Source: Candidatus Cloacimonadales bacterium (GTDB lineage: Bacteria; Cloacimonadota; Cloacimonadia; Cloacimonadales; JAIOQZ01). Taken from it: 64,000 nt of DNA. Below are positions 1 through 64,000 of this stretch, in pieces. Position 1 is the first letter of the stretch. Every line of letters starts with the position of its first letter. The notes under the pieces are model-generated. The model was not told the DNA's origin and made no database searches. It saw only the letters and a program-made list of their open reading frames with translations. Location: NCBI GenBank assembly GCA_963665815.1, contig OY762463.1, positions 448,001 through 512,000 of the forward strand. Reading direction: 5' to 3'. The position numbers were made by a program, and so were the translations under genes.

Positions 1-861
1 TCAGTCACAACGGATTTTGGATTATACAAGAAGCAAACAAATGGTTACTCAAAAACTACTACACAGGTTAATACGGAGGAATTCTTCAAAGTTTATGACA
101 GTGGTTACATTTCATTATCAAGTGAGTATTTTGAAGAGGATGCCCATTACTATGAGAATGGCTTCTTAAATATGAAAACTAATGAAGAAATCAGTATAAA
201 CCTGTTAAGTGAGTATTCAAAACCTGGAGACGATTTTGAGTACAGTCTTGCATATATTGATGAAAGTAAAGTTGTATACACTTTTTTCTTATATTATTAC
301 AATGAGAAAATTGGGGGTGGGCCTTTTAATGGTAATGCAGGAATTGTTTATTACAATGTTGATGGGAGTATAAAAAAAATGATTGAGCTCCCTTACAAGT
401 ATGCTGGTTGTGTTAGTACATCACCCAATGGAGATGTTATAATTGTAGAAGAACTGACAGGAAGATATTTCACCGATGGTCCCACAGGAAATAGAGCTCT
501 CGTTTTCGAAGATGGCCGTATTGTTACAGGCAAGAGTATTGGATCAGAGCTTTGGTCATCTCGCTGGTCTGCCGATGGATCTATGCTTTTCTCCAGTGGA
601 TGCCTTATCGATGTACAAGCCGGTAAAAAAATAATGTCAATTGAAGGATCGGTTTATCCCTCAAATAAGTCAGCAAGTAGAGTTCTAGTAAAATATGGAA
701 ATCGATTAAGAGTATTTGATATTAACACAAAAGAATTGATAATGTCTGTACAAGTAAATCCATATACAAGTCATTTTCGAATTTCTGGTGATGGAACCGA
801 GATTATCGGTGTGTCCCAGACAAATTATGTGAAAATCAGGATTGATGGGAGAAAGAAATAA
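1..861 (+). CDS. Hypothetical protein, 5'-truncated by the window edge; possible beta-propeller
   Basis: Frame +1 is open from base 1 through the ATG at 172 to TAA at 861. Short beta-strand repeats (TSPNGD, WSADGS, ISGDGT) resemble WD40/TolB-type blades. Confidence 0.6.
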   Translation, partial: SVTTDFGLYKKQTNGYSKTTTQVNTEEFFKVYDSGYISLSSEYFEEDAHYYENGFLNMKTNEEISINLLSEYSKPGDDFEYSLAYIDESKVVYTFFLYYYNEKIGGGPFNGNAGIVYYNVDGSIKKMIELPYKYAGCVSTSPNGDVIIVEELTGRYFTDGPTGNRALVFEDGRIVTGKSIGSELWSSRWSADGSMLFSSGCLIDVQAGKKIMSIEGSVYPSNKSASRVLVKYGNRLRVFDINTKELIMSVQVNPYTSHFRISGDGTEIIGVSQTNYVKIRIDGRKK

Positions 862-1165
862 CACAGAAAACCCACCATCCCTACCCAAAACAACCTACAT
901 AAAACCACCCTGAAACAACTACAGCCTGACAACCTATAAATTAAACACCGTTAAGACATATCGAAATGCTAATTACTTCAAGTGATTAGCAAAAAATAGA
1001 TGAAATTTAGTAAAATCACTTTGCATTTAAAATTTATTCAGACTAATTATACCTTTTCATCCCTATATTTCAAAGTAAATCCAATAAAAAACATTTACAA
1101 AAAACACCAAATAATCTAATATTGATGAAAATAAATCTATTTAATATTTTGCAGAGGAATTATAC

Positions 1166-2746
1166 ATGGAAACTAAGAAACCACTGATACTTATAGTTGA
1201 TGATATACCAAGAAATTTACAGGTACTCGGTAACATTCTACAGAAATACGATTGCGAAATTGCTATAGCTGCTGGTGGAAAACAGGCTCTTAGCATTGTA
1301 AATAATATTATTCCTGATCTTATCCTGCTGGATGTAATGATGCCCGATATGAATGGTTTTGATGTCTGTATAAAGATTAAAGAGATGTACCCGAAAGAAG
1401 ACATTCCAATAATTTTCCTGACTGCAAAAACAGAAACAAAAGACGTAGTGCGTGGCTTCGAAATAGGTGCTGTAGACTACGTAACCAAACCTTTTAACGG
1501 TACAGAGTTAATCTCCAGAGTAGATACGCACATTTCTCTACGTAGAGCCAGAATGGAGCAGAAACGTATTAATAAAGAACTTGAAATAGAGATAAGCGAG
1601 AGAAAAAAAGCTGAAGAGAAGGTCACAAACCTTTACGAATCACTTCTCGAAGACCTAAAAACAGCATCAATTGTTCAGTCCTACCTCGTTCCTTCCGGTA
1701 TAGTTCATTACGACGGAGTGATGTTCAACTCCTTCTATTCTCCTTCCACAGACGTTGGAGGTGATTCTTTCGATATCATCAAAGTTGATGATAATAAATT
1801 CTATGTCTATATGGCTGATATTTCCGGACACGGGGTTCAGGCAGCACTTTTAATGACCGCAGTTAACTCTCTGCTCCGCATCATGATAGAACAGAATCAT
1901 AATGAGGGACCCTTATTTATTATGGAGCATTTTAATCAGATAGCCATGGAGAAGCTCTTCAACCACACACGTTCTTATATGACAATGATTCTTGGGGTTG
2001 TGGATATAAAGGAAAAAACTTTCAGCTATTGCAATGCAGGACATCCGCCTGTTATTGCAATTGACAAGGTTACAAAAAAGGTTGATACGATCATGGATAT
2101 GGAAGGTTCGATTCCGGTTGGCTGGAAAAACAACTATAAATACACTGAAGACAAACTTCATGTGGTTAATCTTAGTGCGGATAAATTCTACTTTATGTAT
2201 ACAGACGGTTTGACAGAATGCACCGATCCTGATGGAGATGAGCTGGATATTGATGGTCTGGAACGATATATTGAAGAACACTGCAAATCTGACAACAAGC
2301 TGATGATGCCGCAGAGATTGAAAACCATGCTTGTGGAAAGCGGTTACCAGACAGAGTCGGACGACTTCTCAATTATGACATTCTCCTTATATGATGAAGA
2401 GTTCTATAAGGATACTCTGATTCAGCAAATACCGCTTAATACATTTATCATAAAACCTTATGTGCTTGAACTGATGGAGTTCCTGGAAGAACAAAAATAT
2501 CCTCTTGCAAAGACCGAATCCATTATGCAGGTTTATAACAAAGTTGTGGATATGACTATGGATAGGAACAGGCATAGTGTTACAGATAAAAAAGTTACAG
2601 TACTTTGCGGAGCTGATACTGAAGGTAAGTTTTCTATCACTATTCTGGATTATGATGATTCTATTTCTGAAGCTCATCTGGCAAAATCCAAAGCTAAGTA
2701 TAAGCGATATGAAGATGTGAATGTAAGCCAGTGGGTGTTTGAGTAG
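1166..2746 (+). CDS. Response regulator receiver fused to PP2C/SpoIIE (RsbU-like) phosphatase
   Basis: REC motifs LIVDD, LLDVMMP, FLTA, KPF. PP2C motifs VGGDSFD, ADISGHG, CNAGHPP, YTDGLTE, SDDFS. SD GAGG upstream. Confidence 0.92.
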   Translation: METKKPLILIVDDIPRNLQVLGNILQKYDCEIAIAAGGKQALSIVNNIIPDLILLDVMMPDMNGFDVCIKIKEMYPKEDIPIIFLTAKTETKDVVRGFEIGAVDYVTKPFNGTELISRVDTHISLRRARMEQKRINKELEIEISERKKAEEKVTNLYESLLEDLKTASIVQSYLVPSGIVHYDGVMFNSFYSPSTDVGGDSFDIIKVDDNKFYVYMADISGHGVQAALLMTAVNSLLRIMIEQNHNEGPLFIMEHFNQIAMEKLFNHTRSYMTMILGVVDIKEKTFSYCNAGHPPVIAIDKVTKKVDTIMDMEGSIPVGWKNNYKYTEDKLHVVNLSADKFYFMYTDGLTECTDPDGDELDIDGLERYIEEHCKSDNKLMMPQRLKTMLVESGYQTESDDFSIMTFSLYDEEFYKDTLIQQIPLNTFIIKPYVLELMEFLEEQKYPLAKTESIMQVYNKVVDMTMDRNRHSVTDKKVTVLCGADTEGKFSITILDYDDSISEAHLAKSKAKYKRYEDVNVSQWVFE

Positions 2747-2852
2747 AGAAAACTACACCACTTTATCTTATTGTCAAATTCACAGCTTATAATATTTCTT
2801 CTCTCTATAAGAAACTGCTCCTTCAAATGCCAGTGATTTACTAAAACTACAT

Positions 2853-4259
2853 TTATGTCTTTGCAAGAATAAGTTTCTTGAGTTCCTTAAGGGTTATCTT
2901 CTCCTTTCCACTCAACACATATTCCAGAATCGGCAGCGTATACTGCAGGGTTCCTGTGTTAATAATTATCTTCCAAAGCCATTCGAATTTTTTCCAGGCT
3001 CCGGTGTATAAAAGCTGTCTGAATCTTCTTTCAGTTCCTTCAAGCTTGAGAGATGATCTGATAATATTGTTCCATTTGTAAAACTCATTATATGACCACC
3101 AATAGCCTTCCTCAAGTTCCTCCGGAGATAGTTTTACGGGCTGGAAGACTGTATTTCTGGTATTGTAAAGATCCCAGTTTTCGGTAATGATTCTTCCTGA
3201 AGCCTTCATTCTGCTGTGCAGTGGAGTACCCGGATATGGTGTCAGAATATGATATGTCGCTGTTGTCAGTGAATGTTCGATTCCCCAGTCAACAGTCCTT
3301 TTGAATACATCCTTGTCATCATTATCCATACCGAAAACGAAAGACCCGTTTATCATGATTCCCAGGCTTTGTAGTCTCCTGACAGCCGTCTCATACTCAT
3401 GATTAAGATTCTGAAGCTTGTTATTCTCACGGAGATTTTCAGGTGAGAAAGTCTCGAATCCAACAAAAACACTTTTCATTCCTGCATCAGCAGCTTTTTC
3501 AATCAGATCACCCTGGATTATGGATTTAACAGTTGCAGCACCTTGAAAGACTCTGTTCATTCCTTTCATCTCTCTGAAGAGATCAGACATCAGATTGTAG
3601 TCAGCAAATAAATGATCATCCAGAAAATAGAGGTGTTTCCCGGGAAGTCTGTCGATATCTGTCAGTATGTGATCAAGGGTTTTTGTATAGAAAGAGTTTC
3701 CACCTTTGAAGAAAGCGTCTTTGTAACAGAAATCACAGTGGTGAATACAGCCTCTTGAGACAATCATAGTATTGGGGACCAGATATTTCTGTCGTTTAAT
3801 CAGTTCACGCCTGATCGGGGGATGGTTCTTTATACATCTGAATTTTGGTGCTGCATATATTTTGCGAGGCTGCCTGTTTCTGAAATCATGAAGGAATTCG
3901 GGGAAAGTCTGTTCTCCCGGTCCTGAGAAGATAGAGTCTGCATGTTGCAATGCCTCTTCCGGACAGGATGTAACGTGTAATCCACCCATTGCAACATGGA
4001 CTCCCTTATTTCTGTATTTATCTGCTATTTTATAAGCCCTGTAGGCATTTGTTATATATACTTGGATTATGACCAGATCAGGTTGATCATCTGTGTTCAG
4101 CTTTTCTACATGCTGATCTATCAGCTCCACTTCGTCGTCTGCATTCAGATAGGCTGCCAGAGTAGCCAATCCCAGAGGTGGGAATAACGAATACTTTATT
4201 GCTCTGAATAGAGGATTGCCTGCTTCCATTATTGCAGGGAGTATCATTTTAACTTTCAT
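2853..4259 (-). CDS. B12-binding domain radical SAM protein
   Basis: PPLGLATLAA and MGGLHVT in the N-terminal cobalamin-binding region; SRGCIHHCDFC (CxxxCxxC); TPYPGT. Confidence 0.92.
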   Translation of the reverse strand: MKVKMILPAIMEAGNPLFRAIKYSLFPPLGLATLAAYLNADDEVELIDQHVEKLNTDDQPDLVIIQVYITNAYRAYKIADKYRNKGVHVAMGGLHVTSCPEEALQHADSIFSGPGEQTFPEFLHDFRNRQPRKIYAAPKFRCIKNHPPIRRELIKRQKYLVPNTMIVSRGCIHHCDFCYKDAFFKGGNSFYTKTLDHILTDIDRLPGKHLYFLDDHLFADYNLMSDLFREMKGMNRVFQGAATVKSIIQGDLIEKAADAGMKSVFVGFETFSPENLRENNKLQNLNHEYETAVRRLQSLGIMINGSFVFGMDNDDKDVFKRTVDWGIEHSLTTATYHILTPYPGTPLHSRMKASGRIITENWDLYNTRNTVFQPVKLSPEELEEGYWWSYNEFYKWNNIIRSSLKLEGTERRFRQLLYTGAWKKFEWLWKIIINTGTLQYTLPILEYVLSGKEKITLKELKKLILAKT

Positions 4260-4321
4260 ATATACCTCATAGTAAATGGTGAGACTTTAGCATATTAGCA
4301 ATGATCTCAATGTTTTATAAT

Positions 4322-4335
4322 TGTGAAGCTTCACA
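4322..4335. promoter_or_regulatory. Perfect 14-bp palindrome, candidate operator
   Basis: TGTGAAGCTTCACA in the divergent intergenic region, ~60 bp upstream of the B12 radical SAM start. Confidence 0.35.
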
Positions 4336-4562
4336 TAGAGAACGAAGAGTAGTGAACATGTTACAATGAAAAATCACTTCCTGCAGCATTCCATAAACAT
4401 TAAAAATATCTATGTGGAAATCAATAGTATGATTAGCAATGTCGTACAGACCTGGAGCAATTCAACCTTAATTTATCTTGACTATATGTTGTATGTTTCT
4501 AATTTAAATCACAATAAATTTGATTATGACTTTAATTTTCAATTTGAACTTTTATAATTACT

Positions 4563-5486
4563 ATGAGGAATGAAATGAAGATATTGTTTATGCATGGAGT
4601 AAAAAACACTGATTGGTTTTCTGATTTTATAAGTAAGATGGCAAAAGACTATCATTTGATTGACTATAATAATATTCAACTTTTTTTAGAAGGGTCCAAA
4701 ACACATAAAAATGCTGTTCATCTTACATTTGATGATGGTGATCTTGATTTTTATCATAATATTTTTCCATTAATGAGAAAGAGAAAAATTCCATTTTCCA
4801 TTTTCGTTTCCCCCAATAGTGTAAAAAATGGAGATAACTTCTGGTTTCAGGAGATTACAAACTATGATAATAGCAAACTAAAGCAGGTAGTTTGTGATGT
4901 CTTAAATATTCAAAAGGAAGATTTGTCCGGATACAGTGTTAAATCTGCACTAAAGACACTCCCAATAGATACTATATGGGAAGTTATCAATATTTATAAA
5001 CAGAGATTTAAAGAGAATGATAAACCAAGAATGAATATGAATCTCTCAGAATTGAATATTGTAAAAGAATCAGGACTTGTAACTATCGGGGCTCATACTC
5101 AACGACATCCAATTCTCTCTAATGAGGATGATTCTTCCAGTAAAAAAGAAATTGTAAATTCTATTAATGAATTGTCAGAAATTCTTAACGAATCGGTAAA
5201 ATGTTTTGCATATCCCAATGGAGTTCCAGGACTTGATTTCAGTCAAAGAGAAATAGACATTCTAAGCACTACTTCCAGTGAAATATCTTTTTCTACTCTG
5301 GAGAATAAAGTGAAGGTGAATGATAACAAGCATGCAATTCCAAGATTCGGAGTTCCGGAAAGTAATATTAAGCTGCTCCCAATTAAGTTTTTACTTGGTC
5401 AGAATTGGTCATTGCTTAAATCAAAGCTTAAAGGTAAAGATGAAATGCAGCAGAGACTTGAAATTAAAGCAAAGTTTTTTAAATAA
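4563..5486 (+). CDS. Polysaccharide deacetylase (CE4/NodB family)
   Basis: LTFDDG, GAHTQRHP and FAYPNG motifs. The start may be the ATG at 4575. Confidence 0.9.
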   Translation: MRNEMKILFMHGVKNTDWFSDFISKMAKDYHLIDYNNIQLFLEGSKTHKNAVHLTFDDGDLDFYHNIFPLMRKRKIPFSIFVSPNSVKNGDNFWFQEITNYDNSKLKQVVCDVLNIQKEDLSGYSVKSALKTLPIDTIWEVINIYKQRFKENDKPRMNMNLSELNIVKESGLVTIGAHTQRHPILSNEDDSSSKKEIVNSINELSEILNESVKCFAYPNGVPGLDFSQREIDILSTTSSEISFSTLENKVKVNDNKHAIPRFGVPESNIKLLPIKFLLGQNWSLLKSKLKGKDEMQQRLEIKAKFFK

Positions 5487-5506
5487 ATCATGAAGAAGGT
5501 TAATTA

Positions 5507-6595
5507 ATGGCAATTCAAACTTATACAATAAAAGATCTTCAACAAGAATTAAAGTCCGAAAATATTTGGAAAAACAGGAATATTGGTATTTCAAAAGATA
5601 TTGCATTTACTTTAGTTACCAACCCAAGAGCATCCTGTGATGATCCTGCTCTAATAATAGACAGGGTGGAAAATGGTGATATTGCAAGTGCTGTATGCTG
5701 CTTCAAAGATTTCTATTATGTTAACGGTGAGAAAAAGGTGATGTTTTGGGGGAACAATTGGTGGACAGATACTAGCAAAACTAAATCTCCGTCAGGTTTG
5801 TTTGTTGAAATGGAAGTTAATGCTGCAACAGGTAACACTCACTGTAGCAGCGGAGGCACAGAGGATGCAAGACGAATTCAGGACTTGTATGTAAAAAAAG
5901 GGTTTAAGCAAAGAGCTTTTTTTAGAAATAAATATGTTTTTTTTTCAGGCAAAATAGATTTATCTGAAAATGCAGGTCTGAAGAAGAAGATAGTAGCTAA
6001 TGCACTTTCAATAATGTCAATTAAAAAAGCTTTTGATAGGAAGAAAGTCATCTACTCAGATAAGAAATACTTTCTGGATTATATCCATAGAGTGGACAAT
6101 GAAACAGATAGTTTTATACGAAAATTGAACAAAAATACAATTAACAGAAGAGGTAAAGAAGAGCTTAACTGGATAGCTGAGAACACATTCAAGGGATGTA
6201 ATCTGATTAATTCACCATACCATGACTTTTTTATAAGGAAAAAAGGGAATATTCAACCCAGATCAGCCTTTTTTGTTAAGATTTATAATTCCAAGTACGA
6301 ACTTTGTGGATTCTGCATGTTTGTTTTAAGAGGAAGAGATTTGGCGTTAGCTTATGCTTATTATACAGATGTAAAACTTATAGCGGAGGTTATAGCTGAT
6401 CATTTTTTCACCTTGAATTCTACACGATTAAGTTTATGTGGCGATGAATTATTCAATGAACTGATTCGAAACAGAATGAAGAGATATCCAAGAGTCTGTA
6501 CTTCTCTATATGGATATGCTGATTCTGCAATATTCGAGGATTTAAAGGCCAAGAAAGAATTTCATTTTGGAGATGGGGAAGAAGCATTAATATAA
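5507..6595 (+). CDS. Hypothetical protein (possibly GNAT-like), probably co-transcribed with the deacetylase
   Basis: 362-aa ORF 20 bp after the deacetylase, with SD-like GAAGG. No diagnostic motif recognised. Confidence 0.6.
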   Translation: MAIQTYTIKDLQQELKSENIWKNRNIGISKDIAFTLVTNPRASCDDPALIIDRVENGDIASAVCCFKDFYYVNGEKKVMFWGNNWWTDTSKTKSPSGLFVEMEVNAATGNTHCSSGGTEDARRIQDLYVKKGFKQRAFFRNKYVFFSGKIDLSENAGLKKKIVANALSIMSIKKAFDRKKVIYSDKKYFLDYIHRVDNETDSFIRKLNKNTINRRGKEELNWIAENTFKGCNLINSPYHDFFIRKKGNIQPRSAFFVKIYNSKYELCGFCMFVLRGRDLALAYAYYTDVKLIAEVIADHFFTLNSTRLSLCGDELFNELIRNRMKRYPRVCTSLYGYADSAIFEDLKAKKEFHFGDGEEALI

Positions 6596-6620
6596 AAAAA
6601 GCCGCATCACTGCGACTTTT
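6594..6620. terminator. Probable bidirectional intrinsic terminator
   Basis: A7-GCCGCA-TCAC-TGCGAC-T4 between convergent genes. The stem pairs fully on the minus strand with one G-U. Confidence 0.65.
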
Positions 6621-6649
6621 ATAGTGTCAGGTATATTTGCTTTTCAGAT

Positions 6650-7054
6650 TTATTTAACACCTTTTGATAAAAGATATTCGGAATACTCCATGTCTGTCTG
6701 TTTAATGTGTTTTGTCAGCCATTTGCGAAGAAATGTCATGAGCTCAAGTGATACAATTGTTTTTTGTGAGCCCTTTGTTTTCATCCGATTCACTTCGTCA
6801 AAAATGAATTTGTGCTTACGCTTATGGGTTGCGGAATCTATATAGAAATACTTATCGAAGAGCTTTTCTTCATATGCAAAATGCTCATGTGTGTAATCAA
6901 TCAATTCCTTAAAAATACTATTCAATACTTCATCACTATTCCCATTCTGCAATGCTGCATGTAGTTCATTAATTATGCCAACTAGTTTTTTATGTTGTTC
7001 ATCGATGCTTGGGATTTTTACACTGAAACTGCTATCCCATGTGAATAATGCCAT
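6650..7054 (-). CDS. Bacteriohemerythrin (copy 1)
   Basis: Complete di-iron ligand set: IDEQH, HFAYEE, HKRKH, HIKQTD. Confidence 0.95.
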   Translation of the reverse strand: MALFTWDSSFSVKIPSIDEQHKKLVGIINELHAALQNGNSDEVLNSIFKELIDYTHEHFAYEEKLFDKYFYIDSATHKRKHKFIFDEVNRMKTKGSQKTIVSLELMTFLRKWLTKHIKQTDMEYSEYLLSKGVK

Positions 7055-7305
7055 TTTTACTTCCTTTTATGTCGTGAGATCTTTGCATAATTTGGATAGT
7101 TGACTTGATTTTGAAATTCAACAAATTCTGACTCAAAACAAGCTTCTTAATAATCTTTTTTTGATGAATTCAAAAATCACATCGATTCTTTTCAGCCCAA
7201 GAGGGACTGTCCAATTAAATTATCCTCAATCTCATCTATATTTTTTTAGTTTACTTAATTTATATCAAATCTGCTTGATTCTACTATTATGCAAGCTTCC
7301 GCTAT

Positions 7306-7710
7306 TTATCTCATACCATGAGAAATCATGAATTCAGAATATTCCTTATCTGTTCCCTTAATGTGTTTGGTCAGCCATTTTGTCAAAAACTGCATTAATT
7401 CAATAGATAACACAGTTCCCTGACCCTCTACTTTACTCATTCTGTCGATCTCATCAAAAATAAATCTGTGTTTTCTCTTATGCGCACCTCTATCGGGATA
7501 CTTGTACATTTCGAAATACTTTTCTTCAAAAGAAAAATGTTCATGTGTATAATCAATAAGCTCTTTAAATACTTTTTCGATAATATCACTCGTTTTTCCC
7601 ATTGTCATAGCATCATGAACACGATTAATGATATCCATTAACTTCTTGTGCTGAGTGTCTATACTGTCGATACCGACACTGAAACTGTTGTCCCATACGA
7701 ATAAAGCCAT
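7306..7710 (-). CDS. Bacteriohemerythrin (copy 2)
   Basis: Ligands IDTQH, HFSFEE, HKRKH, HIKGTD. Same length as copy 1. Confidence 0.95.
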   Translation of the reverse strand: MALFVWDNSFSVGIDSIDTQHKKLMDIINRVHDAMTMGKTSDIIEKVFKELIDYTHEHFSFEEKYFEMYKYPDRGAHKRKHRFIFDEIDRMSKVEGQGTVLSIELMQFLTKWLTKHIKGTDKEYSEFMISHGMR

Positions 7711-7863
7711 ATTTTTATCCTCTCAATGTTAATATTTGCTGTCTTACAAAGAAATATTAGACTTTTTGCAGCAAAATGCAAACTGATATTTTTTTTTGAA
7801 TATATCTTGATTGTTTAAATTCATAAAAAAAAATATTTAATATAAGATTTTACAACGCTTTAC

Positions 7864-7892
7864 TTGACATTGTTAATACCTTAATTTAAATT
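7864..7892 (+). promoter_or_regulatory. Candidate sigma70 promoter for the flavodoxin-domain gene
   Basis: TTGACA-N17-TAAATT, 45 bp upstream of the ATG. Confidence 0.4.
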
Positions 7893-7937
7893 GAATTATA
7901 TGTAAGTTCTGGTTTTAAAATAAAATATGGAGACCCA

Positions 7938-8423
7938 ATGAAAACTTTAATAGCATTTACTACAAAATACGGAAGCGTCGAAAAGACAGCGAATTTATTG
8001 AAGAATTTATTGAATGACCATGTTACGGTTAAAAATCTTAAAGACGAAAAAATTAAAACTCTGGAATTATATGACACTGTAATCCTGGGTGGTTCAATAT
8101 ACAGGGGAAAGGTTCAATCTGAGTTAACAGACTTTATAAACTCGAATATGTCTTTACTTATGAATAAAAGAATTGGTATTTTTGTTAATGCAGGAGAGAG
8201 CGATCCTGTGAAAAAGGATAAACAATTTGAAAATGCTTTTCCTGAGAAAATTTTCAGTCATGCTTTCTCAAGACATATCTTTGGTGATGAAATTGATTTT
8301 AAGAAGCTTACACTGATTGAGAAAACAATGTTATATCTTATTAAAAAAACAAAAGAAAGTTATTCAAACATAGATATTAACGAAATTAACAAGATGGCAA
8401 ACGAGATTAATAGCAACAAATAA
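7938..8423 (+). CDS. Flavodoxin-domain protein (HemG/Flavodoxin_5-like)
   Basis: FTTKYGSVEKTA FMN-phosphate loop; YDTVILGGSIYRG. Confidence 0.85.
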   Translation: MKTLIAFTTKYGSVEKTANLLKNLLNDHVTVKNLKDEKIKTLELYDTVILGGSIYRGKVQSELTDFINSNMSLLMNKRIGIFVNAGESDPVKKDKQFENAFPEKIFSHAFSRHIFGDEIDFKKLTLIEKTMLYLIKKTKESYSNIDINEINKMANEINSNK

Positions 8424-8443
8424 TTTATAAACATATATCTATC

Positions 8444-8474
8444 AGCCTGCATGTTAACATATGCAGGTTTTTTT
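8444..8474 (+). terminator. Intrinsic terminator
   Basis: CCTGCAT...ATGCAGG stem followed by a T tract, just after the flavodoxin gene. Confidence 0.75.
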
Positions 8475-8572
8475 GCATTAAAAAATATAAAAGATGCCAT
8501 CAGTGATTTTAGCAGGATTATTATTGACAATTCACATACATGTATTGCAATTTATACTGTTAAGGAGGAATA

Positions 8573-10996
8573 ATGAAATTCGGAATAATTTTATCAGTAC
8601 TTTTGTTCTGCACAGCTTTGACGGCAGAAACAACAACGTTCTTATTTTATATAAATGGAGATAATTCACTTGAATCAGATGCAATTGCTCTGGTAAATCA
8701 TCTGGAAGAGGCTCAACAGTCTGACAGTATTACAATTATAGCTCAGATTGACAGAACTCCGGACTATGATGCAACTAATTCTGACTGGGTAAATACAAGA
8801 AGGTATCTTGTAACACAGGATACTGACACAAATGCTATAGGATCCCAATTTCTGGAAGATATTGGAGAAACTAATATGGCAGATCCTGATGAGCTGGAAA
8901 CCTTTCTTAACTGGGCAGAGACAAACTATTCTGCTGATAATTATCATCTTGTGATCTGGGATTATATGCACGCTTGGCAAAGAAATAATACTTCTGCTCA
9001 CAGAACAGCTCTTTATGATAGAACTAATAATTGTTATATGACTGTTCCGGGTATAGCAGAGGCTATTGAAGGATCTGGACTGGATATTAGTCTTCTAATT
9101 CTTGATATGGAATATAAAGGAACCGTTGAGACTGTTTTTGAGTTAAAAGATGCATCTGATTATTCTGTGGTTTCTCAGTTCGGCTTAGGGACAAAACGTT
9201 TTGGTTATGTTGATTTAGTAGAGTACATTGCTCAAAATAACAGTACCGGAACAGAAGATGCCGGACAGATGATTATAAATCAAACCGGAACTGAAAATAC
9301 TGCATCAGAGCATTGTGTATCTTTGATAAACAATAATAAAGTAGAAAACATGAAAAACCTCATCAACGATTTTGTGAACGCTTTTGATGAAAATCAGGAA
9401 TGGGATGTTGTAAATAGTTCAATCTCAATTGCTCAAACAGGACACCTCAAAAATTATATGGATTTTGCAGTTTTTGTTGAAGGGTTAGATAACTCATTTG
9501 GGTCTGTTGAAGTAAACACAAAAGTAACAGACATTATAGATTTTACTGATTCTCTAATAGTTGCAAATTCTTTCAATGGAACCGAAACAACAGGGAAGGG
9601 ACTGTCGATTTTTGTATATGACTATTATATTAATGACTGGTTAAAGTATAAGTATCCTTATTGTAACTTTGCAGCGAGATCCTACTGGAAATCATTTCTT
9701 GTTTCACGGCTTGCCAATACTTCATTTAAAAGCTTCAACTGTGGTTTTGAAGACGAAATGAATTCTTCATGGGAAATTAAAAACAGCAATGATGATGATT
9801 TTTTCTGGGAACTTGGTGCAGTTAATGGAGATTCACATAATGGTGATAGATGTGCAGTTCTGGATGCAACTTCGGGCAATGAAGATCATGATGACTGGCT
9901 TGTATTACCTAAAATATATGTTGAACCCGGAACAAGAATCCAATTCTGGGCAAGATCTGCAACAAATTCTCTTTCAGATATTATTGTCAGAGCTTCACAT
10001 GATGATGATATTAATTCGGATGATCCGCTAGTACTTATCATGAGTGATATTCCTACACAATGGAGTAGATATGTAATTGATAATACTAATCTGGTACAGT
10101 ATGAAGGATCAACAATAAAAATAGGCATTCATTGCGATGACTCACAGGGAGATGCTCTTCTTGTAGATGATGTTGATGTTGCTTACACAAATGATGAATC
10201 AATTATAATATCTGAAAATTTTGAGCATGGTGAATTTCCTCCTGCCGGCTGGACATTATCAATTACAAATGCTACACATACCTGGGAAGTAGGTCAAAAT
10301 GAGAATCATCCGTTCTCAGATATATTTCCTAACAGTCACAGATCAATTGTTTGTAACTGGGATGGTGAAAATGCTCAGGATGAATGGCTGATAACAAATT
10401 CATTCAATCTTGATGATGTACCGGCAACACTAATGTTCTGGGCAGGGCACAGTAGTGCCTATCTTGCTAATGCAACTCTTAGAGTACATGTGTCAGCAGA
10501 TAACGGAGTAAACTGGAATCAGGTCTATGAACTTGTTGATGATGGTTTAAGCTGGAGCTGGCATTATGTGAATATAGATTTAAGTGATTACAAGAATAAT
10601 TCAGATGTAAAACTTGCCTTTCAATATGTTGGAATGGACGGTGATCTGGTTGTAATTGACAATGTTGTTGTGTTTACTGAAACAACAGATATTGATGATG
10701 AAACAAACAGCTATAAAAATATTGTTACTTTGAAACAGAATACTCCAAATCCATTCAATCCTTCAACATCAATTTCATATAACCTACCCCAAAAGGCTGA
10801 TGTAAGTCTGAATATATATAACATTAAGGGGCAGCTTGTAAAAAAACTTGTTAAAGAAGTTCAGGAACAGGGTGATCACTCTGTTGTATGGCATGGTAAA
10901 GACTCTTCAGGAGATGATTGTGGATCCGGAGTGTATTTCTATAGGTTGATATCAGGAGAAAACTCAGTAATAAAGAAAATGGTGCTGCTGAAATAA
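8573..10996 (+). CDS. Secreted clostripain (C11)-like domain + two cleaved-adhesin/choice-of-anchor-J-like domains + C-terminal FlgD-Ig/T9SS-type sorting domain; catalytic dyad apparently lost
   Basis: Signal peptide. C11 hallmarks YINGDNSLE, IIAQIDR, GETNMADPDELETFLNWA. Adhesin-like motifs DDWLVLP/DEWLIT and VDDV/IDNV. C-terminus QNTPNPFNPST...SGVYFYRL...KKMVLLK. Confidence 0.85.
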   Translation: MKFGIILSVLLFCTALTAETTTFLFYINGDNSLESDAIALVNHLEEAQQSDSITIIAQIDRTPDYDATNSDWVNTRRYLVTQDTDTNAIGSQFLEDIGETNMADPDELETFLNWAETNYSADNYHLVIWDYMHAWQRNNTSAHRTALYDRTNNCYMTVPGIAEAIEGSGLDISLLILDMEYKGTVETVFELKDASDYSVVSQFGLGTKRFGYVDLVEYIAQNNSTGTEDAGQMIINQTGTENTASEHCVSLINNNKVENMKNLINDFVNAFDENQEWDVVNSSISIAQTGHLKNYMDFAVFVEGLDNSFGSVEVNTKVTDIIDFTDSLIVANSFNGTETTGKGLSIFVYDYYINDWLKYKYPYCNFAARSYWKSFLVSRLANTSFKSFNCGFEDEMNSSWEIKNSNDDDFFWELGAVNGDSHNGDRCAVLDATSGNEDHDDWLVLPKIYVEPGTRIQFWARSATNSLSDIIVRASHDDDINSDDPLVLIMSDIPTQWSRYVIDNTNLVQYEGSTIKIGIHCDDSQGDALLVDDVDVAYTNDESIIISENFEHGEFPPAGWTLSITNATHTWEVGQNENHPFSDIFPNSHRSIVCNWDGENAQDEWLITNSFNLDDVPATLMFWAGHSSAYLANATLRVHVSADNGVNWNQVYELVDDGLSWSWHYVNIDLSDYKNNSDVKLAFQYVGMDGDLVVIDNVVVFTETTDIDDETNSYKNIVTLKQNTPNPFNPSTSISYNLPQKADVSLNIYNIKGQLVKKLVKEVQEQGDHSVVWHGKDSSGDDCGSGVYFYRLISGENSVIKKMVLLK

Positions 10997-10999
10997 TTT

Positions 11000-13939
11000 A
11001 TGACTCTGATTACAAAAGAGAATCTGTTTCAGAAGTATTTTGAAACAAATAACCTGTATCACGGCTTGATGAAAAGAAGGGTTAGAAATATCTTACTTGC
11101 AGCAAGTTACTATGATTCTTACATGCTTGAACGAGATGGTCGACTCTTTGAAGATGTGTATTCAGAATTCAGAGAATTAGATTTACTTTTATCTCCAACG
11201 ATCAAATCAGTGCTTTATGGTGACTCTTTAAAGAAAAATCTTTCAGGAAATCACTGGGATCTGCTTATTATAAATCTGAATGTATACAAAGAAGACTTGA
11301 GGGATATTCTGATCCACATTAACAATCAGTATCCCGATTTACCTGTATTAATGCTTGTTAACCAGAAAGTATACTCAAAAATTAACATGCACTTCGAAGA
11401 CATAGATTTGTATGTCAAAAATATGTTTCTCTGGAATGGAGATCCAAGACTTTTTTTTGCAATGATAAAATCCACTGAAGATTCATTAAATCTTGCTCAT
11501 GATGTTGGTTCAGGTATAACTAACATGATTCTTCTTGCTGAGAGCTCTATTCAGTTTTATTCAAATTATCTTTCGCTCATCTATTCAGAATTGATATCTC
11601 AGACAAAGCAACTTGTTAAGGAAGAATCCGATGATGATAATAAACATTTGAGGATGAGAGCAAGACCAAAGCTGATTCTGGTCAGGGATTATGAAGAAGC
11701 AATAAAATACTGGGACTTATATAGCGAGAATTGTATTGGGATAATCACTTGTAGTAACTTGCGCAAAAAAGGCTATAATTCTGCTGATTCCGGTATAGAT
11801 TTTGTGCGGGAAGTACGGAAAAGAAGTTCATCTGTTCCTGTGATTATGCAATCTGTTGACGACTATTACAAGAATTTCTCAAGTGATCTAAATATCAGAT
11901 TCATCAATAAGAATACAAAAAATTATATTCTTCATTTCAGGACATTTATTAAAGAATACTTCGGACTTGGTGACTTTGTCTTCAGAGACTCCGGAGATAG
12001 AGTTATTAGACGGGTCAGCAGTTTTGTCGATTTTGAAAGTGTACTTGAATTTATTCCAGAGGAATCGTTAATATATCATGCATCTAATGATCACTTTTCA
12101 GCCTGGCTTTATGCTCATGGAGAGATAGAAATTGCTCGAGATGTTCAGCCAAGAAAGATAAGTGATTTTGCAACAATCAAGAACATAAGAGATTACTTGA
12201 AAGACAAGATTGCAGAAGCTCGATCAAAGAAGAACAAAGGTAAGATAGTCAATTTCGAGTTTTCAGATAAATATTTTAACGACAGAATATATTTAATCTC
12301 CGATGGATCACTGGGAGGAAAGGGAAGAGGATTGGCCTTTTTTTGCTCATTGATAAACATTCTGGATATGGAAAAACATCACAAGAGCATTAATGTTGGA
12401 ATACCTGTAACCTTTGTTATTGGTACAGATGAATTCTCTTATATTTCAAGCAGTATAGATTACAACAAAGTAACACATATGAACGATGAGCAAATCCGAT
12501 CTGAAATTGATTCTCTCGATTTGTCCGATAAGGTTATGACAAGATTGCGTCATCTTATCAGAGTAATAAAAAAGCCGCTTGCCGTTAGATCTTCCGGTTT
12601 ACTTGAGGACTCTCAGGCACAACCGTTTGCGGGGATCTATCAAACATATATGATACCCAATAACCACTATGATGAGGAAGTAAGGCTGAATCAGCTTGCA
12701 TCTGCTGTTAAACAGGTATTTGCTTCTCCTTTTTTAGCTCAGGCGAGAGCTTATGTCAACAGCATAAATTACCGCATTGAAGAAGAGATGATTGCTGTGG
12801 TCATACAAGAGATTGTTGGAGATGAATTCATTAAGGACTGCTATTTTCCGATGATGTCAGGTGTTGCTCAATCATACAATTTCTATCCGGCTTTTTTTGA
12901 TAACTCCGATGGGGTTGTAGATCTTGCCCTCGGGATGGGTAAAGCTGTTGTTGATGGAGAGTTGACATACAGATACATACCTGAACATCCAACTTCTCCT
13001 CTTGAACTTCCCGAAGATGTTGTAAGGAACAATCAAAGAAGTTTCTATGCACTTGACCTGAGTAGCCGCGAATACAATGTTGTGTCAGATGAAGATGTCA
13101 CAATGAAGAAACTCAGGATAACCAACAAACATAAAGATGAAATATTCAAGCCATTCACTTCGATATGGGATCATGAAAGACTTAGCTTTATTGATTCGTC
13201 TTATGCAAAAGGTCCCAGAGTTTTCACTTTCAGGAATATTACTCATTATGGTTTGAAAGCTGTTAACGATGTTATTCGAGAAGTTCTTGATCTTTGTGAA
13301 TCCGCTACGGGAGTACCAGTTGAAATTGAGTTTGCAGTAAATGCACTTCCGGGAAAAACCACGTTCACAATGCTTCAGATGAGACCAATGATAATGCATT
13401 CTGAGGATGTTGAAATAGATCTAAAAACGATTGATTATAATAACCTCATTCTTACATCAACAAATAGTCTCGGGAATGGGGAAATTGATGAGATATTTAA
13501 TATTATCTATGTGAGCCCTGAAAAGTTTGATGTAACAAAGACTTTGGAAATCAGAATGGAGATTGAACAACTGAATGCCAGGTTAAAGCAGAATGGGGAA
13601 CACTACATACTAATTGGACCGGGAAGATGGGGATCTCATGACAGATTTCTGGGTGTTCCTGTAATGTGGTCAAACATTGATATGGCACAGGTTATAGTAG
13701 AAATTGCAACTAAAGAATTTCAGATGGATCCTTCTTCAGGGTCTCATTTTATGCACAATATTGCAGCTTTGAATATTGGCTACTTTCATTCAAAAATGAC
13801 TGATTACTTTTCATATGAGTGGTTGGAATTACAAATGCCTGCTGAGATTAAGAATTATTGCAGATTATATACATTTCAGAAACCTTGCCTTGTTAAAATG
13901 AACGGATTAGATAATACTGCTGTAATATATAAACCATAA
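11000..13939 (+). CDS. PEP synthase/PPDK N-terminal (ATP-grasp) domain protein with receiver-like N-terminal domains
   Basis: GSLGGKGRGLAF, PLAVRSSGLLED, FAGIYQTY, PVEIEFA, LQMRP, LIGPGRWGS. Confidence 0.85.
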   Translation: MTLITKENLFQKYFETNNLYHGLMKRRVRNILLAASYYDSYMLERDGRLFEDVYSEFRELDLLLSPTIKSVLYGDSLKKNLSGNHWDLLIINLNVYKEDLRDILIHINNQYPDLPVLMLVNQKVYSKINMHFEDIDLYVKNMFLWNGDPRLFFAMIKSTEDSLNLAHDVGSGITNMILLAESSIQFYSNYLSLIYSELISQTKQLVKEESDDDNKHLRMRARPKLILVRDYEEAIKYWDLYSENCIGIITCSNLRKKGYNSADSGIDFVREVRKRSSSVPVIMQSVDDYYKNFSSDLNIRFINKNTKNYILHFRTFIKEYFGLGDFVFRDSGDRVIRRVSSFVDFESVLEFIPEESLIYHASNDHFSAWLYAHGEIEIARDVQPRKISDFATIKNIRDYLKDKIAEARSKKNKGKIVNFEFSDKYFNDRIYLISDGSLGGKGRGLAFFCSLINILDMEKHHKSINVGIPVTFVIGTDEFSYISSSIDYNKVTHMNDEQIRSEIDSLDLSDKVMTRLRHLIRVIKKPLAVRSSGLLEDSQAQPFAGIYQTYMIPNNHYDEEVRLNQLASAVKQVFASPFLAQARAYVNSINYRIEEEMIAVVIQEIVGDEFIKDCYFPMMSGVAQSYNFYPAFFDNSDGVVDLALGMGKAVVDGELTYRYIPEHPTSPLELPEDVVRNNQRSFYALDLSSREYNVVSDEDVTMKKLRITNKHKDEIFKPFTSIWDHERLSFIDSSYAKGPRVFTFRNITHYGLKAVNDVIREVLDLCESATGVPVEIEFAVNALPGKTTFTMLQMRPMIMHSEDVEIDLKTIDYNNLILTSTNSLGNGEIDEIFNIIYVSPEKFDVTKTLEIRMEIEQLNARLKQNGEHYILIGPGRWGSHDRFLGVPVMWSNIDMAQVIVEIATKEFQMDPSSGSHFMHNIAALNIGYFHSKMTDYFSYEWLELQMPAEIKNYCRLYTFQKPCLVKMNGLDNTAVIYKP

Positions 13940-14119
13940 TTTTTTAAAATCAAATTCATTTTCGATATATATATTTATTATATAAAAAAATTTAAGTAAA
14001 AATATTAACAAAGACATTTAGTATTTTTTTATTGACATTTTTTCTATTAGACTTCTTACATAGTCATGTTGTGCGATTGAATTTTAGTATTGCTTGCAAA
14101 TGTTGAAGAATGAGGTAAG

Positions 14120-14719
14120 ATGGAAGGACATACTGATAACATTCTTAAAATCAAGAATAAAGTATTAAAAGCATCTATAAAACTCTTTATTGAAAAAGGT
14201 TATGATGCAACTACTCTGACTATGATAGAAGAAGAAAGTCAGGTTGATCTCGAAGGAATAAGTCTTTTTTTCAAAACGAAACGCCAGATACTTGGTGAGA
14301 TGTTCGATCTTTATTTCAAGAATTATGGTGAACTGATGGGAGAGTGTCTTAATAAGGAACCGGCTCCAATGGAAAAATTAAAACTATTGATTCAGTACAT
14401 TCTCCTAATAGAAGAAAAAGATAAATTCATGAAATGCATGAATGATTTTATAGCTTATAAGTTTCAGGTAACATCAGATACAACAGATATTTTTAAAAAA
14501 TATATTAATCTCAGACGGAAACAGAATGAAGTCCTGCTGAAGCTTATTGAAGAATGCAAAGAAAAGAACGTTATAAATACGAGTAATCCCATGAAATTAA
14601 TGCTTTCTATTACATCTTTTCTGGATGATATTTCTAATTACTATGCATTTAGATATGGAACTCAAATCGAGAAAAGTGTAAATGATATCTTTGAAGCAAT
14701 CGTAGGAAAGCTCGGATAA
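14120..14719 (+). CDS. TetR/AcrR family transcriptional regulator (divergent HTH)
   Basis: VLKASIKLFIEKGYDATT...FKTK N-terminus; 199 aa, helical. Confidence 0.75.
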   Translation: MEGHTDNILKIKNKVLKASIKLFIEKGYDATTLTMIEEESQVDLEGISLFFKTKRQILGEMFDLYFKNYGELMGECLNKEPAPMEKLKLLIQYILLIEEKDKFMKCMNDFIAYKFQVTSDTTDIFKKYINLRRKQNEVLLKLIEECKEKNVINTSNPMKLMLSITSFLDDISNYYAFRYGTQIEKSVNDIFEAIVGKLG

Positions 14720-14769
14720 AAAACTTTAAAACATAAACTGAATATTATAAATTGGTTAACTGTTCATTG

Positions 14770-14788
14770 TAACATCAATCTGATGTTA
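14770..14788. promoter_or_regulatory. 8-3-8 inverted repeat, candidate operator
   Basis: TAACATCA-ATC-TGATGTTA, lying 4 bp upstream of a TTGACA (14793) in front of the hydrolase and downstream of the TetR gene. Confidence 0.3.
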
Positions 14789-14828
14789 GGGCTTGACATC
14801 ATTACTATCACTCTTCTTTTTAACAATT

Positions 14829-15662
14829 ATGATTAATAGTAACAGTATAAGATATTATGGAAATAAACCATACTCAATTGCAGTGGTTCATGGTGGACCC
14901 GGTGCACCGGGAAGTGTTTCGGATATTGCAGAGAATCTATCTAAAAACTATGGAGTTATTGAACCATTACAGACTGAACAAAGTCTCAGAGGACAAATTG
15001 AAGAGCTGAGAACTCAAATTGTGGAAAATGCGGATTATCCTGTTACTCTGATTGGTCATTCCTGGGGAGCATTTCTGTCTTTCTTCCTTACCGTAAACTA
15101 TCCTGAACTTGTTAACAAGCTGATACTATTATCTTCAGGTCCATTCGATACTTCTTATGTTGAAGAAATTCATAGAAGACGACTGATGAACTTCAATGAT
15201 GAAGAAGCAGAAAGATTTGATTTTCTTCTTAGTGAACTACAGAAAAGAAACGAGGATAATAATACACATTGGTATGAACTGGGAGCTCTGGTCGAAAAAT
15301 CAGACAATTTTGATACTTATGATGAGATATTCGATAAACATATTGATGTTGAGGGGGATCCGTTTTCCGGTGTGTGGTACGAAGCGGCCAAAGTCCGGTC
15401 AACAGGAAAGCTTCTTTCTATGGCAGAACTAATTGCTTGCCCGGTTATCTGTATTCATGGAGATTATGATCCCCATCCTTACGAAGGAGTTATTGAGCCT
15501 CTGAAAGAAAAGATTTCTGATTTCAGTAGTTATATTTTCAAGAATTGTGGTCACTATATCTGGAGAGAAAAAGCTGGAAGAAAGAAATTCTATAGCTTAC
15601 TGAATGAAATTGTTACTAATCAGAATACTTGTGATCCAGATGAACAAAAAGAAGGTGAATGA
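14829..15662 (+). CDS. Alpha/beta hydrolase
   Basis: HGGPG, nucleophile elbow GHSWG, HGDYD and CGH triad. ATG 14829 is preferred over TTG 14793. Confidence 0.9.
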   Translation: MINSNSIRYYGNKPYSIAVVHGGPGAPGSVSDIAENLSKNYGVIEPLQTEQSLRGQIEELRTQIVENADYPVTLIGHSWGAFLSFFLTVNYPELVNKLILLSSGPFDTSYVEEIHRRRLMNFNDEEAERFDFLLSELQKRNEDNNTHWYELGALVEKSDNFDTYDEIFDKHIDVEGDPFSGVWYEAAKVRSTGKLLSMAELIACPVICIHGDYDPHPYEGVIEPLKEKISDFSSYIFKNCGHYIWREKAGRKKFYSLLNEIVTNQNTCDPDEQKEGE

Positions 15663-16383
15663 CTACCTGAAAGATAAAAGCTGTTAATACAATTACAACA
15701 AGATAGAAAAACATTTCATTCATATTAAAGAAAATTTTCGCATCATTTAGCAACTTACCTATTCCATTTTCAGATCCGAGAAATTCTCCGAGTACAATAA
15801 TCTTTAATGCAAGTCCTGAACCGATAATCAGATTACTTTTTATTGCAGGAAGTATAGCCGGGATCCAGACATTTGAAAATATATCGTAATTGTTACCACC
15901 AAAGACTTTCACAACATCTTCAAGATTATGGTTTATTGCTGAAAGTGCATTAAGGTTGTTTATAGTCAAAGCAGGCGTTACCATAACAACAATAAGCATT
16001 ATAGGTGTTGAGTTTCCTACTCCAAAGATAATGATAAATATAATCCCCAATACAATTCCCGGGATGACCTGAAAAAGTGATAATGTATTCTCTAACAGTA
16101 TTCTGAACTTGAAATAATGAGCGCAGATACTGATAAATAATGCCGAAAGGAATGATATAACAAAACCAATAAGCAGTCTCGTGATTGTGGCAACGTAGTT
16201 TGAGAAAAAAAATGTAGTGATGAAATCTTCAGAATTACTGATGATATCAATGGGGGATGGGACAATATTTGATTTCACAAAAATGGACACAAATGTCCAG
16301 ATTATACAGAAAATCAGGAAGGCGTACGTATTATTTTTCAGCGATAATAACGAAGCTTTCTTGCGGGGCAAAATTGTCTCCAA
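15616..16383 (-). CDS. ABC transporter permease (NitT/TauT family)
   Basis: About six hydrophobic segments; degenerate EAA loop (LEDVVKVFGGN); GEFLGSENGIG. Confidence 0.88.
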   Translation of the reverse strand: METILPRKKASLLSLKNNTYAFLIFCIIWTFVSIFVKSNIVPSPIDIISNSEDFITTFFFSNYVATITRLLIGFVISFLSALFISICAHYFKFRILLENTLSLFQVIPGIVLGIIFIIIFGVGNSTPIMLIVVMVTPALTINNLNALSAINHNLEDVVKVFGGNNYDIFSNVWIPAILPAIKSNLIIGSGLALKIIVLGEFLGSENGIGKLLNDAKIFFNMNEMFFYLVVIVLTAFIFQVVIHLLFVHLDHKYSD

Positions 16384-17245
16384 TAATTTTATGATATTCT
16401 ATAAGGTTCTCAGTAAGCTCTGATCCCATTAAGCATTGATAACCAATTCTGCTAGTGCTGTTCATGAGAATTTGTTTGCTGAATGCAAGATCATTTAATG
16501 CGGAATCAACAGCTTTCGCTTGATTTTCAAGAATGTATTCAGACGATTCATCAACTTGATCCAACAGTAACTTTATAGCCCTTTTGTCTATAGAGGATTT
16601 TGTAAACAATGCAAGCTGTGGAGCTTGAACATTATATTGATCTTGGAATCTTTTCTGAAGACTGATATAAGACTTTATCTTGTTCTGAGCAAGAAGAACC
16701 GAAACAAATGGCTCAGGAAGAACTGCATTTTCGATTTCTCCACGTTTGAGAAGTTCAATTGTTGAAGGAAAAGCAAGATAATGTCTTTTGTATTCATCAG
16801 TACTTGACTTGTCTTCTGCTATGATAATAGAATCAAGCAGCAATTCAATTGGACTGCCTTTAAACGGAAGATTGACTTCCTTTGTTTTAAGCTTGAAAAC
16901 AGAATCAACATTTGTCTGATTAGATACTAAATAGGATAACTCACCGACAAGTGAACTGAGTATTCTGACATTTTTGTTATTTTTTCTGAAATTTACTCCC
17001 ACATTATATCCTGTTGCAATGAATTCTGCATCACCACGAAGAAATGAAGCGTGAGCTTTTGTATGATTTGTAAAAAGTTTAATCTCAAAAATATCCAGTT
17101 TCCTGCAGGCAAGAATCAATGGTATGGATGCTGGAGATGCAGGAGCAAGAATTGTATACTTTTGAGGATTATCATCTTTTTTCCCTGTGCAGGATACATT
17201 TAGCAGTACTGCAAATAGTAGTGACAGCATTATCAATTTTCTCAT
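16331..17245 (-). CDS. ABC substrate-binding lipoprotein (NitT/TauT-like)
   Basis: Lipobox NVSC; AVLPEPFVS motif; adjacent to the permease. Confidence 0.8.
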   Translation of the reverse strand: MRKLIMLSLLFAVLLNVSCTGKKDDNPQKYTILAPASPASIPLILACRKLDIFEIKLFTNHTKAHASFLRGDAEFIATGYNVGVNFRKNNKNVRILSSLVGELSYLVSNQTNVDSVFKLKTKEVNLPFKGSPIELLLDSIIIAEDKSSTDEYKRHYLAFPSTIELLKRGEIENAVLPEPFVSVLLAQNKIKSYISLQKRFQDQYNVQAPQLALFTKSSIDKRAIKLLLDQVDESSEYILENQAKAVDSALNDLAFSKQILMNSTSRIGYQCLMGSELTENLIEYHKIIGDNFAPQESFVIIAEK

Positions 17246-17661
17246 CAGAATTTTCTCCTGATCATTGTTCTGTAGTGTTCGAGCGGTCCGAATCCATATT
17301 TTCTGTATAAATGAACAGCAGACTGGTTTTGCTCGTCAACTTCAAGTTTCATCTGCATCTGTTTTTCTGAAGCTACCTTGCAGGCTTCATTCATAAGGGT
17401 ATTCCCATAGCCTTTGTTCTGATATTCAGGCAGAACAGCCATGTGATGTAAATACAATCTTCGGTGATCGGATGTTATCCAGCATGTTCCAACACATTTA
17501 TCATTATCATATACTGTCAGAATAACTCCATCATGTTTAAGTGTCCTTATTACCTGTTGATAATCATCACCTCTTTCCGGTTTACCAACTCCTGTAACAG
17601 TCCATATATTACATATATCATCGAAGATATTTCTATCAAAATCTCTTAATGCTTTAATCAT
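17245..17661 (-). CDS. GNAT family N-acetyltransferase
   Basis: Motif A MAVLPEYQNKGYG; motif B NQSAVHLYRKYGF. Confidence 0.9.
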   Translation of the reverse strand: MIKALRDFDRNIFDDICNIWTVTGVGKPERGDDYQQVIRTLKHDGVILTVYDNDKCVGTCWITSDHRRLYLHHMAVLPEYQNKGYGNTLMNEACKVASEKQMQMKLEVDEQNQSAVHLYRKYGFGPLEHYRTMIRRKF

Positions 17662-18146
17662 TGCTCTCTCCGGAGGTCTGAAACGAGAAAAGGTTTGTTG
17701 TCTTCAGTAATCCATGCTTTTGTTACTTCACCTGTGAAAATTGTGTGATCTCCTGATTTTAACTGGGATATTACTTTGCATTCAAAACAGGCCGTACTTT
17801 CATGCAGAATAGGTAATCCTGTTACTGAACTCTTGAACCAGGGATCTTTCAGCTTTGCAAATTTATCTATATTTCTACCGGACTTAAATCCGCTGAGTGA
17901 CACAAAATCATGTTGGTGTTGTGCCGGGAAAATAAGATTAAAAAATCTGAAGTTCATCAAGCATTCGTAACTGTACCGGGATTGAGCAACTGAAATAGCA
18001 AACATTGGTGGTTCAATTGCTGTTCTCATAAACCATTCAAGAGCTATTGAGTTAAATTTTCCTTCAGGGCTTTTTGTTATCGCACAGGCAATTTTAGCCG
18101 GATTTTTAATGTGTTTTATTGCATCTGAAATTTCTATTTTCTTCAT
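17658..18146 (-). CDS. Flavin reductase family protein
   Basis: EPPMFAISV, GFKSGRNIDKF, GDHTIFTGEV. Probable start at MKKIEIS (18146). Confidence 0.9.
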   Translation of the reverse strand: MKKIEISDAIKHIKNPAKIACAITKSPEGKFNSIALEWFMRTAIEPPMFAISVAQSRYSYECLMNFRFFNLIFPAQHQHDFVSLSGFKSGRNIDKFAKLKDPWFKSSVTGLPILHESTACFECKVISQLKSGDHTIFTGEVTKAWITEDNKPFLVSDLRREQ

Positions 18147-18358
18147 AAAACAACAAAAAAAAAGCAAAATATTAATGCAAGTTTTTAAACCGGTCATTAT
18201 TAGAAATTCAGTCCAATCTGTTTTTTTTATGTTGAACTCAGTAACATACTCGTTTTATTTAACCCAAAAAATAGGATTGAGTTAACTTCTGTATAAAAAT
18301 TAATTGACTGATGAAATGGATTTTGTAGTTTGCCAGTGAATACATTCAAGGAGATATT

Positions 18359-19633
18359 GTGATAAAGAAAATATTTCTATTATTTACTCTGACGCTGATG
18401 CTTATATCATGTTCAGGAGGAGAAAAGAAAGCAGATAATGTTCAGGAAGTTCTCTTCTGGCATGCAATGGGGGGACCTCTTGGGGAAGCTCTCATAAGTC
18501 TGGTTGATGAATTTAACGATACTCATCCGGATATACATATTAAAGCGGTTAATATGGGTAATTATGGAGCTTTATCCACAAAACTTATGGCGAGTATGCA
18601 GACTGATGAAAATCCTGATATTGCTCAGGCTTTTGAATCCTGGACAGCTAATCTTGTTGAGGGTAATAAATTGTGTGATCTTAACAGATTCATAGACTCT
18701 GATCCTGAATACAAGAAAGACTTAATGGAAGATATGTTTCCAGTTATGCTTGAAAGCAATAAGGTAGACGGTAAATTCTGGTCATTCGCATTCAACAAAA
18801 GTGTTCGCTGTTTGTACTACAACAAAGATATGCTTTTTAAATACGGATATGATCCGAATAAACCACCAAAGACCTGGGATGAATTCAGGGATTTTTGCAA
18901 GAAGTTAACAATTCGCGATAAAGACGGAAATACGGAGGTATTCGGGACGACTTTCCCTGTAAGTGCATGGCAGTTTGAAAATCTGCTGTTACAGGCTGGG
19001 GGAGAGATTATGACTCCTGACTATACAACTCCATTATTTGCCAGTGAAGAAGGAATTGAGGCACTTAATTTTCTTGAAGCACTTCTGAATGTTGATAAAA
19101 GTGCTTATCTGTCAACTGGCTATGAAGGTCAAAGTGATTTTCAGGCAGGCAAGGTTGCAATGGTTGAAGGATCGAGTGTTTCAAAATCCTATATGGATTT
19201 GTCTGAATACGATTTCTTTATGGGAATATCAGCTATTCCTTATTATAAAACAAAGAAAAACATAATATCCGGTTCAAATGTAGTCATTTTCAAGAATGAG
19301 GATGAGAAAAAAGAAAGAGCAGCCTGGGAATTTGTAAGATGGTTTACAGATTCGAAACAGACAGCAAGATGGTCACAAATGACTTACTACATGCCGGTAA
19401 GAAAAAGTGCTTTTGAGCAGCCTGCACTAAAAGAGAGACTTGAGAGTAATCCTGAGATTGCCTCTGTATACGATCAGCTTAATTATGCTACTTTTGAGCC
19501 TCCAATAAGTCAATGGTATGCAACCAGAAAATTTCTGGAAGAGCAGGTTATAGAGAAAGTGCTCAGAAAAACAATAACCCCTGAAAAGGCATTGAAGAAT
19601 GCTGAGAGGGAATTAAAAAGAAATTTGAAATAG
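18359..19633 (+). CDS. ABC sugar/glycerol-3-phosphate-type substrate-binding lipoprotein (UgpB-like)
   Basis: GTG start with SD AGGAG; lipobox LISC; FWHAMGG, LYYNKD, PPKTWDE, AAWEFVRW. Confidence 0.9.
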   Translation: MIKKIFLLFTLTLMLISCSGGEKKADNVQEVLFWHAMGGPLGEALISLVDEFNDTHPDIHIKAVNMGNYGALSTKLMASMQTDENPDIAQAFESWTANLVEGNKLCDLNRFIDSDPEYKKDLMEDMFPVMLESNKVDGKFWSFAFNKSVRCLYYNKDMLFKYGYDPNKPPKTWDEFRDFCKKLTIRDKDGNTEVFGTTFPVSAWQFENLLLQAGGEIMTPDYTTPLFASEEGIEALNFLEALLNVDKSAYLSTGYEGQSDFQAGKVAMVEGSSVSKSYMDLSEYDFFMGISAIPYYKTKKNIISGSNVVIFKNEDEKKERAAWEFVRWFTDSKQTARWSQMTYYMPVRKSAFEQPALKERLESNPEIASVYDQLNYATFEPPISQWYATRKFLEEQVIEKVLRKTITPEKALKNAERELKRNLK

Positions 19634-19650
19634 AAAATAAAGAGGAAATT

Positions 19651-21558
19651 ATGAAAATTAATATTACTTTTCCTGATGGTTCTGTAAAGGAATATGATAA
19701 AGGTATATGTCCTCAGGAAATTGCAGAAAACATTAGTCATAATCTTGCTCTCAGAGCAATTGCAGCAGAAGTAAATGGAAAACTGACAGATATAGATCAG
19801 CCGATCGAAGAAGATGCTGAGTTAATCCTTCATACATTCGATACTGAAATAGGTAAAGAAGTTTACTGGCATAGTACAGCTCACCTTATGGCTCAAGCGG
19901 TTAAACAATTGTATCCCGATGTAAAAGTAACTATCGGACCTGCTATTGAATATGGTTTTTACTATGACTTTGACAGAGAAAAATCATTCTCAGATGAAGA
20001 ATTGAAAGAAATCGAAAAAAGAATGAAAGAGCTGGCAAAAAAGAAACTCAAATATGAGCGTCAGGAAATGCCAAGAAACGAAGCATACAAGAAGTTCGAA
20101 GAAATGGGCGAGACCTATAAACTTGAGATTCTTGATGAAATCCCGGAAAATGAAACTATTTCCCTTTATACTCAGGGAGATTTTGTTGATCTGTGCCGTG
20201 GTCCACACATTATCCATACAGGTAAAATTAAGGCTGTAAAACTTCTTAAAACTTCCGGAGCATACTGGCGTGGTGATGAAAACAAGAAGATGCTTAAAAG
20301 AATATATGGTATATCATTCCCTACAAAAAAGGAAATGAAAGAATATATTGATTTCATTGAAGAAGCTAAGAAAAGAGATCATAGAAAACTCGGTAAAGAA
20401 CTAGATCTTTTCTCATTCTCAGATGAAGTTGGTCCGGGACTCATGTTATGGCATCCTAATGGTGCAATGACAAGATCAATCATTGAGCAATACTGGAAGA
20501 AAAGGCATTTTGAAGATGATTATAAAATTGTATATACTCCGCATATAGGTAAATCTGTTCTTTGGGAAACCAGTGGACATCTGGATTTCTATAAAGAAGG
20601 TATGTATAATGCAATGGATGTTGATGGTCAGGATTATTACATCAAACCAATGAACTGTCCATTCCATATTGAAATATATAAGTCATCCAAGAGATCTTAT
20701 AGAGAACTGCCTCTTAAGTACGCAGAGCTTGGTACAGTATACAGATATGAACCTTCAGGAACACTTAATGGGCTTAAGAGAGTTCGAGGTTTTACTCAGG
20801 ATGATGCTCACTTGATTTGTACTCCTGATCAGCTTAAAAAAGAAGTTGAAAAGCTTATTCAGTTTTCAATGAGTATGCTCAGGGATTTTGGATTTGAAGA
20901 TTTTACAGTTAAACTTGCTACAAGACCTGAAAAAGCTGTTGGTGAAGAAGAAAGATGGAATCAGGCTATTGATTCTCTTAGATCTGCTCTTGTCAGCCAG
21001 AATATTGACTATGTTATGGATGATGGTGGCGGTGCTTTCTACGGTCCTAAGATAGACATCCATATTAAGGATTCACTTAACAGATCATGGCAGCTGTCAA
21101 CAATCCAGTTTGACTTCAATCTTCCTGAAAGATTTGATATGGAATATGTTGGTGCAGATAATAATCCTCATAGACCTTACATGCTTCACAGAGCTCTGTT
21201 AGGTTCAATCGAGAGATTCTTCGGAATCCTTATAGAACATTATGCAGGTAATTTCCCAAGCTGGCTGGCTCCTGTTCAGGTAATGGTAATTCCGGTATCA
21301 GAAAACTTTGAGCATTATGCTGAAAGAGAATATAAAAGACTTCGTAAATTTGGATTCAGAGCTGAAATCGATTTAAGAAACGAAAAAATCGGTTACAGAA
21401 TCAGGGATGCTGAAATGAAGAAAATTCCTTTCATGATGATTATTGGACAGAGAGAAGAAGATACTAATACTGTATCTCTCAGAGAGCATACAAAAGGTGA
21501 TATTGGTTCATTCTCTCTTGATGAAGCAATGAAGATAATTAAGAAAGATAACAAATAG
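19651..21558 (+). CDS. thrS: Threonine--tRNA ligase
   Basis: TGS domain; HSTAHLMAQAV, DLCRGPH, RDHRKLG, KPMNCP, RVRGFTQDDAH, GAFYGPKID, HRALLGSIERF. Confidence 0.99.
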   Translation: MKINITFPDGSVKEYDKGICPQEIAENISHNLALRAIAAEVNGKLTDIDQPIEEDAELILHTFDTEIGKEVYWHSTAHLMAQAVKQLYPDVKVTIGPAIEYGFYYDFDREKSFSDEELKEIEKRMKELAKKKLKYERQEMPRNEAYKKFEEMGETYKLEILDEIPENETISLYTQGDFVDLCRGPHIIHTGKIKAVKLLKTSGAYWRGDENKKMLKRIYGISFPTKKEMKEYIDFIEEAKKRDHRKLGKELDLFSFSDEVGPGLMLWHPNGAMTRSIIEQYWKKRHFEDDYKIVYTPHIGKSVLWETSGHLDFYKEGMYNAMDVDGQDYYIKPMNCPFHIEIYKSSKRSYRELPLKYAELGTVYRYEPSGTLNGLKRVRGFTQDDAHLICTPDQLKKEVEKLIQFSMSMLRDFGFEDFTVKLATRPEKAVGEEERWNQAIDSLRSALVSQNIDYVMDDGGGAFYGPKIDIHIKDSLNRSWQLSTIQFDFNLPERFDMEYVGADNNPHRPYMLHRALLGSIERFFGILIEHYAGNFPSWLAPVQVMVIPVSENFEHYAEREYKRLRKFGFRAEIDLRNEKIGYRIRDAEMKKIPFMMIIGQREEDTNTVSLREHTKGDIGSFSLDEAMKIIKKDNK

Positions 21559-21570
21559 TAAATATATATT

Positions 21571-21608
21571 ACACAGACTGCTGTCATAAGTGGTCTGTGT
21601 TTTCTTTT
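21571..21608 (+). terminator. Intrinsic terminator after thrS
   Basis: ACACAGACTGCT/AGTGGTCTGTGT stem (two G-U pairs) followed by TTTCTTTT. Confidence 0.7.
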
Positions 21609-21620
21609 CAGGGATGAACA

Positions 21621-22586
21621 ATGGATGTTTTAGAAATAGCAAAATATGAATTAGAGTTGGTTAAGAAAGCTGTAGATTTTTCACTTTCCAATATTGGAGG
21701 AGAATTCGAAGAAGCAGTAAATTTGCTGAATGAATGTAAGGGGAAAGTTGTTGTAACCGGTCTGGGTAAAACCGGTATAATTGGTAGAAAACTTGCAGCA
21801 ACTCTCACAAGTACCGGTACAACTGCAATTTTTCTTCATGCTGCAGAAGGTGTTCATGGAGATCTTGGAATGCTTAGTAAAGATGATGTTGTTATCGCAA
21901 TTTCAAGTAGTGGTAATTCAGGTGAACTTGTGTCGATTCTGCCATTCTTTAAATTTTTGAAAGTCCCTGTAATTGCAATGACTGCTAACATGAATTCTAA
22001 ACTGGCAATGAATTCTGATATTGTTATTGATTGCTCTGTTCCTCAAAACTCAGAACCTTTCGGACTTGTCCCTACAATAACAACAACGATTACTCTGATT
22101 CTTGCGGATGCTGTTGCGGTTGCTTTGCTTAAGAAAAAGGATTTTCAGATTCAGGATTTTGCCAGAGTGCATCCGGGTGGAACAATCGGAAGAAAACTTT
22201 TACTTCGTGTAGAAGATTTAATGCATTCCGGTGAAAGCAATCCTATGTCTTCTGTTCATGATTCAATGAAGAAAGTTATCATGACTATGACAACTAAGGG
22301 GCTTGGATGTTCAAATATAATCGGTGATGATGGAAAGCTAAAAGGTATAATCACAGATGGTGACTTGAGACGTCTGTTATCTTCAGAAGATTTTAATCTT
22401 GATAAAACAGCAGAAGAATGCATGGTTCGAAATCCGAGAACTGTCACAAGAAAAACACTTGCTGTCAAAGCATTGACCTTGATGGAAGATATGAAAATAA
22501 CAATGCTTCCGGTTGTTGATGAAGAAAACAGTCCTGAAGGTATGCTGCATATGCATGATCTCATTCAGGCAGGTGTTGTAGGATAA
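21621..22586 (+). CDS. kdsD: Arabinose-5-phosphate isomerase (KpsF/GutQ; SIS + 2 CBS)
   Basis: VVVTGLGKTG, STGT, HGDLG, HPGG and ITDGDLRR motifs. Confidence 0.93.
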   Translation: MDVLEIAKYELELVKKAVDFSLSNIGGEFEEAVNLLNECKGKVVVTGLGKTGIIGRKLAATLTSTGTTAIFLHAAEGVHGDLGMLSKDDVVIAISSSGNSGELVSILPFFKFLKVPVIAMTANMNSKLAMNSDIVIDCSVPQNSEPFGLVPTITTTITLILADAVAVALLKKKDFQIQDFARVHPGGTIGRKLLLRVEDLMHSGESNPMSSVHDSMKKVIMTMTTKGLGCSNIIGDDGKLKGIITDGDLRRLLSSEDFNLDKTAEECMVRNPRTVTRKTLAVKALTLMEDMKITMLPVVDEENSPEGMLHMHDLIQAGVVG

Positions 22587-22946
22587 TTAAAGATTGTTAA
22601 CGCATTCTATTAGTTTCTCCTTACTGAAAGGTTTAATAAGTGTTTTATTTGCTCCCAACAAATGTGCAGATTTGAGAAAGTCCCTGTGAAAGCGTCCGAT
22701 AACGCCGGTCATTGCAATAATCTTAGCTTTGGGATATTCTTTTTTCAGGTTCACAATTGTTTCTATTCCATCCATTTCAGGCATAAATAGATCAGTTATA
22801 ATAATGTCAAATGAGTTGGTTGCATGTAATTCGATTCCTTCATAACCATTTACAGCAGTCATAACCTCAAAAGACTCTTGCTCGAGCATGTGTTTTAAAA
22901 CTGTCCGCACAGTTCTTTCGTCGTCTATCACCAGTATTTTTTTCAT
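22587..22946 (-). CDS. Single-domain response regulator
   Basis: LVIDD, ITDLFMP, AMTG, KPF. SD GGAG before ATG 22946. Confidence 0.92.
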   Translation of the reverse strand: MKKILVIDDERTVRTVLKHMLEQESFEVMTAVNGYEGIELHATNSFDIIITDLFMPEMDGIETIVNLKKEYPKAKIIAMTGVIGRFHRDFLKSAHLLGANKTLIKPFSKEKLIECVNNL

Positions 22947-23106
22947 TATACTCTCCAATATTAATCCTATATTAAATATAATCAATATGACTGCATAAAC
23001 AAGATATATTAAGGATATTTATGATTTATATGTTGACTTAAATACATTGATAATACATATTCTATTATACTGAATGCAAAATCATAATTCATTGGAAAGG
23101 ATAATC

Positions 23107-24432
23107 ATGAATACACATTTCTTTAATGCTGTGACAATTATACCAGACAGCAATAATCATACGTTATCAGTTTCAAAAGAAGATATATATGTTAATGATG
23201 GCATAATTGGTGATAAACTTGAGAACAGCGATTATACAGATATTGACTTACATCATGCTCTGATTCTTCCGGGAATGGTTAATTCTCACCATCATATATA
23301 CTCTTATTTTGCAAAAGCACTCTCGTTTTCGGGCAAATTCAACACATTTGAAAATATACTTCAGAATATCTGGTGGAAACTTGATAGAGTTTTAACAGAG
23401 GAAACTGTAAAGATTTCATCAGAACTGACTGCTCAAGAATGTATTGCTCATGGAGTGACTACAGTTTTCGATCATCACTCCTCCCCTTATTACATAAGAG
23501 GGTCGCTTGATATCATCGGAAATACTTTATCGGAATATTCTCTGAATGGTGTGCTCTGCCATGAAATATCTGATAGAAATGGCATTAATGTAATGGAGGA
23601 AACACTCGAAGAAAACATTGACTTTGCCCATAGTGACAGGTTTGATAACATTCAGGGAATTATTGGTTTACATGCTTTGTTCACATTGTCTGATAAAAGC
23701 TTGAAGAGAATCGCCGGAAATTCCGGATATATTCCGATTCATCTGCATATTGCTGAAGGCAAAGTAGATGGCAGGCAAAGCAGAATGAAACATGGGAAAA
23801 GACTGGCTGAAAGATTAAATGAATTTAACTTGATTAGAGAAAATTCAATTTTTGTACATGGTAATTATCTCACCCCAGAAGATATAGAAATTCTGAGTGC
23901 AGGCAGGAATGTTTTTTTTTCGCAATGTGTTGATTCAAATATGAATAACAATCAGGATATACTCAATTTGTTGTTTGCTGATGCAGGAAACCTGATTTAC
24001 ACTGCCGGTACAGACGGAATGACATCGGATATTCTGAAAAGTATTAAGAGTTCTATTTTGCTGAATAAATACAATTTTTCTACATCTCCTGTCTTGAGTG
24101 AAGTCTCCCCGGATAGTTATCCAACTAAAATTTTCAGCAATCTGTTCCTGAATCAATACAGGCTTAAAAATGCTTATGGGTATGATCTTGGACTTAATAA
24201 AGGCGATATGGCCGATTTTGCTGTTGTTGAATATCCTTTTGCTGAGTTGATAAATGAAAGCAATTTCTTCAATCATTTCTTGTATGGAATAACAGAGTCC
24301 AGGGTTAAGCACGTTTTTAAGAATAATAATTTCTTAATGAAAGATTTTGTCGTACAAAATAAAAAAGATACTGAAATTAAACGAATGCAGAATATTATTG
24401 CTGACGTGACAGACAGGCTCGGAAAAATATGA
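23107..24432 (+). CDS. ssnA: SsnA-like amidohydrolase (putative purine-pathway aminohydrolase)
   Basis: NSHHHIYS, WWKLDR, GVTTVFDHH, GLHALFT, HLHIAEG, GTDG. Lies upstream of a molybdenum hydroxylase. Confidence 0.75.
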   Translation: MNTHFFNAVTIIPDSNNHTLSVSKEDIYVNDGIIGDKLENSDYTDIDLHHALILPGMVNSHHHIYSYFAKALSFSGKFNTFENILQNIWWKLDRVLTEETVKISSELTAQECIAHGVTTVFDHHSSPYYIRGSLDIIGNTLSEYSLNGVLCHEISDRNGINVMEETLEENIDFAHSDRFDNIQGIIGLHALFTLSDKSLKRIAGNSGYIPIHLHIAEGKVDGRQSRMKHGKRLAERLNEFNLIRENSIFVHGNYLTPEDIEILSAGRNVFFSQCVDSNMNNNQDILNLLFADAGNLIYTAGTDGMTSDILKSIKSSILLNKYNFSTSPVLSEVSPDSYPTKIFSNLFLNQYRLKNAYGYDLGLNKGDMADFAVVEYPFAELINESNFFNHFLYGITESRVKHVFKNNNFLMKDFVVQNKKDTEIKRMQNIIADVTDRLGKI

Positions 24433-25052
24433 AAATTAAGTGTATTCTAATTTCAGTTTTGATACTATTTCTTCTTCAGATAATCATAGTATCTGTAAGT
24501 ATTCCTTTTTTAGGTAAATTTCTTGCTAAAAATGATCCTGTAAATGGGCAGGTGCTGATTGTGGAGGGATGGATCCCTACTTATATGTACATGGAAGTAA
24601 AGAAAATAATTGATAATGCTGATTATGGGAAAGTTATATGTGTTGGAGCCGAATTTCCTGAAGTTAAGACATATAGACACAGTGAATCAGCGTCAGAGTA
24701 TTCGGCTTATTATCTCAGATATCTGGGAGTTCCGGATTCATTGTTGGAAGTTGTTACAACGCCATATTATGCGAAGGAAAGAACATATAACTCAGCTAAT
24801 GCAGCAATCAGGTTACTAAATACTGAACATGGAAATGTCAGGTCTTTTGATGTTGTAACAAGTGGAGTGCACTCCAGAAGATCATGGATTCTTTTCAACA
24901 AAGCAGCTAAAAAAAAATTCGATATTGGAGTAATATCACTTACACCAGAAGACTATCTTATCGAAAAATGGTGGACTAACAGTGTGGGATTCAGGACAGT
25001 AATTAATGAATATTTGGCATATATATATGTTAAAGTAATATTTAGACCATAG
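24429..25052 (+). CDS. YdcF/DUF218 family protein
   Basis: N-terminal TM anchor; LIVEGW, RTYNSA, VVTSGVHSRRS, EYLAY. Confidence 0.8.
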   Translation: MKIKCILISVLILFLLQIIIVSVSIPFLGKFLAKNDPVNGQVLIVEGWIPTYMYMEVKKIIDNADYGKVICVGAEFPEVKTYRHSESASEYSAYYLRYLGVPDSLLEVVTTPYYAKERTYNSANAAIRLLNTEHGNVRSFDVVTSGVHSRRSWILFNKAAKKKFDIGVISLTPEDYLIEKWWTNSVGFRTVINEYLAYIYVKVIFRP

Positions 25053-25060
25053 AGGTAAAT

Positions 25061-28000
25061 ATGATTGGAAAAAAAATTAAAAGAGTTGATGGAAAATCAA
25101 AAGTAAATGGTAGTGCTTTGTATGGTCAGGACGAAAGCAATGTGAATATGCTTTATGCGGCATGTAAGTATCCTGACATTGCCTGTGGTAATATTCTCGC
25201 TATTGATTTTACTGGAATAGAAGAGGTTGATGAAGATATTCATCTTATTACTATACTGGATGTTCCGGGTAAGAAGAGAATAGGACCAATCAGAAAAGAC
25301 CAGTATCCAATTGTCGATAAAAGCATCTTTTATGAGGGAGATGTAATTGCTGTTGTTGCTGCTGATACTCCCGAAATGGCAAGAGAGGCAGTTGATAAAA
25401 TAAAAGTAGAGTATATTGAGAAAGAAGGTGTGTTTAATGTTAAGGATGCATTTGACAGAAGGCAGATTGTCCATGAAGAATACCCGGACAACATTGTAGT
25501 ACACTATCCTTTACGCAAAGGTAATGTAAAAGATGCTTTTGAAGTTTCTGATTTTGTTATTGAAAGAGAATTTGACACAGGTTTTCATGAACACGCATAT
25601 ATTGAGCCTGAAAGTGTAACTGTCATACCTGATTTTCATACAAACGGATTTGTTGTTAAAGGTTCAATTCAGAATCCATTTACTACGAGAAAGGCTGTAG
25701 CTGAATATCTTGGTATAAACATGAATAAAGTAAATGTTATACCCTCGGTAATGGGTGGTTCTTTTGGTGGTAAAGACGATACGGTAAACATGATGGCGTG
25801 CAGAGCTGCTCTGATGAGTCTTAAGACAGGTCGACCTGTTCAGTTGACACTTAACAGAGAAGAATCGTTAAAAGAAAGTTACAAGAGACATCCTTACAAC
25901 ATGGTTTACAAAGCCGGATTTAATCAGGATGGGAAAATTAATGCCTTAAAAATCTTGATCCTCGCAGATAGTGGAGCTTATTCATCACAGACATTCTTTG
26001 TAACCTGGAGATCTGTAGTTCAGGCAACAGGACCTTATTCAATACCAAATGTTGAAACTGATGTTTACGGAGTATACACAAATAATGTTTATACCGGTGC
26101 TTATAGAGGTTTTGGTACTCCACAGGTCATATTTGCACAGGAATCTCTTATGAATGAAATTGCAGAGATATGCAATATTTCTCCGGTTGAAATCAGATGG
26201 ATAAATGGTTTCAAACAAAACAGCATAACTGCTTCCGGACAGAAACTCGAAGACCATAGAGTGTCATTGATTCAAGTTATGAATAAGGCATTAAAGGAAT
26301 CTGACTATGAGAGTCAGGTTGAGATTCTCAAACAGCAGAATACGGATAGATATAAGCATGGAATTGGCTTTGCCGTAAGTTACAGAGGTTGTTCTCTCGG
26401 GGCAGAAGGTGTTGATGCAACATCTGCAATGGTTTCGATTCAGGCAGATGGTTCGGTTATTTTGACAACTGCACTGCATGAAAATGGCCAGGGATTGAGA
26501 ACAACTTTTTCTATGATCGTTGCAGAACAGTTCGGAATTGATATAAAGGATATTGTATTCATTAATCCGTCAACTTCACACATTGGTGATGGTGGACCAA
26601 CAGTTGCATCAAGATCTACACTTCTGGGTGGTCAGGCAATAATTAATGCCTGTACAAAGCTTAAAAAAAGGTTGGTAGGTGTGATTGACTGTAATTCTGA
26701 GCAGGTAGACAGTGAATATGAGTGGAAGAATGGAAGTATAGTATGCAAGAACAATAACAAGAAACAATTCAGTTTTTTAGATACTGTTCAATCTGCAATT
26801 GGAAAAGGAATCAGTCTTTCTGAATATGGCTGGTATAAAGGTCCCGATGCCACTTGGAACGAAGAAACCGGACAGGGGAATGCTTATTTTACATATGTTT
26901 ATGGTTGCCATGTAGCAAAGATAACTGTGGATGTTTTAACGGGAAAGATCGATGTTAACAAGATAACTGCTGTTCATGATGTCGGAAAGGTAATAAATCT
27001 TCTGGGAGCAGAAGGACAGGTTTACGGTGGAGTGCTACAGGGAATGGGCTATGGTGTTCTTGAAGAATATCAACAGACAAAGGGAAGAACCAGGACTGCA
27101 AACTTTGATGAATATCTTATTCCTACAATAAAGGATATGCCGGAAATTGATGCTTTCTTTGTGGAAAATCCGGATCCATTTGGTCCTTATGGGGCTAAAT
27201 CTCTTGGAGAACCGACCCTTGAACTTACGGCTGCAGCAATTAACAATGCGTTTGCAAACGCCACTCACAAGCATAATTACAGATTACCATTATCTTTAGA
27301 ACAGGTACTTCTTGGATATAATCCTGTGAAGCCGGCGAGAAGCAGCGAAACACAATCATGTAAGACAAGCAGTATAAAGATTGATAGCTGTATGAATGTT
27401 ATAGTACCTCAGAATTTGGAAGAAGCACTTAAAATGAAAAAAGAAAGTGGTTTTGATCTTTATGCAGGTGGTACTGACAAAGTAATTGAAATCTCTAAAG
27501 GTAAAAAAACAGAAGGACTCATTTACATAGCTAACCTTGATAAACTAAAAGGTGTTACTAAGAATGATAATCTGATAAGAATTGCAGCCTGTAGTACATT
27601 TACAGAAATTCTATCCAATTTATACGTAAGGGAATATCTGCCTCTGTTAACAAAAGCATGTGCTCTTATAGGATCTACACAGGTTAGGAACACTGCGACA
27701 ATAGGTGGAAATATCTGCAATGCAGCTTCCTGTGCCGACTCTGTGCCTCCTTTACTGGCATACGAGGCGGAGCTTGAACTGCAATCTACAGAAGGTACAC
27801 GAGTTGTTAAACTATCTGATTTCATTACAGGTAGTTATAAAACAATTATCAATGATAATGAAATACTCACAGCTGTACTTGTACCGTCAGACAAAGGTAA
27901 GCTTGTGAGTTACTATGAACAGCTTGGAAGAAGAAATGCAGTAAATATTACAAGAATGAGTTTATCAATCCTGACCGATATAAAAGAAGGAAAGATTAAT

Positions 28001-28234
28001 GATATCGCTATTAGTGCAGGCTCTCTGATTTACAAACCTGCAAGATTAAGCTTTCTTGAGGAATTCCTTGAGGGGAAAGCTTTTTCAGAAGATCTGATCA
28101 ATGATTCTGTAGAAATACTGAATGAAGAGCTTAATAAACAGATTGGAAAGAGATGGTCGGCAAAGTATAAAATACCTGTGTTCAAGTCCATGTTCAGACA
28201 TGCATTAAAAAAGTTATGGAGAGAAGAAAAATGA
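25061..28234 (+). CDS. Xanthine dehydrogenase-family molybdenum hydroxylase; molybdopterin subunit fused to FAD subunit
   Basis: Mo-subunit motifs HAYIEP, GGSFGGK, AYRGFGTPQ, TVASRST, AKSLGEP. After ~aa 778, FAD-subunit motifs PQNLEEA, AGGTD, QVRNTATIGGNICNA. Confidence 0.92.
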   Translation: MIGKKIKRVDGKSKVNGSALYGQDESNVNMLYAACKYPDIACGNILAIDFTGIEEVDEDIHLITILDVPGKKRIGPIRKDQYPIVDKSIFYEGDVIAVVAADTPEMAREAVDKIKVEYIEKEGVFNVKDAFDRRQIVHEEYPDNIVVHYPLRKGNVKDAFEVSDFVIEREFDTGFHEHAYIEPESVTVIPDFHTNGFVVKGSIQNPFTTRKAVAEYLGINMNKVNVIPSVMGGSFGGKDDTVNMMACRAALMSLKTGRPVQLTLNREESLKESYKRHPYNMVYKAGFNQDGKINALKILILADSGAYSSQTFFVTWRSVVQATGPYSIPNVETDVYGVYTNNVYTGAYRGFGTPQVIFAQESLMNEIAEICNISPVEIRWINGFKQNSITASGQKLEDHRVSLIQVMNKALKESDYESQVEILKQQNTDRYKHGIGFAVSYRGCSLGAEGVDATSAMVSIQADGSVILTTALHENGQGLRTTFSMIVAEQFGIDIKDIVFINPSTSHIGDGGPTVASRSTLLGGQAIINACTKLKKRLVGVIDCNSEQVDSEYEWKNGSIVCKNNNKKQFSFLDTVQSAIGKGISLSEYGWYKGPDATWNEETGQGNAYFTYVYGCHVAKITVDVLTGKIDVNKITAVHDVGKVINLLGAEGQVYGGVLQGMGYGVLEEYQQTKGRTRTANFDEYLIPTIKDMPEIDAFFVENPDPFGPYGAKSLGEPTLELTAAAINNAFANATHKHNYRLPLSLEQVLLGYNPVKPARSSETQSCKTSSIKIDSCMNVIVPQNLEEALKMKKESGFDLYAGGTDKVIEISKGKKTEGLIYIANLDKLKGVTKNDNLIRIAACSTFTEILSNLYVREYLPLLTKACALIGSTQVRNTATIGGNICNAASCADSVPPLLAYEAELELQSTEGTRVVKLSDFITGSYKTIINDNEILTAVLVPSDKGKLVSYYEQLGRRNAVNITRMSLSILTDIKEGKINDIAISAGSLIYKPARLSFLEEFLEGKAFSEDLINDSVEILNEELNKQIGKRWSAKYKIPVFKSMFRHALKKLWREEK

Positions 28235-28719
28235 CTCTGAAAATAAATATAAATGGAAAAGATGTAACACTGGATGTTAATCCTAATGAAAGGATGTTGG
28301 ATATTCTGAGAAACAGACTGCATCTGACTGGGACAAAGGAAGGTTGTTCAATAGGTGAATGTGGTGCCTGCACGGTAATACTTAATGGGAAAGCTGTAAA
28401 TTCATGTATGATACTTGCTTTTCAGATCCAGAACGGGATTATTGAGACTATTGAGAATGTTAACGAAAATGTTGTCTTGAATATTCTGAAAGATAAGTTT
28501 CTGGAGAACGGAGCTGTTCAATGTGGATTCTGCACGCCGGGTATGATAATGAGTGCAAAAGCATTACTGGATAAAAACTCAAAACCATCAATTGAGGATA
28601 TTAAGACTGCATTAGAGGGAAATTTATGTAGGTGCACAGGCTATAAACCAATATTGGATGCTGTAAAAGACACTGTGAGGGTGCTGAATAATGAAACTGA
28701 TAAAAAACGCTTTGATTGA
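28231..28719 (+). CDS. 2x[2Fe-2S] small subunit of the molybdenum hydroxylase (CoxS/CutS-like)
   Basis: GCSIGECGACTV, QCGFCTPG, NLCRCTGY. ATG 28231 overlaps the upstream TGA (ATGA). Confidence 0.95.
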   Translation: MTLKININGKDVTLDVNPNERMLDILRNRLHLTGTKEGCSIGECGACTVILNGKAVNSCMILAFQIQNGIIETIENVNENVVLNILKDKFLENGAVQCGFCTPGMIMSAKALLDKNSKPSIEDIKTALEGNLCRCTGYKPILDAVKDTVRVLNNETDKKRFD

Positions 28720-30052
28720 TCCTGATTTACCACTTCAGGACATTTTATTTGATGAATGTATTTATGCTGTTCAGGAGCACATAGAATGCTCAGAAAAGTA
28801 TGAAGAAGTAACAGAAATAATTGATGCTGAAGGAAATCTGCTTATTCCGGGCGGTATAGATCCGCATGTTCATTTCAATGATCCCGGATTTGAAACCAGG
28901 GAAGACTTTCTGACAGGAACAGCCTCTGCATGTGCCGGAGGTATAACAACAGTAATTGATATGCCTTGTACATCAATCCCACCGGTCACTGATGTAAAAT
29001 CATTGAAACACAAGATTGATAAAATAAAAGACAAAGCTTATGTTGATTTTGCCTTATGGGGTGGAATAAGAAATATCGGTGACAATTATTCCGGTGACAT
29101 TAGAGCATTGTGGAATGAAGGTATTGCAGGCTTCAAGATATATACTATCTCCGGAATGGAAACATTCAAAGCCTTACCTTATGAAAAAATATCGAGAGTA
29201 CTGAAAGAATATCCTGATGTTCTATTTGCGTTTCATGCAGAAGACGAGGATGTAATAAATGATGCTGTTTCATCGTTCAGTTCAGATGAACTCGCAGATT
29301 TTCATTCTTATGTGAAATGCAGACCGATAGAAGCAGAATTCACTGCTGTTTCGAAGATTCTTGAATTGATGAAACCGGAAAGCAGATGTCATTTTGTTCA
29401 TATCAGTTCCAGAAAGGCTGCTGAACTGCTAATCAACTCTAAGAAGGAGTATCATTATCTGAGTCTGGAAACATGTCCTCACTATCTTGAGTTTACCAGT
29501 GAAGATTATGGTGAGTTAAGAGGACGTCTTAAAACTGCTCCTCCGGTGAAGTATGAAAATGATCGCATATACTTAAGAACATGTTTGAAACATGCTGATA
29601 TTGATTTTATTGCATCTGATCATGCAGGTTGTATATATGAGACTGAGAAAAACTTCGATGATTTTTCAAAGATTTATAACGGAATTCCCGGGACGCAATT
29701 CATGATTCCTTATATTGTCTCTGAGTTCCTGTGCAAAGGAAAGATTACTGTAAAGACTTTCGTTGATTTAGTATCGGCTAATGCTGCAAAGAGATATGGA
29801 CTTTATCCGACTAAAGGATCAATTAAGGTAGGTTCTGATGCTGATTTTGCGCTAATCAGTTTAACAGAGAGCACTCAAATTAACGAGAAGGATTTGTTTT
29901 CAAAAGGTAAGTATTCACCATTTCATGGAAACGAATTTAAAGGGAGAATATTAAAAACAATATTGAGAGGACAAATAGTTTTCGATAATGGAAATTTACT
30001 GGACAGAAAACCAATAGGTAAAATGATTAGATGTTTTCATAATAACAGTTAA
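28691..30052 (+). CDS. allB: Allantoinase/dihydroorotase-family cyclic amidohydrolase (most like allantoinase)
   Basis: DPHVHFNDPG, AGGITTVIDMP, VDFALWGG, GFK, FHAED, HFVHIS, ETCPHYL, ASDH. Purine-catabolism context. Confidence 0.65.
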   Translation: MKLIKNALIDPDLPLQDILFDECIYAVQEHIECSEKYEEVTEIIDAEGNLLIPGGIDPHVHFNDPGFETREDFLTGTASACAGGITTVIDMPCTSIPPVTDVKSLKHKIDKIKDKAYVDFALWGGIRNIGDNYSGDIRALWNEGIAGFKIYTISGMETFKALPYEKISRVLKEYPDVLFAFHAEDEDVINDAVSSFSSDELADFHSYVKCRPIEAEFTAVSKILELMKPESRCHFVHISSRKAAELLINSKKEYHYLSLETCPHYLEFTSEDYGELRGRLKTAPPVKYENDRIYLRTCLKHADIDFIASDHAGCIYETEKNFDDFSKIYNGIPGTQFMIPYIVSEFLCKGKITVKTFVDLVSANAAKRYGLYPTKGSIKVGSDADFALISLTESTQINEKDLFSKGKYSPFHGNEFKGRILKTILRGQIVFDNGNLLDRKPIGKMIRCFHNNS

Positions 30053-30062
30053 GGGAGATATA

Positions 30063-31274
30063 ATGCAATTTGATTTGAATTCATTTCTTGCTTCAATTAC
30101 AATGGCTCTGGATTTCGTTGAGAATGAAGCACTTGATGTAACTCCGAATCACTCAAAAAGAGTAACCTATCTGGCTTTGAAGATGGGTAAGCAATTGAAT
30201 TTTACTGATAAAGAACTATATGAATTGTGTACACTTTCTTTAATGCATGATAATGGGCTTTCAGAAGATATACTTAACACGAAATATGCGAAAGAACTGA
30301 TTCCGGAATCTGAAAGATTATCATTTCTTTCAGAACATAGTGTCATCGGAGAAAAGAATATTAAGAATATTCTACAGTCTGATGAGCATCAGAATGTACT
30401 TAAATATCACCATGAGCAGTTTAATGGTAAAGGTTATTATGGGCTTGCAGGTAATGATATACCTATTTATTCTCAGATTATTGGTTTAGCAGATCATATT
30501 GATTCAAAATTTCATCTGGAAAATCCTGATATTGCTAATCAATTTAATGTTACTGATTATGTAAAAGCCAACAAAAATGTATTGTATTCAAACAATATTG
30601 TTAATCTGTTCTGTGAAGTAAGTAGAAATTCAAGTTTTTGGATGGATATGCAGAATCTTTTTATTGATCAGGCTTTAAATGAAATTCTCCCTGTAAATTA
30701 TAGTGAAATAACTTTTAAGAATGTATTCGAAAAATTAAATTTCTTTTCAATAATTATCGACTCAAAATCAAAATATACAAAGAATCATACTTCCGGATTA
30801 ATTAAAAAAATGGATACTGTTACAGATAACTTAAGGGTTAATGAGTCCACAAAGTATAAGCTGATGCTTGCGGCTAATCTTCATGATATTGGAAAACTTG
30901 CTATTCCTGCCAGTATTCTGGATGATACAAAGAGTCTTAATGAAGAGCAGCACAAATTAATTCAGTATCACACTTATCTGACCGGGGCAATGCTTGGAAA
31001 TCTGAAGGATTTCAGCGATGTCAGAACCTGGGCAGCTAATCATCATGAAAAATTGAATGGTAAGGGTTACCCTTATGGCAAGAAAGCAAAAGATCTTGAT
31101 TTTGAATCACGCTTAATGACTTGTCTTGATATATATCAAGCTTTAACTGAAGAGCGACCATACAGAAAATCTGCAGAACATTCACATGCAATCAAAATTA
31201 TGAATAATATGGCGTTGAATTATTACATTGATGGTGATATTGTAGATATTATTGAAAAGACGTTCAGGGACTAA
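30063..31274 (+). CDS. Tandem HD/HD-GYP domain phosphodiesterase
   Basis: Domain 1 MHDNG...HHEQFNGKGYYG; domain 2 LHDIGK...HHEKLNGKGYP...ALTEERPYR. Confidence 0.92.
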   Translation: MQFDLNSFLASITMALDFVENEALDVTPNHSKRVTYLALKMGKQLNFTDKELYELCTLSLMHDNGLSEDILNTKYAKELIPESERLSFLSEHSVIGEKNIKNILQSDEHQNVLKYHHEQFNGKGYYGLAGNDIPIYSQIIGLADHIDSKFHLENPDIANQFNVTDYVKANKNVLYSNNIVNLFCEVSRNSSFWMDMQNLFIDQALNEILPVNYSEITFKNVFEKLNFFSIIIDSKSKYTKNHTSGLIKKMDTVTDNLRVNESTKYKLMLAANLHDIGKLAIPASILDDTKSLNEEQHKLIQYHTYLTGAMLGNLKDFSDVRTWAANHHEKLNGKGYPYGKKAKDLDFESRLMTCLDIYQALTEERPYRKSAEHSHAIKIMNNMALNYYIDGDIVDIIEKTFRD

Positions 31275-32449
31275 TACTCAATAGATTTAATAATATCTTC
31301 GATATTAAATTCTTTCGAGATAAAATTAACTTCATCTCTCTTTAAGCTTGTATTGTATTCAGTAACAGCTTTCGCAGATCCTGAAGCAGAACCGAAATAC
31401 CAGCCAGAGCCAAACAGACATATTGCTCCACCAGTAATATAGTTTTCGTTGCTGAACAATTCATATGCTGAGAATATTATAAGACCATTTACAATAAAAC
31501 TGGCAATACCTGTACTTTTGCGTTCAGCATAAATATAGCCTGATCCGGGAATTACATATCCGGAGTATTTTGCTAACCCCGGGCTTTTCAGCTTCAAATT
31601 ACTGAGATTCTGAATTTGCTCAATAGTAATATCATACTTTTGCATGATAGTTCTATAATAGTCCTGATTATTCAGAATTTCAAAGTAATCGAAGTTTTTG
31701 AGATTAGCGAAGAAAAGAATTATCTTCATCTGCAGGTTGTTGTCTATATATTCCGAACCTGAAGATAGTAGTTTACCTATTGCCATTTCATAGTTCTCGT
31801 GGAAGTACAATTTAGCGGAAAGTAAAACAATAAGTTTCTGCATATATTCATCATCATCATGGAAAAGATCTTCAAAATGGATAGCATAAACATAGAATGA
31901 TCCGACATCAAGTCCCTGGAAACCTGTCTTCAAAAACTCGAGAGAAATATGCTTACGCATCGAATCATTTTTACATTCATAAAAGCTTTGAATCCTTGTT
32001 AAAAGGGAAAAATCAATAAATCCTGCAGCAATAAGAGAATCTGCTATATTATATTTCAAAGGCAATTTTTTTTCATTTAAACTTGTTTCTAAATCCGGAA
32101 GCTTAAAGTTTTTGGGTAGATCAAGGTACCTGTATTCTCCATCTACAAAAACACTTCTCTTGTATTCAGTATCTCTTCCGCAAACCAGAATTCTATTCAT
32201 TGTTGAACTATATGCTGAAACCGGATTTTCTGTCTCAAAGGCAATCTTTGCATACTGAGAACAGGTTGGATACATTCGGCAATTACCGCGGCCGTCAATA
32301 GGGGAGATGTACTTCTGATAGAAGTTCAGGAATAGTCCTTTCCCCGAACCATAGTGGAGATCGAGCTTATCATCAGAACAATAGACAGTGCTGAAAATAA
32401 AAAGAATAACAAATACAAAGAAATGGTTTTTGGAGTATCTTGTTCTCAT
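31271..32449 (-). CDS. Exported YidD-domain protein with helical middle region and C-terminal TM2/DUF5683-like membrane segment
   Basis: Signal-like N-terminus; YidD signature FYQKYISP...CRMYPTCSQY...RILVC; C-terminal KSPGLA...IPGSGYIY followed by two Gly-rich hydrophobic helices. Confidence 0.8.
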   Translation of the reverse strand: MRTRYSKNHFFVFVILFIFSTVYCSDDKLDLHYGSGKGLFLNFYQKYISPIDGRGNCRMYPTCSQYAKIAFETENPVSAYSSTMNRILVCGRDTEYKRSVFVDGEYRYLDLPKNFKLPDLETSLNEKKLPLKYNIADSLIAAGFIDFSLLTRIQSFYECKNDSMRKHISLEFLKTGFQGLDVGSFYVYAIHFEDLFHDDDEYMQKLIVLLSAKLYFHENYEMAIGKLLSSGSEYIDNNLQMKIILFFANLKNFDYFEILNNQDYYRTIMQKYDITIEQIQNLSNLKLKSPGLAKYSGYVIPGSGYIYAERKSTGIASFIVNGLIIFSAYELFSNENYITGGAICLFGSGWYFGSASGSAKAVTEYNTSLKRDEVNFISKEFNIEDIIKSIEY

Positions 32450-32451
32450 GG

Positions 32452-33249
32452 TTACCTTATTGACAGGAAATCATCCAGAACTTTTATCACTTGCTTTGCA
32501 TTCTTTTCGATAGTTAATTTATCACGTAAGATAAGAGTAGATATCTTAAAGAAGAAACTGTGATTATATGCCCCGGAATCGAAAACCAGCGTACCTTCGG
32601 ATAAATCCCATATTTGAAATTCAATAGTAGAAGTGTATCCAAAATATTGTGAGACTGTTGGTACTGACTCATTCCTGAAATCTCTTTCAGTGAAATGCAG
32701 ATATGGATTGATAAATATAATCGCATAGTCAGCATTGTATTCATTTAGATATGGTTGAAGTTTACACTTCATGTCATGATTTACTTTCTTCTGAAAATAT
32801 TCTTTCTTTTTTTCATCACGATTGCGAGGATCAAAAATCCTGACATGACTGGATTCATATGCAATATGCTTCATAGTAAAAATTGAGGATTCTTCTTCAA
32901 ATAGTAAGGAATCATTACTGGAAATGAATTTGAAATTTGTATCTGGCATTATTTCTCGTGCATTCTTCTGAATTTCAGAGTTCCATAATTGCTCAATTCT
33001 GATTTTGTCTTTAGCGGAATAAGTGTAGAATATTGAATTAGGTACGTTAAATGTAACATCATGTACAGGAAATACTATAAAGGTGCTACCTGAATCAATT
33101 TTACCCTTTTCCAGCTCCCTGTCAATATGTTGAGAATATCTTAGAGATGAGCAGCCTGATACAACAGTAGTAACGAGTATCATAAACACGGATAACATTA
33201 CATTCTTAATAATAAAATATATTCGGTTAATTCTTGATTGAGTCATCAA
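32452..33249 (-). CDS. Lipoprotein, paralogue P6 of the tandem family
   Basis: Lipobox VSGC; TFIVFP, ADYAIIFINP, EFQIWDLSEGTLVFDSG. Confidence 0.8.
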   Translation of the reverse strand: MMTQSRINRIYFIIKNVMLSVFMILVTTVVSGCSSLRYSQHIDRELEKGKIDSGSTFIVFPVHDVTFNVPNSIFYTYSAKDKIRIEQLWNSEIQKNAREIMPDTNFKFISSNDSLLFEEESSIFTMKHIAYESSHVRIFDPRNRDEKKKEYFQKKVNHDMKCKLQPYLNEYNADYAIIFINPYLHFTERDFRNESVPTVSQYFGYTSTIEFQIWDLSEGTLVFDSGAYNHSFFFKISTLILRDKLTIEKNAKQVIKVLDDFLSIR

Positions 33250-33472
33250 TTAATTCCTTCCTGTCAGTCTGTCTGGCTCAGGGCGTTTTCTCTCAATTAC
33301 TTTTTTAAAACTGCGGATATTTCCAATGCACTTTCAAATTTTTAGCAATACTCTCTTTCTGTGATCCCGCATTTGAATTTCAACTTTAGATGTATTATAT
33401 ATTTAATCAATCCTTTTTTCTGATAACCATATTGCATATTCCGGGAAAAAATCAAAAAACTGTCCTTACATT

Positions 33473-34225
33473 TTATTTCTCTATTATACGTTTTAGTAAG
33501 TCAACAACACCCTTTGAATTTTCCTCAAAGAGTTTTTTGCTTTCAGAGAATCCAACAATAGAATCGTCAATACCGGAACTTAAGGAACCTGAACTATAAA
33601 GCATTGTTCCTTTATGGCAATCCCATATCTGCACCTCAGTTCTAATATAAACTTTTTTCTCATATAATCCTGAACCATAAGACATACCTCTGGAATCAGT
33701 ATATGTTTTTTCAACTTCATAAGCTTTAATAAATGGATCAACAAATATTACCGCATAGTCAGCAGAGAACTTCTTTGAATAATCGGATAAGAGATTTTTC
33801 ATTTTTTCATTTTCTTCGGAATCATAAAATTGAGTTGGAAGAGGAGGATCATCAAGCCCGATAATTCGAGCCATACTTGATTCGGATGTTTCAAATATGA
33901 TTGCTTGCAAAGATGAATTTTCCTGAATAAACAGTTCCTCATCGGAAGCAGGGAAACTAAAATTCTGAGATGGAAACCCATTTTTTATTTCTTCAACAAT
34001 ACTCTTATTCCATACATATTTGTATTGTTTTTTTAATTCTCCGAAAGTGGTTGTGACCATTACAGCTTTGTAATCTAACTCAAAATCATCAATCGGAAAA
34101 ACAATAAATTTCTTTCCTTTTACGATTTTATCTTTCTTCAATGAATTTTCAATGTTAATCGAATATTCTGTATATGTACATGCCATTAAGATAAAAACAA
34201 TAATCATCATTAAAAAGTTTTTCAT
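33473..34225 (-). CDS. Lipoprotein, paralogue P5
   Basis: Lipobox LMAC; KFIVFP, ADYAVIFVDP, EVQIWDCHKGTMLYSSG. Confidence 0.82.
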   Translation of the reverse strand: MKNFLMMIIVFILMACTYTEYSINIENSLKKDKIVKGKKFIVFPIDDFELDYKAVMVTTTFGELKKQYKYVWNKSIVEEIKNGFPSQNFSFPASDEELFIQENSSLQAIIFETSESSMARIIGLDDPPLPTQFYDSEENEKMKNLLSDYSKKFSADYAVIFVDPFIKAYEVEKTYTDSRGMSYGSGLYEKKVYIRTEVQIWDCHKGTMLYSSGSLSSGIDDSIVGFSESKKLFEENSKGVVDLLKRIIEK

Positions 34226-34241
34226 ACTTCATCCTATTTTG

Positions 34242-34272
34242 AAAAAAAAGTAAGCCGAACAAACGGCTTACT
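34242..34272 (-). terminator. Intrinsic terminator inside the paralogue cluster (between P4 and P5)
   Basis: Perfect 9-bp stem AGTAAGCCG/CGGCTTACT with a 6-nt loop; T8 on the minus strand. Confidence 0.8.
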
Positions 34273-34287
34273 ATTAATATTTATTTT

Positions 34288-35076
34288 TTAATAATTATTT
34301 ACATTGACTGCACCCGAAACAACTTCTGCAAGTCTTTCGGTCAGTTTTTTTGAATTATTTTTCATGGATACTTCTTCAGGGGTTACAAGCATGCAGCCTC
34401 CATCAGAATTTTTAACATAAGCTCCGGAATTGAATAATAATATTCCGCTATTGCAATCCCACACCTGAATTTCAACATTAGCAGTATATATTGTCTGGCT
34501 GGAAGAGCTTGTTGACATTCCACCTGATGAAACATTGTAACTTGTTGTTGTACTTGTGTGAATACTTCCGGAAAGAGAGGGTTCAACAAAGATTACCGCA
34601 TAATCTGCCGGATATTTAGTGAGATATGGTTTGAGCTTTTCTTTTATTACTTTGTTAGGTTCACTTTGAATGTACTCAATAGGATTTTCTTCACCATTAT
34701 ATAAGTTTATTATCTTTACGTAACTTGACTCAAAAGCTTCAGCTTTGAGTGCAAAGAAAGTTGATTTTTCTTCTCTGTATAACTGACTATCATCTTTCAT
34801 GAAATTGAATTGTTGATTTGGAAAATTCTCTTTAAGGAACATGGCAATTTTATCGTTCCAAAAATCTTCTACAGTATCTTTTGTATGCTTACTTGTAGGT
34901 GATCCACAACTTGTTGGTGGTTGAAAATTTGGGTTATCAAGAGGGAAGACAATAAATGTTTTGCTGTCCTCGATCTTTGTGCCTCTGAGTGAAACATCTG
35001 CGTGCTTTGTGTAGTCCATGACTGCACATGAAATTAAAAGTATTGGTAATACCAGCATTACTAATTTTTTAATCAA
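34288..35076 (-). CDS. Lipoprotein, paralogue P4
   Basis: Lipobox LISC; TFIVFP, ADYAVIFVEP, EIQVWDCNSGILLFNSG. TTG 35076 follows GGAGG; the alternative start is ATG 35091. Confidence 0.82.
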   Translation of the reverse strand: MIKKLVMLVLPILLISCAVMDYTKHADVSLRGTKIEDSKTFIVFPLDNPNFQPPTSCGSPTSKHTKDTVEDFWNDKIAMFLKENFPNQQFNFMKDDSQLYREEKSTFFALKAEAFESSYVKIINLYNGEENPIEYIQSEPNKVIKEKLKPYLTKYPADYAVIFVEPSLSGSIHTSTTTSYNVSSGGMSTSSSSQTIYTANVEIQVWDCNSGILLFNSGAYVKNSDGGCMLVTPEEVSMKNNSKKLTERLAEVVSGAVNVNNY

Positions 35077-35138
35077 TTTAAGTTCCTCCATTTTATATTT
35101 AAGTGTCTTTATTTTTTTATTTCTGATTTCTCTTTTTT

Positions 35139-35909
35139 TTAATTACTGAAAAATCCACCGGAACTACTTTTGATCTGTGATCTGATTACATTCTTAAGGC
35201 TTTTTACTGCATTCTCAATAGTCTTCCCCTTTTTCTTGAACGCATCGTATTGGCTTGCAATCTTTGTATCTGTAATATGCTTTGCGTCAAAAAGCATTTT
35301 TCCGGTTTTACCATCGAATACGAATACTTCAATAACCGGATGTTGAATGTAAATTGTTTTAGTAGTAGTATAAGGAACAAAAGTGCCAAATACCTGTGTG
35401 CCAGTAACAAACGTTTTCTCGCAGGGAAATTCCACCGTGGAAGTCAGCCAGACAATTGCATAATCGAAGTCATATTTCTTCTTCAATTCATCAAATTGCT
35501 GTATTAATCTTTTATTCTCAGGAAAATCTCTGTACTTAAGGTTTCTTTTGAATTCTGTCTCAATGAGTTGTGATTCAGAACGACGTATTGCAGTTCTTCT
35601 GATTCTTCTGATTTCAGGTGAGTCATCGTAATCTGGTAAGAATTTCCAGTTTTCAGTGTTATATCTTTCTCTAAGCAAAGATATCAGGTCATCATTAAAA
35701 TCACATTTAGTTCCACCACTGAAAATACCATTTATGACAAAGCATCCGGTTTTTTTTATCTTAACAGGTTCTGCCGGTATTACGAGAATTTTCTGATCAT
35801 CTGTAATTCTTTTATACTCGACTGATTTGTCAGCCCAAATGGAGTATTTCTTTGCAATCAATGGTGTCAGCATAAAAAAAGCTATTAAGATAATTGAAAA
35901 TTTTTTCAC
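35139..35909 (-). CDS. Secreted protein, paralogue P3
   Basis: GTG start with AAGGAG; SpI-type signal; KILVIP, FDYAIV, EVFVFDGKTGKMLF; tail GGFFSN. Confidence 0.8.
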   Translation of the reverse strand: MKKFSIILIAFFMLTPLIAKKYSIWADKSVEYKRITDDQKILVIPAEPVKIKKTGCFVINGIFSGGTKCDFNDDLISLLRERYNTENWKFLPDYDDSPEIRRIRRTAIRRSESQLIETEFKRNLKYRDFPENKRLIQQFDELKKKYDFDYAIVWLTSTVEFPCEKTFVTGTQVFGTFVPYTTTKTIYIQHPVIEVFVFDGKTGKMLFDAKHITDTKIASQYDAFKKKGKTIENAVKSLKNVIRSQIKSSSGGFFSN

Positions 35910-35977
35910 AAAGTCTCCTTTAATTTTACATTTTGCTTCTAAATAATGCTTAGCACTGCATAAGTAATTAATTTTTT

Positions 35978-36790
35978 TTACTCTCCAAAAAATCCACCCT
36001 TCTGAGGTTCTATTTTCTTTTTAACAAGTTTTCTGATTTTTTTCACAGCATCTTCTGCAATTTCATTTCTGTGTTTATAAGTTTTTTTCTCTTTATTGCC
36101 ATCAATAAAATGCTTAGAGTTAAATATCAGTTTCCCCGTTGTGCATTCAAAAATGAATATCTGAACGACTGGAATCTCAATAGCTTTGTTGTAAGCTGTG
36201 TTGAAAGCCATTGCATTTGTATTGAAGAAAGCAATATTCTGATACTCAAAATTTCCTATTGATGTTTCAATATACATTGCATACTGGCAATTGTGTCTCT
36301 CATTTATTTTTTTAAAAATCGGTACAAGATCTTTTATAACGGGAAGGTTATCATATATTGGACTCTTAATATAGCTGTGCTTATCTGAAAGATGAGGAAT
36401 AGTAATTTCCTCAGACATTCTTTTCATTTTCTTTTTTGTGTTGAAATCAATGTCTTTATCGGAAATCCAGAACCAATTTTCAGTATTGTAAGTTTGTTTC
36501 AATTCTTCTTCAATCAGTTTGGGAAAATCAATTTCTGAGTACTTCAGTCCTACCAAACCAGCGAGGAAGCAAGTTGATTTAATTACACTTACGGATTCCG
36601 TCGGGATTATAAGTATCTTATCATTTTCATCAATGTACGAGTTTTCAAAAGATAAATCAATATGATAGCTGAAATCTCGCAGCTTTTCTGGATTCTCATT
36701 TCTGGGATAGTACTTGGAAACATAATTACTGTTGTCAATTGAAAAAGCATGTGATGAAATAATAAACATTAAAAAAAGAGCTTTTCTCAA
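35978..36790 (-). CDS. Secreted protein, paralogue P2
   Basis: SpI-type signal; KILIIP, CQYAMY, QIFIFECTTGKLIF; tail GGFFGE. TTG 36790 follows GGAGG; the alternative start is ATG 36802. Confidence 0.8.
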   Translation of the reverse strand: MRKALFLMFIISSHAFSIDNSNYVSKYYPRNENPEKLRDFSYHIDLSFENSYIDENDKILIIPTESVSVIKSTCFLAGLVGLKYSEIDFPKLIEEELKQTYNTENWFWISDKDIDFNTKKKMKRMSEEITIPHLSDKHSYIKSPIYDNLPVIKDLVPIFKKINERHNCQYAMYIETSIGNFEYQNIAFFNTNAMAFNTAYNKAIEIPVVQIFIFECTTGKLIFNSKHFIDGNKEKKTYKHRNEIAEDAVKKIRKLVKKKIEPQKGGFFGE

Positions 36791-36810
36791 AATCCCCTCC
36801 ATAACAATTT

Positions 36811-37593
36811 CTAATTGAACATCCCTGTAGCTTTTTTGGATTTACGTTTAATCTTCAGCATTTTCTGCATAAATTCAACCGATTCTTTTGAAAGCTGCCT
36901 CAGATAATCATCAATTGTATTAATATCTTTTCCCTGAGTCATGAATATTTTGCCACTGTATATCTGTTTTCCGTCAGTGCAATCCCATATTTGAGTCTCT
37001 ATTATTCCCGGACTGAAGAGAAATTCTTCTCCGCCAATTTTTCCTTTAATTCTTTCAACTGATGTAAGGTTAAGTACAACATAATCGCAATTAAAGAATT
37101 TTTTGAATTTCTTAATCTGCTTATACATTGCCTTATTGGGTTTCATGTTTCTATAGCTTAATCTTGGGGCCTTAATAAAAGCATCAATTTTCTTTGCATA
37201 AGAGTTTTCTTTAGCAATAGTTATTATCGTATTCATATTTGCGGCATCAGAAGTAAACAAGCTATGATTCTCATTGAAGGGTTGAAATTCAAAATCCGGG
37301 AAAATAAGCTGAAAATTACTATGCAAGTATTGATCGATTCTGTATTCTTCGGGTTGATTTCCACCTTTGAACATGCTCGCTAAATCTTCAAATAGATTGC
37401 CCTGAGTTTTTATATTAAAAGTTTCTGCAGGCAGAATTGCAAACTTAAGCCCTTTTTCAAATTTTTTGTACTCGAATTCCCTTGATCCGTAATTTCTGAA
37501 ATAGGAATATAGTGGATCAGGAGTTTGTGCGAATAATGGAATATATAGTAAAGATAACAACAATGTGGATACAATAATTTTAACTCTTCTCAT
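36811..37593 (-). CDS. Secreted protein, paralogue P1
   Basis: SpI-type signal (PLFA-Q); KFAILP, CDYVVL, ETQIWDCTDGKQIY; tail TGMFN. Confidence 0.8.
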   Translation of the reverse strand: MRRVKIIVSTLLLSLLYIPLFAQTPDPLYSYFRNYGSREFEYKKFEKGLKFAILPAETFNIKTQGNLFEDLASMFKGGNQPEEYRIDQYLHSNFQLIFPDFEFQPFNENHSLFTSDAANMNTIITIAKENSYAKKIDAFIKAPRLSYRNMKPNKAMYKQIKKFKKFFNCDYVVLNLTSVERIKGKIGGEEFLFSPGIIETQIWDCTDGKQIYSGKIFMTQGKDINTIDDYLRQLSKESVEFMQKMLKIKRKSKKATGMFN

Positions 37594-37692
37594 AATCTCC
37601 TCAATAAGCTTTTTGATACATCGGGCAGGAAGTGAATTATAAAAAACTCCTTTTACTATTTGTAGAAATTATACGAGTGAAAACTTGTCAAT

Positions 37693-37723
37693 AAAAAAAA
37701 GACTGCCCTGAAAGGACAGTCTT
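37693..37723 (-). terminator. Intrinsic terminator of gdhA
   Basis: Minus strand AAGACTGTCCT-TTC-AGGGCAGTCTT followed by a T tract. Confidence 0.85.
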
Positions 37724-37758
37724 CGGATACTAAAACTATTTATTAAGGCGTTTAAATA

Positions 37759-39129
<1,371 letters not shown>

Positions 39130-39435
39130 CTAAAAAAAAATGTGTCAATAATAAAATATTTATTTCTTGTTTGATTACTATAAAGAAATACTTAAACTGT
39201 AACAATAGTTTTTACAGCAGGTTTACAATTGTAATGTGACTCATCTGACAAATAACCGAGCTAAGAAATTCTTATAATTGTTTATAACTGAAATATCATG
39301 TTATACTCTATGTTTTACAGGAAAAATTACAATTGATAGCAGAAGGCTTTTCCCTTTTCTAATGAGAAAAACTTATAACAATATTTATATGATTCTGAGT
39401 TGAATGTAAAAATTAAGAATCGGGGTCCGATTTCT

Positions 39436-40485
39436 CTATTCTCTATCCAGAATTTTCATGTACTGTTTGAAATGTTCCTTTGATACATACCTGATCGGGA
39501 AATAAAACGGAGTATAGCAAGTATTCCAGCAACCGGAGCATTTCTCGAATTTCTTTCGGAAGTTTTTCCATGTTTCTGAGGAAGTAAGTTCTGCCGGAGT
39601 TCTCTCCAGTATATTACCAATACTGTTACCAATGCACACAGAAACGTTTCCCTGAGGATGGATAAAAAATTTAGATCCGAACGTAGGAGACTCGATATAA
39701 GGGCAAAGCTTCGGTGCTTCATTACGGAAGTAGTTTTCGTAACCATTAAGAAGCCAGTCCGGAGTAAGTATGTTTTTCGATTTTTTAAGCTGCTCTATTA
39801 CCTTTGAGAACTTGTCATCCAGTTCGATCTTCATCTTTTCATTTTCGTTGTGGCTGTCGGAAGACCAGCGATAGATATCTGTATAGGCTTTCCAACCAAA
39901 TTCTTCCAGTTTTTCCAATATCTGCGGAACCTGATCAATATTCATTTTACTCACAACCAGACTGATCCTTGTTTGAATCTTATTTGCAGTCTCCGCATTC
40001 ATTCTGTTGATTTTGTGAATGTTGGCTGCTACGGTTTTCTCAACATTCTTTGCTCCGCGTATAATATCTGCAGTTTTACCAAGTCCGTCAAAAGAAGTTT
40101 GAATCGGAATTTGATGCTTGAAACATTTCTCCAGAAGTGGTTCAAGAATTTTGTCAGGAAGATAAAGATTTGTCAGAAGTTGTGTTCTCAGCAATTTCTT
40201 AGAGCTTATGTATTCTATCATCTCGTTAACATGAGGATTAAGTGCCGGTTCTCCACCGGAAAGCGTGATGCCCTGAGTCCCATGCTCAACAAGCTTGTCA
40301 ACAATCAGCTTAAAGTTCTCCAGATTCATGATTGTATTCTCATTTGCTTTTTCCGGAATACTGCATTGCAGACATCGTTGTGTACATTGATAGTTAAGCA
40401 GAAGGTTGACCAGAATAAATCCGGGTTTACGTTTTACAAAGTTCTTTATGTTTTTTCCAAGTCGGAAGATTACTTCTTTTTTCAT
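39436..40485 (-). CDS. Radical SAM protein with SPASM/Twitch-type C-terminus
   Basis: CTQRCLQC, SGGEP, SFDG; C-terminal CPY...VCIG...CSGCWNTC. SD GGAG before ATG 40485. Confidence 0.9.
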   Translation of the reverse strand: MKKEVIFRLGKNIKNFVKRKPGFILVNLLLNYQCTQRCLQCSIPEKANENTIMNLENFKLIVDKLVEHGTQGITLSGGEPALNPHVNEMIEYISSKKLLRTQLLTNLYLPDKILEPLLEKCFKHQIPIQTSFDGLGKTADIIRGAKNVEKTVAANIHKINRMNAETANKIQTRISLVVSKMNIDQVPQILEKLEEFGWKAYTDIYRWSSDSHNENEKMKIELDDKFSKVIEQLKKSKNILTPDWLLNGYENYFRNEAPKLCPYIESPTFGSKFFIHPQGNVSVCIGNSIGNILERTPAELTSSETWKNFRKKFEKCSGCWNTCYTPFYFPIRYVSKEHFKQYMKILDRE

Positions 40486-40562
40486 ATTGTCTCCATTGTA
40501 GATAGCATGATTTCTGTAAATCATTGCTTATGAAAACATTGTCAAGCAAACATTTTCACAGC

Positions 40563-41246
40563 TCAGCAAATCCCAAGGATTTTTGCTCCAACATAAAAGA
40601 TAGCAGCATCTGCAATAGCATGACTTATAAACCCCGGAATAACAGATTTGCTTATTCTGTAGTGGATAGCCCAGATTATCCCTGCAAAGAATATACAACC
40701 TGACCAGAAAAGGGATGAAGTAAGATCCAGATAGAACCGAAGCACAAAAAAATGGTGTAGAGTAAACATAAGGGCTGATGCAGGTATTGTTAAAAATGCA
40801 GGAAGCATCCTTCCAAGTGATCTGATAAGAAAGAATCTCCAGACAAATTCTTCCAATAGTGAATTCAGAAATACCCAGTAAATGAATCCCAGAACAAAGA
40901 TACCTGTGCTTTTCACACCAATATCAGACAGTTTCTCTGAGATTACAGCGTTATCTGCAAAAGTATGTCCTAACCACTTATAAGCTGCAATAATGAATAT
41001 CGATATTACGATTCCACTGCCGACTCCCGACAGAATATGCTTTAGTGATACAGGTTTCCTTTTGAACTTGTATTTCTCTGCGAATTTCAACCAGAGAAGC
41101 GGTACAGCCAGTATCGATAACCTGCAAAATCCGTAGATTGCATTACCGGGAACTGAATCTGGGAACCAATACATTGCCGATAGCGTGCCTATTGTGGGCA
41201 GAATCAGGATATTTAAAACAGGGAAAAGACTATTCGTGTTTCTCAT
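40563..41246 (-). CDS. CPBP (CAAX/Abi) intramembrane metalloprotease
   Basis: EEFVWR, FTLHH and SHAIAD motifs in a multi-TM protein. Confidence 0.9.
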   Translation of the reverse strand: MRNTNSLFPVLNILILPTIGTLSAMYWFPDSVPGNAIYGFCRLSILAVPLLWLKFAEKYKFKRKPVSLKHILSGVGSGIVISIFIIAAYKWLGHTFADNAVISEKLSDIGVKSTGIFVLGFIYWVFLNSLLEEFVWRFFLIRSLGRMLPAFLTIPASALMFTLHHFFVLRFYLDLTSSLFWSGCIFFAGIIWAIHYRISKSVIPGFISHAIADAAIFYVGAKILGIC

Positions 41247-41463
41247 AAATCTGATTTTTGATTGAGTAGGGTAGATGTCAATGAATTTGGGAATTTACTA
41301 TGCTTTTCGTTCTGATACAGCCAATGCTTGGATCGGTTAAGTAATTTCTGAATAATTCTTTGAGCTTTTCACTAAATCTATATTTTAGTAATCTGAATTA
41401 TCTGAGGATAATAAAAAGAGTTGATGATTGTGATTGATATGGAGTTTGAATTAGCAATATACA

Positions 41464-41494
41464 ACAAACAGGCTGTCGAATAATCAACAGCCTG
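41464..41494 (-). terminator. Intrinsic terminator of the serpin gene
   Basis: Minus strand CAGGCTGTTGA-TTAT-TCGACAGCCTG, then TTTGTT. Confidence 0.7.
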
Positions 41495-41520
41495 CTTTTA
41501 ATATATGGTAAAGTAAAGTT

Positions 41521-42705
41521 TTATGGTTTGACGAATGTTCCTGCAAAAAGGATTGTATCAGTTTCATCATCTACGATAAGATATATGAAAGGTTTGTTTG
41601 CATTGAACTGTTTAGCCATACTGATTGTTCTGGCAACTGCAGCAGTTGCTCCAGCTGCTTCTGTTCCTTCTTCGTTTACTTCGATAAATGTTTTATGGAT
41701 AATATCATCAATTACAAGCTGTTCTCTTTTATTGATTTTAGTAAAATCAGCCTGAGATGAAAATATGTTTGAGTAGCCAAGATCAGTCAGTTTTTCTTTA
41801 AGTGAGTATCTGACTGTATTAGTAAATCTTGGAAGCATTACGTTGGTTTTTCTGCTTTTCATTTCACTTTTCTTAGTATAAAGCTGTTCAAGAGTGACAC
41901 TTTTGAGTAGCTCATTGAATGTTCTGAGAGAACCATCGCCTTTATCCTTTGGCAGGATAACAAGCATACTGGATTTTTCGTTGATGTAGGGAAGACTTAC
42001 CATCTGCACCAGTTTATCTTCGTAGTAGCTATATTTTGATTCATCAGACATCATATCTACCTGTTCGTTATTTTTCATAGGCATGTATGATCTGAAATCT
42101 CTTTTTCGAGTATTGGCAGGATCGAACTTGTTTTTCCACTGTCCCTTGAAGTATACGGCATTGGTGAGAACAAATCTGGTTGTAGGAGTTATGGAACTTG
42201 GCTTAAGCAGATCTTTAATCTTATCCATAGTCTTCTCTTCAACCCATTTGTTGATGTCAAGTCTTGCTGACTCATATCTCTTCTGGAAATCCACATGATG
42301 AATCTCTGATTTGTAGTATTTTTTCATTACTCTTCTGAATCCCCAGCGAGGTTTGATAGTGTTATCAAGCCAGATTGAGTTAGCTGTCATGATATTGAAT
42401 TTATCAGAGCTGTTTGCTTTGAGAGTTGCATCAAGTTTTCTCAGTGATTTGTATGGTTTTTTTGTTTTTAGATTCATGGCTTCTGACATTGCATTCTTTG
42501 TGGACTTACCTGCTCCGGAATGAAGCATGGATAACACAGATGTAATGCTGTAAGGTGCTATAAAACTGTTTTCATCCTCACTCATTACTTCTTTAAGAAG
42601 TTTGAAGGATAGCTCATTGTTAACCTTGGACATCTCATTTGCTTCGGCACTAATGAATGAGACAGCAAAGAGACAGATGATAGAGAAAATAAATAGTTTC
42701 TTCAT
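41521..42705 (-). CDS. Secreted serpin (serine protease inhibitor)
   Basis: Signal peptide; APYSI, INKWVEEKT, NAVYFKGQW, EVNEEGTEAAGAT, FNANKPFIYLI. Confidence 0.96.
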   Translation of the reverse strand: MKKLFIFSIICLFAVSFISAEANEMSKVNNELSFKLLKEVMSEDENSFIAPYSITSVLSMLHSGAGKSTKNAMSEAMNLKTKKPYKSLRKLDATLKANSSDKFNIMTANSIWLDNTIKPRWGFRRVMKKYYKSEIHHVDFQKRYESARLDINKWVEEKTMDKIKDLLKPSSITPTTRFVLTNAVYFKGQWKNKFDPANTRKRDFRSYMPMKNNEQVDMMSDESKYSYYEDKLVQMVSLPYINEKSSMLVILPKDKGDGSLRTFNELLKSVTLEQLYTKKSEMKSRKTNVMLPRFTNTVRYSLKEKLTDLGYSNIFSSQADFTKINKREQLVIDDIIHKTFIEVNEEGTEAAGATAAVARTISMAKQFNANKPFIYLIVDDETDTILFAGTFVKP

Positions 42706-42784
42706 ATAATTTTCCTTTCGTAGATGAATTTATTCTTTTTAAATCATTAACATCAAAATTGAATATCTGCTTCAATATTGCTTA

Positions 42785-44212
42785 TTAAATGAATTTTCTT
42801 AACATTAAGTATATTCTGTTTTTCGTCAATAAATTTGCTGAAAAGAGATAAATAAAGGTTATGAGAATAGATAATCCCAGAGAATACAATATTGATAAAT
42901 TTCTGATAAAGTAAAAGCCGGTAATCAGTAACAGAATTGCAAATCCATTTATCAATAGTTTGTTTAGAAAAATCCTGAATTTCAGTTTCAGCATTCTGAA
43001 AATGATAAATCCATATGTCAGGTGTGATACAAAAGTTGCTGCTACATATCCGGCAAGTGATGCTTTGAATCCAAAATGACTGCCTGCAAAAACGGCAATA
43101 ATAATCGTTAGAAGAGTAAAAATTCTCCAGTAAAGTTCGTATTGTGCTTTTTCCATGATAACCGGAATCGAGCTGATTGGATTAACAAAAAGCAGAGTAG
43201 CAGAATTAAGTGAAAGCATAACCATGACAGGCAGTGCATCTGCCCATTTATCTCCAAGGATGACAGGGATAATTTTCACAAGAAAGAAAACAAACCAAGC
43301 GAGTAATGCCCAGAAAATTCCGGTTACTGCAAAGAGATAGTTATGGATCCCTCTGTTCCTTTCTTCATTTGTCATTTGACTGAATGATGGAAAAAATACA
43401 TTCTTGATTGCAGTTGTAATAAACGATACCGGTGTATTGATCATTTTTCCTGCCAGACCAAACACACCGATTTCTGCAACAGAGAATGCATGACCCAGAT
43501 AGATAATCATGAAATTATTGCATAGAAAGCCAATAACATGTGTGATTGTAGTTATCTTAAGGAACCTGATGTCTTTTGACTTATCTACTCCATCCGTAAC
43601 AGGTTCTTTTTTTAATGATCCTGCTATTCTATACAAAATCCCTGCTTTTCTGTTTGTAAGCAGTAATATAACTTCGAACAGATCACCTGCGAGAAAACAG
43701 AGAAATAAAATCCAATAATTCGCTTTGAAGTGGAAAGAAATAAGTATCAAGGCAGAATAAAGAATGACATTAAATGTTTCGAATAAAGAAAACTGCTTGA
43801 ACATGAGTTTTTTCTGCAGATATGTTTTGGCTATTTTCCTGATAGAATACAGGAATACGAATATTGCGAAATAGCGAAACAAATCAATAAGCCGTTCATC
43901 TTTCATGTATATTGAAACCGGGACGGCAGAAAAAAAGAATAGAACAGTAAAAACAGAGGCAACAGTCAGAGTGATTTTTGTCAGGAGCGAGAAATAGTAT
44001 TTTTCAGCCTTTTTACGTACAACATAGAGATATTCAGTACTCAATGTTGCCAGCATTACTGCAAATGTTATTGCCCTGACGAACACCTCAAACAAGCCAA
44101 TGTCTTCTTTATCAAGACAGCGAGCTATGTACAGTGATAGTATTGCAACACCGCTTCGTCTGATCACTGAGAGACTCAAATTCCATTTTATTGATGAGAT
44201 TACTTTCTTCAT
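42785..44212 (-). CDS. Oligosaccharide flippase (Wzx, MOP superfamily)
   Basis: About 12-14 hydrophobic segments; YIARCLDKEDIG, EIGVFGLA, VFFPSFS, ILGDKWADA. Confidence 0.85.
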   Translation of the reverse strand: MKKVISSIKWNLSLSVIRRSGVAILSLYIARCLDKEDIGLFEVFVRAITFAVMLATLSTEYLYVVRKKAEKYYFSLLTKITLTVASVFTVLFFFSAVPVSIYMKDERLIDLFRYFAIFVFLYSIRKIAKTYLQKKLMFKQFSLFETFNVILYSALILISFHFKANYWILFLCFLAGDLFEVILLLTNRKAGILYRIAGSLKKEPVTDGVDKSKDIRFLKITTITHVIGFLCNNFMIIYLGHAFSVAEIGVFGLAGKMINTPVSFITTAIKNVFFPSFSQMTNEERNRGIHNYLFAVTGIFWALLAWFVFFLVKIIPVILGDKWADALPVMVMLSLNSATLLFVNPISSIPVIMEKAQYELYWRIFTLLTIIIAVFAGSHFGFKASLAGYVAATFVSHLTYGFIIFRMLKLKFRIFLNKLLINGFAILLLITGFYFIRNLSILYSLGLSILITFIYLFSANLLTKNRIYLMLRKFI

Positions 44213-44392
44213 ATTTATTCCGAAACACAGAATATAAACAGTATTTCGATAGTCTATACTTTTTTATCAATATTCTTTATTAATACATGTTTTTTTTTAT
44301 AAATCATTAACAATTATGTGCTATCATTAAGGAAAGATATTATATTTCCTGCAGGAAGAGATCTAAGTAATTGCGAATTTTATAAGGAGCCG

Positions 44393-46486
44393 ATGATGGA
44401 GAAGAGTATAGAGAAGTATGGAGAACTCACGTTTTCTCTCAAAGTAATGAAGAATAAACTCAGCAGGAATGTTTACAGGAGATTTATAGATTGTGTGGAA
44501 AACGGTCTTGAATTTGATTCCGAGCTTGCAGATGATGTTGCTCATGCGATGAAAGAATGGGCGTTGGAAAATGGAGCAACTCATTTCACGCATTGGTTTC
44601 AGCCTTATAGATCCGGTACTGCTGAGAAGCATGAAACGTTTCTGATGTATGAGGATAGTGATGTAATTCAACGATTTTCCGGTAAGTGCCTGATGAAATC
44701 CGAGCCTGATGCTTCATCTTTCCCGTCTGGTGGAATGCGTTCAACATTTGAAGCTCGTGGTTATGCAAGCTGGGATCCGTTATCTCAGGCATTTCTTCTC
44801 GAAGCAGAAAAAACAAAAACGCTTGTAATCCCTTCTGTGTTTTTCTCATACTCTGGTTTGGTATTAGACTTGAAAACTCCTATGCTTCGTTCTCAAAATG
44901 CTTTAAACAAGGAATGTATTAGACTACAGAAATTTCTGGGAAATCGGTTAGCAAAAAATCTGAAGGTCAATATCGGAATTGAACAGGAGTATTTTCTTGT
45001 TAGAAAAAGTCTGTTTGATAAACGGCCTGATCTTAAGATATGTAACAGAACACTCATGGGTTTACCACCTGTTAAAGGTCAGCTTATGGAAGATCATTAT
45101 TTCAGCTCCATCAAACCGGAAGTACTTGCTTTCATGGAGGAACTTGATCATCAGCTCTTCCGAAGGGGTATACCTGTAAAGACCAGGCATAACGAAGTTG
45201 CTCCAAATCAGTTCGAGCTGGCTCCTTTATACGAGGAATCTAATCCTGCAGTAGATCATAATCTTCAGATAATGGATTTGCTTCAAAGAGTAGCTGGAAA
45301 GCATGGATTTTCTGCGTTGCTGCATGAGAAACCTTTTGCCTCAGTAAACGGATCCGGTAAGCATGTGAACTGGTCTATCAGTGATAACACTGGAGCAAAT
45401 TATCTTGAACCATCTAAATCACCTCTTAAAAATATTATGTTTCTTCTGACAATTGCTGCAATATTGTATGGAATTAAAAAACATGGTAAACTGTTGAGAG
45501 CAGTAATTGCAGATGCAGGAAATGAGCATAGACTCGGTGGAAATGAAGCACCTCCTGAAATTATCTCTGTTTATCTTGGAGATTATCTGACTAACTTATT
45601 CACTAATCTTGAAAATTCTCATGATATTACAACAGAGAAAATGGATTTTATTAATTCAGGACTTCAAAATCTCCCTAAAATCAGCAAGGATTTCTCAGAC
45701 AGAAACAGGACGTCTCCATTTGCTTTTACCGGAAACAAGTTCGAGTTCAGAGCTGTAGGCTCAAATCAGAATCCATCTGAAGCTATAACAATTATCAATA
45801 CAATCACTGCATGTGGTTACAATAAAATATTCAGAATGCTGGAAGAAATGGAGGGAAATCCACGCGAAAATGCATTCAAAGTATTTTCACGAATATACAA
45901 TTATAGTTCTGAGGTCGTGTTTAATGGTAATTGCTATTGTGAAGAGTGGGAAGCAGAAGCCCAAAAGAGAAATCTGTCATGTATAAAGAGTACATCTGAT
46001 GCTATATTGGTGATGAATGACGAGTGTTCAGTAAAGCTATTCAGGAGCTACAAAGTTTTATCTCCGGAAGAACTTAATTCCAAGGTTCTTGCAAAACTTG
46101 ATAACTATATAAACATGAAAAAGATAGAGATTAAATGTGCCGTGAGAATGATTGAGCAGGGATATCTACCGGTATTGCTGAAAGTAATGGATGAAGCTTC
46201 AGGTTTATTGAACAGTCTGAATCAACTGAATATCAGTAATGAAGATATTATGAATAAACTCAGACATCTTTCCAGATTGTATTCATCTCTGAAAGGGAAA
46301 AGTAACAGGCTGATTGAATTACTATCGGAAATTGAGACAGTGGATAGCCAGAATTTTTCATCGGATGCAATTCATACAGCTGACGATTTACTTAAAAAAC
46401 TCAGTGAATTGATTTCTCAGTGTGAGATGCAGTTACCTGAAAGCATGTTACCTTTTCCATCTCATGAGGAACTGCTTTCAATATAA
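44393..46486 (+). CDS. glnN: Glutamine synthetase type III
   Basis: HWFQP, EPDASSFPSGG, EQEYFL, HNEVAPNQFE, NGSGKH, HRLGGNEAPP, DRNRTSPFAFTGNKFEFR. SD AAGGAG before ATG 44393/44396. Confidence 0.93.
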   Translation: MMEKSIEKYGELTFSLKVMKNKLSRNVYRRFIDCVENGLEFDSELADDVAHAMKEWALENGATHFTHWFQPYRSGTAEKHETFLMYEDSDVIQRFSGKCLMKSEPDASSFPSGGMRSTFEARGYASWDPLSQAFLLEAEKTKTLVIPSVFFSYSGLVLDLKTPMLRSQNALNKECIRLQKFLGNRLAKNLKVNIGIEQEYFLVRKSLFDKRPDLKICNRTLMGLPPVKGQLMEDHYFSSIKPEVLAFMEELDHQLFRRGIPVKTRHNEVAPNQFELAPLYEESNPAVDHNLQIMDLLQRVAGKHGFSALLHEKPFASVNGSGKHVNWSISDNTGANYLEPSKSPLKNIMFLLTIAAILYGIKKHGKLLRAVIADAGNEHRLGGNEAPPEIISVYLGDYLTNLFTNLENSHDITTEKMDFINSGLQNLPKISKDFSDRNRTSPFAFTGNKFEFRAVGSNQNPSEAITIINTITACGYNKIFRMLEEMEGNPRENAFKVFSRIYNYSSEVVFNGNCYCEEWEAEAQKRNLSCIKSTSDAILVMNDECSVKLFRSYKVLSPEELNSKVLAKLDNYINMKKIEIKCAVRMIEQGYLPVLLKVMDEASGLLNSLNQLNISNEDIMNKLRHLSRLYSSLKGKSNRLIELLSEIETVDSQNFSSDAIHTADDLLKKLSELISQCEMQLPESMLPFPSHEELLSI

Positions 46487-46546
46487 GTTTATAGATAAGA
46501 GACAACCTGTTAATGATTCAGCAGGCTGCTCATTAGGATGAGAAGA

Positions 46547-47311
46547 CTAATATCCTGTCCTGAAAAGGTTTCTTGCCCCTTTTATCCCGCATTTCTGGTA
46601 TTTATTATATACTTTTGCTGCTCTTTCGAGGATTTGCTCGTCAGTTTCTTCTATCAGCCAGCCATCTAAGGCCCACTTCAGAGTGTATGCTTCAGGAGCC
46701 ATAAGGTTTGTTGTCCATAGCAACGGGTTTACTCCGGTTTTCATAATATATTTTTTAAAATACCTTTTACTTGCACATGCAAGAATGATTGCCTCTTGTT
46801 TATCTTTTCTTCTTGAAAGTGAATCTTCGATTTCAAATTCCATCAGTCCATCATGTCCCACGTAAGAAATAAGATCGGATTTCCCACCAAATCTGAGTTT
46901 AAGAGAGTCTATCGCGATATCTACTGTAAAGTTATCACTTGCAGATAACAGAAAATCTGTGATTGTCTGTTTGATTTCTGCACCGTTATATGCATCTGCC
47001 AACAAATAAGCATTATGAACTTTATGTTTAAAAATAACTCTCTGGATAACAATGCTGTCAGGAGTATTTACCGTTTTAACAAGTTTCCACTCTTTACTGT
47101 TTTTGAAATATGTTTTTACTCCACCCGACAATCCCCAATATAGATTGTTATCAGCATCTTTACCGTTTCCCATAAATGCAGGAACTTTATGGATGCCCTG
47201 ATGAATATTATCACAAAGAGCCACAAATACATGAATAGTCTCAATTCCCTCATTTGAAAGTAATGGGATTCCAATAATTAATATGATGAAAACAATTATA
47301 TTTTTTTTCAT
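46547..47311 (-). CDS. Secreted hypothetical protein, possible caspase-hemoglobinase-fold peptidase
   Basis: Signal peptide; motifs LISYVGHDG and AIILACAS. Confidence 0.65.
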   Translation of the reverse strand: MKKNIIVFIILIIGIPLLSNEGIETIHVFVALCDNIHQGIHKVPAFMGNGKDADNNLYWGLSGGVKTYFKNSKEWKLVKTVNTPDSIVIQRVIFKHKVHNAYLLADAYNGAEIKQTITDFLLSASDNFTVDIAIDSLKLRFGGKSDLISYVGHDGLMEFEIEDSLSRRKDKQEAIILACASKRYFKKYIMKTGVNPLLWTTNLMAPEAYTLKWALDGWLIEETDEQILERAAKVYNKYQKCGIKGARNLFRTGY

Positions 47312-47450
47312 ACAAGCGACTCCTGAATATTTCAGTCAATTGATGAAAGTTTCTTGAATAAATGTCAATAAAAGAAAAGGCAAACATGCCCCCTTTTTTT
47401 AGAAATTTTGATACTGCATTAATGCTCAGTCACCATCAGTACTTATTTAT

Positions 47451-47702
47451 GTTTTCATTTCTTTTCATCGGAAAAGAAACGAAACAAAGAAAACTCCCCA
47501 CGGTCGAAAGATTATTTAAGAAACTTGTTCATCATGGGCTTTGTTAGGCTCGCTGCAAAGCTCTTTTATTACGTAAAATAGTTCAATCATGAACTTTTCG
47601 TAATACAGTAAATCATATCATTAGCTCGAACAGGTAACAAAGCCTGTTCAAGATTCACTTTATTTCTTCGAGACAATAATCTTTCTCAAATGTGGGTCTT
47701 TG
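47451..47702 (+). other. Structured non-coding element (5' hairpin plus nested long-range stems); ncRNA or non-autonomous repeat
   Basis: One 5' hairpin and seven nested helices read directly from the sequence (see findings). Several G-U pairs favour the plus strand. Confidence 0.6.
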
Positions 47703-47832
47703 CTATAAGATTATCTGAGTTTCTTCAAGACCTGTAAATTGTTAAATTTTCATTAGATACAGGTATTATGTATCTATATTACAATCAGTTGCATTATATT
47801 GGAAATGTAATTTTGGGGATATGCCTCAAATC

Positions 47833-47857
47833 AAAAGGCAGTCAGTTAGACTGCCTT
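47833..47857 (-). terminator. Intrinsic terminator of the nitroreductase gene
   Basis: Perfect 9-bp stem AAGGCAGTC/GACTGCCTT, then a short T tract on the minus strand. Confidence 0.7.
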
Positions 47858-47879
47858 GAAAACATGTATAATCTTAAAG

Positions 47880-48491
47880 TTAAACTTCCTCTACAATCTC
47901 ATCATAGGTATATCTGAAACCTCTGGGATACAACTCTTTTGATTTATCATAATATCCCATGGTAATAACCATGACAACGTGTTCATCTTCTTTCAAGTTG
48001 AACTTACTTTTTATTCCATCAAAGTCAATACCGCTCATTGGGTGAGTGTCTACACCTTTTGATTTTGCGGTGTACATGATTGACATGGCAAGTAATCCTG
48101 CGTTACTCTCTGCAAACTTAATCTTCCTTTCTTCACTTGAACCATACAAATAGTTTGCAGCGTCTTTAGCTCCCTGTACTACCTGTTCATTTGTCAGCTT
48201 CAGCATTTCTGCCCAAGTTTTGCTCTCATCTCTGAAACCTTTTCTATCTCCTGCAATTATTAAACTTACCGGAGCATCCAGAACTTTTGGTTGCTTGTTG
48301 GAAAGCTCAAACAGGTCTTTCTTTGCCTGATCTGACTTTACTGCTATAACTTTCCATGGTTGCAGATTAAATGCAGATGGAGCAAGTACGGCAGTATCAA
48401 TTATTTCTCTTAAAACATTATCAGCTATAGGTTTTGATTTATCAAAGAAGTTTACGGATCTTCTTTCATTAATAACATCTATATATTTCAT
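47880..48491 (-). CDS. Nitroreductase family protein
   Basis: RRSVNFF, APSAFNLQPW, GVDTHPMSGID. Confidence 0.93.
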   Translation of the reverse strand: MKYIDVINERRSVNFFDKSKPIADNVLREIIDTAVLAPSAFNLQPWKVIAVKSDQAKKDLFELSNKQPKVLDAPVSLIIAGDRKGFRDESKTWAEMLKLTNEQVVQGAKDAANYLYGSSEERKIKFAESNAGLLAMSIMYTAKSKGVDTHPMSGIDFDGIKSKFNLKEDEHVVMVITMGYYDKSKELYPRGFRYTYDEIVEEV

Positions 48492-48676
48492 TTTTTTTCT
48501 CCTGTTAGTTCATTCTATTAATTATTTCAATTAATACTTTTATTATAGTATAAGTAAACGGTATGAAATGCAATATCTTTTTTTTTCTATCAAAAGAGTT
48601 TTAAATAATTTGTCCATGCAGTGAATAGTATTACTTTTTTATTATAGCTCTTAAAAATATATATGATGGGGATTAC

Positions 48677-49657
48677 ATGAAAATTCTTATATTCTTTTTT
48701 ATTATGTTATTAGTCCTATTGGGGTGCAGTGATGATAATGGGGCTAATAAACTATCTTCTGTTCGTATCGGTGTGCAGAATAATACTGCTTCAGCCTTGA
48801 TTTTTATTGCTGCTCAAAGAGGTTTCTTTAAAAGCAATGGATTAAAAGCCGAAATTGTTCAATATCCTTCCGGAAAAATCGCACTTCAGAACATGTTAAA
48901 GGGAAATGTCGATATGGCTGTCTCAAGTGATATTCCTGTTACCGTGAACGCAATCAGAAATGAGAATTTCAGAATACTATCAACAATTTCCAAAACAACC
49001 CAGGGAGCCTGGATAATTGCAAGAGCTGATCGGGCCATTGATGAGCCTGCGGATTTATCAGGAAAGACAATTGGCACACAGTCAAATTCTGCAGTCCATT
49101 ACTTTCTATGGCTTTTCGCAGAGAAGTACGGTATTTTTGATGAAATCACTATTAAGTTTATACCTGCTGTTAATCTTGTAGATTCTCTTGAAACGGGTAC
49201 GATAGATGCTTTTTCTATGAGAAATCCCTTTATTAAAGATGCGGAGAATAGATTAAAGGGAAATACAATTGAATTCAAAGAGAGTGACTTATATATTCAA
49301 AATTTCCTTTTGTTAGTCAATAATGAGTTCATGTCAGACAATCAATATACATTGAATAAAGTATTGAAATCTTTGCAGGATGCCGAAAAATTGACCATTA
49401 TCAATCAGGATAATGCCTGTAAAGCTCTTTGCTCTTATTGGGAAGATAAAAGAAACGAAGAAGTTGAAGAAAGCTGGGATAAATATGATTTTGAAATTTC
49501 ATTAAGTCAGCAGCTGATAAATTTGATTGAGGATGAGTTTCAGTTTGCAGAGCATATTGGAGTACCAACCCAAATTGATAACGTGAATATATTTAATTAC
49601 ATTTATATCGAGCCTCTTCAGGATATTGCTCCGTCTAAAGTTTCAGTTTACAGGTAA
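48677..49657 (+). CDS. NMT1/THI5-like (TauA/SsuA) substrate-binding lipoprotein
   Basis: Lipobox LLGC; IFIAAQRGFFKSNGL, SGKIAL, DLSGKTIG. Lies 5 bp before the kinase. Confidence 0.85.
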   Translation: MKILIFFFIMLLVLLGCSDDNGANKLSSVRIGVQNNTASALIFIAAQRGFFKSNGLKAEIVQYPSGKIALQNMLKGNVDMAVSSDIPVTVNAIRNENFRILSTISKTTQGAWIIARADRAIDEPADLSGKTIGTQSNSAVHYFLWLFAEKYGIFDEITIKFIPAVNLVDSLETGTIDAFSMRNPFIKDAENRLKGNTIEFKESDLYIQNFLLLVNNEFMSDNQYTLNKVLKSLQDAEKLTIINQDNACKALCSYWEDKRNEEVEESWDKYDFEISLSQQLINLIEDEFQFAEHIGVPTQIDNVNIFNYIYIEPLQDIAPSKVSVYR

Positions 49658-49662
49658 AGATA

Positions 49663-51507
49663 ATGAGTATTAGAGCGAAGATATCGGTTTTTACGACAAT
49701 TTTTATAATTCTTTTTGTTTCAAGCGTCTTGCTGTTAGTGTCGCTCAACGCCAGAAACTCTGAAATATACAAACAAAGAATATATATTAATGATATTTTA
49801 TACAAAATTTTTGAGATTAATATTTTATCAAAGGATTTATTACTTAAAAATAATGAAAGGTCTATCAAACAATGGGAAGCAAGTTACAAAAATCTCCAGA
49901 AGGCAATTGAGTTAGCTCATTCAATAAGGCTGGATGACTTTTCTCATAATATATTGCATGAAAGAGTAATTGAAAAGAGTGTTGCACTTTATGAGTATTA
50001 CAGGTCATTCAGAAATAATGATTTGAGCAAAGAAATGAAGCTTAGAGTATTAAAAAATATGGATCTTACTTCCTTGGAAATGACAAGTGCCGTTCAGCAA
50101 TGCAAAGATTTGGTCATGAAGAAAGAGAAAAAGGAGCTTAAAGCTTATAATTATGGAATGCTGACCATATTTACATCTAATTTTGCCTTATTGCTCTGGT
50201 TGATAATTTTTTATCTTTTCAATATCGGTAGACCTTTAATCAGCTTGAATAAGGATATAAAAAAAATAAAAGATGGAGATCTGACTCACGTTGCTGAAGT
50301 TCATCACAAAGATGAGATAGGTGCAGTGGCTATGGCTTTCAATGAACTTAAGATACAGCTGGCTGAAGCTTATGCAGTGACTAAAAAACACAATCTTCTC
50401 TTAGAACATGAAATAGGTGACAGAATTGCAGAAATTCAAAAAGCAAGTGCTGATTTATCTACGCAGAAAGAGACATTTGAAATGCTTCTTAACGGTATAG
50501 ATGATGTAATATATGTAGCCGATCCCGAGACATATGAACTGATCTACTTTAATGAAACAGCTGAGAAAACATGGGGTGAAGGACAAATTGGGAAAAAATG
50601 TCACAAAGTTTTGCAAGACAGAGATGAACCATGTCCATTCTGTACTAACTACATTATTTTTGGAGAAAAACTTGGTACAACTCATTACTGGGAATTCAAA
50701 AATGAGGTTAATGAACACTGGTACCGCTGTGCAGATAAAGCAATAAAATGGCTTGATGGTCGCAAGGTAAGATTTGAACTGGCTTCAGATATTAATGAAT
50801 TGAAACAAGCCAGACTTGATTTGGAAGAATCTAATAAAGAGCTTGAACAGTTTGCTTATGTTGCTTCACATGATCTTCAGGAACCTTTAAGGAAGATTAA
50901 CAGTTTCTCAGAGCTTTTTGCAAGAAAATTTTCTGATTTAGTAGACGAGACAGGCGAAAGGTATCTGTTTTACATAACTGATGGTACAAAGCGAATGCAG
51001 AATCTTATTTCAGACTTACTGACTTTATCGCGGATAAATACTCAGGGGTGTGTGTTCAAGAAAGTGGATATATATAAAGTAATGACCCAAATCTCTGAAT
51101 TGTTTAGTGATAAGTTAGATAGGCTGGATGGAAGAATAATCTACAATGAACTTCCTGTGATTTTTGGAGATGAGGGACAGATAACTCAATTATTTCAAAA
51201 CCTCATTGGAAATGCAATAAAGTTCAGAAGGTCCGATGTTAAACCAAAAGTTGAAATTACATTTGAAGCCAATAATAAAGAGTGGATCTTTTATGTAAAA
51301 GATAATGGTATTGGAATTAACAGTGACTATTTTGAAAGAGTATTTGTTATTTTTCAGAGACTTCACAGTAAAGAAAAGTTTTCAGGAACCGGAATTGGTC
51401 TTGCAATTTGCAAGCAGATTGTTAACAGACATGGCGGTAAAATCAGTATTGAGTCTGAGGTAGGGAATGGCTCAACATTCAGATTCAGTATCGCAAAACC
51501 AAAATAA
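49663..51507 (+). CDS. Membrane sensor histidine kinase (TM-periplasmic-TM-HAMP-PAS-HisKA-HATPase)
   Basis: HAMP KDEIG; H-box FAYVASHDLQEPLR; QNLIGNAIKF, DNGIGI, GTGIGLAIC. Confidence 0.95.
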   Translation: MSIRAKISVFTTIFIILFVSSVLLLVSLNARNSEIYKQRIYINDILYKIFEINILSKDLLLKNNERSIKQWEASYKNLQKAIELAHSIRLDDFSHNILHERVIEKSVALYEYYRSFRNNDLSKEMKLRVLKNMDLTSLEMTSAVQQCKDLVMKKEKKELKAYNYGMLTIFTSNFALLLWLIIFYLFNIGRPLISLNKDIKKIKDGDLTHVAEVHHKDEIGAVAMAFNELKIQLAEAYAVTKKHNLLLEHEIGDRIAEIQKASADLSTQKETFEMLLNGIDDVIYVADPETYELIYFNETAEKTWGEGQIGKKCHKVLQDRDEPCPFCTNYIIFGEKLGTTHYWEFKNEVNEHWYRCADKAIKWLDGRKVRFELASDINELKQARLDLEESNKELEQFAYVASHDLQEPLRKINSFSELFARKFSDLVDETGERYLFYITDGTKRMQNLISDLLTLSRINTQGCVFKKVDIYKVMTQISELFSDKLDRLDGRIIYNELPVIFGDEGQITQLFQNLIGNAIKFRRSDVKPKVEITFEANNKEWIFYVKDNGIGINSDYFERVFVIFQRLHSKEKFSGTGIGLAICKQIVNRHGGKISIESEVGNGSTFRFSIAKPK

Positions 51508-51522
51508 AATGGAGGAAAAAAA

Positions 51523-51960
51523 ATGAGCAAACTTGAACTTGAAATTCTTCTGGTTGAAGATGATCCGGCAGATATTGAACTAACTAGAGAAATGCTGATT
51601 GAATCTAAGTTAAAGCTGAATCTCAATGAAGTCCATGATGGGGTTGAAGCCATGGAATATCTCAGAAAAGATGGCAAGTATGAAAATGCACCAACTCCTG
51701 ATTTGATTATGCTGGATTTGAACATGCCGAGAAAGGATGGAAGAGAGACTCTGGAAGAGATAAAATCTGATGAGGAATTCAAGAAAATACCAGTTGTGAT
51801 TCTTACAACATCAGATTCGAACAATGATATAATAAAAAGTTACACTTCTGGGGCAAATTGCTATATTACTAAACCTGTAGGACTGGATCAATTCAGAAAA
51901 GTTGTAGATGCTATTGAGTGTTTCTGGTTTACAATTGTCAAACTTCCTGGGAAATCATAA
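51523..51960 (+). CDS. Single-domain response regulator (Rcp1-like)
   Basis: LLVEDD, PDLIMLDLNMP, VILTTS, GANCYITKP. Confidence 0.93.
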   Translation: MSKLELEILLVEDDPADIELTREMLIESKLKLNLNEVHDGVEAMEYLRKDGKYENAPTPDLIMLDLNMPRKDGRETLEEIKSDEEFKKIPVVILTTSDSNNDIIKSYTSGANCYITKPVGLDQFRKVVDAIECFWFTIVKLPGKS

Positions 51961-51970
51961 TGGGGTAGTA

Positions 51971-53878
51971 ATGAAATACAGATGTATCAAGATTCTTTAT
52001 ATTGAGGATGATCCAACTGAAGTGTTTTTAGTTAAAGAATTGCTGAGGGAGATCGAACATCTTAATTTTGATTTGAAGACGGAGTGTGATTTAAAGAGTG
52101 GACTACAAAGTCTTAAGCATAACAGTTTTGATATAGTTCTTCTTGATATGGGATTACCGGACAGTTCAGGAGAAAACACTGTTCACACCATTGTAGATAA
52201 CTGCTCGGATACGGCAATTATCGTCTTAACAGGTCTTGATGATTTTAAAACTTCGTTGGATATTCTCGATTATGGTGTTCAGGATTATCTTGTCAAAGGG
52301 CAGTACAGTCCGGAACTTTTGTATAAATCAATTGTGTATGCTATTGAAAGAAAGAACTTTGAGAAAAAGCTTCTGGCCAGTAGTGAAAAGACTCTCAAAT
52401 ATCTGAATATCGTTGCTGAAATCGTAATGACAATTGATTTTGAAGGTCATATTATGCAGATTAATAATACCGGATGTAAACTTTTAGGTTATAGTGAAAA
52501 TGAAGTGATTGGTAAGAATTGGTTTAAGGAGTTTATGCGTGAGGAAGACAGATGTGAATTCGTTGACTACATAAAGGCGATATTAGAAACATCTGAGAAT
52601 CAGATTTTCTTTAACGAGAGTACAATAGTTACTGCAGATGGCAAAAACAGAATTATCTCCTGGAGAAACAAATTAATCGTTGATAAAGTAAAAGGGTTCA
52701 GGGGAGTTTTATGCTCAGGTCAGGATGTAACAGAAAAGAAGAGTGTTGAAGAACAATTATATCAGAGTCAAAGACTGGAAAGTATAGGTAGACTGGCTGG
52801 AGGAATTGCTCATGACTTTAATAATCTTTTATCCGTAATATTGGGGTACTCGGAGATCGCAATGCTTAGTCTATCAAAAGAAGACAGACTGTATGAAGAT
52901 ATACACGAAATCAGTGCAGCTGCTGAACGTTCAAAAAAGATTACCAGACAACTTCTAACATTTGCCAGAAAGGATATCAGCTCTCCACGTAAAATTAACG
53001 TGATCGAACATATAAATGGTATGTATAAAATGATAAAATGCCTTATTGGTGAAGATATTGACCTTAATATAAAAGATGATTGTAAGAAATGTAACATTTA
53101 TATTGATCCTTCTCATCTTGATCAAATCATAATGAATTTGAGCGTAAATGCCAGAGACGCAGTTGCTGGAGTGGGGGGAATAACAATTTCTGTACACAAT
53201 ATTGAAGAATGTCGAGGTGCAGAAGGAATTGTAGTACGTGAAAAATTTGTACAGATAAAATTCACAGATAGTGGTTGCGGAATGAGTGAAGATGTTGTTA
53301 ACAAGGTATTCGAGCCTTTCTTCACAACAAAAAAAGTTGGTCAGGGGACAGGATTGGGATTATCGACAGTTTATGGAATTGTGAAACAGAATAGAGGTTT
53401 CATAGAAATTGAGTCAAAAGAACATTATGGTACAACATTCTTGATCTGTTTTCCACAGACAGAAGATGCATCTGAAATAAATGGACATTATGACATAAAA
53501 CATGAATTTCATGTAGATAATGTTAATATTCTCCTCGTTGAGGATGATGAAAAAGTAATTAAAATGGTTCGTAGAATGCTTGAGCTTCTGGGATTCAATA
53601 TCCATGCATGTACATCGCCTAAACAGGCATTAAATGAGGTTTTATCTGGAACAATCAAAGTTGATCTGCTTATTACGGATGTGATTATGCCGGATATTAA
53701 CGGGCGAGATCTGGCATTGCAGATCAGCCAGAGATATCCCGATGTGAAAATTCTTTTCATGTCAGGCTACTCAAAAGATGTAATACTGGAGAGAACTCAC
53801 TTTGCAGAAAATTTGAACTACATACATAAACCATTTACTCAGATAGAACTTGTAGAAAAGCTGAAGTTATTGCTGTAG
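51971..53878 (+). CDS. Hybrid sensor kinase REC-PAS-HisKA-HATPase-REC
   Basis: N-terminal REC; LAGGIAHDFNN, NARDA, FEPFFTTK, GTGLGL; C-terminal REC ITDVIMP. Start at ATG 51971. Confidence 0.94.
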   Translation: MKYRCIKILYIEDDPTEVFLVKELLREIEHLNFDLKTECDLKSGLQSLKHNSFDIVLLDMGLPDSSGENTVHTIVDNCSDTAIIVLTGLDDFKTSLDILDYGVQDYLVKGQYSPELLYKSIVYAIERKNFEKKLLASSEKTLKYLNIVAEIVMTIDFEGHIMQINNTGCKLLGYSENEVIGKNWFKEFMREEDRCEFVDYIKAILETSENQIFFNESTIVTADGKNRIISWRNKLIVDKVKGFRGVLCSGQDVTEKKSVEEQLYQSQRLESIGRLAGGIAHDFNNLLSVILGYSEIAMLSLSKEDRLYEDIHEISAAAERSKKITRQLLTFARKDISSPRKINVIEHINGMYKMIKCLIGEDIDLNIKDDCKKCNIYIDPSHLDQIIMNLSVNARDAVAGVGGITISVHNIEECRGAEGIVVREKFVQIKFTDSGCGMSEDVVNKVFEPFFTTKKVGQGTGLGLSTVYGIVKQNRGFIEIESKEHYGTTFLICFPQTEDASEINGHYDIKHEFHVDNVNILLVEDDEKVIKMVRRMLELLGFNIHACTSPKQALNEVLSGTIKVDLLITDVIMPDINGRDLALQISQRYPDVKILFMSGYSKDVILERTHFAENLNYIHKPFTQIELVEKLKLLL

Positions 53879-54148
53879 AACACAATAAATATTTAACTTA
53901 TAAAATTAGAAGTTCTAATGATAAAACTTAAATATGTATAAGATTTCAAATTATTTATGGATTTCATGTAACATCAATTGATGAACTGCAATCAGAAAAC
54001 ACTATCTGGGCTATTGAGAAGAAAAAGAAGATAATTCAGACGGTTTTTTAGATATTGTATCACTTTGTATCTTTAAGTTCATCAGATAATACTTGACCAT
54101 TATAAATGCGTTATCAGTCTCGCGAAATACAAAATGAAAGGATTGTTG

Positions 54149-56098
54149 ATGAGACTGAGAGATTATATATTTGATGTTATTCCCAAGGGAATTACTTATG
54201 AGAGAGCAAGAAGAGGAATAGGGAAACCTGCAAATCCACTTACAATAACACATTCTGTAACTGCTGCCTGCAGGAGCTTATGTAAAACATGTAACATAGG
54301 TAGAGTGTATCTTGAAAATCCCGATATTGCTAAGAACGATCTTTCTATAGAAGAAGTAGAGAAAGTATTCAAGTCTCTTGGACCGATATATTTCTTTAAT
54401 GTCTCCGGTGGTGAGCCTTTCATGAGAATGGATCTCGCTGAAATTCTCAAACTGGCTTTTATCTATCTAAAGCCTAAGCTGATAAGTATTCCAACTAATT
54501 CCCTTGCTCCTAAATCAATCGAAAAAACTACTCTTAAGATTCTGGAATATATGGATATTTATCTCCCAAAGCATGTACCACTAAGTATAAAACCTTCTAT
54601 TGATGGTGTGGGAGAAGTTCATGATTTTATCAGAGGTATAAAAGGGAATTTTGTTAAACTTGAGGAAACTATAGACAGACTGTTGGCTATCAGGAAAAAA
54701 AATCCAAGGTTACATGTTGATCTGGGTTCGGTACTGTCTAACTACAATATCAATCACATTGATGAACTTGAGGAATGGGTACATAAGCGCGGAATAGAGT
54801 CTTATCGACATGAAATAGCGGAACAGAGAGTGGAGTTTCATAATATTGGTGATCCGATAACTCCTTCAGCAAAAGTATATACTCAATTGACCAGGAAGTT
54901 CTCTGATGAGATAATTAAAAATATAAAAGATAAAGCATTCCATACAAAGATAACAGAGTCTATCAGACTGGCATATTATGATGTTGCCTGCAAGATCCTT
55001 GAATTCAAGAAACAGGTAACTCCCTGCTATGGCGGCACTGCAAATATTCATCTGAATTTCGATGGAGAGATGTGGCCATGTTGTATTCTGGGTGGAGACC
55101 AGTCCATGGGCAATGTAAGAGATTGGAATTATGATGTACAAGCCTTGCTGGGATCTCCTAAAGCTAAGGATGTTATCAAATATATAGCTGATGGTAATTG
55201 TGCCTGTCCGCTCGCCAGTCAATGGCTCAACAATGTTCTACTTACTCCGGAACACATGCTTAATGTCTTCAAATACCTTCTGATCAAGTTTCCCTTCTCA
55301 CAATTTCATAAAACATACTCAGACGGATCAAAAATAATTCCTGAAACTATTGTGCAGTCAAAAGCCGGTAAACTGAGCAAACCGAGAAAACTGACTGATG
55401 CAGACCTCAATACTGATGAAAAAGATTTCACTGAAGCTAAATCTGTTGAAGTAAGTAAACCTTTCAAAGTCTTGAGTGTAAAAGATATCTCAGAGAAGAG
55501 TTATGTTCTGCGTATCGAAAGACATGGTTTGGATTTTATTCCGGGGCAGTACTTCATCATTGGAAGAAAAGGAGCAGACACTGCTCGCGAATATACAGTG
55601 TATTCTTCTGTAAACGATGATTATCTGGAATTCATGATAACTAAGATTAAAGATGGTATTGTTTCCAATGATCTGGCAAACTGTGAAACGGGAGAAGAAT
55701 TGAATGTGGAAGGACCCTTGGGTTATTTCGAGCTGGATAATGATCCTGAATTCAATGGAAAGCATATATTTATTGCAACGGGTTCAGGTATTGCTCCTTT
55801 CAGATCGATAGTCCTGAGTAATCCTGATTTAGACTATGAGATAATCCACGGAGCAAGACATTTGCATGATTGCTATAACAGGGAAGACTACGATTCAAAC
55901 AAATACACTTCCTGTATTACGCGTGAGGATACCGGTGATTTTAAAGGGCGTGTAACAGATTATCTGAAACAGAATCCCGTTGATCCAGAAGATATGTTCT
56001 ATATATGCGGTAACACGGAAATGCTGTATGAAGTTTACGATATACTCATTTCTCAGGGAGTTGTCAGAGAATCAGTGAGAGTGGAAGTATTTTATTAA
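54149..56098 (+). CDS. Radical SAM/SPASM-Twitch protein fused to an FNR-like FAD/NAD(P)-binding reductase
   Basis: CRSLCKTC, SGGEPF, SIDG, PCYGG...WPCC...CACP; then REYT, GIVS, EGPLG, ATGSGIAPF, YICGN and terminal EVFY. AAAGGA precedes ATG 54149; the alternative start is 54134. Confidence 0.9.
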   Translation: MRLRDYIFDVIPKGITYERARRGIGKPANPLTITHSVTAACRSLCKTCNIGRVYLENPDIAKNDLSIEEVEKVFKSLGPIYFFNVSGGEPFMRMDLAEILKLAFIYLKPKLISIPTNSLAPKSIEKTTLKILEYMDIYLPKHVPLSIKPSIDGVGEVHDFIRGIKGNFVKLEETIDRLLAIRKKNPRLHVDLGSVLSNYNINHIDELEEWVHKRGIESYRHEIAEQRVEFHNIGDPITPSAKVYTQLTRKFSDEIIKNIKDKAFHTKITESIRLAYYDVACKILEFKKQVTPCYGGTANIHLNFDGEMWPCCILGGDQSMGNVRDWNYDVQALLGSPKAKDVIKYIADGNCACPLASQWLNNVLLTPEHMLNVFKYLLIKFPFSQFHKTYSDGSKIIPETIVQSKAGKLSKPRKLTDADLNTDEKDFTEAKSVEVSKPFKVLSVKDISEKSYVLRIERHGLDFIPGQYFIIGRKGADTAREYTVYSSVNDDYLEFMITKIKDGIVSNDLANCETGEELNVEGPLGYFELDNDPEFNGKHIFIATGSGIAPFRSIVLSNPDLDYEIIHGARHLHDCYNREDYDSNKYTSCITREDTGDFKGRVTDYLKQNPVDPEDMFYICGNTEMLYEVYDILISQGVVRESVRVEVFY

Positions 56099-56102
56099 AT
56101 GT

Positions 56103-57167
56103 TCATAACTTCTCAATCTCAAACACATAGATTGATCCTGAAATTACCAGTAATCTGTTTGAAGTGCTGTCATAAATTATACTGCATGTTTCATCCGGTA
56201 TATAATCCTGAAATTCGTATTGAAGAATAACATTACCTGAATCATCATAACCTGTAAGAATATTAGTTAGTTCGGATTTTTCTGCCAGCTCTTCCCAGCC
56301 GGTGAGTGACATGGTTACCAGCATGTTCAATTCTTTGATATATTCAATATCCTTATATGCGAATAATCCCCATATTTTCCTGTCGTTTTGGAAGACCTTA
56401 AACTCCGGGACAGGAAGTTTCGTTTTTGCCAATGTTTTAGATACAAACGATTTTTCATAGGTTTTGCTTGAAAACTTGTGAATGGTAAAATCTGGATATT
56501 TTCGAACGAGATAGATGTTTCCTTTATCATCAAATTCTGTAATCAGATTCTTTGAAAGCATATCTGACAAATTGTTGCTATGAGTTTCTTTTATCACAAA
56601 AAGCGTTTCGAATGATTTATCAGTACAATTGTAAATATACCCCATTTGATTTCCAGTCATACCATCATAAGTATTGATCGCAATATCAGAACCGAAGAAA
56701 CTAAGCTTTGAGGGTCTGAATTCAGTTTTAATTGTCTCAATTGATTTAAATTCTTTATTGTAAAGATTGATCCTGTTGTTATTGCCGTCAGAAACATATA
56801 TTTTATTTTTCTGTAACTGCATGTCCATTATGAATGAGATTTCTCCAGGACCTTTTCCGGAAGTAAGGAAGTACTCATCAATTGGTGTCATATTCTTATC
56901 AAGTTTTGACAAATCGAAAGATAAAACAATCTTTTCATAAGCAGAGTAGAGGAAAAGTTTGTTGTTACAGATATAGCCATTTCTGAAGTAAGCATTTTCA
57001 GACTGTCCATCACTGTTATAGCAATCAATTTTTGCTTTTTGTTTCAAATTATAAAGAATATTTTCCCTTGAGACATCAATTTTGACTTTACTGAAGTCAA
57101 ATAAGTCTGTTTCAGCTTGAATAGCAAATACTGATACTATTATTAAGATTAAGATAACAGTTCTCAT
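56103..57167 (-). CDS. Secreted six-bladed beta-propeller protein (NHL-like)
   Basis: Signal peptide; GKGPGEI, IYVSDGNNNRI, FDDKGNIY. Confidence 0.75.
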   Translation of the reverse strand: MRTVILILIIVSVFAIQAETDLFDFSKVKIDVSRENILYNLKQKAKIDCYNSDGQSENAYFRNGYICNNKLFLYSAYEKIVLSFDLSKLDKNMTPIDEYFLTSGKGPGEISFIMDMQLQKNKIYVSDGNNNRINLYNKEFKSIETIKTEFRPSKLSFFGSDIAINTYDGMTGNQMGYIYNCTDKSFETLFVIKETHSNNLSDMLSKNLITEFDDKGNIYLVRKYPDFTIHKFSSKTYEKSFVSKTLAKTKLPVPEFKVFQNDRKIWGLFAYKDIEYIKELNMLVTMSLTGWEELAEKSELTNILTGYDDSGNVILQYEFQDYIPDETCSIIYDSTSNRLLVISGSIYVFEIEKL

Positions 57168-57637
57168 ATACTCCTCCTAAAGAAAAAAAAGCAAATCTTA
57201 TAGTTTAGTCAATTTATATTTTGCAGTGAAGATTGAGCAAGATGAAAGAAAACAAAGATAAGTCGATTAACATGAAATTGCAAATGCTGTCGTTAATGGC
57301 TGAACGGGAAAGAAATTAAGAGATTTCCACTTTAAAATTCAATATTTTTTGGTGGGGTATCCACTCTGTAAGGAATAGCTTTAACGCAGCCTTCTTTTTT
57401 AAAGATTAATCGGTGTATTCACACTTAATGAAAAATCTGTTTAAAACTGCTTTGGAGTTGTCTGGTCAGTACTATTGATTAGTTTTTCATTTTCAGTTTA
57501 CAGAAAATCCTTAAAACACATAATACACAAGCATTAATGATTATCTGCTGTTTAACTTATTTATGTACTTCATTTAATAATAACTCTTGACTATAAGAAG
57601 CCCTGAGAAACCTGTATCCTCAAAAGGAAGAAATACA

Positions 57638-59071
57638 ATGAATAAAGGTACAAAAGATTTAACAAAGGGAAACATTCTTAAGGCTCTGGTCAGTCTGTCT
57701 ATTCCTATTGTAGGAACATCTTTTGTACAGATGGCATATAATCTTATTGATTTGATATGGATTGGAAGACTCGGAAGCAATTCTGTTGCAGCTGTAGGAA
57801 CTGTTGGCTTTTACACCTGGCTCGGTTTTGGTATAATACTAGTTACCAAAGTTGGGGCAGAAGTAGGTGTTTCTCAATCAGCAGGAAGAAAAAATCTTGC
57901 TGAAGAAAAGGAGTTTGCCCGAAATTCTCTGCAGTTTAATATAACAACTTCGTTAATTTATGCAGCAATGATGCTCTTGTTCTCAGGATTACTTGTTTCT
58001 GTATTCAATATCAAAGACAAAACTGTTGTTTCAATGGCAATCAGATATATGAAGATTATTGCATTCGGAATTCCGTTTTTCTTTATAAATCCAATCTTTT
58101 CCGGTATCATGAACGGTAGGGGAGATAGTCGAACTCCATTTCTTATAAATGCCACCGGATTAGTTCTGAATATATTACTGGATCCTTTAATGATCTTCGG
58201 ATATGGAATCGTTCCTGCACTTGGTGTAAGAGGGGCTGCAATAGCAACAGTATTTTCTCAGTTCAGTGTAACAATGATTTTCGTTTATATCTTCTTTGTA
58301 AGAAATAGAGTATACAGAAAATTTACATTGCTCCGAAAACCTGATTTGGGATACTTCAAACGCATTGCTTCTGTTGGAAGTCCAATAGGCCTTCAATCTG
58401 CCATGTTTACTATATTTGCTATGATTATTGCAAGGTTGATTGCAAAATGGGGAGCAGTTCCGATTGCAGCTCAGAAGATCGGATCTCAGATTGAAGCTAT
58501 TTCATGGATGACAGCAAGCGGTTTCTCTTCGGCTATGTCAGCTTTTGTAGGTCAGAATTTCGGGGCAGACAAATGGGATAGAATAAAGCGTGGTTACTGG
58601 ACAGGAATGGGGGCGATTTCCGGATTAGGATTCATTGCAACGATTTTGTTTGTTGTTTTCCCTGAGCCAATTTTCCGCTTTTTTATTCAAGATCCGGAGA
58701 CAATAAAGTGTGGAGCTGTTTACTTGAGAATACTGGGATATTCTCAGATTTTCATGAGTCTTGAAATTGCTTCAACTGGTGCTTATAATGGACTTGGGAA
58801 AACTATTCCACCTTCTGTTATTACAATTGTCTTTACAGGTTTGAGAATTCCAGCTGCCTATATTTTATCGGCTGAAGATATTCTTGGATTGAATGGAATC
58901 TGGTGGTCTATAAGTATGACTACTGTGCTTAAAGGTACATTATTACTGCTATTCTTCAGCGTATATCTGAAACAGCATCCTGAAAAATGTCCAGACCATT
59001 GGATTAAACAGTTCATTTTCCGGCAGGAATGCAAAGCTTTACGAGACAAGAGATCAATCACAGGTAAATAA
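57638..59071 (+). CDS. MATE family efflux transporter
   Basis: YNLIDLIWIGRLG, GRGDSRTP, NILLDPLMI, GVRGAAIAT, VGQNFGA. SD AAAGGA before ATG 57638. Confidence 0.95.
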   Translation: MNKGTKDLTKGNILKALVSLSIPIVGTSFVQMAYNLIDLIWIGRLGSNSVAAVGTVGFYTWLGFGIILVTKVGAEVGVSQSAGRKNLAEEKEFARNSLQFNITTSLIYAAMMLLFSGLLVSVFNIKDKTVVSMAIRYMKIIAFGIPFFFINPIFSGIMNGRGDSRTPFLINATGLVLNILLDPLMIFGYGIVPALGVRGAAIATVFSQFSVTMIFVYIFFVRNRVYRKFTLLRKPDLGYFKRIASVGSPIGLQSAMFTIFAMIIARLIAKWGAVPIAAQKIGSQIEAISWMTASGFSSAMSAFVGQNFGADKWDRIKRGYWTGMGAISGLGFIATILFVVFPEPIFRFFIQDPETIKCGAVYLRILGYSQIFMSLEIASTGAYNGLGKTIPPSVITIVFTGLRIPAAYILSAEDILGLNGIWWSISMTTVLKGTLLLLFFSVYLKQHPEKCPDHWIKQFIFRQECKALRDKRSITGK

Positions 59072-59132
59072 AGAATAATGAAAAGAAAAAGCCCATAAGT
59101 CAGCACCTACAGGCTCTATACAACTCATTATT

Positions 59133-60497
59133 CTACATCTGCTTCAGTATTTCTTCCACAGCTTTCACAATCAGGTTATGGGCCGGATAGAATGATTGAT
59201 ACGGTTGAGAACTGTATGAAAAGTTAACAAGATCTTTCAGTTTTATTTTATATTGAACTGCCATGGTTATTTGATCAACTTTATCTGCAACGGGAACTCC
59301 ACTAACCACTTGGCCGCCAATAATGGTCTGAGTGTGTTTGTCAGCAATCAGTTTTACTTTTACTTTTTTGGCAAAAGGCATGATTGGGAATGCTGTAGTG
59401 AACTCAGCGTATCCTGTAACGATGTCAAAGTGCGACTCAGCCTTCTTAGCAGTAAATCCGGTACTGCCCACATAATAACCTTCAACTTTTGTCGCTGCTC
59501 CATTGTAGAAGCCCGGATAATCTTCGTTTCCTCCTAAAAGATTCTTTGCTAAAACTCTCCCCATTGGTACTGCATTAGTAGCAAGTTTTCCGGAAATTAT
59601 TCCACCTGTGATTCCGCTTGTAAACTGGCAGCAATCACCTACAGCATATATATCCGGTATATTAGTTTCCATTTTACTGTTAACTATTATTCCGTCTTTG
59701 CCTATATCAAGTTCTGTTTCCTCATACATGTCTATTGAGGGGCTCATGCCAACGGCAAAGACGACCAAACTAATCAGGGAAGGTTTATCTCCAATACTGC
59801 AATTATCAATATCATTCAAATGTATTGCCTGATTGTTATCGAGTAATACCTTCTCTGCATATTCTACACCTTCCAGTTTGATAACTCTGCTCTTGAGGTG
59901 AAGATTGATCCCTGATTTAACTAACTCTTCCTGTGCTTCTTCAATCATTTCATAATCAATCATATTAGGTAGGATATGATCTGCCATGTCAATCAAGTGT
60001 GTTTCAATATTTCTTGAATTCAGAGCTTGAGCTAATTCTATTCCAATAGCTCCTGCACCGACAACAACGGCTTTAGTTAATCCATTTTCTGCTAACTTCA
60101 TGATGTTGTTAAGATCGTTTTCGGTCTTGAAAGTCATTACATTTTTCAAATCGACTCCGGGAACAGGAGGAACTACAGGGGTTGCTCCTGTAGCAATTAC
60201 TAGTTTATTATAACTGAATTTGTTACCTGAAGCAGTCAAAACACTCTTTTCATTAAAATCAGTATTAACAACCGCATCTCTGATCAGCTCTGCACCGGTT
60301 TCAGTAACAATAACATCTTTTTTAAGTGTTTTATCGAAGGGAAGTAACCCTTCAATAGCATAAGGCATTGCACAATAGATCATAGAGTGATCTTCCGGGC
60401 GGATTATCCCAATCTTCATTTTACCTTTCAGATTCTTAGCTATTGTTATTGCAGCAGGTCCACCACCTATAATCAGTAATTCAAAATGCGTTTTCAT
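59133..60497 (-). CDS. FAD-dependent pyridine nucleotide-disulfide oxidoreductase (NADH oxidase/CoA-disulfide reductase family)
   Basis: IIGGGPAA, single redox Cys in YCAMPY, IATGA, VVGAGAIG, IYAVGD. Confidence 0.9.
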   Translation of the reverse strand: MKTHFELLIIGGGPAAITIAKNLKGKMKIGIIRPEDHSMIYCAMPYAIEGLLPFDKTLKKDVIVTETGAELIRDAVVNTDFNEKSVLTASGNKFSYNKLVIATGATPVVPPVPGVDLKNVMTFKTENDLNNIMKLAENGLTKAVVVGAGAIGIELAQALNSRNIETHLIDMADHILPNMIDYEMIEEAQEELVKSGINLHLKSRVIKLEGVEYAEKVLLDNNQAIHLNDIDNCSIGDKPSLISLVVFAVGMSPSIDMYEETELDIGKDGIIVNSKMETNIPDIYAVGDCCQFTSGITGGIISGKLATNAVPMGRVLAKNLLGGNEDYPGFYNGAATKVEGYYVGSTGFTAKKAESHFDIVTGYAEFTTAFPIMPFAKKVKVKLIADKHTQTIIGGQVVSGVPVADKVDQITMAVQYKIKLKDLVNFSYSSQPYQSFYPAHNLIVKAVEEILKQM

Positions 60498-60898
60498 TTT
60501 ATCTCCTTCATTAATTAATATTAAATTATAAATTTAACGTTATAAAACATAAACCCTATTAAGAGTTTATGGGTGAAACAAAGTTCATTCAGAATTGACT
60601 TTCTGGCAAGCTTTAAATCATTTAAATATGAATAGTATGCTTAAAGAGTAAGAGTTTTGAGAAATTTATTATGAAAAAGCCTATCTGGGAATTCATTGGT
60701 AAGCCCGAATAACAGGTTATAATGATAATACATAAATGAAGATGTGAATTACTCAGATAATTCGATATTTTCTTGTTAAGCAATTATTAAACATATTTTA
60801 TAAAATATGTAAGAAAATTTTTCAATTAACTTTGTTTTTACAAAAAAAATGATATATTTTCTTCGCAAGAGATAAAATATTCTTACATTGGAGGATTT

Positions 60899-62443
60899 AT
60901 GACAAAGAAAAGTACGATTGTGCTGATAATCTTTTTTTTGTTTCTAATGTCGGCATGTAAAGATGATGATACTAACCCAACGGGTCTAAGTGATGAAGAA
61001 GAACTGTTTAAGGCAAACGAAATTGCAATGCAGGGAATTCAGCTTTTGAATGACGAACTGGTTAACATCGAAGAAATTAGTGATAATCCAACAGAAGGGA
61101 ATGACATATTTTCAGAGTCAACATACAACATAATTAAAGCTAAGTTTGAAGCAGCTTTGCAAATTGATGATGATAATCCGATGGCACATCTTGGAATGGC
61201 TGTTCTGGAAGTTGCCAGTGTAAATTATGATGCAGAATTCTGGGATTTCTATAATGATCTTAATGTAGAATTTGACCTTATGGCTGATGATACGAATAGT
61301 CTCATGCACAAAGGCTTTGGATTAATTGCTGATGCATCGGAAATAAATGTCAGTAATCTAATGAATGTAACTGAAAGAGAAGACTTGATCACCATGAGTA
61401 GGTTCCAGAATCTTATTGATTCTAATTTACAGCCAAAACTTGATAGTGCTGTTTCTCATCTTGTATATGCTGTGAGTTTAGCAGATTCAAACAATATAAG
61501 TTTGGATAATGGTGAAGAAATCGTAGAGATTGACTGTGGTGAAATATACATGTTAACTGCCTGCGTCAGAGCTTTTTCCACTGCATTTGAGATGATGGTG
61601 ATGTATGATAATGATGTGATTGACCAAGATGGTGGATATGACTGGATTCATGAAATGGAAGATATGGATGATGATCAGTATTGGCAGGATTACTCTGTGA
61701 GTAATGATACTCTTTACATGAACACATATAGAAAAATGGATGTATCTGATTCTTTGCTTTTCTCTGTCTTGAAGTACAATCTGAATCGAAATGCATTTAT
61801 GAAGATTCGTTCAGGTAAGGATCCTGCTGTTATCAGAACAAAGTTTCTCAGTATAATTTCAGATATGGAAGCTGCAAAGAACTATATTGAGGCTGAGACT
61901 GACAATCAGGATGATGATCTTATTAAACTGTCTGATATTATCAACATTAATGATGATATTAGCGACGTTGATCCTGAGGATCCTCAATTTATGCAGGACT
62001 GGCATGATTTGCAGGATGTTTTTGATTGGGTCAGAGATGTAATGGATAACTCTTTCTCAATTACTGAAAACGGTGAAACCTTTGAAATCAATATTTCTGC
62101 ATTTTATTCCGGAGCAATGAATGATATGAAATTGTTTTTGCCCCTGCATGAATGGAAAGCAGAGAATGAATGGCTGGAGCGTCATCTTGATTGGGATTGG
62201 GAATATTTAAATCCCAATGGAGATCAAACTTATGATTTTGAAATGAATGGAGAATCTGTACATTTAACAGGAATATTAATGATAGTCGAAAGAGAATTTG
62301 AAGATGAATTTGTACCTATGAACTTTGTTGATAATATTGGTAATAAGATATCAGATGATGTAATGCCTTATTTCCCGGATTATACTTTTGGAGGCCTATT
62401 TCCGGATATGACACGAAGTAAAATGGAAATGATAACCGAATAA
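60899..62443 (+). CDS. Acidic hypothetical lipoprotein
   Basis: SD GGAGG; lipobox MSAC; Asp/Glu-rich and mostly helical, with a TPR-like segment (FEAALQIDDDNPMAHLGMA). Confidence 0.8.
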   Translation: MTKKSTIVLIIFFLFLMSACKDDDTNPTGLSDEEELFKANEIAMQGIQLLNDELVNIEEISDNPTEGNDIFSESTYNIIKAKFEAALQIDDDNPMAHLGMAVLEVASVNYDAEFWDFYNDLNVEFDLMADDTNSLMHKGFGLIADASEINVSNLMNVTEREDLITMSRFQNLIDSNLQPKLDSAVSHLVYAVSLADSNNISLDNGEEIVEIDCGEIYMLTACVRAFSTAFEMMVMYDNDVIDQDGGYDWIHEMEDMDDDQYWQDYSVSNDTLYMNTYRKMDVSDSLLFSVLKYNLNRNAFMKIRSGKDPAVIRTKFLSIISDMEAAKNYIEAETDNQDDDLIKLSDIININDDISDVDPEDPQFMQDWHDLQDVFDWVRDVMDNSFSITENGETFEINISAFYSGAMNDMKLFLPLHEWKAENEWLERHLDWDWEYLNPNGDQTYDFEMNGESVHLTGILMIVEREFEDEFVPMNFVDNIGNKISDDVMPYFPDYTFGGLFPDMTRSKMEMITE

Positions 62444-62455
62444 TTTAATACAGTT

Positions 62456-62485
62456 AGAGACTGATTAATGTCAGTCTCTTTTTTT
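62456..62485 (+). terminator. Intrinsic terminator between the lipoprotein and the beta-barrel gene
   Basis: Perfect stem AGAGACTGA/TCAGTCTCT with a 6-nt loop and a T tract. Confidence 0.8.
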
Positions 62486-62491
62486 ATTACT

Positions 62492-63832
62492 ATGAATAAA
62501 ACTATTTTTGCCTTTATGATCTTTCTAATACCATTAAATGCTTTTTCCTATGACTTTATTACTGATAACTTTTTCCCGAAATCATCATCTGAGAATAATT
62601 TTGGATTAGTAAACGATTACAGAAAGCTATATAACTATAAGCATGAAGATGGCAAAAAAAAGAAACTCTATATTCTGAGTAGTTCTTTTAAATATGCTGG
62701 TGAAGTAAAACACTTCAAATATGATATTGAGCTCAGAAACAGAAAAGAAGAATATTATTTCAACAATCTTTCAGAAATCAGAGATAATTTGTCATTCAAT
62801 GCTGATAACACACACATAGCGTGTGTTGTGAGGATGGAAAAGAATGATAAGAATTACAAACTGGGAGGACTATTTTCTGAAAAACCGGGAATTATTGCCG
62901 GATTCTCGAAAAACTGGAATAAGAATGCTCTAAATATTGATTACAAATTAATGTATTCAAAACATCAGTTTGAATATGGTATTCAGTCTGTTAATGACAG
63001 AATGCATTTCAACTGGTACAGATCAGAAGCAAATATAGATTTCAAACTTGAAAAGCATGTTTTTTTTACATCGCTCACAACCTACTTGCCAGATAATCAG
63101 AATGACAATTTCACTTACGAAATAAAAGGATACGAACTCAGATACGGATATCAATACAATACTGCGGAGTTGCTGAAAATATCATCATGTTTACTTCATA
63201 AAAGAATTTCTGTAGATTTATTCAGCTCAGGCAATAAATATGCACATCTCGACAATTTCAGACTATCTAAAATAAATATAGAAGTAGAATACTTCAAGCA
63301 TGATAACGTTGTCTATGCAATAGGAATGAATTATTACAAAACAAGAATAGGGGAGGAGTCTTTCTTTGATATCTGGCCATTTACTTTCTGGGATGTTTTC
63401 ATGTGCTCCAGAACAAGATTAAAAAAAATGGATGTTGATGTTTTTATACCGCACGCAGGTTTTAGCAGGGAGTTGACTCATGAAATATCAGGTTTTGTTT
63501 TTAATCATACTTTCAGCAGTTTTTACAATCATTTATTCGTCAATTATGATATTATCTACAAAGAACGATATTTTGTGCTGTACCCGATTATAACAGCATA
63601 TAGGACAAAGGAATTCAAGTTCAGTAAAATACCAGATGGTGTTGTGGATGTAAAGTATAAGCTGAGTGTAAATCATAAGAAACTTACTTTCAATATTTAT
63701 TTTGCACAACTTGTGCCTGTTGATTTCAGTTCCCTGAAAGATATAAAAGATGATTCAGATATTTCCAACTCAGGAAAATCGAAAACATGGGGAGGATTTA
63801 GTGCAGGGTTGATCATGAGTTATAATTTATAG
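62492..63832 (+). CDS. Hypothetical outer-membrane beta-barrel protein
   Basis: Signal peptide (MNKTIF...NAFS); aromatic-rich alternating strands; terminal beta-signal-like FSAGLIMSYNL. Confidence 0.7.
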   Translation: MNKTIFAFMIFLIPLNAFSYDFITDNFFPKSSSENNFGLVNDYRKLYNYKHEDGKKKKLYILSSSFKYAGEVKHFKYDIELRNRKEEYYFNNLSEIRDNLSFNADNTHIACVVRMEKNDKNYKLGGLFSEKPGIIAGFSKNWNKNALNIDYKLMYSKHQFEYGIQSVNDRMHFNWYRSEANIDFKLEKHVFFTSLTTYLPDNQNDNFTYEIKGYELRYGYQYNTAELLKISSCLLHKRISVDLFSSGNKYAHLDNFRLSKINIEVEYFKHDNVVYAIGMNYYKTRIGEESFFDIWPFTFWDVFMCSRTRLKKMDVDVFIPHAGFSRELTHEISGFVFNHTFSSFYNHLFVNYDIIYKERYFVLYPIITAYRTKEFKFSKIPDGVVDVKYKLSVNHKKLTFNIYFAQLVPVDFSSLKDIKDDSDISNSGKSKTWGGFSAGLIMSYNL

Positions 63833-63839
63833 ATAACTC

Positions 63840-64000
63840 TCATTGCTTTCTGTTTACTTTTAATCCCGGATACCATTTCCTAATACAGTCCGGACACATT
63901 GTATGCGAAAACTCAACATCATTGAATCTTTCTGATATGTATTCGGCAGGATTAATCCAGGGATTTCCTTCTTTATCGTCATCACGAATCATGTTGCAGC
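63840..64000 (-). CDS. 3' end of a CDS (not in the ORF track) with a Cys/His-rich tail seen on signalling proteins
   Basis: Minus-strand translation ...CNMIRDDDKEGNPWINPAEYISERFNDVEFSHTMCPDCIRKWYPGLKVNRKQ*, open to the window edge. Confidence 0.8.
   Translation of the reverse strand, partial: CNMIRDDDKEGNPWINPAEYISERFNDVEFSHTMCPDCIRKWYPGLKVNRKQ

Follow-up and report, generated by a model that had tools for sequence, protein, structure and literature searches.

The MITE and the gap that it occupies

The window considered here is a stretch of 64,000 nucleotides from a Candidatus Cloacimonadales genome, and the region of interest lies between two genes on its minus strand, a hypothetical gene at 46547-47311 and a nitroreductase gene at 47880-48491 (assigned by Pfam). 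The former encodes a predicted exported protein of 254 aa that has no match in Pfam or NCBIfam. A reading of the sequence alone had described a nested, rod-like structure at 47451-47702 in this gap, and had suggested that it is either an uncharacterised ncRNA or a non-autonomous mobile element that folds as ssDNA. The rod is indeed part of a mobile unit, but that unit is larger than was proposed: inverted ends, a target-site duplication that agrees at 11 of 13 bases and an empty site in the congener G001, where both flanking genes are joined and the 13 bp sequence is present in a single copy, together define a 445 bp MITE that has no transposase ORF (Table 1).

Table 1. Features of the element and its insertion site, in window coordinates
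Feature	Position	Strand	Basis
Non-autonomous IS4-type MITE, ~445 bp, no ORF of its own	47383-47827 (ends +/- ~2 nt)	-	ends, duplication, empty site
Left terminal inverted repeat, promoter-distal	47812-47827	-	matches left ends of autonomous elements, e.g. L241, L245
Right terminal inverted repeat, promoter-proximal, decayed	47383-47397	-	matches G-run right end of autonomous elements
Target-site duplication, promoter side	47370-47382		equals 47828-47840 at 11/13 bases
Target-site duplication, other copy, overlapping U-tail of upstream terminator	47828-47840		sequence comparison
TTGACA box, predicted -35 of ORF 46547-47311, targeted landmark	47363-47368	-	sequence
Predicted intrinsic terminator of upstream nitroreductase gene, just outside MITE	47835-47857	-	prediction
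Head: 14-bp hairpin plus mirror tract, predicted intrastrand triplex	47453-47493	-	sequence, folding
Rod of nested helices, internal loops with many tandem G.A on minus	47485-47702	-	folding, helix check
Apex motif, 3' half (family consensus ends ...GCGAG)	47549-47554	-	conserved in relatives' alignment
Insert in place of the family's GNA mini-hairpin loop (holds hairpin 47567-47605)	47555-47623	-	alignment
Apex motif, 5' half (family consensus TGTYYGAG)	47624-47632	-	alignment

The insertion point of the MITE has the TTGACA box on one side and the nitroreductase terminator on the other. In G001, whose site is empty, TATAAC lies 17 nt past this box; the -10 is weaker in the window genome, and a promoter scan of the window does not have the TTGACA site among its predictions. 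The window genome has a second copy of the MITE at 2.668 Mb, where the flanking sequence is unrelated and the likeness extends to window position 47830. Three sequencing runs (contigs of one sample) contain only these two genomic copies. The right terminal inverted repeat is better kept in the second copy (L002) than in the window. The second copy also has two additional hairpin inserts (L002:1416-1500), one inside the linker of the head and one at the base of the rod, each with a loop of the CC-GAA-GG type and situated on opposite strands.

An IS4-type transposon family that inserts upstream of TTGAC boxes

The ends of the MITE are common to an unnamed IS4-type element found in relatives. The pattern of a -35 box together with a MITE end matched 17 of the 232 genomes of the phylum, with zero control hits, and the matched loci led to elements of 1466 bp that encode a transposase of 431 aa. 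Relatives of this transposase occur in 67 of the 232 genomes; the enzyme was not found in the window genome or in G001. It belongs to DDE_Tnp_1 (Pfam) and reaches no NCBIfam cut-off, its scores against the models for IS4, IS701, IS1380 and IS1634 being far too low. Its best match, by sequence and by fold, is the Tn5 transposase (predicted model with pLDDT 91), and the Tn5/IS50 enzyme is the closest solved structure. In an alignment of 96 sequences YREK is invariant, and D103, D191 and E326 are conserved together with Y319, R322 and K333, residues whose conservation suggests catalytic roles. The protein is encoded by a single ORF and fits both D(60-110)D(100-150)E and Y-2-R-3-E-6-K.

The IS4 family is defined by the YREK signature (De Palmenaer et al. 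2008, PMC2266710), and as described in the accessible text of that paper it is similar to our element in having a single ORF, the same DDE spacing, a complete YREK, a length of ~1.47 kb, inverted ends and a Tn5 fold. The duplications given for the family are 7-13 bp (Table 1 of PMC2266710), a range that the 10-19 bp duplications of our element overlap yet exceed, and the ends of our element fit none of the seven subgroup patterns in the accessible text beyond a leading C. The word 'promoter' is absent from the text of PMC2266710.

For the analysis of the ends, 50 loci were fetched by protein similarity, with two loci originally picked by the promoter pattern excluded, and both ends were found in 38, several of which are copies in one genome, each at its own site. 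TTGAC is situated 14-25 nt past the right end in 35 of these 38 elements and past the left end in one, and the clear duplications, many of them longer than 13 bp, end 2-4 nt before TTGAC. Insertion by this transposon family is oriented, and its targets lie immediately upstream of TTGAC boxes. Among the same-end MITEs of the window genome, TTGAC lies 15-21 nt past the right end in 13 of 14 (background 0.9%), the 14 being those elements with both ends parsed by script, the MITE described above included. The window genome also contains a second family of same-end MITEs, with about 17 near-full copies of 380-450 bp (e.g. at 2043326, 3278658 and 1381306), duplications of 13-18 bp and a triplex-type head in the mirror form; every parsed copy is directed at a TTGAC or near-TTGAC box. 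Two minimal MITEs, at 3249025-3249078 (54 bp) and 1898439 (115 bp), consist of barely two ends and still have a duplication and a downstream box.

We propose that a Tn5-like transposase, since lost to view in the window genome, moved the MITE and pasted it so that the right end faces the -35 box. While the position of the site is evident, the enzyme may have located it through the promoter or the polymerase bound there. Oriented insertion approximately 15-17 bp upstream of sigma-A -35 boxes is described for TnGBS and ISLre2 elements (p-MULT 3) and some ISKra4 elements (Guerillot et al. 2014, PMC3942029). In the accessible text of that paper the right end is likewise next to the promoter and insertion is oriented, whereas the transposases are Mutator-like rather than DDE_Tnp_1/Tn5-like, and promoter targeting by the IS4-type partner looks to have evolved independently. 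With TTGAC at a fixed distance in 35 of 38 copies, the Tn5-fold family would mean that promoter targeting arose a second time, apart from the Mutator-like families, and would offer a compact model for sigma-factor-guided integration. In the mainly open-access literature searched, we found no report of an IS4-type enzyme with oriented insertion upstream of promoters.

Other candidate partners were rejected. Both IS1595 (PF12762) and ISLre2 (PF06782) were found in 0 of 41 genomes, the latter in a search that matched no control genome either. There is no multi-copy transposase among the 3534 ORFs of the window genome, and its sole DDE_Tnp_1 match (L471) is a truncated gene without MITE-type ends, which we take from its motifs to be IS1182-like. 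The transposase of one relative (G036, L199:198-1493) has at residues 421-431 a C-terminal tail, modelled with low confidence, in which an almost invariant Q is part of a QLxI-like motif that we take to resemble a sliding-clamp binding motif.

A dispersed repeat as cargo: head, rod and apex

All eight helices listed for the rod in the sequence-only reading are present where it placed them, with a G.T pair at the end of two. Folded as RNA, 47451-47702 has a free energy of -69.5 kcal/mol on the plus strand (z -6.5 against shuffles) and of -71.8 kcal/mol on the minus strand (z -5.5), and none of 200 shuffles folds equally well as RNA on either strand; with DNA parameters, z is -5.8 (plus) and -6.4 (minus). 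The z-scores together with the homologues described below rule out a chance fold or a plain terminator. One compensatory change relative to the second copy falls within helix 47580-95. No Rfam family reaches the gathering score across window positions 45000-50000, nor at 10 related loci with the exception of one tRNA. A kink-turn reading of the G.A loops of the rod was dropped because the flanking pairs misfit what is generally known of such turns.

The hairpin noted at the 5' side of the rod is present, but it is more than a hairpin, as together with an A-rich tract it forms a mirror repeat in the layout of an intrastrand triplex. On the minus strand this head consists of a pyrimidine, a second pyrimidine and a purine tract of 8 nt each, and its pair 47457/47480, which is A.C on the plus strand, becomes a G.T wobble. 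The triplex is predicted from this three-tract layout, which is over-represented in the genome: there are 26 heads of this type in the window genome, and 1 and 0 in reversed controls. Heads come in two forms, a single C shifting in all three tracts. The short motifs noted as flanking the inner arm, here called the apex, were confirmed and placed at 47549-54 and 47624-32; shuffling the rod 5000 times produces this pattern in 52 cases, and in the 5' half all 27 aligned relatives have the same T, G, T, G and A.

Among species genomes, a scan found at least 124 stretches with a head, in Proteobacteria, Bacteroidota, Firmicutes, Fusobacteria and others, and the apex motif follows downstream in 61 of 133 head matches. 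These scans across phyla bear out the likeness to dispersed repeats of diverse bacteria that the sequence-only reading had noted. Membership of the family is defined by motifs and alignment, and the counts are not independent because related genomes are included. Head and apex are conserved in the family alignment, in contrast to the freely varying stems. A further pairing, of at least 4 bp between the hairpin loop and the bases that follow the mirror tract, would close the head as a pseudoknot; it is found in 61 of 109 distinct heads, as compared with an average of 11.7 and a maximum of 24 in 1000 rounds with shuffled partners. The pseudoknot pairing is absent from the window copy and its nearest relatives, and in the window copy an insert takes the place of the GNA loop of the family; the window copy is decayed and therefore probably an inert passenger.

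It could be argued that the rod has no separate identity or function and is simply the interior of the MITE, self-complementary by descent as ERIC, RUP and Correia elements are. The exact stems of the window copy do occur only in three MITE copies among the 232 genomes searched. However, the head and apex recur outside such MITEs in many phyla, and the same-end MITEs of relatives carry different, unrelated hairpin cargos, so that this explanation is largely refuted and we consider it very improbable. A -35 box with a MITE end precedes 11 of 38 heads within the phylum and 0 of 131 elsewhere, and a module related to the repeat, carried by the larger MITE family of the window genome, is also free-standing about 14 times. 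The repeat is separable from its MITE carrier, and we are highly confident of a two-layer identity in which a MITE is the carrier and a repeat the cargo. Same-end MITEs seem to collect palindromic repeats. Other hairpin repeats are present in L191, L201 and L209 (all from G035) and in L198, L205, L186, L193 and L210, and the cargo of one such MITE is a hairpin of the BoxC kind with a G-rich mirror repeat.

The BoxC, PIT and TM_ECO repeats are similar to our family in being dispersed intergenic hairpins with a mirror tract in a triplex layout, often in inverted pairs and with no linked transposase, insofar as they are described in the accessible text of PMC4666352 (Holder et al. 2015; Hoyne et al. 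2000 as cited there). They differ in being G/C-rich where our head is A/T-rich, and unlike them, as far as that text describes them, our repeat has a covarying pseudoknot, a long rod, a conserved apex and a MITE carrier. The function and spread of bacterial intrastrand-triplex repeats are left open in the accessible part of the same paper.

Copies of the repeat are intergenic and patchy in distribution, often situated beside other hairpin repeats, and six inverted pairs, with 370-440 bp between partners, account for 12 of the 17 heads of one Polaromonas genome; the window copy is a singlet. A plasmid search with the Polaromonas doublet returned 129 records, mostly megaplasmids, and no annotated feature underlies any of the 60 matches listed. 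One contig of a member of the Bacteroidia (G473:C2:303157-382488) contains 12 apex copies within 80 kb. REP sequences and REPINs, which are associated with RAYT, are likewise dispersed intergenic palindromes, are presumed to be ssDNA substrates and form inverted doublets, as the heads do in Polaromonas. The repeat could be a conventional repeat of the REP/REPIN type that serves as substrate for an HUH (Y1) transposase not yet linked to it, its fold having no role beyond the cleavage and pasting of single-stranded copies. The inverted pairs, the genomic distribution and the presence of Y1_Tnp genes in the window genome are all consistent with this. On the other hand, heads or apexes flank 0 of 16 Y1-transposase loci in the 5 genomes searched (one of the 16 has a head about 1.3 kb off), and among the ORF clusters of 160 repeat loci no recurring mobility gene was found. 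The repeat is also much longer than a REP sequence and has a triplex-type head. The phage sites described below bear on the same question.

Folded strand, phage apexes and possible function

The sequence-only reading had placed the rod antisense to both neighbours. For the family this is reversed, as the strand that folds is the one with the pyrimidine-pyrimidine-purine head, which at the window locus is the minus strand and is sense to both genes. In 62 rods read in the plus sense, the mismatches are A.C at 104 positions versus G.T at 65, and C.T at 197 versus A.G at 64; on the pyrimidine-pyrimidine-purine strand the A.C and C.T excess therefore becomes wobble and G.A pairs. The same strand is the better RNA folder in 60 of the 62 rods, in part from its composition. 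Taken alone, the window copy is ambiguous, its RNA z-score being better on the plus strand, which has two G.T helix ends (the second copy adds a third) as compared with one wobble on the minus strand. There is no leading/lagging bias in the window genome (7 of 15 free modules and 9 of 19 MITEs).

On the folded strand the apex of the family reads GAGC-GNA-GCGAG, with all four bases at N. C(GNA)G triloops number 87 on the folded strand of 142 elements and 18 on the other strand, with 13 (maximum 20) in shuffles, and the strand bias persists in AT-rich hosts (51 versus 12) and in GC-rich hosts (152 versus 23). They are present in 40 of 62 family apexes and absent from the window copy. Loops of the RNA type are not in excess in the same 142 elements: cUUCGg occurs 0 and 2 times, and GNRA 16 and 15 times, on the folded and the other strand respectively. 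Alone of 64 triloops, GNA gives a very stable DNA mini-hairpin whose RNA counterpart is far less stable, and such mini-hairpins occur at priming sites of phages and plasmids, according to the accessible text of Kimoto and Hirao 2026 (PMC13037366); an effect of the closing pair on mini-hairpin stability is described in the accessible part of PMC3201870.

A search of viral contigs with the 19-nt apex gave 119 hits for the four GNA-loop variants versus 48 for the 60 other variants, and 1 hit for a reversed-pattern control. The hits fall into 33 context groups, of which 15 have the rod and 18 are bare, and the rod-less sites keep the full 19-nt apex, beyond the hairpin itself. One of the two largest bare groups (42 kin loci) consists of lambdoid prophages whose O-like replication initiator genes contain the apex about halfway along (52-55%), where it is in frame and directly follows an AT-rich run (L311, L319, L338 and 39 related loci); the lambda origin lies within O. 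The other (12 kin loci) consists of inovirus-like contigs with Rep_trans or Zot genes. The apex also occurs in three small circular contigs with Rep and capsid genes (L309, L332 and L375), which were excluded from the evidence because the control rate predicts 2-4 chance hits.

In some other phage-like sequences the apex has a different setting. It is found without a rod in intergenic DNA of unrelated phage-like contigs (L346, L315, L345, L329, L330 and L373), and some such intergenic sites are upstream of terminase-like genes. In a group of P2-like prophages (L305 and kin, 19 loci) the full rod element occupies a fixed place between the small terminase and head-completion genes.

For a REP/REPIN-type substrate the phage match would be convergence on a stable hairpin. 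The conservation of the whole 19-nt apex in rod-less phage sites, rather than of the hairpin alone, argues against this, and we regard such an origin of the repeat as possible but rather unlikely.

An alternative that bears on the same data is that the repeat is a structured RNA, made by minus-strand read-through or from transcripts borne by the element, in which the 3' end is protected by a pseudoknot containing a U.A-U triple helix, and through which the repeat spreads or is kept. The covariation of the pseudoknot, the position of the head at the 3' end of the folded strand, and the better RNA folding of that strand all fit this proposal, as does a bias towards sense orientation relative to neighbouring genes (at AT-rich loci, 21 sense versus 7 antisense between tandem genes, many of these being MITE-borne kin). 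Pseudoknots whose stem has a U-rich loop crossing its major groove are well known among RNAs, and tandem G.A pairs are as compatible with RNA as with DNA. Pyrimidine-type intrastrand triplexes form in RNA too, according to the accessible text of PMC4666352. Against an RNA are the C(GNA)G loops with all four bases at N where UUCG and GNRA are not in excess, the apex within O-like phage genes and in inovirus-like contigs, and the blank Rfam result for window positions 45000-50000 and the 10 related loci; moreover, 7 of the 28 copies between tandem genes are antisense, and at the window locus a predicted terminator stands just upstream of the element. The ncRNA originally suggested is thus the less favoured option, and we would give it only a minor share of the probability. 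The repeat likely works as folded ssDNA rather than as RNA, and we prefer DNA over RNA with some confidence.

The reading that we prefer for the locus, with a probability of about 0.6, is that a decayed, triplex-headed repeat is carried as cargo in a promoter-side MITE of the IS4 type, and that the repeat is likely to be folded ssDNA that is read by an enzyme of the host or one acting in trans. The earlier suggestion of a mobile element that folds as ssDNA stands in part: the rod lies within a MITE whose empty site is present in a congener, and the loops of its repeat family are of the DNA type, but the MITE ends are of the Tn5 type, which act as double-stranded DNA, and the rod is cargo rather than the mobile unit.

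In the model that we propose, the repeat would have existed independently before its capture by the MITE. A pseudoknot containing a T.A-T triple helix would form at the head whenever the pyrimidine-pyrimidine-purine strand becomes single-stranded. The rod would then offer a mini-hairpin, with a GNA loop framed by G.A pairs, to a protein that most likely copies or primes the repeat and thereby spreads it. Both the DNA-type loops and the bare apex in phages favour a signal at the level of ssDNA, as judged from sequence. The signals that initiate synthesis on ssDNA (the G4, St-1 and alpha3 origins, RSF1010 ssiA and the N4 promoter hairpins) share the GC-GNA-GC mini-hairpin with many apexes of our family, according to the accessible text of PMC13037366, and the likeness extends to the bare apex of the family in replication genes and ssDNA-phage-like contigs. 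Unlike in those signals, the mini-hairpin here caps a dispersed chromosomal repeat, and its loop is lost in the window copy. A true priming role for the repeat is conceivable, though we would put it well short of even odds. Similarly speculative, and in our judgement improbable in its entirety, is a broader scheme in which the repeats constitute an ssDNA family that crosses phyla, with a pseudoknot-triplex cap and a 19-nt signal shared with phages that recruits a priming or copying enzyme of the host, spreading without genes of its own and, in Cloacimonadota, riding on Tn5-like transposons that target -35 boxes.

In the literature searched, neither the carrier-cargo combination, nor the A/T-type head-rod-apex family, nor the IS group was found in print, and ISfinder or subscription papers may name them. 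The known kin of the several pieces are IS4 MITEs, promoter-targeting Mutator-like elements, BoxC/TM triplex repeats and mini-hairpin priming signals. The 19-nt signal common to the repeat and to phage replication regions provides a short and direct handle on a possible ssDNA role.
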